A stretch of 64,000 nucleotides of DNA from Phoronis australis (taxonomy: Eukaryota; Animalia; Phoronida), in NCBI GenBank assembly GCA_002633005.1, contig NMRA01000424.1:72815-136814 (forward strand), written 5' to 3'. Positions 1 to 64,000 of this stretch are shown piece after piece. Position 1 is the first letter of the stretch. Every line of letters begins with the position of its first letter. Made by a program: the position numbers and the translations under genes. The notes below the pieces were generated by a model. It saw nothing but the letters and a program-made list of their open reading frames with translations, made no database searches and had not been told where the DNA came from.

Positions 1-1156
1 CAACACATAAGTTCGTCAGTCGAAGCAAATTGCATGTTAATACTGATTTTAATGTTTGCTAGTGCTGTTAATGGCTCAAAACTTGCCACTTTAGAAAACT
101 TACCTGTTTTATCGCGAGTTGAATGTTGCCCGTCTTCGCTGACTGAGATGCCGTGTTAAAGGCTTGCGTTTATTTGATGATCTGTCACGAGGCTGAAGCG
201 TGTGTATGAACAAACTTGTACTTTGACCGCCATCAGCTGATTGGGCTAATTAAACAATTCCCAGGGAATGACACATGCTGCAGAATGACACGGGTTTTGA
301 CGAGATGATGACCTTTGACCCCGGCAATAATAGTTCTGTGTGTGTCCTAGAAAAAAAAAATAATTCTTTGGAAAGGTGACGTGGTTCTAACTTTAGATAG
401 TGTTGTCTCTGTGATATCGACGGCTCAGGATCTAAAAGCCGAACTCAAACTCAGACTCGAAACTTAACTAAACACTCCGCCTATATGATTCGCGTGCAAA
501 TGTGTAAGTTTACTGTATGCGTGGCATATAGTCAATTTTCCAAATGAGTTAAGAGTTAGCTATATACTTAAAAAACTGTGCTGGCTGAGTAGAGGTCCGG
601 TTGCCCAGGTGGCGAACAAATTTTTAGAGCGCAGCTGCACTCTGTCGTTCCCCAAGTTTTTGCAGCGTTCAAGTGAATAAATTTTCTCTCACGTGTTTCT
701 ATCCTGGTAGGGAGGAGTAAAAAATCGACGCAGTACGCTCGAACCAAGCCAGTGGCTGTTGAACTTAATGTGAGTCGTCTTGACGACAGGTCACAGTGGG
801 TGCAAGATGTTTTTTGCGAGAACAATACTGAAGCCTTGCCCGTGAACGAAATTGGTACCCGAAATATCGGCAATGATTTATTTTGTAACAAACGAACTGA
901 AGAATTTGAATGAGCGCGCGATTTCGAACCTTCGTAGGAAGCCTTACTGCGAGCAATGAGCTATTATAGCTCATTGCTGCGAGCGACTTAGCTGCCGACT
1001 GAAAGTTGAAATAGCGCTCTCTAACGGACACGTACATTCGAGCTGCTAACTATCCAACCTGAAATAGGAGATATAATGCACGATGGAAAAACACTTTTCT
1101 AGGAACGAACTGCCCCATATGATCTTCACCAAAGTCGTCAAAGATAGATAACTCCA

Positions 1157-1838
1157 CAGGCCCGTAGCCAGGGGGGTTTCAGGGGGTTAAATGTTTCATA
1201 CCGGTTTATTTTATTTCATTTTAATACTTGTTGTTTTTTTCTTACCAGGAACGGGTTGATATCTTTTTATTTTATTTTTAAACTTGAAGTACCAAAACGA
1301 AAATTATTGATTAATGCAATTTGAAAATTCGCCATTATGGACAGGCAGTGGTGCTTACAACAGTTTATGTTCGGGCAAATACACTTAATTGGGTCTTGCT
1401 CGCGCAGGACAATGCGGTCAGCACAACCGTATCCGACACCGACAATGCACTCTCTTTGATCCCGGTGAAAGCCGCTCAGAAGGAAGGGCGGTGAAACTTT
1501 CTGCAGATCTTTAGAAATTCGTGACTTCCTTGTAAGCGTATTATTCACGGTATGGCGAGAACGTTAGGTTATATTTATGGATCACCTTACGTCCGAATTT
1601 GATTCCTGTTGTTTGCGAGCAATCGTCACGACATCCTCATTTCTGGTATTACAAACTCCGTCTTATCTCAGGAACATAGAGCTGAGAGCCATCGTTGCCA
1701 TGGATACAGATTTCCCTTCCCCGTAATTAACCTGCGTCAAGCGCCTTACCAAGAACTCGAGTGTTGTCGTTTGCAAAAGGTCAACCTTTCTAGAAATTAG
1801 AACCACCCCCCCCCCGCCCAATGCTGGCTACGGGCCTG
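1157..1838. mobile_element. Non-autonomous DNA transposon (TIR CAGGCCCGTAGCCAG); internally deleted relative of 21107-24458
   Basis: Starts caggcccgtagccag and ends ctggctacgggcctg (perfect 15-bp TIR). Interior matches ~23305-23412 and ~23970-24458. No TSD visible at this copy. Confidence 0.8.
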
Positions 1839-2188
1839 ATATGCAAGACAATGAAGTCGTGGTCGTTGTTTGGTGATTGATAGGATTGTCATTTTCATGT
1901 TTGCTGTATTTGGTCATAAAAATGAGACTCGTTGAAACGGGCTGTTACATGTACTTGGCGATCGTCTGCCGGGACATTGCGCGTAAACAGCGGAACCGAC
2001 AAGTCCTGTAGTTGCAATCGGGCATATCTTACACGAAAAATAAAATTTTCCACCACAAAGTTTGGTAAGTTGATCGTTTAAGAATTAGTAGAAACGTTGC
2101 CGTTTTATGTCGTCTTACCATGGATTTCATACTTAGCTCGTCGTGTTTGGAATAACTGGTAGCCATCGCAGATCTACGCGGCTGATCA

Positions 2189-2459
2189 CATGCGCGCACC
2201 CAGGGGGGCGGGGGGGGCTCGGGGGGCTCGTTCGAGCCTCCCCCCCCATTAGGCGAAGTGTGCAAAAAGGTCCGCCTGAGAGATACAAAAATGCCCTAGA
2301 AAATGAGACAAAAGTCCACTAAACAAGCACAAACGCGCAATTCATAGTGGTGCGCCCGTTTTTGTTTTTTTTTTCTTTTAATCCACCGGCTTTGTTACCA
2401 AAAGGTCCACAACGTCAGGAATTCGAGCACCCCCATATTGAAGGTTGGGTGCGCGCATG
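2189..2459. mobile_element. MITE, CATGCGCGCACCCA family, 5-bp TSD
   Basis: TIR catgcgcgcaccca / tgggtgcgcgcatg flanked by GATCA on both sides (2184-2188, 2460-2464). Related copies at 9144-9402, 51661-51919 and 53997-54255. Confidence 0.85.
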
Positions 2460-3579
2460 GATCAATATGTTCCGTTCCTCCAAGGCCAAGGGTGTTTTAC
2501 GTAATAACACCTATGCTTTAGGTTTTAATCGCGGTACAAAATCACGTGCATGTATGCCCGAAATTCGGCGATGTTTCTGACTGGTGACGTGTTACGGTGT
2601 ATAAAAGGCAAATTGAAACATGTGTAGTATTTCACCGCGTTAAATCCAGAGTTTCGGATATGGTTGATTTTGTCGTTTTTTTGGCGATTCTTGAATTTGA
2701 GACGGCCAGTTTGTCAGTTGTGACTGACACGAAACGGGCAACTTAACTTTCTGCTGGACGACTTGATTTTCTGGCTCAGGCGCCCAGCTGGCGAGTGGGA
2801 CTTTGAGGCCTACATGTAGATAAAGGGCATACCCTTGTAAGACCCGGTCTCGGGTTATGCGGAGAGTTAAAAAGTCATTTGGCTACAGCTAAGATGAAAT
2901 GCGTGTAATCTTAATGATCGTGCACGCGCTAGCTCCTGGCAGCGCCATCTTCGAAAACTACTGTTTTGAGTATTGTTTTATGGTGGAATACACTAAGTAG
3001 TGTACAGAATTACACGAATTTATCTCAGAAAGTACAGTTGTTTGGAGCTCCGGTTTTATATGCGAAAGATTTGTTGCAAGTATTTTCGCAGAAATCTTCC
3101 GAGGCCAATGGTCCTCGACGTTTTATGTTCATTTAAAGTACAGTCGTAAAAATATTATTTCTGATTCATTTTGATCGTTTCTGGCAGGTATATACCAAAT
3201 ATTTTTTCTTTTGGCGTACCTCCTAAATGGCAAGTGTGATTTGTAGTCTAGTAGCTATATAGAGACTACATGTTGTGTCTCATGAGCACTCATAAAAATA
3301 GGTCCAGTAACTTAGCAACGAAGGCCTGACCTCCGAACAACAGCACAGGATCTGATTAAATGCGCAGAACAGATACAAGTACGTATCTAGTACTACAAGC
3401 TGTACACTTGCCTTCGCATTACATTGCTGTAGCAATAATAACTACGTAACTGTGTTTCATGTAATCTCTACAGCCAGTCTTTTTAGATACACAAATTACG
3501 ACGCCTATCAGGCCAGTTAATTCACGTGACTTTCCAAGTTGTGGTGAAGTCAATTTTCAGGTACTTGACTGTGATATCT

Positions 3580-4509
3580 GCTTGCAAGAAGCCGACTGGA
3601 GGCCGGAATTGCTGTGTGATTCATTTACAATATTTCTTGTGATAGAACCTTTGAACCAAGCTGGGGGTCATTTTGGATTTCTGTCACGCCGGACACTCTC
3701 CATGGTGCGAGTTTTCATTCAGTGTTTAGTGTGGCAAGATTATTCATTTGAAATCAATGTTGCTGGCTCTCGAATATCTAATCTAGCTCAAAATTCATAA
3801 ATGAGTGGGTTTCTGGCGGTCCTGGCCTACCCAGCTTGTTTTTGTCTGCCACGTGGTGCCCCGTAGCGACCAACGGCATGCACTGAATCACATGAAATTG
3901 TTTTTGAATTACTTGGCATGTTTTAGAATGTTTTTGCCTTTCAAAACTAAAGCAAAAGTTTGAAGCTGTGCTTACGAAAGCTGGTATGCATGAATTTATT
4001 TGGACAGGCACTCTTAAGAAATGACTGTTGAAACTACCCACAGTTGCAGTTTGTGCCCAACTTAGAGATACACAAGTGAATTTGGGCCCAGTATTCCATG
4101 GTTCACCTGCTGACAAACCAATTAACACAATCCATTATAGCATTTTTTGGATCAAACATGTGCCCGAATCCTACTACCTGCCTCCAAACAAGGGCTGTTT
4201 GTTCCTTCATTGCATGCGGGCCGATTTCCAATGAGCAGTACTGTACCCTCTCTAGTCGGCCATAGTTGGCTCTTTGGCAGTGGAGCTTTGCAGTTAAAAT
4301 GAATGGCAATGCTCACAGAACTCAACGATGTAGGCTGCAAGTACAAAAAGAGAATATGTGCAAGGAAACTGAGTTTGCGCTGCAACGCTGGGTCAAACTG
4401 TACAGAAATGTGCAGTTTTGACAACTGTAGTAACATCAACAATACTGCACTGCATAACTTTGGACAGTTCTTTGACAATGAAGATGGTATTTTTAGTCAA
4501 CCACGATAA
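3580..4509 (+). mobile_element. Decayed Academ-like DNA transposon ORF, C-terminal part (LPP..HxxRAxxQ motif and Cys-rich CxC finger); second copy ~5976-6953
   Basis: Frameshifted fragments PESYYLPPNKGCLFLHCMRADFQ, GHSW and VGCKCKKSMC...GSNCTEMCSFDNCSN. This motif order is characteristic of the XPG/Cys8 end of Academ-type transposon proteins. Stops and frameshifts are present. Confidence 0.6.
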
Positions 4510-5975
4510 ATAGATCGCCAGTTTCTCCAACCTCATCACTACGTTATATTTTTGTATTAAAAAGTGTGAGCTGTGAATGCTTTTGGTGATTTAGTCACAG
4601 CAAGTGGACACTTTGATCATAGTCATGTGTTTGTCTTATACCTTACGAGACGGTGCATAACCTTGTATTTTCATACGGTGGATGTGCACATTTGGCACAA
4701 ATCTTTCAAATAAGTTGTTTGTTGTTCAACATATTTCTTGTACATGTATATTATGCAAACAAATTGTATTTCATTCCATAGTCAATGGTAAAGTCANGGT
4801 GCGCCCGTTTTTGTTTTTTTTTTCTTTTAATCCACCGGCTTTGTTACCAAAAGGTCCACAACGTCAGGAATTCGAGCACCCCCATATTGAAGGTTGGGTG
4901 CGCGCATGGATCAATATGTTCCGTTCCTCCAAGGCCAAGGGTGTTTTACGTAATAACACCTATGCTTTAGGTTTTAATCGCGGTACAAAATCACGTGCAT
5001 GTATGCCCGAAATTCGGCGATGTTTCTGACTGGTGACGTGTTACGGTGTATAAAAGGCAAATTGAAACATGTGTAGTATTTCACCGCGTTAAATCCAGAG
5101 TTTCGGATATGGTTGATTTTGTCGTTTTTTTGGCGATTCTTGAATTTGAGACGGCCAGTTTGTCAGTTGTGACTGACACGAAACGGGCAACTTAACTTTC
5201 TGCTGGACGACTTGATTTTCTGGCTCAGGCGCCCAGCTGGCGAGTGGGACTTTGAGGCCTACATGTAGATAAAGGGCATACCCTTGTAAGACCCGGTCTC
5301 GGGTTATGCGGAGAGTTAAAAAGTCATTTGGCTACAGCTAAGATGAAATGCGTGTAATCTTAATGATCGTGCACGCGCTAGCTCCTGGCAGCGCCATCTT
5401 CGAAAACTACTGTTTTGAGTATTGTTTTATGGTGGAATACACTAAGTAGTGTACAGAATTACACGAATTTATCTCAGAAAGTACAGTTGTTTGGAGCTCC
5501 GGTTTTATATGCGAAAGATTTTTTGCACGTATTTTCGCAGAAATCTTCCGAGGCCAATGGTCCTCGACGTTTTATGTTCATTTAAAGTACAGTCGTAAAA
5601 ATATTATTTCTGATTCATTTTGATCGTTTCTGGCAGGTAAATACCAAATATTTTTTTCTTTTGGCGTACCTCCTAAATGGCAAGTGTGATTTGTAGTCTA
5701 GTAGCTATATAGAGACTACATGTTGTGTCTCATGAGCACTCATAAAAATAGGTCCAGTAACTTAGCAACGAAGGCCTGACCTCCGAACAACAGCACAGGA
5801 TCTGATTAAATGCGCAGAACAGATACAAGTACATATCTAGTACTACAAGCTGTACACTTGCCTTCGCATTACATTGCTGTAGCAATAATAACTACGTAAC
5901 TGTGTTTCATGTAATCTCTACAGCCAGTCTTTTTAGATACACGAATTACGACGCCTATCAGGCCAGTTAACAGTT

Positions 5976-6953
5976 GTGGTGAAGTCAATTTTCAGGTACT
6001 TGACTGATTTCGGCTTGCAAGAAGCCGACTGGAGGCCGGAACTGCTGTGTGATTCATTTACAATGTTTCTTGTGATAGAACCTTTGAACAAAGCTGGGGG
6101 TCATTTTGGGTTTCTGTCACGCCGGACACTCTCCATGGTGCGAGTTTTCATTCGGTGTTTACTGTGGCAAGATTGTTCATTTGAAATCAATGTTGCTGGC
6201 TCTCGAATATCTAATCTAGCTCAAAATTCCAAATGCATTTCATAAATGAGTGGGCTTCTGGCGGTACTGGCCAACCCAGCTTGTTTTTGTCTGCCACGTG
6301 CCACGTAGCGACCAACGGCATGCACTGAATCACATGACATTGTTTTTGAATTACTTGGCATGTTTTAGAATGTTTTTGCCTTTCAAAACTAAAGCAAAAG
6401 TTTGAAGCTGTGCTTACGAACTGAAAGCTGGTATGCATGAATTTATTTGGACAGGCACTCTTAAGACAAGACTGTTGAAACTACCCACAGTTGCAGTTTG
6501 TGCCCAACTAAGAGATACGCAAGTGAATTTGGGCTAGTATTCCATGGTTCACCTGCTGACAAACCAATTAACACATTCCATTATAGCCGTTTGGATCAAA
6601 CATGTGCCCGAATCCTATTACCTGCCTCCAAACAAGGGCTGTTTGTTCCTTCATTGCATGCGGGCCGATTTCCAATGTGCAGTACTGTATCCTCTCTAGT
6701 CGGGCATAGTTGGCTCTTTGGCAGTGGAGCTTTGCAGTTGAAATAGATGGCAATGCCCACAGAACTCAACGATGTAGGCTGCAAGTGCAAAAAGAGCATG
6801 TGTGCAAGGAAACTGAGTTTGTGGTGCACTGCTGGGTCAAACTGTACAGAAATGTGCAGTTTTGACAACTGTAGTAACATCAACAACACTGCACTGCATA
6901 ACTTTGGACAGTTCTTTGACAATGAAGATGGTATTTTTAGTGAACCACGATAA
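5976..6953 (+). mobile_element. Second (haplotype) copy of the decayed Academ-like ORF
   Basis: Same motifs as 3580-4509, inside the duplicated block. Confidence 0.6.
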
Positions 6954-8099
6954 ATAGATCGCCAGTTTCTCCAACCTCATCACTACGTCATATTTTTGTA
7001 TTAAAAAGTGTGAGCTGTGAATGCTTTTGGTGATTTAGTCACAGCAAGTGGACACTTTGATCATAGTCATGTGCCTGTCTTATACCTTACGAGACGGTGC
7101 ATAACCTGTATTTTCATACGGTGGATGTGCACATTTGGCACGAATCTTTCAAATAAGTTGTTTGTTGTTCAACATATTTCTTGTACATGTATATTATGCA
7201 AACAAATTGTATTTCATTCCATAGCCAATGGTAAAGTCACCAAAACACATATTTGGCCACTCTCAAGTGTACAGTGTTATTTTGCTTGTCAGACAATGCC
7301 AGAATAACCTCCTAGTAACAATCAGTTTCCGTTCATGTTTCTGCCGCTAGATGTCACTTTACACTGTTTGCAACTTTACAAAAGTGAAACATGTAATGTG
7401 AGTGTTTTAATGTTAAATACAATGGTATTAATGCGAACTCGTTACTTGTTTTACAAAACAGGCACGAAGAGTATTGTTTTTACAAATATAAGTTCACTAA
7501 GGTCTTGGGTAACTATTACGTAACTTCAAAACCAAATTTCCCAAAAATGTGCAACTTCATATGTGGGATTATGAAAACACACTGGGAAATGAATTAAAAA
7601 AACACCAAAATAAAACTGTCCCCCTAAAGTACTCACAAAAGTATTTACTAGAAGTCCTACAAAAACTCGACCCACCGTCTGTAGAGCTTTAAGCTTGCAT
7701 ATTTACCGAATACTCGAGATGACAACACGTGAAGTTCCTTAGATAGGATTGATTTGAGAAAAATCGCACCTGTTTAGGAGGTTTGGTGTTGCATCGGTAT
7801 AGCCAGTGTCCACAGTTAGGTCCAAACGCAGACTTCTGATAGCAGCTATGGCACACGGTCGTTTTTACACAATTCTGCTGGTGGTGTTGGCGTGTGAAAG
7901 TAAGTTCATGGTGAACAATGGGTATACAAGTACCACTGTTTGACACGCTCTCCGCTTTCTTGTATAAACGATTCTTATACACGTTGCTGGACTAGCGTGA
8001 GGTGAATAAAAGGATTTGAGTTCAAATTAAACCAAACTTTTGTGTCCAAACCAGTTGAAGTGAATCATGGTCTTTCATCTTGGAATAAAAATCCTCAAA

Positions 8100-11000
8100 T
8101 CCGCGTGCCTTTGCATTATTTAATTATAATCGCGCAAAAACTTAATAGGTGACTGGATCCTAAAAAACGTGGTCCTAAGGCATCGTACTTTTTTCGTTCA
8201 ATTTTGTCGATTAAATACAGACCCGTAACTTGTCAAAAAATCAAAGCTATTTGTAAAATTCTGTCTAGTTTCAATACTAAAAAATCAAAAATGGTGAAGA
8301 ACAAGTATTCAGCAAGTATCGTTGATTATAGTAAGTGTTGATGACTAACAGACATTCAGGTCATCGTCATACCAATTGGTCTTTGAGTTAGGTGTAGCTG
8401 GTCAACTATACACATTTATCATATAAGTGTTGAATCAGTCGAGTGCAATACGGCTATGTGATATTGTTTCCTGTATTCCCCTCCCGCACTACTTCAGCAG
8501 TGACATCTGACATGGAAAGTTCGAAAGGTAGGTCAATGTCGTCGGGACGTCGTTAGCCGGTTCGATCATTAAACTTTCTCAAAATAGATTGAAATAATGA
8601 AATTGCAGCAGTATAAATAATATTCAATATCCAATCAGGTCTCACACGTAATATCCGTCAGCTGATGTTATCCTGCTGGCTTAGCTAGCTTGTTCACTGC
8701 TACTCACTACATTGGATAGTATTAATTCTTGGATGGGTGTGCAAGTAATAGGCAATTACCAAGGGCCAAGGCTCAAAAACCAGCAGGCAGCAGTTAGGAA
8801 TTGAGGAAAGCCAAATCAAGAAGCGGCACGAGTGTCATCGTACTAACTGAAACAATTCTTGGCACATTCCTGAATCATTTTGTGTTTCGCAAAGAACAGT
8901 TTGGGACAGCTAAGACTATGCTGAAACCATGAATTATTCAACGAGTGTGCGACTTCACAATAGACTGGCAAGATGTCTGTCCCTTGTTGCATTCATGTGT
9001 CAGCTTCTGCTCAAATTTTTGAGCTGGAATTTTCAGATATTACCTGGTGTAAGGCTACTGCAAACAAACGTATCAACATTGAGCGCAAGAGAAGTATCAT
9101 AGCTGATAAGTTTCAAGTGTTTGTCAAAAAACAGAGTTCTTATCATGCGTGCTTCCAGGGGTGGGGGCTCGGGGGGCTTGAAGGAGCCTCCCCCATTTGG
9201 TAAAGAGGGTAAAACGGTTTGCCTCAGAGAAAAAAAAAACTTCGAAAAAGTAGAAAATGAGACAAAAGTTCACTAAAAAGGTAGGAACTATCAAAATTCG
9301 ACGAACGCACAATTCATAGCTCTGAAGTACCCCGTGAATCTTAATAAATGTCCACCTTCTCAAAAACTCGAGCACCCCATTTTTAGGCTTGGTGCATGCA
9401 TGCTTCTATCACAAGCAGTGTTACAGACACCTAACAGATGTAACAAAAATTGACAGAGCTCTTAAAAAAGAAATAGACCAAGCTGATGATGGAAATACTG
9501 TTGAGCCCACTAGAAAATTAAGGAGATTGTCACTGTCAGTTACATGTACATTTAACAGTGCTCAAAGAAATATACCGTATATGTCATGCCATCACAATGA
9601 ACCATTTGCCACAAATCAAATTTCACCACAGGGGAACTTCACAAACAAAAGAAAACCTATCCCAGTTCCAAACATTCAATTGTAAATACGCCTACACTGT
9701 ACCTATTCTTAATTTGAAAAGGTGTCATTTATGGTAAATAATCTTTAGTTTAGGTCACAGAACAAAAATTATTTTGCTTGATAAATTTGTTGTAATAGTG
9801 GTCTCAATCTCAAATGTACTGGCAGTAGTTTTTACCTATATGTGAGTGATCAGCACTGCTTTTTGTGAACTTCTGAGCCTATTTTGAGATCCTTTTATGT
9901 AAAATCATGAGCAGTATTTGGAATTTGAGAAATATAAAAATGGAAATATTGCCTGTGTTCTGTAATTCATTTATCTTGAAAATTCAAATGTTGCGCAGAT
10001 TTCAGTATCTCACATTTTGAAGATTCTTGAATTGGAGTTTTTAGCAAAGGAAAATTTTTACTCTTCCAATTATGTGCTATTTAAAACAGGAAGCGTCAAA
10101 TAAAATTTTAGCTCTGTGGTAAAGAAGACGCTTTTAAATTTCAAACAAAAACTATTGCCAACATAACCATTCCTCTACTTTTCAAAGGCTGAACTACTGT
10201 ATTAAGGATGATAAAAATGTTTCTATGGTTTAAATTGTTTGAAGGCATCTGCACAGTACAATCAATGCTAGTAATGATGTTCATTTCTCTTAATGCTTAT
10301 TTTTGCTGAGCACTTAGACAAAATGAAATTTCAGTTTTTTGCCATACTGTGTGCTAAATTGAAGATTATTTTGGTTATCTATCTCAGTTAAATAGGATTA
10401 CTGTAACAAGGTGTTTAGATGAAACGATATTTAGGTGGTCAAAACGTTTTTTTTTTTTTTTATTTTGGGTAGGGTGCAGGCTTGCAGAGATATTTTTTAA
10501 CTTTGTCTTTGCCATTAAAGTTGGGCTCAAAATTTGTGTTTCCTGGTTAACTCATGGAAGACATTGAATCGTTTGTATGCAAGCTGTATGGCGAGTCATC
10601 AACAGTTAATAAAGCACGCTACCAGGTTGAAATCTGTGATCTGCCTCCTCATCATGACTGTTTGCTGGTACATGCTAAAAGAGCAAACTACCAGTGTGCC
10701 ATTCACAAACGAGCCTTGCAACAGCATGTCCGTGCACCATCTCCAGTTGCTAATGGGTGGCTTTTGGATAGGGGTAGTCTGATGCTCCACTGGATGACTC
10801 TGCCTTTAGCCCCAGAAAATGCGATGAAAAAATGTTAATGGCAAGTGTAAAAGAAGTGGTTGTAGTAAAAAATGTGCTCTTGTTTAGAGTCAGGCATGCC
10901 ATGCTCTAAGTTGTGTGACTGTCCTGACTGTGTGAACATCGATGTCTCAATCAAAAAACAACTTTTGAAGACAATAATGATGATGGAGTGGATGAAGAAA

Positions 11001-13071
11001 CATAATAAGTGTATGTTATGCTCTTGAAGAACTTTAGATTTTCAACCTAATGGAAAATATGGACAACATTTTATCATGCTCATGACTGACACTGCTCGGT
11101 GTGTCGTTCGTTCCCTGTGACAGTTGACAGTGAACTGCAATGTGGGATAATGTTAATAATTTACGACAATTAATGAAATTGATGTCAGATAATTTTTTGC
11201 AGAAGCGTTGAAAATGTATGGTGTTCACATGTAGGTTGTGACAAGTTCCAAATTGTTAACAGTATAGTTGCTTTTGTAGGAGTTCAGAATACAGTAGTAT
11301 GTTTTATGGCCAACAGGAAGCGCTGCTAAAATTTTACGTTTTCTCTTTTTTGAGCAATGTCCCGCCTAATGTCATAATATTTATCACTTTCCTGGTTCAA
11401 TAACTTCAAATGAACAAAACCCAATCAGATTATCATTCAGTTTTTGTCTATTGTTGTTGGTTTTTGAAGATTATTTTTCTGTGTCAAATTTTGCAAAAAG
11501 TCAAATTTTTGAAGTCAAATTTCTCCAAAAAAGTGCAAGTCAAACCTTGGGAACTTTTTAGATCCTTACAGTGTACTACTTAATTACCTTAAAAACACCA
11601 AAATTATCAAAAAGTGGCAACGGACGTGATTTTCTAGGCTTCTTAGAGTCGAATGGACTATGCCCTACAGTGTTAGCACGCAGCCAAGAATCGCGCGCTG
11701 CATACTGTACCGGCTGTCATCGAAAACATTTAGTCGGGAACTATCTATTCATGAAACCGGTAACATAACATCGGCAAGAAATAAATATTGGCACTAATTT
11801 CCGAAAGTTTCTAATATCGTAAAAAAATTTGCATAATTTTTAAGAGAAATTATTTAACTGATCATAATTGATGTTTTTAAAGTTGAAATGAGCCACTGAT
11901 AGTGAACANGCTCAAAATTTGTGTTTCCTGGTTAACTCATGGAAGACATTGAATCGTTTGTATGCAAGCTGTATGGCGAGTCATCAACAGTTAATAAAGC
12001 ACGCTACCAGGTTGAAATCTGTGATCTGCCTCCTCATCATGACTGTTTGCTGGTACATGCTAAAAGAGCAAACTACCAGTGTGCCATTCACAAACGAGCC
12101 TTGCAACAGCATGTCCGTGCACCATCTCCAGTTGCTAATGGGTGGCTTTTGGATAGGGGTAGTCTGATGCTCCACTGGATGACTCTGCCTTTAGCCCCAG
12201 AAAATGCGATGAAAAAATGTTAATGGCAAGTGTAAAAGAAGTGGTTGTAGTAAAAAATGTGCTCTTGTTTAGAGTCAGGCATGCCATGTTCTAAGTTGTG
12301 TAACTGTCCAGACTGTGTGAACACGGTGTCTCAGTCAAAAAACAACTTTTGATGACAATAATGATATAAATGATGATGGAGTGGATGAAGAAACATAATA
12401 AGTGTATGTTATGTTGTTAAAGAACTTTAGATTTTCAACCTAATGGAAAATATGGACAACATTTTATCATGCTCATGACTGCCGCTGCTCGGTGTGTCGT
12501 TCCCTGTGACAGTTGACAGTGAACTGCAATGTGGGATAATGTTAATTAATTATGACAATTAATGAAATTGACGTCAGAAATTTTTTTTGCAGAAGCGTTG
12601 AAAATGTATGGTGTTCACATGTAGGTTGTGATGTCAAAGCTTTATCAAGTACCAAATTGTTAACAGTATAGTTGCTTTTGTAGGAGTTCACAATACAGTA
12701 GTATGTTTTATGGCCAACAGGAAGCGCTGCTAAAATTTTACTTTTTCTCTTTTTTGAGAAATGTCCCGCCTAATGTCATAATATTTATCACTTTCCTTGT
12801 TCAATAACTTCAAATGAACAAAACCCAGTCAGATTATCATTCAGTTTTTGTCTAGTGTTGTTGGTTATTGAAGATTGTTTTTCTGTGTCAAATTTTGCAA
12901 AAAGTCAAATTTTTGAAGTCAAATTTCTCGAAAACGTGCAAGTCAAACCTTGGGAACTTTTTAGATCCTTAAAGTATACTACTTAATTACCTTAAAAACA
13001 CCAAAATTATCTTGCCCCCAAAAAGTGGCCACGGAAGTGATTTTCTAGGCTTCTTAGAGTCGAATGGACTA
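8100..13071 (+). mobile_element. Second, distinct decayed Academ-like DNA transposon with a ...CTA right terminus
   Basis: N-terminal-type motif FYHKQCYRHLTDVTKIDRA (~9404). C-terminal ESFVCKLYG..VNKARY..LPPHHDCLLVHAKRANYQCAIH..PSPVANGW..LHWM followed by Cys-rich remnants (10554-10940, duplicated 11939-12325). The right end reads TAGTCCATTCGACTC on the minus strand (11660 and 13071), matching the TAG termini of Academ. Left boundary is approximate. Confidence 0.6.
9144..9402. mobile_element. MITE (CATGCG family) inserted in the Academ-like remnant
   Basis: Degenerate TIR catgcgtgc / gcatgcatg; flanks CTTAT / CTTCT (5-bp TSD with 1 mismatch); interior similar to 2189-2459. Confidence 0.7.
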
Positions 13072-13320
13072 TGCCCTACAGTGTTAGCACGCAGCCAAGA
13101 ATCGCGCGCTGCATACTGTACCGGCTGCTATCGAAAACATTTAGTCGGGAACTATCTATTCATGAAACCGGTAACATAACATCGGCAAGAAATAAATATT
13201 GGCACTAATTTCCAAAAGTTTCTAATATCGTAAAAAACATTTGCATTATTTTTAAGAGAAATTATTTAACTGATCATAATTGATGTTTTTAAAGTTAAAA
13301 CGAGCCACTGATAGTGAACA
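10525..13320. repeat. Direct duplication 10525-11908 / 11910-13320 joined at n 11909 (haplotype overlap)
   Basis: Near-identical copies with the n at the junction. Confidence 0.9.
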
Positions 13321-14291
13321 CATTCGCACCCTTACACCCCGAATCTCCCGGAAAATAGCTGTTACACTACGGTCACGCATCCACTCACCCGGCGACTCAA
13401 TGAGTGACATATCGGTCTTACCGAAACAATTCTCGAACGTTTTTTAGCAGATGAGGCCAGCAAGTGCTAAGCTACATATTAAAACACGCTCTGCTTGACT
13501 GCTTGAGTTAATTTCTTTGGATACAATGCACACCTAGATCATTACATTACTCTGGCAAATGAACTCTGATGACAAGCACACGCACGCTTACTGTCACACA
13601 CACGCATACAAACTTCAAAACTAACGTCACGTGACAACAACATGTGTGTTCCTCCACAGATTTTTCTCGTGTTGTGGGCTACAATCTAGCGCAGATTTGG
13701 CAGTTAATCCAGACTCCACAAGAACTTAAAAATCTTAGAGACGCTATTTGGAAAACTTGAGGAGGATTTCAGGTAATTTGTTGAGTCGAAGCTGTACTCT
13801 TATTCGAGAATTCAAGCCCTATCGACGATTGTGAGACCGGCAGCTACGCATTTGTCGGCAAGATTTCGCCCTGGGATTTCAGTACAATTTTCTGAAAAAT
13901 GACCGTAGTTTAACAACGAATTTTGATAGCAATGCATCACAATTTTTTAGAAAGTAAATAATAATATTCTGCACGCTTTATCTTAGCGCGTTAATGCATA
14001 TAGTGTGCGTACGTTAAGTGAGTCGACCCAGAACAGGTGATTGTGCAAAGGCATTATCTTCAAAATTGCTCATGTTGGCTTGGTTCTGGTCAAGCGAAAA
14101 CAAGTTTTTTTTTTCACTACCATCCGCCGTGGAGTATTTGTACTGTTTCTTTCAAGGGAAATATTGTTGGGCAGTTTCCAAGATTCGTTTTTTGCCGCCC
14201 TCAAAATGAGCGCTGCATACTTTATGCTACGAAATCGGAAAGAATTCACTAAGTCGGCCTTTGCTACCAGCTCTACCGATGTGTCTGACCC

Positions 14292-17200
14292 ATGCTCTTC
14301 TTTCACGAGGTTGCGTACTTATCACAACACATTATCGGAATTGGTTTGATTTCGTTACAAGTTTTCAATATTATTATACTAAAGCAATCCGAATTCCAGA
14401 ACAAAGTCTGCAATATTGATCCGCCAAAAAACATTGTGAATGCGTTGAGTTCAGAAATTCCGATTCCAAATTCAGTTTTAATGTTCGATGAGGAGTTGAA
14501 ATACACTAATCAGGGCAGGAACGTTGAAACTGATGACGGTTCAGGTATTATGTGTGAATAATTCTCGCGGTCCATTTCAAAATCCGGAAACTGATTGTGC
14601 CAGAAATAATGTTTATGTACTCTCGACAAGTAAATCAACGAACCCTAAAATGCGGCTAATTGTGAAGATATTTAAAGGAATTAGTTAACTATACCACTCG
14701 AAAGACAAAACATATTTTTGTTTTCATTTTTGACAATATTTTGGATAAACTATCAAATAATCTGAAATTAATTAAACATTCATCGAGATAATAACGCATT
14801 GAGAGTATACATTATGTTGAAATTTGACCCAGACAAGTTCCACGAGTTTTACCGATAAAAACTGTTAAAATAACAAGGTCAATGTAATATAAGTTGCGTT
14901 TGTTATTGACAAGTTTTAATAAACAAATGCAGAAAACAACTAGAAAGTACTTGAAGATGCTTTAACTCAAAATTTGAGGCTAATGACATCGGCTCAAAAA
15001 ATTTGAAAAATTGTCCGGTTTTCCTGTCGACCCTTGGGGCTCCTGTTTTCAAGGCCGGGTTTCGTATTTTTCGGTCTGGTTGCCGTTTTGAAGGTGTGGG
15101 AGCCTGTTTTACACCGAGATTCCAACTTCTATGGAACACCCTGATATCTGGGAGTAATATGAACGGGATTGTATTCCTAGAATATATGCGGACAGTGGGA
15201 TTACAATGTGTTGTTGTTACCCTCCGGACATTAACATGAAAATAAAAGTAAAAGAGAAGTATAATGGTGACGAGGGGATCAGTCTCTGCCCGTAGTGGGA
15301 GAGATGTCCTTCGTTGCTATGTTATGTGACGTTATGAGCCATGAGCTGTCTAGATATGGTACTGGTATAATGATTTTTCAGTTTCAGCCACGTTTGGGGT
15401 ACAGTGGTTGTCGAAGGGAGATAAATTCTATGCCTTCGTGAAACAAGCGAAATCCGGCAGTGATGCTCAAGTATTCTGTAGTCAAATTGGAGGCCGGGTG
15501 GCAGTGCCGACAAACCAGGATGAAAACACGTGGTTGGTAAATGTTGCGCGAGCGTTTGGTGGAAATGAGTGGTGGTTGGGCATCAGCGCAGTCCAAACAG
15601 ACCGAAATGGTCGACAAACGAGAGACTTCGTTGGCCCCTCCGGACAGCTGAATTATACACGTGAGTCAGTAGCAAAACGTTACGGTAATCCTTATTAATT
15701 TTGTACTCGGAAAATGGCGTTGTTTTACCTTTTTATAGTGTTTATTACGAAAAACACAATGTGCAAAGATAAGACATTGAGCCAAGGGAGCGTTAGAAAG
15801 CATTATATCGTTGGTTTACCTTTTTAGTGCTCTAAATGTAAACGTTGGTGTACTTTTGAAAACACGGGGCGTATATACGGAAAATGTGCCAACGATATTG
15901 ATGAGGACCAATAGGTATAGTAGAGAGTTTAAACTTTAATTTGTTGACTAAATTCTGCTTCTAACGATGCCATGTTTTTGTATGACGCTCGTTCTCACTT
16001 CATTATGGGTAACCCTCAAACTGTGGGAATTCATAGTTATGAGTAATGTAGCACTATAGAGTCAGGGGCCGTATTTGGGTGAGAGGGCGTTGGAGGAAAT
16101 TCCCGTTTGGAAAACGTGACCTACGTTTTTTGAAAAATGATCTTCACCAGACCAGCACTTCGTTAGCAAGAATTTCACTGGTCTTGCAAGGGATAAGTGA
16201 CCAAAGATAAAAGCATGTCACTCAAAATGAAAAGTTAGCCATAGCTTTCAGAAATTCTAAATATTTTAGTGTGTTCCTTTTATGACGTCACACAGACCGG
16301 GAAAATCTTTTTGTGCAAAATGAACACTGCAAATTAAATTATATTGCAAATAGTCTATTTCGGTAAAAAGAGAACAAACTTGGGCGCCAGTTGCAATACA
16401 AATTATTACGAGTGTGACCAATGTGGAAGAAAAGTTCGGAAAACTTGGTCTTTCATTGCTACGATGTCCAATCAAAGACAAGTGTCAGCTCTTTGGAAAT
16501 GATTTTGTTGGTATTATTAAGCGTACCGTATCGTGACAGATGAGTGTTTTATGGTAGTGACTAATAGGACCGTATCGTGACAGAAGAGTGTTTTATGCTA
16601 GCAACTAATAGGACCGTATCGTGACAGAAGATTGTTTTATGCTAGCAACTAATAGGACCGTATCGTGACAGAAGAGTGTTTTATGGTAGCGAGTAATAGG
16701 ACCGTATCGTGACAGAAGAGTGTTTTATGGTAGCGACTAATAGGACCGTATCGTGACAGAAGAGTGTTTTATGGTAGCGACTAATATGACCGTATCGTGA
16801 CAGAAGAGTGTTTTATGGTAGCGACTAATAGGACCGTATCGTGACAGAAGAGTGTTTTATGGTAGCGACTAATATGACCGTATCGTGACAGAAGAGTGTT
16901 TTATGGTAGCGACTAATAGGACATATTTTTCGTTTTACACTCTTACATCACACTTGATGTAAAAACGATTTAGTCAAGTAAATAAGAGTGTATCACAGTC
17001 TAGAAATAATTCGTATGTATATTCTCGGAGATTTCGGACTTTTGCACAAGTGAGATTTAATCGTTGTTTAGACTTAGATGTGTGGAGCCAAAAACTGACT
17101 TAAGTCTTAAGTCGCTTTTCATGAAACAGGGACCTGTTCCAACAAAACTGACTTAGCTAAGACAAATATTAAATTTTAGTAAATTTTATGATAAAACTTA

Positions 17201-18259
17201 AATTTGTCTCGGGACCGTTTCAAGAAAGAGGTCTTAAGTTTGAATTAAGTTTTTGATAAAAGTTTTGTCCTAATTTTAACTATCTTACTGGATGTGGAAA
17301 TTTCAAAGTATGGAAGTTAAGACAAATCTTAACCTTAAGTCAAAAATGAACTTAAGTCAGATTCTTGAAATAGGCCCATGACCTCTAGGTTGAGTTAGTG
17401 TAAATAAAGTATTGTTTTCGCTGTATTTCTCCGCAAAGACTGGGCACGTGGCGAACCCAACAATTACATGCCGTGGCTTGGAGCAGAGGACTGTGTAAGT
17501 CTTGACACAAGGGTCAAGGGTTGGAACGACAACAGGTGCAATACTCCACTTTGGTTCATTTGCGAAGGTGAGAATATTGTACCAAATTAATACTTTCTAT
17601 GGAATATTACACTTGACACCATTACCGAGTCTACCATGAAGCTAACAAATTTAAGCTTCAGACCCCTAGTACTGCAAGGGTCCTTAATTGTTCCAGATAT
17701 CCGAATAAATTAACTGAGGTGCACGTACGTGTACTGCTAAGAGCCCTCCACAAAACAGAGCCCCATTTTGCAACTGCAGGACTTCATAACGTGGTGGCAT
17801 ACATAGAGTGTTTTGAACATAGTATAAAAGCATTGCCATAATAGAGCAGCTTACTATGAGTAGAAGATGGTGACGGGGGATGGACCTCGACCGATGGGAT
17901 GCCGAGTGATCAGGTGGGATTTTGGCATTCTACATTTTGGAATTGTTTCTGGTTGCCAGGAATCCACAGATCAAGCTTTAGGCCACTGAAAATGTAGATC
18001 TACATGTACCACTGGTTGATAGTAAGGCGGTTGAATGGTGCCGCGTAAGGGCGACAACAAGTTAGCGATAATCCTGAAACTACAAGCTAGTTTGCGCCAT
18101 TGCTGTTTACTGCCTCAGCGTGAATGTAACAAATAGGATTTTTCTAATAGTGTGCATGTCAAATCTATTTCAGATGAAAACGAATGCAAAGAGTACAGCG
18201 ACCTCTGCTGGAGTCACCAGTGCGTCAATGAGGCAGGCTCCTACAGATGTCAATCATAG
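14292..18259 (+). CDS. C-type lectin (EPN/WND, mannose-type) with C-terminal truncated calcium-binding EGF module, ~248 aa
   Basis: Exons 14292-14544, 15382-15660, 17439-17567 and 18174-18259, all introns GT-AG phase 1. Hydrophobic N-terminus. CTLD reads AQVFCSQIGGRVA..WWLGIS..YTHWARGEPNN..EDCV..WNDNRC..FICE; last exon reads DENECKEYSDLCWSHQCVNEAGSYRCQS*. The first exon is less certain than exons 2-4. Confidence 0.85.
16525..16920. repeat. 44-bp minisatellite, 9 tandem copies, in lectin intron 2
   Basis: Unit accgtatcgtgacagaagagtgttttatggtagcgactaatagg repeated head-to-tail with few substitutions. Confidence 0.95.
17211..17377. mobile_element. Small MITE (GGGCC..TTTCAAGAA TIR, Harbinger-like)
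   Basis: Imperfect TIR gggaccgtttcaagaa / ttcttgaaataggccc with internal cttaag repeats. Similar pieces at ~17040-17133 and 63468-63738. Confidence 0.55.
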
Positions 18260-18356
18260 CTGGTCGCCACGGTAACACCACAAAAAGGCGTAGTTTCCTG
18301 TCGCGTTAAAAGCGAAACATTGCACTGATTACTTCGATTAGCTTACGCTACGTGAT

Positions 18357-18362
18357 AATAAA
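18357..18362 (+). promoter_or_regulatory. Putative polyadenylation signal of the lectin gene
   Basis: AATAAA ~100 nt after the stop codon. Confidence 0.5.
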
Positions 18363-20649
18363 ACAGACTTCCCGTGAACTATTTTTAGATTTCGATTTGT
18401 TATTAAAAATATCATTCATCCTCACTGAAATCTACAACAGGCACGCCTATATTAAACTTCCAAAAAACTAAATTGATGCGTGTGCTTTACCAATGTTTGG
18501 TCACGGTGAGCGTGTTGTAGTTAACTCAGCAAATGTGACATTTAAAAAGTACATGTACATGTGATGCACTTCAAAACAAGTGTCTTGGGTGCTTTCCAAG
18601 CAGTTCATCTGTTTGCCCCCAAATGTCGTCGTGAACCGTCATTTGTCTTGGCCTGGTTCTTCCTGGAGACAAAAACTGACGGAGATGGTCTGAATGGGGA
18701 ATAGGCTAGTTCTAATCATGATAAAAGTTTGACTGTCAACAAATCAAGCCATGAGAATTGATTTGTGAATCCATCAGGATGGGTTGGTCTCAGTCTGGTT
18801 TAAACTTGCTTAGACGTTGGGTAACAAAACCCCAAATGTTAGTTGAGGAGTTGACCCATGAGAAACTGCACTTAAAAGCCCGAAAGAAGTTCTCACGGTG
18901 TCGAAAGGACGGATATTCACACAGGTTAACCAGTCGTTCATTATCATTTGTTGTCATGCGTATGGCGAATTTCATTACGGAAGGGTGGTTAAAGTAAAAC
19001 ACGTACATGTCAGTGTAACATCGTTGTATGTTTTAATTTACAACTAAAAAGAGAATTTTATTTGCCCTCAATATTAAGTTTGAGACGGAAGAGTCCCACT
19101 CGGCTGACCGGTCAACGACCAAGTGTCTGACCGGTCAACACCGAAGTGTCAGTGCCAACTTCACTTCCTTCAATTAATAGTTTGTGATTTGCACAGTGAA
19201 AGCGTGTCATGGAAATAATCTGGTCGCGGGAAATATTTTGACTGAGGTAATTTCCAAATTGAATTCTCTCTTGAAGTGTTCATAAAAATCCAATTTAGAA
19301 TTAAACGCTACACATTGGTTTCGGTTATCCAAACTGAAAACGATGTCAATTTCGATCCGATACCGAATTTAAGCCTTCCCACAGACAGTTGGACAAACTA
19401 ATGGAGCTTCTAACTTTTAAAAAGGGATACTAAACCCTCTTTTATTGATTTAACCATTTTTCGTTCTGTCACTTGCTGATGTACCATTTCTGTCTCACTT
19501 GAGTGATAAGAGCAAGAATCAACTAAAAACACATACTGTCTGTGTGAAAGATTGGATATTGCGATTCTTGGCGGGTGGGCTTTCCCTAACGGCCGTCGTG
19601 TAACTAACCTAAATGGTTGGTCGCTCTTCTCCGTTCAGCAGACTTTATATGGATTTTTTTTCAAACCATGCTCCACACTTTTGAGGGTTGTCGAGGTTTA
19701 CAAAGGGTAATTTTGTTTCAGAGACTTGGATGAGAAAGTCACTTTTAGAGTTAGTAGGTCGAAGTCGGGTTTGGTATCCTTTTAACAATGGTTGGTGAGT
19801 GGGGTAGTTGGAGTGGTCGAACATTAAAAGTATCATTGCGAGGTGTAGTAAAAACTAACTAACCATCATTTACTATGAATGAAGCAAAAACTATAGAAAC
19901 AACAAGAAAAAAAATCTAACCAAACGGCAGTATGATTCGATTTTCTGATTTTAACAGGCCTAGTCGCGAATTACATGTAACACAACTGACACAGACTTAA
20001 AACACAAGATGCTATGATCATGAAAGACTAATGTGAACGCTAACTTGGCAGTGACGCCACCTGGAGGAAGAACGTCAGTCACCTTAACTATGAACTACTA
20101 GAAGTCAGATTTAACGCTGAGAAATATTCTCGAGGTGCATGGGCCTCAAAGAGGGGACAAAATTTATAATTCTTGGATGACTTGTTCTGAATTTACAAAT
20201 TCTTAGTGCAGTCTCACTGGCCATAACTGGAAGTGAGCTTCAGCATCGTGGGCTGGAGTGATACTAAACGTCTCAGGTGAGGGGAAAGTAAGGAAAACAG
20301 AATGAGAATTAATTACAAGAAACAACACAAGACAGAAGTGTATTTACAAAGAAATATTTACGAGGCATATCCAAATATGATACTGAAAAGTGAGCACACA
20401 ACTCAGCTACCACCCTGCCGAAAAGGAGGTGCCGGAATGAAAAGTTCAACCGTGAATTTGGTGAAGTCAAATTCTGCGCCAAAAATCACGGCCAGTAGAA
20501 AATAAGTGGTTGCCGACTGCGCGTGCCAACTACAACAAGTAACTAAGAAACTTAAATATTACAACTCAGGTTCATGTACAGCCAAAACGGAACTTCGTCT
20601 TCTTGTACGCTTCAGACGTAGTGGCGAACGTCCAACCTTGGCAAAGGAT

Positions 20650-20819
20650 CATTGACGAATTCAGGATTTTGAGTTAAGGGGGGGGAGCAGGGCAGAGTAT
20701 TAGCCAGGATTTACCCGTCAGACATTCGCCGCACCGAACTGCCAAATGGAATCTGTGGAAATTTCAAAGGGGGCATAGCCGCGTTGCCCTTAACCCCACC
20801 CCCCCCCCTTCCGCCACTG
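20650..20819. mobile_element. MITE (CAGTGGCGG-type TIR) with exact 5-bp TSD
   Basis: Ends ccgccactg and is flanked by AGGAT on both sides. Related copies at 50169-50308 and a partial reverse copy at ~35075-35159. Confidence 0.75.
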
Positions 20820-21106
20820 AGGATGGCACTCGAGCGAGCAGCCAGTGCTGCGGGGTAGAGTTCTGTAACGCCAGGATCTACGCTAAAAACAAGACTTTAC
20901 GAGATTACGTGATTACGTGAGATATTGCCGTGTATTTTGAATGAGAACACGTGATTTGGGCTAGATTTTTTTAGCTGCGAGACAGATATTGAATTCCGCC
21001 CAGGCTCAAGGACCTCAATTTTCCAGGCACAAACCAGTTCTCACAGGGGTTTGCCTATCAGAACACACGTCAGCGGACTCGTCACCCTTTCTTCACTCTG
21101 TCAAAA

Positions 21107-24100
21107 CAGGCCCGTAGCCAAGGGTTTCGGGGGGGTTCGATCGAACCCCCCTCCCCCACGAGGAAAAGGTCCAACCCTAGCCTAGGAGAAGATAGGATTT
21201 ACTAAATGGACAAAAAATTGTTATAACTACGAGTTCTACTAACCACAATCATAACCAAGTTAATATTAATTTTGAATATACTTCTGATGTAAAGCACTTC
21301 ACATAATCATTGGGTCGTATCCAGCCCGAGTGGTGACTGTGTAGGTGACGATTGGAGGAGGCTTTATGTTATTCATCGGCATTGAAAGCGCATGGTCTCT
21401 ACACCATAGGGTAACAAGGATGTCTAGAAATAAATATCTACATGTATGCCTAGCTCAAACTTCATAGCATCGAGAGAGATCCCCAAGTGTAGAGCGGTGT
21501 GAATGCCTTAAAATCGACCAAGAAACAAAACAGAAGAAAGTGGGTTTGTTATTCGCTACTTTGGTGGACTTTCTTGCATAGCATGGATAAAGTGCAGGCA
21601 TTTTCAAATTTTGAATTTTAAGTGATCGCCAAATATCTTGATCATCAAGTGTCCACTTTGGTTGTGGATTAGTGGATTGACATGCATGCGTGTACACGTG
21701 TGTGCGTTTCCGTTCCTTTAAATTCAGTACACGCCGACGGTATGTTCACTGACTACTCTGTCGTTTCTCAAAAATCAGACATTTTGCTGCCGCCCTTTCT
21801 TGCGCTGAAAAATCCCGCATGTTCACATTATTAGGTAATTCTAGACCTCATTAAAACATTGGAAAATGAAGAAAGTCTTCTCTTGTCAATCAATGTCAAT
21901 GGCGCACAATTTCTCAGATTTCATACGAGCAACAATTTTGATGGAAAAGGTTTCCAAGGTTATATGTACATGACCGAGGATTCACTACTCCGAAGGTTTG
22001 CTACCTTCGAATGTTCACCACTTCGAATGTCGACAATTCTAAGACCAGAACTCCGACAGTTCATTACTCTGATTTTCTACTGATGTTTCAGAACTGAAAA
22101 ATGAATAAGGTATTGTACTGGTGTCCATTTAATAACCATTTGAAGGGTGTGCAAGAGTTGAATAGTCCGGAAAAGTTTGATTTACATTGTTTACAAAAGA
22201 GCTCAGTTACAATCTCTGGCAATCTTGATTCTTGAATCTAACCAAAGACTCATTCTCAATTAGGGACAATATATGGGCACGGGTCCGGCGACCAACGGCG
22301 GTTTTAAATTTTATAAGACTGAATGAGACTTCGTGAAGACTGGCAGGGACAGGGTAGCTTGCTAACTACATTTAGTTTCGGCCCGACCGTACGAGTAGTT
22401 CCGGTGGGAGAGGTTGAAGCGCAGCGGCCCTAAACTTTTCTGTCGCGCTGTAAGATGACGCGATCTTGACATGAGCTTGATGAATGTATCGTGGTCGATA
22501 ATTCATCAACATTCCTACTTCATATTCTTTTATAAATGTAAGTACGTACTAGTTGTTTCGTATTCGCAAGACATGCGGGAAATTTCACATGCACCTGGAA
22601 TCCAAACAAAGTGATTTATTAGGCGGGTGTACTGTTGTCGGTATAGTAGTATCTAATAACCGAAGTCTCGCTTATTTTTGCATGTAAAAGTACAGCAATT
22701 ACACCTGATTCAGAAATTTTAGACATTTTCGGAGAAGTGAACCTTCGAAGGGGTGAACCTTCGAAGTAGTGAACCTTCGGAATAGTGAACCGGCGGAATA
22801 GTGGGCTGTTCCCATTTCCAGCGATGTAAGCAACTATTAACAAAAATGCCATCAGATGAAAAATTACGTCAAGCCATTCTCTGACTAAATATTTCCATCG
22901 GAGTATGTGATAAGGTGTATTCACTCAGTTAAAAAAGCCCAATTTGAAAGTTTGGCAGTAGGTAGGCCTAACGCCATGTGGAGAACTTCTCGCTTAAACT
23001 GGTCACCGGTCAGATTCCCTTAGCCCCAGACAACTTTTATGATGCCTATTCAGCTCGCCCTGTGTATTGACGTACGTGTAGATCTGAGCTAATGAAGTCG
23101 AAAGATAATAGTTAGCACTACTGTCTCAAAAATGATGGTTCTTAGTACACCCAAATTGGTTTCCATGGCATTTGCACCAAGTTACAGCCTGTAACTGTAG
23201 AGAGCAGTTTTAACTTGGTACATTTTAAATATTACAAAATGACTAAAAAAGTTAATTTGTGTTTATCTTGACCTTGGGCAACTGCCCAAAGGAACGATGG
23301 TTTTAAATATTTTCATACCGGTTTTTGTTATTTCATTTTAATACTCATGTTGTTTTTTTTTCTTATCAGGAACGGGTTGATATATTTTTATTTTATTTTT
23401 AAACTTGAAGTACAGTGTACCAAAAACAGTAGTAGATTTGATAGCCAGCGAAACTTAATTAGTTTAGCTAATTGTGAACCCATCCCTGAACTTTCCAGAT
23501 TACATATACATTAAACATTTCACAGCGAACAAAACTCCACGCGTCATTAGTTCAAGTTTAATCTTTATTAGAACTCAAATCATAAAATATATACAAAAGT
23601 GCAAATGGTGATAGCCAAACTGAAGATCTAGAATCTCTGGACAATTTCGGTTGCAATAACTACATGTGTATTCTAGCTTTTTGTCAGTCATAAAAATTTA
23701 GACTTGGCATACGTTAACTACAACTGTTTCCTAGTCAAAAATCTGGTTAAACGAGATTGAAAGAATATCAAAGAATAATCCATGTGATGTATTGTTAACT
23801 CTGATCAGTGTTTCTAAATCCCCCGATTGTATCGATGTGCTTGGTAGTTTATCTTCAATCGTACCCAATGTTTGTAGTTTTTAGCTTTTAAGTTCATCCA
23901 TTTTTGAAAATCGAAAACCTTACTTGGTTGTTTTTTCCGACTGAATACCGCCGTAATATTCGTTTTTCACAAAAATTATTTATTAATGCATTTTGAAAAT
24001 TCGCAATTATGTACAGGCAGTGATGATTACGACAGTTTATGGTCGGGTAATTACACTTAATTGGGTCTTGCTCGCGCAGGACAATGAGGTCATCACAACT

Positions 24101-24458
24101 GTATCCGACAGGGGCGCCGCACTCTCTTTGATCTTGGTGAAAGTCGCTCAGAAGGAAGGGCGGTGATAGTAAGCGTATTATAAACGGTATGGCGAGAACG
24201 TTAGTCTAAATTTATGGATCACATTACATCCTGTTGTTTGCGAGCAACCGTCACGATATTCTCGTTTCTGGTATTACAAATTTCGTCTTATCTCAGGAAC
24301 ATAGAGCTGAGAGCCATCGTTGCCGTGGATACAGATTTCCCTTCCCCGTAATTAACCTGCGTCAAGCGCCTTATCAAGAACTCGAGTGTTGACGCTTGCA
24401 AAAGGTCCACCTTTCTAGAAATTCGAACAACCCCCGCCCAATGGTAGCTACGGGCCGG
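21107..24458. mobile_element. 3.35-kb non-autonomous DNA transposon, TIR CAGGCCCGTAGC, 5-bp TSD CAAAA
   Basis: caggcccgtagc ... gctacgggccgg, with CAAAA at 21102-21106 and 24459-24463. Shares interior with 1157-1838. No transposase ORF. Confidence 0.8.
21974..22813. mobile_element. Nested element with terminal inverted arrays of 15-bp repeats
   Basis: Right end (gtgaaccttcgaa..)n at 22730-22813; degenerate reverse-complement array ttcactactccgaag at 21980-22070. Confidence 0.5.
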
Positions 24459-25400
24459 CAAAAACTCTAGGCAAAGAATGAAAAGTTTTGAGTCATTTCA
24501 CATCACAAGCCCTACAGATGAGCATAGAAACTTTATTATTTCTGGTATTTTTTACCCTTTCACTTTTGCTGAAAATCAAGCTAGACTAAGAAAAGTGGAG
24601 ACAAAAAATGCAAAATCTGCACTTTTCACCCCAAAACCACCCTGCCGATGCTTAACTTATGCCAACATAAGATTCCGAAAGAAAATTTCCTACCAATTCC
24701 AAAAATGTGGTCCAAAAGTACTGTCAACCAACTAGATTTTTGCAAATATGGCTTTGTTTGAGGGCTACCTGAAATCGACGGCCAATTCCTCAGTCGCTAC
24801 CCAGTAATGCACAGTTGCAACAGGGGGCCGCCATCTTGAACAAGAGTGCAGCTAAAGCCGGGCAAGTGGTCTTCTTTCATTCTCAACATGCTCACAAATA
24901 CAAAAAACACATTCACTTGGCCTACATGCAATACCTAACTAAAATTGCCCCCAAGCCTGGCCTACCTCTACACTTTAATATTTTGGAATGCAAATTGGCC
25001 GCGGCCGCAGGCTAAGTGTTCAGTGCCACCTTATGCGTAAGATTACAGGTTTCGTCCACTGAAAATATACGGAATTGGCTGTCCATGTACTACAGTCTGT
25101 GGTGTGTCTTTGAGGCGCTTTGTTTTGTGTTAGTGAAATCGAAGAAGGGATAAGCAGTTGTTTTTATCTGAATTGTTTAAATAAATGGAAAATGCTTCGA
25201 CATCAACAGGAATTCAAAGTCTGTACGAACAAACCGTAAAATACCTCGTGAACAGTGATGTTTCCATAGCAGAGAACCACTTTGAATAATGCAAATTAGT
25301 CTATTTTTTGCGTTCCACGCCACTTTAAGCTAATTTTGAATTCAAACACTGGTCCACGCGCGCGTTTTTTTGCATTAGACAAGCATGCATTCCAAACGTA

Positions 25401-28400
25401 ATGGAACGCAAACGAAAAGTAAAATTTGCAGTTTTGATAGCTCTTTTGTTCTATAGAATTATTCGGTTTGTCAAGAGCGATTTTCCACGTGGGGCCCACT
25501 ATGGAAGTGAGTTTGTATTCGCGTTTCCCAAGAGCGGACAAAAGATTTTCTCTGGCGACAAAGGTGTGCTGGAAATACACATGGTCAGCTTCCGGGAAGC
25601 AACTGTCACCGTAACCGTCTGGCCACGACTAAAGAACAGGTTCGTTGGTATGAGGAGAACAAGGTGGGCGGGAGGGAAAGGGGGTACGGAACAAGGGATA
25701 GAAGTGGGAGGACAGAGCGCAGAAGGGGGGAAGGGACGGGCGGCAGGGAGGCATAAGGAGACGGTTTAACAGTTTTCAAAGAACACTGCTCAACGTCAAA
25801 ATTTGACAAAGCCGCGACTAAACAATCAGTCCTTTTCGACTACAACCAATTCCTTCTAAGCCTCGACAGGCGTTGCTCCACGCACTTTGTCGAAATCGCG
25901 ACCATAAAAAGAACGCGGAGGGAGGGTAGTGATGGGGGCAAGAATAAAGAGGAGGGAAGATGAGACCATGAGGAGGAGGTTCAAAAATGACGCATGCGTA
26001 GTGGGAGGTACAAATCTGTATAAATATACAGCTTTGGAATGACGTGCGTAAAACATTGGCAAAATAAAATATCAAATTAGTGTCATTAAAAACTACACTT
26101 TTTTCGTTATTCTGCTGTTGCATTTGTGGACCAATGATAAGCGTCGGTTTTGAAGACCAAGAAAGAGAGAGACATCTGTTGTCAAATTGTTCGCCTACTC
26201 TCCTATCACCTGTTCTTCTTCGACAAGGTTGCCTGAACTCTCCCCAAATCTAGCAGATGGCTAGCGCTACAACGATAATTGTCATCAATTGTAACATATT
26301 TGCTTTATTCAGTTGGAGGAGAGCAGTTTTTGACATTCATTTTGTGTTGATTTTGTCATTTATAACCCACATCTTTCCAAAGCTGCAAATGTATACAGTA
26401 ATGTTGTGTGCAACGGCTACGAGAAGAGAGAGAGAGGGGGTATATGCGAGAAAGGATGAGAACTAAAGAGAAAGAGTGGTGAAGGAGACGGGGGTTACTC
26501 TGCTGTTTACGGCTATTCAGATTGCTATTGGTGTGCTTCGTTGTTTGTCTCTTTTACACGTTTTTGCCATTTATCCGTTCGTTCACTAAGTACAGCCTTC
26601 CGTTCAGTAAAGCTAGGACCTCGCTAAAAAGCATAACTTCGGGAGATTACGTGAGATATTGCCGTGCGTTTTGAACGAGGACACGCGACTTTGTCTAGAT
26701 TTTAGCTAGGTCTTAACGTAGGTCTTGGCTTTACTGCACGCACACCAGGCCTTATCTATTATCCACAATCATATACCTCAAGAAAAACGTAAGATGACGT
26801 AATTCCACGTACGTGCAGTACCGGGGATTTCCAATGAAGCGCCCTAAGCTCTCTTTCCGAGACGACGATTTTTTCAACCGGGCATTTGTTGCGCGGGCGC
26901 TTCTTCAAAAACTTGTTGATACCTTTCAAATGATCTAATGCTGGGACAATGAGTACCTGCTGCTTAATTACTAGGATACAAGTGTGACTGCAAATTCATA
27001 CTCTGTGTGTCAGGACATTAGAATACGTTGCACATAAGGATGTTTGTGTCATTCGTTTGCTCCAGTTTTTCACCAGTAGAAGTTAAAATGAAAACAGTTT
27101 TGGCAAACAATAGATTGAGGAATTGAACCAAATTATATTTTGATGGTTTCCCTGTTGCCCTATATTTTCACAACGGCAAAACGTTGATGGATCATATGCC
27201 ACTGGAGCATCCTGAAATTTTAGAACGAGGCTGAACTATACCTTTCCTGGAAACAAGAAATCGCAGAACTAAAAATACCAGCACGGTTTCATTTTGGCGG
27301 TTGTTTGATTGCCATTAAAAATTAAGAGACTTTTGTCAACCTAAAATGGCAACTTATGTACAAAATAAAAGTAAAGACAATGATTAACACTTTAGACGAG
27401 TGTTTTCTAGACATGTCCAGTCGCTTCTTCTACCCAAACAAAGCTTTCTGGTGATGAACGCTTTGTCGGAAATTCCTAGCACTGATGATGATTACAAGCT
27501 TAAAATATGCACAGCACAGGACGAGAGCACAACGGAGCGTTCTATCGGACAGCGATGACTTTAACCCCTTTGGACCCTGGGGTTCATCGGCTAGACTGGT
27601 CGTTGCAGGACCACGGTGTCGATCTGCTGTCGGACGGGGTAGTCAGAATCGAAGTCGCCGAGGCCAAGAAAATAGCAGTATATGCCATGCTTACGTAAGT
27701 TGCTTTTCCATTTTTCTAATCGCAATGACAACTGGAGAGTTTCACATACATGTCAACCATTTTTGCTTTAATCATACCACTTTGTAGAATAAAAACTTTG
27801 CAAACCATAGCACTGGCGAAAATGAGTAAAAATACTGATTGTGAATTGTATACTTGCATCATAATCTTGTAAATCTCGTTTGTCTACGTGAGCCAGTGAG
27901 TGACAAATGGCGAAGGGAACTGACGCAAATCTGAGATTATTTTGACAGAAGATAACTGCAAATAAAAGTAAATTGCTTTGAGAAATTTAGCTTCGGAAAA
28001 AGTTTAACAAATACATAGAATAGGTAGCATTACAGCGCTACGTCACAGCACAGCAGAAACGGTAAAAAAGCAAATACGTAAAAAGCGTATTGGTTGACAT
28101 GTAGGATTTCAAGACGCAAAGAAGCGAAACTGATCACGTGGGAATGGATAGGCTCCCAGTGATCTCTAGAGCAGGAGAACGAGGCTTTGTTAAAGCGCAG
28201 TACGCCCTGTGAAAAGGTCTCTTAACGAAGTCAGTTGAGATGTTCTCCTATGACAGGCACCCGCTGTGACGAAGGAATAAGCTATCTCCCCATTGTTACA
28301 ACTACAAGTGATCGGCCTGTTCTTCTTTCTGAAATTTTCCCGCCATTGACATTTTCGGTGCGTGCGCATCATAGAAAGTGGATTAGATTCCAGAACCCAG

Positions 28401-31400
28401 GAATTATCCACTGCGCAGTCAGTTTTGGACAGATGCTGCCTGTTCACTCACATCTATGATAAACTGAACTTTTGGCTGCTGAAATGTTAAGATGAAGTGA
28501 CTTCTGGAGATCGATCCTAGCACGTTTACATAGGCGCTGTTGCACTGGATGACTGCTATTATGCTATTGTGTCTATGAACTTTTCCTATATGACCTCTGA
28601 CGCCATCCGTAAAAAGGACACGCAACGGTATTTCACTCAGGATATATAGTATGGCGAGCTGGCGTCTTTTGACCTATTTCAATAGGTCACTCTTTCCGTC
28701 TGCCGATCAAAAATTGCAGTGTGTTCCTGAGAAGCCATCGTAGTTTGAATGCCACAGCATGCGTATAGGACTATTACGTCCCTTGGTGGAAGTGTTGCGT
28801 ATGTACTCGAGGTTCAGTGATTCAGGCAAACGGTTATTTAATGAGATACGAAAGTACAAAAAGCAGTCCGTAGTGAGTCCGCCTGAAGCGTGCATGGTTC
28901 GCCGGAACTCAGCCGCGGGTAGACGTTTCCGTGCTCACACCAGGTTTCAAACAAGAATGAAAATTGAATATGGCATAGCCATAAAAGTGTCAGAATACCG
29001 GCCTAAGAAGGTACGTTCAAAATTTCAAGAACTTAATAATTGCTGTAGAGGTATTGGTCTGCCACTTTGAATGTAGGCCTACACTCATGCGACACAGACA
29101 GCAAGAGCATCCTTTGTCTAAAGTGTAACATCTCAAAGCATAAACAAATGCTCATACAATTTCAAGGTTTCCATTACAATGTATTTTTGCTGCCTGAATG
29201 TTAAACTCTCCGTATTTCAGGCCATATCCCATGGCCTTCGTTACCACAACATTACTGAGCTTCTATGGACGAACTTCAGCGTAAGTTTGACGAAAAAGAG
29301 AAATTAGTTGTTTTTGCTAAGCCAAAGTAAATGAACGTCACAGTGGAATATCTCAACACGTCGTCCATTTTTGTTAAGAAATCCAATGGCGGTTGTAGAC
29401 TTGTCACTTCCTTTGGTGAAGTTGCTCAATACAAGTCCCAAACTTCGTTAATGCCTAACGTAGACAGTGTCTTACGGGATATTGCACAGTGGAAGTTCCT
29501 CGTCGTTTCGGATCTTTTACAGTTCTACAAAATACCTCTTAGTCAATTCTCCATGAAGTACTGTGATGCCGTCACTCCTTGTAAAGACATTCGTGTATAC
29601 CCGTGCCGCCATGGAATGACTGGATCTGGGACGTGCATTCAGGAGATGATATCTCGCATCTTAGGCGATCTCATCCAAGAAGATGATTGGCAAGTTTTCG
29701 GTTCTACCCCTCACGAAGCCCTGCAAAACTGTCGTCGTGTTTAGCTGCCCTGAAGCATAAGAACCTTCACATGTCTGCCAGAAAGATCATAATTTGTCCT
29801 ACGTCGACTGTCGTACTTGGTTCGATATGGTTCAGTGGTACCTTCCAAGCAAGCATCACAAGGTCACAGCCGTGTCTTCATTGTCTCCCCCAACCATGGA
29901 CTGCGGTCTTACATTGGTGCATACAAGGCGTTGAGCCACGTCACAGAGGGTTACGCTGGCCTGTTGAATCAACTGGAACGTACTGCCACAGGTCGTGATT
30001 TGAATTATCATGTCACCTGGTCGTATGGTTTACTTACCGCTTTCAGGGCCTATCCAACACCAAAGTCATCATTATACTCCTGCCTTAAGGTCTCTTATTT
30101 TTTGTAGTCACCAATAGGTCAATCAAGAATCGTAGCACTGGTGCTACCTAACTTTTACATCAACAGAGATGGCAATCAGCTAGGGGGATTCTTCAACGCC
30201 AAATTACGAAAACATCAAATTACTTGGTTACTACGCGAAGTGGAAGCACTATTCATAGGTGCTCATGTTCGTCACTTTGTTCCGTTCATCATCGAGTCTG
30301 ATCATACCACACAGTGCCTGTTCGTGGAAGTGGAATTACTATACGTATTGACTACGCTCCCGGTTTTGTTGATTTTGCTTTGCAGAATTAGAACTTGTTT
30401 CGCAGGGAATTCAACTAGATATTGGAAATGTCCGGAATCTGAGTAAAAACAGTGTTGAGGAGCGTGTTACAGAAAAATTGGAAATGGAACTTCCCCGGTG
30501 GTCTTATTTCTGCCGTGACGTGGCATTCGCCACATCTTGTCTCGATCAATTCCCGTTTACATCAGGATGGTTCATCGTCACGTTAACTATGTACCCAACG
30601 GACCTAGCGGTACTTCTAAGGTTCGTGGTGGCATTGCGCCGTTTACCACTTTGCTCTCAGTTGGTCTGTTAGTGCACCTAAAAGTTGACAAAAACAAGAC
30701 CCAAGCTCGGGAGCGTTATTTGGTCGCTGCCATTTCTAATGATCGGTGTGAGCTACGCAAATTTACCTCATCCCAATTTCGCTGTAAGACTTCCACCGCG
30801 CGGATGTCTGATTGTTACGGTGGTCCCAGTACTGCCTTTCGATCTGCTGCACCTGCTTGAGTAGTCATTTGATGACGATGTCAACTTTGGCCTGCTGACA
30901 CTTCCTTCTCCATCTTTGGTGACCCAACCTCAGATGTCTCCCAGTGACAAGCTCTTAGCGGAACAACAATCACACGTTCTCGTGCTTCCTTTACCACCGG
31001 CTATCGTGGATTCCCCTGAGTGTTTTCAGACTCACGACCATGCACCCAGTTCCCGATCCCGTTGATCCAGAGGTAACCTCTGATGTACTAGCTTTGCCTC
31101 CTAGTGAGGCCCACTCAATCCATCTACCCCAATCTCAGCCTGGTTAACCACTGACTGTACTTAACGTTTTAGCTTAAGTTTTTTTTTACCTGCTACTGTA
31201 TATTTTTTCTTAAGAGAGCAAGCAAGAGAAAGAAAGAAATAGAATGTGGTTACACGAGTATGTTTGGAATCTAATATTCTAGTGATGGTCTCTGTTCCGG
31301 TTCCTCTTTGTATTCTGTCGTTACTTGTTTCGAATATATCTTCACTTCAGACTCTTTCTTATTGGCGCAGGCTAATTTGTTTACTCAGCGCCAAATTCTT

Positions 31401-34400
31401 GTGTATTCATAAATCAATATCCAGAGCATTGTGAAGCTTGCTTCAACTCCCTTAGTTGGCCTCTCAAGAAGTTAGCTGGGATATTCTAAGTGTTTTTTTT
31501 CTATGTATCGTTTTAACATTTTGGCAACATGCCGGTGAACAATTCTGAAATGACGTGGCAATACCCGCGCAGTTCAAACACCGGGAACATAAATCTACAC
31601 AGGCAATAAAAGCTGGAGATGTGTAAACAATGATCGACTAACATTCATATTCACCTTCACGCTTTTCACAAAGCGGTATCGTACTTTCTTAACATTCAAG
31701 TAAGTAAGCCATCCTCCCTAAACGGTCGCTTTTGTTTTTTAGACCGGCTCGTGGCGGCTCTGATGGTTTTCTTGTACTTCCGGTTGACGCACTCGGCACG
31801 AGGTACTGTTTTGCATTCTGGCAGCAGAAGACTGGGCCGTCACACGCGCTCGTCGTATCCGCTCACAACAACGAGGAACTGAACAACATCTATGTGGAGA
31901 CACCAAAGACAGCAACCAACGACTGGACAAACCCCGTCGAACGGTTTTCATTGCCAGCAGGAAAAGATTTAGAGATTGAGCTTTTTGCTAATGAGGTGAC
32001 TAGCTTTTTGTGCGTGATGCATGCACTTCGAAAAGATGCTAAGCCCAGTTTTTTTACCATTAACGGATATAAGCGCAGAATTCAGACTTCAGTGTTTGAA
32101 ACAAAATAATGCGTCTTATTCGAGTTCAACGACTCCTTACAAAATCTGCTCAACTGACAAGCGTGAGTAACGATTCGGGCGAGTTAATGGACCATTGTTG
32201 GGAAAGACCGCGGGTCTCAAACCACGCAAACCCCGTGACACAATGAGGGTGCAGTTTCAGCTAAACAATGTTCACAGCTTGGGGATAAACTAATTGTGCA
32301 ATAGCAGAGGATTTCGGTTTTACCCAAAACAGGTATTAGTGTTCGGTTAATGATGGGTCGAGTTTCAAACTTACAAGTTCATGAACGCAGTCGTTATCCA
32401 TGCTGTGTTATTTTTTGTTTCCACGTTAATTCAATGGGCGATTAAGGTGTGCTAGCGAAGAACGGCCCTGATATATCCTGAATTGACCGAGAGCAGGAAG
32501 CATATGCAGTTCAGAGCATATATGGGCGGCGCGCCATAGGGGGCTGGGGGGTTAGCCCCCACTTTTTTCAGTACTGTGCCGCCCATGTTTGTTGGATTAG
32601 TGTCCCACTTATTTGTAGCGGTGTGACGTTATTGAATTTCGCCCCATTTTTTCGTTATTCCAATTCCAGCTGAGAGTTATAGTGGGTTATTATGGAAACG
32701 TGGGCACTAAACATCCATTTCTTGGAAACAGGTAGCATTGTCATTTCTGAACTGATAACTCAACAACGTCGTTTTCGTTTGCAAATCCAGATAGTGAAAC
32801 CTCCCTGAATGTCATGGATACATGTATGCTCCTATTATGTTGACTGAAATGTCTTCAGACTGTTCATGTGTGTTTAATTATAACTCATTGCGGTATATAC
32901 GCATTCTTCGTTCGATATTATTCGTTGTATTTTGGGAATGAGGAACTTGTAATTGAGAAGCATCACCGTCGCTGATTCGGAGCACACCAGAGGCGCTTCA
33001 ACTGCCTGTTGCCGTGGATGTAGTGTTAATACACACTAGCTTATGATGCTACATTTCCAGCTTGTAGTGCTCACAGAAAACACAAACAAGGGACCGTACT
33101 GCTTGAACTCTACAAAACCTGTCGCGGTGATTGTTGCCTCTCGCTGGGCTACACAAGGCGACAAAGACAGTGGGCGGTATGGTCACATGGCCGAGATGAT
33201 TCCACCGATAGACCAATGGGGAAACAAGATACACGTCGATGCACTTGTCGAGCGAACGAATACCAAATGTCACGTGTTGCATACGCATGAAATGGGCGGC
33301 AGTAGACTAAGTTTGCAAGGTAATTAAGATCGACTTACAGTTATGTACTCTGCGTGTGCGAACTACAATATTAAGAGGGTTGAGTTCAATATCATCGCGG
33401 CGACAAAATTGAGCCAAAATCATGAGCTCACATTGAAAATGCACGGTCATATCTCGCGAAGAATCTCGCGAGATCTGGCTTTTTACTGAGACAATAACTC
33501 GCCCAGAAAGTCATGTGACTTTCAAAGAGGCAGACCACGGATTGAGAATGGTTTCTGGGTCTTTTGTAACCTAGTAGACGGATAGCCATGATTTTAACCG
33601 CCTGTTGATCATATCCTTTTGCTGTTCTAATTGAAATTCGTGCACTGCGCAATATGAAACACCTGACTTCAGAGGCCCGCACATTTTAGCCGAGGTATTC
33701 CGAATAAAACTGATACACACCAATAGCAGTAGTTTCGGTAAAAAGACTTTTGTGGTGCTGAAAATTTGACCATTCATCCCACTTGAGTAATAGCTGTAAA
33801 TGGTTTTACAGTGTGACTGGCAAACTCTTTGCTAAATTTCATAAACTTGTTTATTAATTGAAACATTATGGGGATTATGCAACAGGAATTGTCAACTGAC
33901 TTATTGACTATATTCGCAGACTGTAACAAAGAATGGAAAACGTTTAATGAATTGTCGGGTCCAACGTCAGATAATCCAAAGATGACTCTCGTGATGACTG
34001 GCTCCCCGGCTGTCCTGACGTACATGCCACCTGTCGAACAGTTTACAAACTACTACATGTTCGTGGTGCCCGAGTCTAGTCATACATTTCGCAATGGAAC
34101 GGTGATGCCCTACACTAGCACGCTGTCAGTCATCATTCAGGAGTACAAGATGGCGGGACTTTTGTTGGACGGTGTCAAGTAGGTGTCTTACCTCGAAAAC
34201 AGCTTGCTGCCTTCGACTGCGGATAGGAAACAGTACCGCGGGTTACACTGTACTTTAATTTGTCCAGCACTGATTCTCAACGTACAATGCGCGAAATAAT
34301 GTTTTTGCTCGGACATGGAAGTTTGTGTACCTTGCACTTTCATGAGAGCGTTTTTCAATGTCACAAAGTAGATCTAGTGATTCGAGGTGGGTGGTCCTTT

Positions 34401-37400
34401 GACGTGGATGGTGACACAGCTGTCTGGTAACTTGCCCACAGCTATACGTTCACTTATTTAATGGACCTTTGCAGACTTACTCCAATTTTCAAGTTTAGGG
34501 TTTACGAGGGTACAGATAATTACTTCTCCAAAGATGTAAAAGGATCGAGTCGTTTTTGAAATTTCTGATAAGCCAATAAGTGAGTTATGTGTCTTTTAAT
34601 CGTATGCGTAACACCAATGAAATGAATAAGTGACCGTTCTCAGTGTGCGAGTCCATTGAACCAATCAGTGATGAATACTCGCTTAAGTTTTAGGTCTACG
34701 TATTTAAAAACTGTTATCATTACCATTACTGTCATAAAAACCCATAGCATCATTTGTACTAGTAGAAGGCCCAGTTATAACTAGTATATGACACGTCTCC
34801 GTCAATGGGCGACTTGGCGCTTGTGCGACAACCTATGAAAATGCACGCATTCAGCTAGTCACGTGGGACGGTGAGATCTAGTCGCCCAAGTGCCGATTAT
34901 CTAGTTCCGCAGATCTTGTTTCGTACGAGAAAAACAAGAACTTGCAAGATTTCGAGCGATATTGCCAAGTTTTGCAATCGAAGCTCGTAATCACTCTACT
35001 CTTTTCAGCGAGGTGCTTGCATCTACGAAAGGCTCTATCTTGCTTTCTGCTCGCAATCTATGCTTTTGGCAGTTCGGGGGTGCGAATGTCTGACGGGCAA
35101 AATTCTGGCTAATACTCTGCCCTGGCCCACCCCAACTCAAAATCCTGGAACCACCGCTGAGTTTTCTTTACTCATTAGCACAACTTATTGAATGATTGAC
35201 GACGATGATCAACGACTTCTTTACAGGATCGAAAAGGTAGTTCACGACCTCACCATCGGCATTATGCCTAATTTTGTGATTCTTCACGTCCCCGTGACGT
35301 CAGGAGCTCATCAGTTGTACCACGAACATTCCCAGAAGAGCTTCGGTGTCGTTGTGCATGGCGTCACTAGCCGCGGTGACGCGTACGCGTTTCCCGCTGG
35401 ATTGTTGCACACGAAGACGTCCAAATGGTGCCGCAAAAGACCGTACAAGAGCGAATACCAGGGAAATGGTATTGACGATGACTGCGACGGTGAGGCGGAT
35501 GAAGAGATACTTAACTTTAATGATGACGACAAGGACGGAAAAGTGGACGAAGACATAACAGACATGCTAAGGACGTATATAATCGAATCACCTTCTGCAA
35601 AAGGTGAGACTTTACATGTATATTTCCTGTTAATACTGGTATACAATAGCAGTTTCCCTTTTATTGTTCTGACTTCCTATGGGGCATTGAGCAGGGGATT
35701 GTTACTTTTTTGGGACTATTCATATATGGTCATCTCGACTTTTGATCTCGCCATGTTCTCATTATCACGACTTCTTATCTCGTTATCTTGCCATTTCATC
35801 TCGGTATCTCGACCTCTGTCTTTCTTCTGGTTATTTTGACCCGGCTTTAGCGTGTTATTTAGATTACATGTCGTTATTATTAGACTTCTAGGGCTACACT
35901 TCGGTAGAAACACTTCCGAAAATTTGTTTCTCAGCCCTTGACAATTATCGTTAATTTGTATTTCCGCTTGAGGTTGTCAACCAAAGAGGTTCTATAGTGT
36001 AAGTCAGCGACTATTGCTTACCAATGATGAAATAGAAACAAAGATGGTGACGTGCAGTTACTTTTGGATGCTCAGGAGTCCTGTTAGCGGTCACTATGTC
36101 TGTGGGGATTTTATTTACGGCGCTGTTCTCATTTTTTCAAATGCGTTATGGGACGGTTGTCTGTTCAACACGGATCCATTGCAACATGCCATTTGTGCTT
36201 GTGCGACATAGATTGAAAGTGAGACAGAAAACGCATGGCAAAAAATAGTTGACTACGTAGATTAGCGAATCTGTTGCACAAGATTCTCGAGGCGCGCGCC
36301 ATCCTATATCACGCTAAGTAAAATATCATCACCTCAAGCACAGACTAAAAATCGGATTACACGTCCCCAAGTTATTGGTACTTTCATTTGATGTTTTCAA
36401 ACCAACGACCATCCCGCGATGAATTTTAAAAATAACAGCAGCGCCGTAGAAGAAAATCCCTCGATTATTGACGCGAAACTATTGACCGCTGGTGAGTTTA
36501 AAACTCCAAAATCTGTCCAACGCATACATGTATGCACTGCATATCGATACCGCCGACAAGACCTATTGATGAGAACCTCCGATTGCACACAGGCAATTTA
36601 GGTCGATCATAGGGTAACAGTTTGTCATAAAAGATCATTATGTGCACAATTTATAATTTTGACGGTTACTTATATTTTATGTCCGTAAGAGAATAATTCG
36701 CTTGTTCTCTTACGTAAATGACACATCGCAGCAAGCAAAAAACGATTAAGCGAGATCTGGCGAGACGTCTGTCACATACATAACACAAGAAAATTCATCA
36801 GGCCGCTAGATTTCGTAAAACTTTTAAGAGAATTAAAATACTCGTACAGTAGAATACTGTTGATAGAAGTGTTGCAAATGAACACCCCTTTTTCTGAAAA
36901 ACTAACTTGTGGCTGAACTTTTAAAGGTTAGATAAGTGAAGGATTAGTCTCCCTGCTGCCTCGCTGTTTCCCTGCGTGCCGCTAGGTCAGTGGTCGGTAG
37001 CCAGCACGCAGGTGTCACTTAATTTTCCTCGGGAAATGTTTTTACACCGGCGTTTCTGATTGGCTAGTCGACTTCTCAACAGGCAGCGCTTTACGCAAAC
37101 AAACTGACATGACTGATGGACTGAGGTGTAAGTGTGGTCTGTTGTACAGACAAATCGGTGCTTAAACTTTATGTTCAGGAAATGTGAATCCTAGAAATTG
37201 TGGTTGCGCCTTTTCGGAGTGCATCTTTCTACTTACGATACTGTCCTGTATTCATACAGTAGGAATAACACACCGGTTAAATCGGCCATATATGTGTTTA
37301 TTGTACATGTATGTGCTTCAAGCACGCGGCTATTAAACATCACTGCAGAAACGAAATAGTTGCTGCGACGCCATTTGCATGACAAGGATAAAAATCGTTT

Positions 37401-38729
37401 ACAGTCAGCCATTTTTTTCACGGTGTTGTAAAGCTAACCAATGACTGCTGATGTTACATCAACAAATGCTAAAGCGCGTGACACTGCGTTATACCTGCGT
37501 GGCTAGGCATGTTTGGAACCAGCGAGGTTCCCTGCGTGCCGCTTGGTAGCCAGCACACAGGTAGCAGGCAGTAGCACGCGCTTTGTCATTGGTTGATGTA
37601 ACCTTGGCAGTCGTTGGTTAGCTTTATAACAAAATGAGAAAATGGCGGACTATGTACGATTTAATTTTAGCCTTGGCATGCAAGTGGCGTAGCAACAACT
37701 ATTTCGTTTCTGCAATAATCCTAATGTTTAATAGCTTGAAGCGCATACATGTACAATATACACGCCGTCATCTGGCCGATATAACTAGTGTGTTATTCAC
37801 ACTGTATGAATACAGGACAGCAACGTAAAAAGGCAACGATGGTAGAAAGATGCACTCCAAAAGAAAGCAACTACAATTTTGTGGGATTCACATTTCTTGA
37901 ACATGAGTTTTATGCACCAATTTGTCTGCACATCAGACCACATTTACACTTCCTCCATCAGTCATGCCAGTTTGTTTGCGTAACGCGCAGAAAAGTTCAA
38001 AGTTACATTACTCGTGATATTGCGGCGATTTCCGTAGAAATGATTCAGAATTCTGACACATTCCATTTCCCATAAGCAAGCCTCAAATGGCCAAACCAAT
38101 CAGCGCCATCTTGATGCTTGGAAACGAGGCTGGCTAGAAGCTTGGTTAGACGTGAGAAGATTTCGTGCATTTTCTATGAGTTGTCTCACTGTGCGTTCTT
38201 TTTTCCAGAAATGAGGACATCTAGACAGGTAGCTAGGTCTTCGAATTCGAATACGCTTGTGATAGTCGCAATGATGGCATTTCTAGGGCTTTTGGTGGTT
38301 TTATGTACAGTTCTGATAGCTGTGAAAAAACGAGCTCTCCTGAAGCAACACTGCTGCAAGAAGAGCGGTGCGGAGGGGTGGAGAGAAATGGAAAGCAGAC
38401 GACGAGTTGAAACGTCAATAGAACCGAATAAAGACGATAATAAAAAGGTTAAAACGGCACCCGTTGTTCTCCAAACAAATGAAGAGAAACCGCGAGAGGT
38501 GGCCCCATCTGATGGAATGTTGGAAAATGCGACAATTGGTAGTGCGACAACATCGGTCATCGCGACAACGACAGCCAGTAAGGAACAAAAAACCGATATT
38601 ACTTCAAAAACGCAACAGGAAAGTGACGAAATTTCCTACACCTCGTCAGTCACCCCTTCAGACATTATGTTGTCGTCTCAGGCATCGAGTTTTAGCAAGT
38701 TTAGTCAGGTGTCGTCTTTTGCGAAGTAA
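25401..38729 (+). CDS. Type I membrane protein with IgGFc-binding protein N-terminal domain, acidic metal-binding-like motif, TM helix and S/T-rich cytoplasmic tail, ~695 aa
   Basis: Exons 25401-25639, 27515-27694, 31743-31995, 33061-33319, 33920-34178, 35227-35603 and 38209-38729 (phases 2,2,0,1,2,1; total 2088 nt). Signal peptide, then GSEFVFAFP, SDGFLVLPVDALGTRY, STKPVAV, HMAEMIPPIDQWG, MPPVEQF, LLLDG and YAFPAG, the typical IgGFc_binding motif order. Then GNGIDDDCDGEADE and TM TLVIVAMMAFLGLLVVLCTVLIAV-KKR. Confidence 0.85.
26614..26715. mobile_element. ~100-bp palindromic mini-element; second copy ~20872-20980
   Basis: Imperfect TIR taggacctcgctaaaa / ttttagctaggtctta. Internal gagattacgtgagatattgccgtg is shared with 20900-20940. 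Confidence 0.55.
29215..31490 (+). mobile_element. Decayed Ty3/Gypsy-like LTR retrotransposon (RT, RNase H, pol C-terminus, PPT and 3' LTR) in intron 2 of the IgGFc-like gene
   Basis: ELQRKFDE..VEYLN.S..VKKSNGGCRLVTSF..LMPNVDSVLRDIAQWK..SDL..FY.IPL..SMKYC; RNase H GGFFNAKLRKHQITWL..EVEAL; C-terminal DKNKTQARERYLV..RKFTSSQFR. A purine tract at ~31212-31244 is followed by TGTGG (putative LTR start at 31245). Many frameshifts; integrase core not seen. Confidence 0.8.
37145..37935. repeat. Long diverged inverted repeat (two opposed copies of a repeat element) in the last intron of the IgGFc-like gene
   Basis: ~37145-37470 is the reverse complement of ~37585-37935 (e.g. tgtcctgtattcatacagt / actgtatgaatacaggaca; ggagtgcatctttctac / gtagaaagatgcactcc). 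The mirrored ORFs 37233-37421(-) and 37634-37828(+) are homologous. Confidence 0.8.
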
Positions 38730-38898
38730 CGCATAGACCTAACTGACGATGTTAAGGGCAGAAGTGTTGAAAAATTAGCTGGTGTTGCGGTATTGGTTAT
38801 ACAAGTCATATACTCGAACGCATTAGGAACATCTGATCGTATTTTTGTGGCCTGAAATTACCCCTCGCAGGTGTTTCACGCGTGTATCTGCGCAGGTA

Positions 38899-39010
<112 letters not shown>

Positions 39011-40442
39011 TTTAATTTATCTCATTGGTGCAAACTACCACCACTACAGTCCCGTGACTCTCAAAATGAAGAATGCCGTCTTTGCGCCGGGATGCCGCTG
39101 TGGTCACGGGCGCAAACAAGACTTGGCAGTAGGTCTACATAAGGAGGTAGACTATACGAATATCTCTGATTGCTCGCCTTTTGAGACCTGCGGTGTTAAA
39201 GCCTCTAGACAAAATCCTTATGTTGTTATGATTGAAGTCGAACGTGCGCAGACATGAAACACCTCCGAGGGATAATTTGACGGTACAATTTCAAAAATAC
39301 TCAATGTTCGGGAAGACTCGATCGAGTAGATATTTAACAACGAGAGACACTCTGAAATACAATGTACTTTGAAGTGGCTGAGACAGTGAGGTCTTGTAAC
39401 CGGTGAGTTCATGGACAACTTTATTGTGAGTGAAAGTCATAAAGTATTCACTTCTAGTCTCCGATCTGTAAAACTGAACTGAACTTTAGTCGCATCACAA
39501 TACAGTAAATTTGAATGATTGTACTTTTTATGCTTGATTTGCATTTTGTATCGGTGGTTGAAAAAGTAGATCAAAAGATGATTCTCAGCACAACGAACAT
39601 TGTTTTCTCCGGTCTATCTTTTTGCCTGTCGTTCATTCGTTCAAAATCGCCTGCCAAGGGCACCGTTCTTAAGACCTTGGACAAAATTAGACCTTACGCT
39701 CCTGTTAACAACAGCTGAATGAAGGTCTAGCCTGTTAATTGTGTGCGCATCACAGAAATAATTTATGAAAAAATGCTCAATAACCAGCCGTTATGTGTAT
39801 GTTCTCACGGACTTCTCATTTTCGCTCAAGTGACATTTGTGAACTGTGACACCAAATTTCTTATTTAAGACTTCAGTTCCTTTTCATGACACAAACCCCA
39901 GAGTTGTGCAGAGAAATTTTTTAATTATGCTTCCACTTAGCAGTTATGGAGTAAAGTTTTCGCCACGTAATCTTTAGCGCATCACAGTGTGAGGTATAAT
40001 TTATGAGGATTACCTGTTTGTATGCATTTCGAGAGACCTCGTGCTTTTGCTGAGATGGAATCATTATTTTCAGGTATAGTTGTGTAGAATGGTACACGAA
40101 ATTTCTGACTGCGATTGATTTATTTATTTACCATCCGCTGACCGCAAACAAATAAGGGTAATGCAATACAATGTAGGAATTTAACACAACGTTACACAAA
40201 GACTGAAAGACAAATAAGACGAAGGTGCAAATAAATTAAAAAAGGACAATCCATGCACGTGTGACACGAAAACGTAGATACTTGTCTCCATGGTGATCCG
40301 CCCCATATTATACAATTATTGACATTCACCTGAGCAAAGCTACCATGCCTTGACACAGGTTTGCATTAACCTAGTACTTATTTTACGTTGATTTAAGAAC
40401 AAATATGAAACCGGGTGACATAAAAAGGTTTACAAGGTCGGT

Positions 40443-40503
40443 GACGCCCAGGTGGCGCAGTGGTAGTAGTTTCTTTCCAACAAGAATATTACGGAATCGA
40501 ATC
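40443..40503 (+). mobile_element. Degenerate tRNA-derived SINE head
   Basis: A-box-like ggtggcgcagtggt and B-box-like ggaatcgaatc, but no complete cloverleaf. Confidence 0.3.
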
Positions 40504-41774
40504 AAGAGGAGATCCGTGTTACTTCAACAAAATATTTTTAAAATTACGTAACACCTGCACCAACAAGACTATCTGCAAAACTGTGGAGTAGAACTTGGCA
40601 AAGAATATGTTTTATGAAAGTACAAATTTGGTGAAAATTGAATTTTGACTTTATACCAGTCTGTCATTAATTAGGTCGCTTGACGTTGCTTTTTCGTAAA
40701 ATTAAGTAAAAAAAGAAGAGTACACTCGTAGAAAAACGACAGGATCACTAACATGAGTAAATTTCTTGTGATATAAATGTTCAAGATAAAATCTCAAAAA
40801 CACGATCATAGTATCCATAATCATCATTTGTTTTTGTTTTATGCAACTACACCACTCAGCGGCTGACGTCATCTAACGTGAAAATAGAATACTTAACACG
40901 CGCAACAATCTCATGTTCAGCAAAGGGCATTGCACCGACACTTTTACGCGATGAAAAATGAGACGCATAATTTCCATAAAAACGATATTCTAATTCAGTG
41001 AAATTTTTCTCTCGTGTTCTCTCATTTGTAAATCACCGATTTCCAATTTGAATGCAAGTGTCGTGTAGTCGGGATCCTTTGACTTGAGCGTTATAGTCAG
41101 TTACTAGTGGTAACCTACTTCAGCAGACGATATATTCCCGGTCGAAGCTTAGCGTGATAAAATGTGTAGTAAGCTATAACAGTTGCTAAACCTTAATTTA
41201 TAGATTCACTTCTATTTTGTTTTATTTTTCAATTGGTTTTAAGTAAAGACATTATTTTACAAAAACATCTCGGCTTTTCTTAAAAGGTCACGACCTCCGA
41301 CCCCGGGCCTGTGACGTAGAAAGTAGTAACAAAGCCGAGGCGAGTCGAGAAAGGTAGATCGATTCATTGCAATGTTTCTCGTTCAGTATGTGGTATAAAT
41401 AGTAACGCCCCTCGGGCGATAATTCCCCAAAATCCTCTCGGGCTCTAGATAACGGGGGATAACGACTTCGTCATGTAATAATCTATATTTATTTCACTTT
41501 TTTGTTTAGGTTTGAAAACGCATATCTTAGTATTGGCATGCAAAAGTATTGCGCACGGAGCTGAACCCAAAGTGATGGTTTAAAAAAAACATATTTTATG
41601 AAGTGTTGTGTGCTCAGGTGGTAATTTTAGCGAGAAGAGGCATCCATATTCAACGCGCGTTAAATACGGAAAACACATATTCAACGCGCGTTCAATGCGA
41701 AAAAGTCAATCTTCCATATCAAACTTCTCAATACGACCCGTAATCCATGGCCATACCATCACGCGTAGGCTATA

Positions 41775-41926
41775 GGATAAATACACAAAACGTACTGAGA
41801 GTGGCGTACATGAAGTAATATCCCACTCGATCTTATTCCGCGTATCGACATCGACCTTCGGTCTCGGTCGATACGCGGAATAATGTCTCGTGGGATATTA
41901 CATCGAGGTACGTTTTGTATTTATCC
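41775..41926. repeat. ~150-bp hairpin with perfect 17-bp core stem
   Basis: ttattccgcgtatcgac (41833-41849) / gtcgatacgcggaataa (41867-41883). Outer arms are aatatcccac/gtgggatatt and ggataaatac..aaaacgtac/gtacgtttt..gtatttatcc. Confidence 0.85.
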
Positions 41927-43043
41927 CATGCGCTTCGAATCCCTAAGTTTCTTGCATTTTTTCGGCAGATTTTTCAAATACTTCATCCAGACTGTTCACA
42001 TGGCGGATCACATCCTATATGTACATGTATGTACTTGCGCGTTAGGTTGCAAGTTATCTCTTGAAAAAGAAACAGTTTTAAAAGTAACGATTTATTTCTT
42101 GAAAAGAGGTAACAAAGATGAAAACAACGGCAACTCAGCAGTGAATTGTAACATGGAAATAGTTAAAAAAAACAATATTTGATATAATTTCCTAGGAATC
42201 GGCGCCTGAGTTGCAGACGATATACTGTTCAGCAATTGAAAACTGAGACATGAGTGTCTTATAATTAACAGTTTTGTTCCAGATTTTACGTTTAGGGCCT
42301 GGTTGCATATCGAGTGTTAGTTACACTGTTGCAACTGTATTACTTTAAACTATAATCGGAAAGTTTGATGATGGAACTGGCTGAAGACGTAGAGTCGACA
42401 TTGACCTACCTTTTGAACTTTCCATGTCAGAGGTCGCTGTTAAAGTAGTGTGGGAGGAGAATACGGAAAACTTTATTTCATGGCCGTATTTCCCTCGACA
42501 GATTCAATGCGCGTGGGATAAAAATAGGTTATACAACGCAAGTCTTTGTACCAGTGGTTATTATATCGAGATTCGTGATATGCAAAAGTATTTGAACGAG
42601 GGCGAAGTGCAATAAAAACCCGAACGACATCAGTAGGTAACCATTGCACTGTTGTGATGTAAAGACAACATCTCTATTTAGAGAGTTTGAAAGAACTGAA
42701 ATTAAACTCGTTAAAACGGATCAAAGTCGTGTCTTCAATAAATATTATTATTATTATATATATGTAAGTGTGTATACATTCAAATTTCCAAAATCTTTCT
42801 GAAAACCTTTTTTTAAAAAGTCCAAATAAGTTCCTAAATTTATAGCCAATACATCCAATTCATAGTCAGTTTACTAACTACTAAACATTTCATAATAAAA
42901 TTTTCAGTCCGCAGCAAGTAATACGCGTGTTCTCACATTTTGCTGGTCACGCGCGGTCATATAGTTTACAAATCTTCTCGCATTTATCCACAGTTAAAAC
43001 ATTTTGACAAATTCTCGGGTGTGTTTTCAGACGGTCGTGAAGG

Positions 43044-46000
43044 ATGAATGGTAAGCAACTAGTAACGAAGGAGGTTTGATGAATTCGATGTTCAATAGAA
43101 AACTTTTTAGAAGCAGTCCAATAAGTATTTCGAAATGTTGTGGATGAATGCTATACTACATGAATGACACTTTCCAACGCCCTTAACTCACATACCGTTC
43201 TCCTTTCAATAGAATCGAACGTAACATACACGTCAATAGAACTCGGCGCCATTTCGACAGTCACGAATATGAAAACAACACCAACGATGATGACAAAGTT
43301 GGGTGAGTGACGTCACGGGGAATAAACGATAAAATGGACAATTTGCTTAAAGGGATATAATTGATTTAACTCCGAAAAATGCATTTTAGGGATTAATTTG
43401 AATGGGACAGACTGCTGGAAGTTATTTGCTTGGATAACAGCAATAAATCAATAAAACACGTTGTTTTTTTTGTGATTCGGTTTCAAATCCGCAATTCTCG
43501 CCTTAGTCAGTCAAACATTCGTTGAAATCAAGGCCAATGACTTAACTGTGTTAAATACGCTTAAAATATCGAGTGTGGTTTAGCCCCACCAGTTAGACTG
43601 CGACTTCGGGGGTTGCGGGTTCAATTCTTCGCTGAAGCTCATCTCGGAACTCCACATTTCTAGCCAATAATGTCCATTTGCTGACCAACGTTTCTTACAC
43701 ATGTAAATAGAATATTTTAAAAGTTGAACAAGAAATCAACAAAATAATCGACACACGCTGACTGTATATTTAACAATAAAGGTATTAAAAGAAAATGATG
43801 ATCACTTTGAATGACGATGAACACTAAGTTTCCAGGGATGGTATAGCTTAACGAAGGGAACGCTTATGAAGGCAACAGGAACGTATGCGGAATTAAGGAG
43901 GTACAGAGGATTTGGGGTGGTAAGAATATAAAAACACGCCCGCAAAAGAAAATAGTAGGGATACTAGACTTGGTACAATATACTGCATTAAGTTACAAAC
44001 AACTGATTAAATGGTTGTCTAGCCTACATCAGGCTTAAATTTAACATTCTAAAGTTAAATCGAACGTCTGTCCCTTGCAAAGTAAGGTTGGCAAACCCCT
44101 AGTTACATTCTAGATCCGTCAGTGGGATAGCCCTGTGACAAAACTTCTATTGGTATGTCAATAATGCCAGTGTCTGTGACTACCAAACTTTACCAGATAC
44201 TCGACTTGAAATTTGACTAATTGCACCCCATACTTCAAGGGGTTGGTCCGTATATGAGTTGCGTCTTGAGCCTGAGTAAAGTAGCCTGAGATCCTCATCG
44301 AAACCGCAGCTTACACTTGTGATATTACTCGTGGTAATTGCATTTTAGGAAATAACCAAACACTTCCGTCTACCCAAGGGCAAGACGAGTTATCGACGCC
44401 ACTGTCAGCCATAGTTGGAACACTTTCCGCTGTTCTTGTATTTACGGCTTTCCTGGTTTTCTGGCGGGTGATGCGGAAACAGTCTGTGTTGGAAACGGAA
44501 GTGCTTCCTGATAAAGGGGAAATTGCATTATTTGAGCAGGTCACCCAGAGTTCACCAACCCCTATCTGGACAGTCGATGGTTTTATGCAACACGGACAGC
44601 TAAGATGCCGTTTGTTGGAAGCGTTGATTAACGAAGACGTTGGTAAGGTTGTCGACGTTGCAGTGCATTACGAAGAGTTTAGAGACGCACATAACTTACA
44701 GCACGTGACCGATCACGTCATTTGCGCAGCTCAAACATTTTTAGGTCCTTTGATAAGAGATTACCGCCTACTCCAAATGAAACTTTACAAAGCATCCACT
44801 TCTAATTCCCGGGAAGATATGCGTGATTTTTTGGTAACTTACTCACAGGTTCGTCGTAAGCACGGACTCGGCTCTTTGACCACATCAGAGGGTGCAGTTG
44901 ACGACTATACACTACCAAATAATACTGTTCATCTGAGTGAAATGAGCTTCAACGACACGCACAGTAGATTGGATCTTGCGGCTCGACGTAGTTTAACTGA
45001 CGTTCACAAGGCATGTTTCTACAAACGCCTCAGCCAAAATTTAGAATATGAACAATGCGTGCACAACAGCAGCAATGCGTCTATCTTTCGGAGCTATAGT
45101 GATGCGAAACTGGGAAATGAGGTACGAAGTTCTTGGTTGCGAAGGTTCAGGCCGCTAAGGGACCTGAAAGAAGTGAAAGAAAGTTTACTCTTGTATGAAA
45201 AACTATACAACAAATGCACCAAGAATAAAATAGCATTATGTGGAGACGAAAACAAATCTGGCGAACTGTACCCAATACATGAAAATAATAGTCAAACAAA
45301 ACACAAAAATATACCTGGAGTTGACATGTGCGTCAGTTCAACAGTGCATCTTGAAAACCAAGAAACTGGTTGGACGGGCATAAATGAGTCGGCTGCACCA
45401 AGCCAGGATGAGGAGGAGCGCGAGCGCGTCTGCCGCGAGCTCGAGAAGTTGCAGAAAGAAGTGGAGGAGGCAGTTAAGAGTGGAGTCGATTACAGAATCA
45501 GAATGGCCACCAGACAATACAGACAGTTATGCAGAAACGCCAATTTGTGTGCGCCTGAAGTTGAGTTTCTTGCACAACCTGAAACAACGTTCGACATTGA
45601 ACCCTTGCGAATTACTTTGACTACGGCTACGCAGGAGCAAGATCTGAAAACTTTAGAGGAGGTTACAGCTAGAATATGTCAGAAAAATTTGCAAGCTTTG
45701 ATGGGACCATCTTTCATACAGGCCGTAAAACTGCAAGAAAGTCTTGAAACTGTGAAGTGCTTGACAACTGCTGTTTTGAATCTGGACCGGGAGACAATGA
45801 TGACGATGCGACGTTACGACCACCCTCCAAAAGTCGTTCATGACGTAGTAATGGCAATTCTCCTCGTGCTCGGCGACCCCGAAAGTGAAACGTGCGACTG
45901 GACCTCGTGCCAAAAACGATGCACCACGCTGCGCACACGCGACAGTCCAGGGCTGATGAAGAGAGTTTGTGAGTTTGATATCAGAAAGCTATCACCTGAC

Positions 46001-49000
46001 GTTGCCAGGCGTGCATTAGACATAGTTCAGGATTTTTGCGAGGAGGAGGCGAATGTCGTAAACATTGGTGCAGCCGTTTTGTATTCGTGGGTTCGAGTGG
46101 TTTGCGAACATTGCCTTGCATGGTCTGAACCTACATTTGACTCCCCAGTATCTTCTAAAAAGCGCACGAAGAGAAAGCGCAGTAGGGATCACGTTATTCA
46201 AGAAGAACTCAAGTTAAAAACTGCTTTAAGAGAGTCATTGGAAAAGAAGGACGTAAGAGAAATCAAAAGTCGGTTATCCAAGTACATAATGTACTTTGAA
46301 AAAAGGAAGGTCTGTGTAACTAGGGATAACGATTTAATCACAAGGGCTCGCCAGGCCATGTTTGAGCTGAAGGAGAATACGTTTTTGGAAATCATGAATG
46401 AAGAAATAATAGACTCTCTTAAAAAAGCCATTGCTGACAAGAATCCAAAATTAATAAAACAGGAGCTAGAAACTTATGAGATGTTTTGTGCGGCTGAAAG
46501 TGGCAAAATTACTATAAACCACAATCTAGTAGCAGACGCGAGGCTTTGTGTGGAAGAACACGACATACTCAACGACCTCATTACAGCAACGGAAAGTAAG
46601 GAATGTTGCTCGCTGAAAGAGAGTCTGCAACGGTACGAAACCTTTTGCCATCAAAACAGTGAGAGGATTGTTGCCGATGAACGGCTCATAAATGAGATTA
46701 AAATTTGCATTGAGCAAAAGGAGGTTGTGGATTCTCTCAAAGTCTCCCTTGATAAGAAACAATCTGATTTACGAGAAAGGTTGGAGTATTATACAGCTTT
46801 CTGTCAACGGAATGCACACAACGTTGTCGCCGAGAAGAACTTGATCGATAAAGCGAAGCTACATTTAGAGCAAATGGACATTTCTGATTGTTTAAGGCAA
46901 GCAATTCAAGAACGAAACTATGCTAAAATAGAACTACACCTACGAACTTACGAAATCCTTTGTCAGGAAAACGTGTCCCACTTGTCACTTGATGAACAGC
47001 TGGTATGTGAGGCAAGAAACACTTTAAAGGAAGTAGAGATCATGAACGCTCTAGCACAGGCGGTGGAAAGCAAAAACATCAATAAAATACAAACTCTTCT
47101 TGAGAACCATGAGAGTCATTGTCGGGCATGTAAGACTGTACGTGCTGGTGAAGACACATTAATTAACAAAGCAGGTGCATTCTTGGAAGAAAACCGACTA
47201 CTGGACACTCTCCGACAATCAGTTGAGAAACGACACTATTTCGAGGTGATAGATTATCTGTCTCGCTATCGGGAATTTTGTGCGAGAAATAAAGAGGATA
47301 TAGACATCGATGAAGACTTGATTGAAAGAAGCAAAGCATGTTTGGCGGAAGCTGGGGTGATTGAGACACTTAAGCTCGCGGTGTACAAGAAAGACCACTT
47401 TGCCATACAAGAAGAGATGGCGAAATACAGATTGTTTTGCAACGCTCGAGAAGACACGTTCTGTGCAAACGCTGAGCTATTAAACGAAGCGCAGGCTGTT
47501 TTGGAACAAAAGGAACTACAGGAGGCACTGGTGGCAGAGGGGGATACATTAAGAGAAAATCTTAAGCACGCGATCGAGCACGAAGGTAGCTTGGCAATCA
47601 AGGAATCTCTTTTTCATTACAAGTCATTCTGCATGGGTAATCAACACAATGTGGAGCTGGACGAGGAAATAGTTGCAGACGCGTGGGCTAAAATTGACGG
47701 TGAAGAGCTGAAGGAGCAAGTAAAGGCTGAAGAGAACTCCTTGAAGCACAGACTCTTGAAAGCAGTACAAACGAAAGCACATGTCGGCGTGTCACAGGTT
47801 TTATCGAGATACGAATGCCTGTGCAAGAAGCACAACGACATTCTACGTCCAGACAAGCGGCTGGTGCGAAAAGCCATGAAATGCCTAAAAGAGGAAACAG
47901 GGGCATTCATTAAAAACCAGGTGGCCGATTGCGAGAACAGACTGCGTGAAGGCATCACAGATAATGATTATATAGGTGTCTCTGACGCCTTGGAACAGTA
48001 CGACCTCATCTCTAAGACTTATGAAGGAACGATTACTGTTGACGAAGCACTGTTGGCCACGGCTAAAGATCTGCTTCAAAAACAAGACAAAATCAAAGCA
48101 ATTGAAAACATGAACGTCCGCTTAAGGGATAAGCTTGGCAAAAGGAAAAAAGGAGTTCAAAGACTTGAAGGGGTACGAACAGCTTTACGTGAGTACGAAA
48201 GTGCCCTGAAAGAACACCCCGGTCTAGTCTCTACTGATGACATTCTTCTAAGGCGCGCCTATTCTTTTTTGGAAAAGTTTGAGCCTGTAGAACTGAAAAT
48301 TTATTTGGCAAAGGCACTGAAATCTTCTGATGAAAGTGAAGTCCGAAGAACATTTGATAGGTATGAGAAGTTTTCGGAAGAGCACGACAGTGTTGATGCT
48401 ACCATTGAAGACTTGGCGAAACAAGCGAAACGACTCCTCGACCAGTTTGATCGAGAACACTTGGCAGAACATCAGCAGAAAGAGCGTATTCTTAAAGATC
48501 ATTTAAAGCAAGCTATCGTTTCTCAACATGTACAAGACATATTGGTAGCTTTAGCGGACTACAAAACACTATCAACTAAGGTGCCTGAAGTAGAGGATCG
48601 CTGCATTATCGAAGAGGCCAGTGCGACTATTGAAGTACTCGAGAAAACAAAAGCTTTGGAAGAGCTTCAAAGAGACTTGGACGACACAGGAAGAGAATTA
48701 GAAAAGGCAGCAACGTCAAACGACATGCTGCTGGTAGAACCGTTTTTGATGAGGTACAAACGTTTGGCCAGTACGGGTGGGGAAGACCTGAAAACTGATC
48801 ATCAATTGATAGCTAAATGTGAAATGATCGTCAACAAACTGAAGCCAGCTGTTACACACTGCAACAACAACAACAACAACAACAACAGCAACACCACCAA
48901 ACAGGATCTCACTGACGCACTGAGGAAAGTGAACAGCTCCTTGATCGATGAGGTGATTACTGAGGCTTATCATAATTACATAACCATTGGTGAAGAAAAT

Positions 49001-49543
49001 GCAGCTGCCAAGTCTTTTGGGGAAACGCCAACGTGTCTGAAGGTTGCTAGAAGTCTTCGCCGTATGGTAGATGCGTTAAGATTTGGGAATTTGAAACTAT
49101 TAAAGGACGTCTTGCACCAGATTAAAGTTGGAGGCGAACTTCGTGAAGGACTAAAGGATGGGGTCATGGTAACTAGTAAGTGCTGTACAGATTTGAACAA
49201 AATTAAGCAGCTGACAAAGGAACTCCAGTCCTTAAAAGTATTGGGGCTATTCGAAGAAGGGGAGAAAACAGAGATCACTTGCAACATCGTTAAAGCAATG
49301 TACGTTGTACTGGGTGAAAAGGCCAACGGTGTGGGTGAAGAGATTCCAAGCGATCTTTTGGAAAGAGTTAAGACTTTCGACTTAAAAACTATTGATACAG
49401 TCATTGCCACAAAAGCGCTTGCTTGTTTTGGTTGCTTTTCTGTGGAGCAGAGTTCTGCGTGTAACAAACCGATGGAAACATTATATAAATGGATCGATGT
49501 CACGTGTAATTGTTGTATGGTTGCTGAAGAATTTCTCTCTTAA
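43044..49543 (+). CDS. Uncharacterised ~1763-aa type III single-pass membrane protein with ~53-aa helical repeats and two dynein-MTBD-like domains
   Basis: Exons 43044-43050 (ATG AAT G|gtaagc), 43213-43302 (tcaatag| ... |gtgagt) and 44349-49543 (ttttag|), all phase 1. N-terminus MNESNVT...GNNQT has three N-glycosylation sequons and is S/T-rich, followed by TM SAIVGTLSAVLVFTAFLVFW-RVMRK and a 5.2-kb uninterrupted ORF. The big exon is certain; the two small exons are inferred. Confidence 0.85.
48862..48891 (+). repeat. (CAA)n coding microsatellite giving poly-Asn
   Basis: caacaacaa... encodes CNNNNNNNNSN. Confidence 0.9.
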
Positions 49544-50168
49544 CATAAAAGGTAGTGCTAATAACAAAATGACCCAATCGTTCATTTATAGAACAGGGTA
49601 GAAGTCTTCTTGGCATAGAGTCAGAATGGGTTGCTACGATTTAGCGACACGTGTCCAATACCAGCTGAACAAAAACGAAATCTCGTTCATGCAGTTTACT
49701 TTCGTCAAAATCATTGCGATAAAACGCCTAAAATTCATTCTAAACTGTATTTGTATCATCAAAACGAATCTTTGGTCCTTGTAATAAACTACCAATGCCG
49801 CGGGTGCTAGCAATGATCTCGGCAACATTTTAAGTGCTGTGACCGAAAAAAATTTGAAACAATTGCGAATCCAATGCAAATTATCTCAACTTAAACTCTG
49901 CTCAACGCATGCATATGCTATTACATTCCATTCGCATTTCGACTACCTCTAAAAAGCACTGGTTCCGATATAAATGTCTAGCGTTTTTGAACAACGTTTT
50001 ATCATTAAAAAGAAGCAGAGTTCCAGTGGTACTGAATGACACTAAACAAAGGCATTTAGGACGAAAGAAAGAAACACCTATACAAAAAAATTAGGCCTGG
50101 GATACTAGGTGCTACGCGACCTGCGTATAATGCCGGGGACATCGCAGAATGAAAGGTCCTTTCAAACG

Positions 50169-50308
50169 CATCGGCGCATCCAGGATTTTAAGTTAGGGGG
50201 GCAGGATTTTGCCCGTCGGACATTCGCTGTCAAATGGAATCTGTGAGAATCATGATTTTAGGGAGGGCATAACCTCTTTGGCCCTCTCCGAGTCTAAATC
50301 CGCCACTG
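50169..50308. mobile_element. MITE, same family as 20650-20819
   Basis: Shared caggatttt..gcccgtc.gacattcgc..aaatggaatctgtg..ccgccactg; flanks AAACG / CAACG. Confidence 0.7.
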
Positions 50309-51462
50309 CAACGAATAGCTAAATTTCCAATTGAAATTTACACAATAAACGTGAATGACCGCCGACGGCAGCAACATTTCATTTTCAACCTTCTCTAGCT
50401 TGACCATTCTGTCATTTCCCGAGGTTTCATGTACCTCATGCGTGCGGTATGATCGCTACGCAGCCTGTGCGAATATAACATACTGTACGATCATGAGTAG
50501 AGGGGTAGAATTAGGAGTCGGGATGAGTTCCGTAGACTCAACATTCTCGCTATGGAAGCTTAGTGTGATCCAGTGCTTCGCATGGCGATGTCTCTCGAAG
50601 TCACGTGTTCATGAGTTTTCGCAAGATTCTCGCCTCAGCGGAACGCCTCGACGATTCACGTAATGTCAACACCGCCAAATGCGACCTGGCAAATTTCCAT
50701 GTCAGTAGCCAAACGGGAAATGCACAAGGTCGCCAAGACGTGTGGTATGCGGAGGCACAGACTATGGCTATACACCATAGTGAAAATGAGGATACGAAAC
50801 ATCCCAATTGAAAAAACGGCCGGAAACCCGAAATCAACCGAAGGGCATTATCGATGCATACTAGTCACGAATGGTACCACCCGGTTTTAGCTGTTTAGTT
50901 CCGACTACCTTCTTTAGTAGTAGGGCGCGCTCGGATGTGTGCGTGGCGACTTATGATTTTTACCAGGTGGCCAACCAAAATCTTGAGATTGCATTGGCGA
51001 CCTGCTGGTTGCTAAACCGAGGGTTGTTACTTGCAGTTCTTGGGAAAGTAGGATTTTTACCTTAAAAGTACACCACCGCGTGAGCTTAAACATCACCCAA
51101 CATTGTTTATGCTCGCCACAATCTGGGAAGCATGGGTCACGCAGCACTCTTGAAACTGAATATTTAAGACCACCTACCTTTGTCAAAGTCAATTTTCTGC
51201 ATTAAAACTAGACGATTTCGTTCAAAAATCAAAACTGAAAAGGCCTAAAATCTATTTCCAACAAACGACTCCAAACCAATGGTAAACACCTCAACTCGGG
51301 CTAAAAAGATTTAGTTGGTTCTGCTCTGTACTACGAATCAGTTAGAGACCTGTGGTCACAGGCAAAAATGCCCGCTTCCATCACTTACAGTCAGAATGTC
51401 CTGTTGTTTGTTTGAAACCCACTTAAAGTTACGTAAGCAAAACGAAGCGAGGTTTGAAACGT

Positions 51463-54400
51463 CACGATTTGCTAAGCGATGAGTAAAGAAAATGCCGCAT
51501 CACTTTTGTTCTACTCGGGACGGTTTCTTTGAGAAGGTTACCAACCAGAAAAGAATCACACCACTGAGACGAAAACAAAGTAGGTTTTTAACTCAAAATC
51601 CCAAGTTTTTGCACGTCTTTGCGTCCCTTGCAAGCGGTGCCTGTTACTAATTATTATACTCATGCGCGCACACCCAGCCTTTAATATGGGGGAGGACACG
51701 AATCTCTGACAAAGTGGACCTTTTGCCTTTTGCTAACAAAAAAGCGGGAGGACTAAAAAAAAAAAACGGGGAACCACCTTCAGGTCTGTGAACTGTGCGA
51801 CTGCGCCTTTTTAGTGGACTTTCGTCTCGTTTTCTCGGAATTGTGTTTCTCAGGGGCGGACCTTTTTACCCACTTCGCCAAATGGGGGGCTCGTTCGAGC
51901 CCCCCTGGGTGCGCGCATGATACCGGGTACGAAATCAGGGAGCTGCGACGTTCCGTGACTCACAGATCAGAAGACAAGCTACAGTATTTACGAGTTCGGC
52001 CCCCAGTACGTACACCCCCAAACGCTACCTTTGACTGAGACTAGGTTTCTCAAACCTTATCATCACGAGGCCTTTTGTGTTTGAAAAATCAAATAACCAA
52101 TACTACAAGTCGACAGCAATTCGCTGTACGACTTTCTCCGCACAGTTTGATCGACAAATACAACAATATCAACAATTAAATATTTATTCCACGACAGACA
52201 CCACAAGTATCGGTCAAACTGAGTAAACAAACATTTACTATATTTTGTAGCCCAAAATCAACTGAATATCTGAATATAATTATACTCCTAATTATTCAAA
52301 GATTGGAACCCATTTTGTAAAACAATGACAATTCAATCAACCAGCGATGACGCAAAAATGACGCTACGAGGCCGTGAAAAACTACTAGCGACTGTCCCGA
52401 GCCGCGCGCGTGGGTGGCGTCGTCTGCTCTTATTCGCAACACGAGATTGGTGCCCCATTATTACACAAATCTCATGAAACCTGGATTGTTGTCATACTGG
52501 GTGGCGAGGGACCAACCATGCTAAAATAATCAAGGTACTAACCTTTGCAGCTAAGGAATACGACATTGCACGAAAATACAGTCCGCTTCATACTTTAGAA
52601 ACTCCTTTGCTATACTTAATTGACTTCCGCGCTTCACCAGATACGTTCACATGGGCTAAGATATCTGATTGAGTCTTGATGATGACTTCCGGCTTATAGA
52701 CCAATCAGATGTCTTAGCTCCTTGACCGAAAAGAAAGCGTCGAATTCAATGAAGAGCAGCCAATATATGTTCAACATGTGGCAAATTGCATTCCTTCGCC
52801 ACCTGTTGTACAACAAGAATTACTGCAACATGTGGCATGTAATCTGTACCATAATCTCGACATAGCTTTTTCATTGCAGCAAAATAAACTTCCATTAAGC
52901 TTGGATAACAATCAAACATTTCAGTTTCCACAATCACTTAATTCTAATGTATTCCACAACAGAACCGTCCATTAAAGTGCCCGTGAACACATGGTTTACC
53001 CGATCAGGCCTCGACGAGAAACTATAGCCAAGATCCTTCGTCTTACTGGAAACCTTTGCGCCTCAAAATGGTCATTTCAATTTTCCAAAACAGAAAAAAC
53101 GAAGACTAATTAGAGTCAGGGATACGAGAATGGTGCCACAAGATTCATATGGTTTTGGCTGTAGTCTGATCATAGGCTGCTCTCCTTCATTCTGTTACCA
53201 AGAAGCCATAATAGCTTGCACATCTCAGTGAATAGTTGTACCTATGTGACTACACTAAGCTGGGTCCAGCCTTAAATGAACAGGAGGTCCAAGTAAAGCG
53301 AGAGGTTTTTCAGATTCCTATTTCACAACGAAGGAGTAAAAAACCAGTAAGAAACTTTTGTGCTGTCGCCTAAGCAAAAAGCAGCCTTGCCATGTATTTT
53401 GTGTCCCGCTTAAGCTGAAAAGGGATGTATTGACGCTCTAGACCCCTCCTCTATGTTACAGGTTGATCGGTCACCACCTTGATTTTGCAGAAAAACGGCG
53501 GTCGTGGGCACTCATACCCTTAGGCATACCAGTCCACTGTGGAGCATTCACCATTGTGCACTACAGTGTACTTAACAGTAGCTTTGCTTAGAACTATGAA
53601 TCACGTGCACCGGTAAGCTGCGCGTGACCAATTCAACAAAATTTCACTTACTACTGATGGCTCCATCAGAAAATTTTAAGAGATTCCCGCCATGTTATGC
53701 ATTCTGGAGGCCTGCACGAAGAGTTTTCAGTTAACATGAGTAGCGTATCTTTCAAACCATGAAAATTTATCTAGTTCATAGAAGATAAGTTGAAAATNCA
53801 CGATTTGCTAAGCGATGAGTAAAGAAAATGCCGCATCACTTTTGTTCTACTCGGGACGGTTTCTTTGAGAAGGTTACCAACCAGAAAAGAATCACACCAC
53901 TGAGACGAAAACAAAGTAGGTTTTTAACTCAAAATCCCAAGTTTTTGCACGTCTTTGCGTCCCTTGCAAGCGGTGCCTGTTACTAATTATTATACTCATG
54001 CGCGCACACCCAGCCTTTAATATGGGGGAGGACACGAATCTCTGACAAAGTGGACCTTTTGCCTTTTGCTAACAAAAAAGCGGGAGGACTAAAAAAAAAA
54101 AACGGGGAACCACCTTCAGGTCTGTGAACTGTGCGACTGCGCCTTTTTAGTGGACTTTCGTCTCGTTTTCTCGGAATTGTGTTTCTCAGGGGCGGACCTT
54201 TTTACCCACTTCGCCAAATGGGGGGCTCGTTCGAGCCCCCCTGGGTGCGCGCATGATACCGGGTACGAAATCAGGGAGCTGCGACGTTCCGTGACTCACA
54301 GATCAGAAGACAAGCTACAGTATTTACGAGTTCGGCCCCCAGTACGTACACCCCCAAACGCTACCTTTGATTGAGACTAGGTTTCTCAAACCTTATCATC

Positions 54401-56077
54401 ACGAGGCCTTTTGTGTTTGAAAAATCAAATAACCAATACTACAAGTCGACAGCAATTCGCTGTACGACTTTCTCCGCACATTTTGATCGACAAATACAAC
54501 AATATCAACAATTAAATATTTATTCCACGACAGACACCACAAGTGTCGGTCGAAATGAGTAAACAAACATTTACTATATTTTGTAGCCCAAAATCAACTG
54601 AATATCTGAATATAATTATACTCCTAATTATTCAAAGATTGGAACCCATTTTGTAAAACAATGACAATTCAATCAACCAGCGATGACGCAAAAATGACCC
54701 TATGAGGCCGTGAAAAACTACTAGCGACTGTCCCGAGCCGCGCGCGTGGGGTGGCGTCGTCTGCTCTTATTCGCAACACGAGATTGGTGCCCATTACACA
54801 AATCTCATGAAACCTGGCTTGTTGTCATACTGGGTGGCGAGGGACCAACCATGCTAAAATAATCAAGGTACAAACCTTTGCAGCTAAGGAATACGACATT
54901 GCACGAAAATACAGTCTGCTTCATACTTTGGAAACTCCTTTGCTGTACTTAATTGACTTCCGCGCTTCACCAGATACGTCCACATGGGCTAAAATATCTG
55001 ATTGAGTCTCGATGATGACTTCCGGCTTATAGAGCAATCAGATGTCTTAGCTCCTTGACAGAAAAGAAGCGTCGAATTCAATGAAGAGCAGCTAATATAT
55101 GTTCAACATGTGGCAAATTGCATTCCTTCGCCACCTATTGTACAACAAGAATTACTACAACATGTGACCTGCAATCTGTACCATAATCTCGACATAGCTT
55201 TTTCACTGCAGCAAAATAAACTTCCATTAAGCTTGGATAACAAGCAAACATTTCAGTTTCCACAATCACTTAAAGTGCCCGTGAACACATGGTTTACCCG
55301 ATCAGGCCTCGACAAGAAACTATAGTCAAGATCCTTAGTCTTACTGGAAACCTTTGCGCATCAAAATGATCATTTCAATTTTCTAAGAACAGAAAAAACG
55401 AAGACTAATTAGAGTCAGGGATACGAGAACGGTGCAGCAAGATTCATATGGTTTTGGCTGTAGTCTGATCATAGGCTGCTGTCCTTCATTCTGTTACCAA
55501 GAAGCAATAATAGCTTGCACATCTCAGTGCACAGTGGTACATATGTGATTATAATAAGGTGGATCCAGCCTTTAATGAACAGGAGGTCCAAGTAAAGCGA
55601 GAGGTTTTTGAAATTTCTATTTCACAACGAAGGAGTAAAAAACCAGTAAGAAACTGTTGTGCTGTCACCTAAGCAAAAAGCAGCCTTGCCATGTATTTTG
55701 TGTCCCGCTTAAGCTGAAAAGGGGTGTATTGACGCTCTAGACCCCTCCTCTATGTTACAAGTTGAGCGGTCACCACCTTGATTTTGCAGAAAAACGGTGG
55801 TCACGGGCACTCATACCCTTAGGCATTCCAGTCCACTGTGGAGCATTCACCATTGTGCACTACAGTGTACTTAACAGTAGCTTTGCTAAGAACTAAGCTG
55901 CGCATGACCGATTCAACAAAATTTCACTTACTACTGATGGCTTCATCAGAAAATTTTAAGAGATTCCCGCCATGTTATGCATTCTGGAGGCCTGCACGAA
56001 GAGTTTTCAGTTAACATGAGCAGCGTATTTTTCAAACCATGAAAATTTATCTAGTTCGTAGAAGATAAGTTGAAAAT
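51463..56077. repeat. Direct duplication 51463-53797 / 53799-56077 joined at n 53798 (haplotype overlap)
   Basis: Near-identical copies with SNPs and indels; n at the junction. Confidence 0.9.
51661..51919. mobile_element. MITE (CATGCGCGCAC family, reverse orientation); duplicate at 53997-54255
   Basis: TIR catgcgcgcac / gtgcgcgcatg; flanks ATACT / ATACC. Confidence 0.8.
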
Positions 56078-56408
56078 CATGAATGTATCAAAAAATAAAT
56101 GTAAATCATCAACAAATTAGCCAGTAATGTCCGCTTCGAAGGTTTGTTGACATCTCCATGAGAAAATAATCAGAATTCAATGTGCCACAATATGACTTGG
56201 ACAGATGCACGGCGTTGTCTTGACCATCAAACAACAAATCGGTGGATTGTTTAAGTCTTCATCCAAGGGACGCATCGATGTCACTCCAACTAATACAGAC
56301 TGAAATAATTTAATGTATCTCTCTAAAAGTTTGGTATCTACACTAAGGGCCAAGTACCCAGCAGACCGTCACGAAAGGTCACACAATAGCCAGTTTGAGA
56401 ACATCATC

Positions 56409-63949
<7,541 letters not shown>

Positions 63950-64000
63950 CTGCAATCCAAGCCAACATGGGTTAAGGTTATGTGATAGTTTACGAAAATG

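Follow-up and report, generated by a model that had tools for sequence, protein, structure and literature searches.

A predicted single-pass membrane protein of Phoronis australis carries a motorless module resembling the dynein microtubule-binding domain

The window analyzed here, a stretch of 64,000 nucleotides from a Phoronis australis contig (NMRA01000424.1), consists of intron-rich eukaryotic DNA with approximately 40% GC. An open reading frame (ORF) at 44285-49543 (+) comprises 1752 codons from stop to stop, or 1691 amino acids if counted from the first ATG. Joining the exons 43044-43050, 43213-43302, and 44349-49543 yields an in-frame product of 1763 amino acids without internal stop, and an in-frame TGA (43038-43040) is located two codons upstream of the ATG in exon 1, which likely starts at or before approximately position 42978. 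For expression, RNA runs with the same species label were chosen, and the analysis covered about 18-19% of each raw run. Both splice junctions had been proposed in an earlier, sequence-only reading of this DNA and were recovered in two of these runs, X1 and X2, where 23 and 25 reads, respectively, crossed 43050^43213 and 14 and 18 reads crossed 43302^44349, both introns having GT..AG ends. The spliced RNA thereby joins the part encoding the transmembrane (TM) helix to the large exon 3. Across 44322-49443, the RNA depth amounted to 15-45 on one strand in X1 and X2, but it dropped to 1-1.6 in the bin 49444-49837, which makes the 3′ UTR and the last approximately 30 codons less certain. Reads of the gene were absent from X3, which originates from the same study as X1 and X2, and from the contigs of X4; since only X1 and X2 showed reads, a tissue- or stage-restricted expression is likely. 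The gene is real, spliced, and expressed. In the antisense direction, reads of low depth (up to 9) were found in X1 and X2 at 43928-45503, over the last part of intron 2 and the first part of exon 3. All features of the gene are summarized in Table 1.

Several further elements were observed in the window. Directly upstream, the exons within 15354-38729 (+) gave weak Pfam matches to a C-type lectin (15354-15695), an IgGFc-binding domain (31708-32106), and a MopE-type metal-binding motif (35192-35590), and the final ORF (38115-38729, +) encodes a TM segment followed by a cytoplasmic tail; possibly, the whole region represents one large surface receptor gene. Reads at 39200-39590 were present in X1 and X2 and hardly in X3, the same pattern as for the gene described here, and may stem from the 3′ UTR of this putative receptor gene. 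A long (TA)n microsatellite occupies 38900-39008, while interspersed repeats at 40776-42745 were heavily covered on both strands by reads of 90-95% identity with many loose ends. On the opposite strand, 61770-62237 holds an ORF of 156 amino acids that may be a piece of an NSF-type AAA ATPase.

Table 1. Features of the motorless MTBD gene, with positions in the window.
Feature	Positions	Strand	Evidence or remark
Exon 1, coding part (ATG)	43044..43050	+	Junction reads (shorter side: 73 letters)
Exon 2, encoding the Ser/Thr-rich ectodomain part	43213..43302	+	Reads across both junctions (X1, X2)
Exon 3, coding part: TM and entire cytoplasmic region, to the stop	44349..49543	+	ORF, RNA reads
Single predicted TM helix, aa 51-71	44402..44464	+	Hydropathy; basic residues on the C-terminal side
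Juxtamembrane cytoplasmic region	44465..45568	+	Search without homologue; may hold 1-2 strongly decayed repeats
Module 1: helical hairpin leading into a domain of dynein-MTBD fold (predicted), core 45782-46093	45569..46135	+	Profiles, AF2, structure matches
15 tandem helical repeats of ~53 aa (13 strong, 2 weaker)	46211..48817	+	Leave-one-out HMM, shuffles
AAC microsatellite read as poly-Asn linker	48854..48903	+	Sequence, ORF, reads
Module 2: hairpin and decayed MTBD, core 49232-49495	49007..49519	+	HMM, hhalign, alignment

The ORF contains one strong hydrophobic segment, with a Kyte-Doolittle value of 2.32 compared to 1.39 for the next best, and an RxxRK motif follows it. The 50 amino acids ahead of it comprise three N-glycosylation sequons and 32% Ser and Thr and no signal-like stretch. 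At the level of prediction, hydropathy and sequence fit the proposed type III single-pass topology, in which a short, glycosylation-rich, signal-less ectodomain would lie outside and the basic residues inside. For the juxtamembrane region, a word-indexed search among proteins of 963-3066 amino acids gave no homologue. Two segments of it are candidates for additional repeats (aa 100-158 with 6 of 1000 shuffles scoring as high, and aa 260-320 with 4 of 1000).

The segment at approximately 45770-46110, hereafter domain 1, had been likened to dynein's microtubule-binding domain (MTBD), and comparisons of profiles and structures bore this out. A single-sequence search (phmmer against PDB) returned weak dynein matches with a best E of 0.025. 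The family profile, built from a 60-sequence alignment (query plus 59 short matches), found 73 PDB sequences at E≤0.01, led by the yeast dynein MTBD (E 1.4e-15); among the 60 of these 73 matches listed, all were dynein heavy chains or MTBD constructs except for one chain of 4583 amino acids labeled RSPH9. On the family HMM, domain 1 scored 154.7 bits. The similarity did not extend to the Pfam family MT (PF12777, gathering threshold 24 bits), as neither the whole protein nor either of the two MTBD-like segments matched it at E≤1. The alignment-based AF2 model of domain 1 reached a pLDDT of 93.8, while the single-sequence model (pLDDT 40.7) was set aside. Foldseek placed dyneins at the top ranks for the former model, and VIA-align against 48,161 chains returned dynein MTBDs at ranks 1-5 (Z 16.7-11.4), with Z 16.7, 147 aligned residues, and an rmsd of 4.0-4.2 for 3ERR/5AYH, and Z 13.5, 123 aligned residues, and an rmsd of 2.4 for 6L4P. 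Judged by the predicted model, the dynein MTBD fold of domain 1 is secure.

Like the dynein MTBD (PF12777; PDB 3ERR, 5AYH, 6RZB, 6KIO), domain 1 is predicted to form six helices after a long CC1-like helix, and it shares the Pro-Pro after H1, the Trp in H3 and before CC2, and the equivalents of K3117 and R3124. In contrast, the equivalents of E3122 and R3201 are lost, and the score remains below the Pfam MT threshold. The differences from a dynein heavy chain are larger. Instead of an AAA+ ring, a tail, and a long stalk, the protein has a short helical hairpin and a predicted membrane anchor; ahead of H1, the AF2 model displays a 3-helix hairpin unit and a CC1-like helix of approximately 24 residues, and no long antiparallel stalk coiled coil. 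A Walker A motif (GxxxxGK[ST]) is absent from the ORF, and the Pfam scan of the whole protein gave no match to AAA or dynein families at E≤1, in agreement with the motorless architecture claimed initially.

Apart from dyneins, VIA-align retrieved 9fqr_Xl (Z 10.5), 9ya2_L (8.9), and 9e5c_2e (8.4), with unrelated folds from 6.9 down, and the radial-spoke chain 7jtk_C aligned to the domain 1 model with Z 11.8 and an rmsd of 5.1. These four apparently non-dynein chains (Z 8.4-11.8), taken from structures of an intraconoidal microtubule, a radial spoke, and axonemes, share an MTBD-like fold without a motor, although Z values of 8-12 fall in a range that, for helical proteins, the tool regards as ambiguous. 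The fold-bearing part of 7jtk_C presumably makes no microtubule contact. By comparison, 9ya2_L belongs to a microtubule-bound structure (Z 8.9-9.0, 124 aligned residues, rmsd 3.0) and is likely Toxoplasma ICMAP2, since its 162 resolved residues fit the '10% of 1678 aa' given in PMC12819142. ICMAP2 is described there as binding between protofilaments of an intraconoidal microtubule, and PMC10774369 ascribes no recognizable domain to it; dynein goes unmentioned in the body texts of both articles. Thus identified, 9ya2_L is a possible precedent for microtubule binding without a motor.

Between the two MTBD copies, half of the protein is taken up by an array of repeats that was absent from the sequence-only reading. 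Leave-one-out HMM scores of the 13 strong repeats ranged from 16.7 to 51.3 bits, a level that 0 of 200 shuffles reached in each case, and for the two weaker ones 0 of 1000 shuffles scored as high. Further repeats at ORF aa 158-205, 380-432, and 1538-1640 did not rise above shuffles. We infer that the repeats would form a helical rod or solenoid. No homologue of them was found by a word-indexed search among proteins under 963 amino acids, nor any match among PDB sequences, and the Atlas contained only unnamed clusters, all under 0.9. A comparison of the 53-aa repeats with the hairpin of the module gave an hhalign probability of 56% over 25 columns, versus 4.5% for the reversed control; this hints only weakly at a descent of the repeats from the hairpin, which we do not claim.

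The C-terminal 192 amino acids, in which a second, degenerate MTBD copy had been suspected, were scored with an HMM built from 135 segments of relatives with the query excluded. This domain 2 reached 37.4 bits, with the match taking in the upstream hairpin, whereas the maximum was 6.3 bits in 1000 shuffles and 2.7 bits for the reversed sequence. The profile comparison resulted in an hhalign probability of 93.7%, and domains 1 and 2 aligned directly with E 5e-8. The suspicion is thus substantiated at the sequence level, and we regard domain 2 as a real but decayed copy of the MTBD. It does not contain the E-x-R-x-Y-x-x-P-P motif of H1, and the Trp-bearing H3 helix is deleted in the alignment. 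Due to the loss of the Pro-Pro motif and this helix, a canonical tubulin binding by domain 2 appears unlikely. A quick tree of 151 rows placed domain 2 among protist tandem rows, and this placement was disregarded as a flagged long branch.

An exhaustive search of 1.84 billion representatives revealed 199 proteins carrying a related module at E≤1e-3, 150 of which were listed. Among these 150 matches, 128 contain the full core domain, none has 2500 or more amino acids, and the module ends within 60 amino acids of the C-terminus in 104 of the 120 single-copy proteins. The upstream hairpin is included in 99 of 123 non-tandem domain instances. A Pfam scan of 99 of the 150 listed relatives, mainly the longer and higher-ranked ones, assigned Ig-like_KY to 36, often together with a transglutaminase-like core, while other scanned relatives were CLCA/VWA, CD20-like, and LRR proteins. 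Some relatives, such as P0030 with 24.6 bits, pass Pfam MT. In 8 of the 150, a strong hydrophobic segment (KD≥2.5) was present, with two borderline rows (2.0-2.2) left uncounted. Among 30 members looked up, those with a name belong to annelids, molluscs, Macrostomum, a sea cucumber, amphioxus, and Phallusia, besides three tandem-MTBD proteins of protists; almost every one is labeled 'uncharacterised' or takes its name from another domain. Domain 1 itself had no homologue in the word-indexed search among proteins of 963-3066 amino acids, and the metagenome contigs contained no relative; in the Atlas, matches at 0.87 led to mollusc-dominated clusters, two of them partly labeled MT, which is a lead only. 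In the open literature, no paper was found that describes hillarin/KY, CLCA, or other membrane proteins with an MTBD. Two 'MTBD-like' literature matches concern TTLL11, which is unrelated. The module family is apparently widespread in invertebrates and undescribed.

Three types of relatives can be compared with the protein. KY/hillarin/LTD-1-type transglutaminase-like proteins (XP_009018530, KAK6172896, CAH1802903) carry the same hairpin and MTBD module, but as a single C-terminal copy without a predicted TM helix, whereas the protein described here combines a TM anchor with two copies and 15 repeats and, according to the Pfam scan, the Transglut_core and Ig-like_KY domains are absent. The membrane relatives, i.e., amphioxus CLCA-like XP_035689228 and XP_078700756, CD20/MS4A-like XP_066272931, Phallusia CAB3263194, P0073, and P0098, likewise have a TM segment and, after it, a cytoplasmic hairpin region with an MTBD-like domain, and P0073 also shares the short signal-less N-terminus. 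However, they contain one C-terminal MTBD, sit on a separate branch of the tree, and their helical units do not match the repeat HMM, to which 0 of the 150 listed module relatives matched. In Branchiostoma, the unannotated C-terminal hairpin and dynein-MTBD module was observed in P0035 and P0047 (both CLCA-like), in P0083, and in P0092 (CD20-like/MS4A-like). Finally, tandem-MTBD proteins occur in three named protists (Cyanophora, Pharyngomonas, Gefionella). They are likewise MTBD-like without a motor, but no TM helix is predicted, they pass or approach Pfam MT, and their tandem domains more often keep K/R in H6 (14 of 26 at the R3201 column). Motorless proteins with 2-5 tandem dynein-type MTBDs are P0036, P0059, P0061, P0071, P0095, P0097, and P0112, and P0095 (Cyanophora) adds a P-loop and TPRs.

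The origin of domain 1 was addressed with a 47-row tree (LG+G4), whose rows were picked from a first quick tree and which contains no dynein outgroup; the composition of the query was flagged. Domain 1 joined 21 rows, among them KY-type proteins from annelids, molluscs, and a flatworm, with a support of 95/95, apart from a 16-row group that holds the other TM proteins. Forcing it into this latter group was rejected with an AU p of 0.02, the groups having been chosen after seeing a tree. The likely source of domain 1 is therefore a spiralian KY/hillarin-type gene and not dynein directly. The 95/95 grouping and the AU result also make a separate fusion of a KY/hillarin-type donor to a TM anchor likely, but not proven. 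As the other TM-bearing versions sit in a separate part of the tree, a repeated use of the module at membranes is suggested.

Whether domain 1 may bind microtubules was approached through the contact residues. According to PMC7042235, yeast dynein forms salt bridges to tubulin via K3117, E3122, R3124, R3152, R3159, and R3201, of which E3122 and R3201 contact alpha-tubulin, while K3117 and R3124 bridge to beta-tubulin. Residues were mapped via the alignment of the family profile with the yeast MTBD and pairwise DNAH6 alignments, and the numbering was consistent with the range of the structure chain. In domain 1, the equivalents of K3117 and R3124 are both R. The equivalent of E3122 is T, although 119 of the 123 non-tandem relative domains have E there, and that of R3201 is V, a position at which only 18 of 122 non-tandem relatives have K/R. 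R3152 is replaced by T, followed by a Lys-Arg in mid-H3, which corresponds to an alternative arrangement in Dictyostelium described in the same paper (PMC7042235), and the equivalent of R3159 is ambiguous beside an insertion. Overall, domain 1 has lost both alpha-tubulin contacts and kept the beta-tubulin contacts of H1, its H6 is acidic, and the core carries a net charge of -2, compared to a median of +3 and a 10th percentile of -2 across 122 relative domains. Across the family, the interface positions of H1 are retained (E in 119 and K/R in 97 of 123), which suggests a conserved, tubulin-like partner. For domain 1 itself, microtubule binding appears uncertain and partly doubtful from its residues.

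With regard to function, we tentatively favor a weak membrane-microtubule tethering via domain 1. The protein would be a type III membrane scaffold whose domain 1 likely holds microtubules weakly and independently of ATP near the membrane, through the retained basic residues of H1 and the mid-H3 Lys-Arg facing beta-tubulin. The module would have been taken from a spiralian KY/hillarin-type gene and fused behind the TM anchor, and the predicted rod of 15 repeats would end in the decayed copy, which likely no longer binds tubulin. Without an AAA ring, the hairpin in place of dynein's stalk may fix the affinity: as PMC6629372 describes H2-H6 as rigid and H1 and CC1 as setting the affinity, a CC1 held by the hairpin would imply a fixed affinity. 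Tethering is favored because of the modeled fold, the Arg residues at K3117 and R3124, the mid-H3 Lys-Arg, and the conservation of H1 in the family, as well as the motorless precedent of 9ya2_L and the membrane-anchored versions in other invertebrates (8 of the 150 listed). It is weakened by the lost alpha-tubulin contacts, the exchange of R3152 for T, the acidic H6, and the negative net charge, but also by the presence of the fold in 7jtk_C and the ambiguous Z values of the non-dynein matches.

The same lost contacts and acidic charge also speak for a reading in which the MTBD fold serves as a protein-interaction module without tubulin binding and the scaffold recruits a cortical partner instead, e.g., septin or components of the actin cortex. 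This is quite possible, since KY/hillarin-type proteins are the closest relatives and, by analogy, Drosophila hillarin acts with a septin and LTD-1 shows an actin-like pattern according to PMC3718969 and PMC3081291; the radial-spoke chain 7jtk_C displays the same fold. However, the retained basic residues of H1 and the conservation of dynein's tubulin-facing E and R in the family argue against it. It is improbable, by comparison, that this is a lineage-restricted, fast-evolving gene with two MTBDs as decaying leftovers, whose function would reside in its TM anchor and the rod of repeats or be negligible. While the repeats and the juxtamembrane region without homologue in the searches made, the near-invariant E lost from domain 1, the decayed domain 2, and the long branches would suit such a relic, the 5.2-kb exon is open and expressed, and domain 1 keeps the full fold core with its high HMM score and model confidence. 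An artefact or a broken fragment of a dynein heavy chain, for which the missing Pfam MT match could speak, is hardly credible and largely refuted by the spliced RNA reads that join the TM helix to the large exon, besides the lack of an AAA motif, the nesting of the domain among non-dynein modules, and the absence of proteins of 2500 or more amino acids among the 150 listed matches.

The dynein MTBD is normally treated as part of a motor, with its affinity switched by the stalk. Extending the tethering model to the family, we consider it possible, but rather doubtful, that invertebrates possess an undescribed class of motorless 'dynein feet', in which a mobile hairpin and an MTBD on transglutaminase-like scaffolds, EF-hand-like, LRR, and, at least twice independently, membrane proteins would staple membranes or the cortex to microtubules; the gene described here would be a long-armed, membrane-anchored version with two feet. 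Its architecture, considered unfamiliar in the sequence-only reading, is indeed new for a known fold, but it is less singular than assumed, with the module in 199 proteins and several of them membrane-anchored, and the interest is mostly owed to the family and not to the derived member studied here. If the stapling function holds true, a new kind of membrane-microtubule linker would exist across annelids, molluscs, flatworms, echinoderms, tunicates, and amphioxus, and its members would provide natural fixed-registry variants of the MTBD for testing which contacts set the affinity. Should the module lack tubulin binding, the fold would have been reused for another partner. Either outcome would account for the unannotated C-terminus of many KY/hillarin-like proteins.
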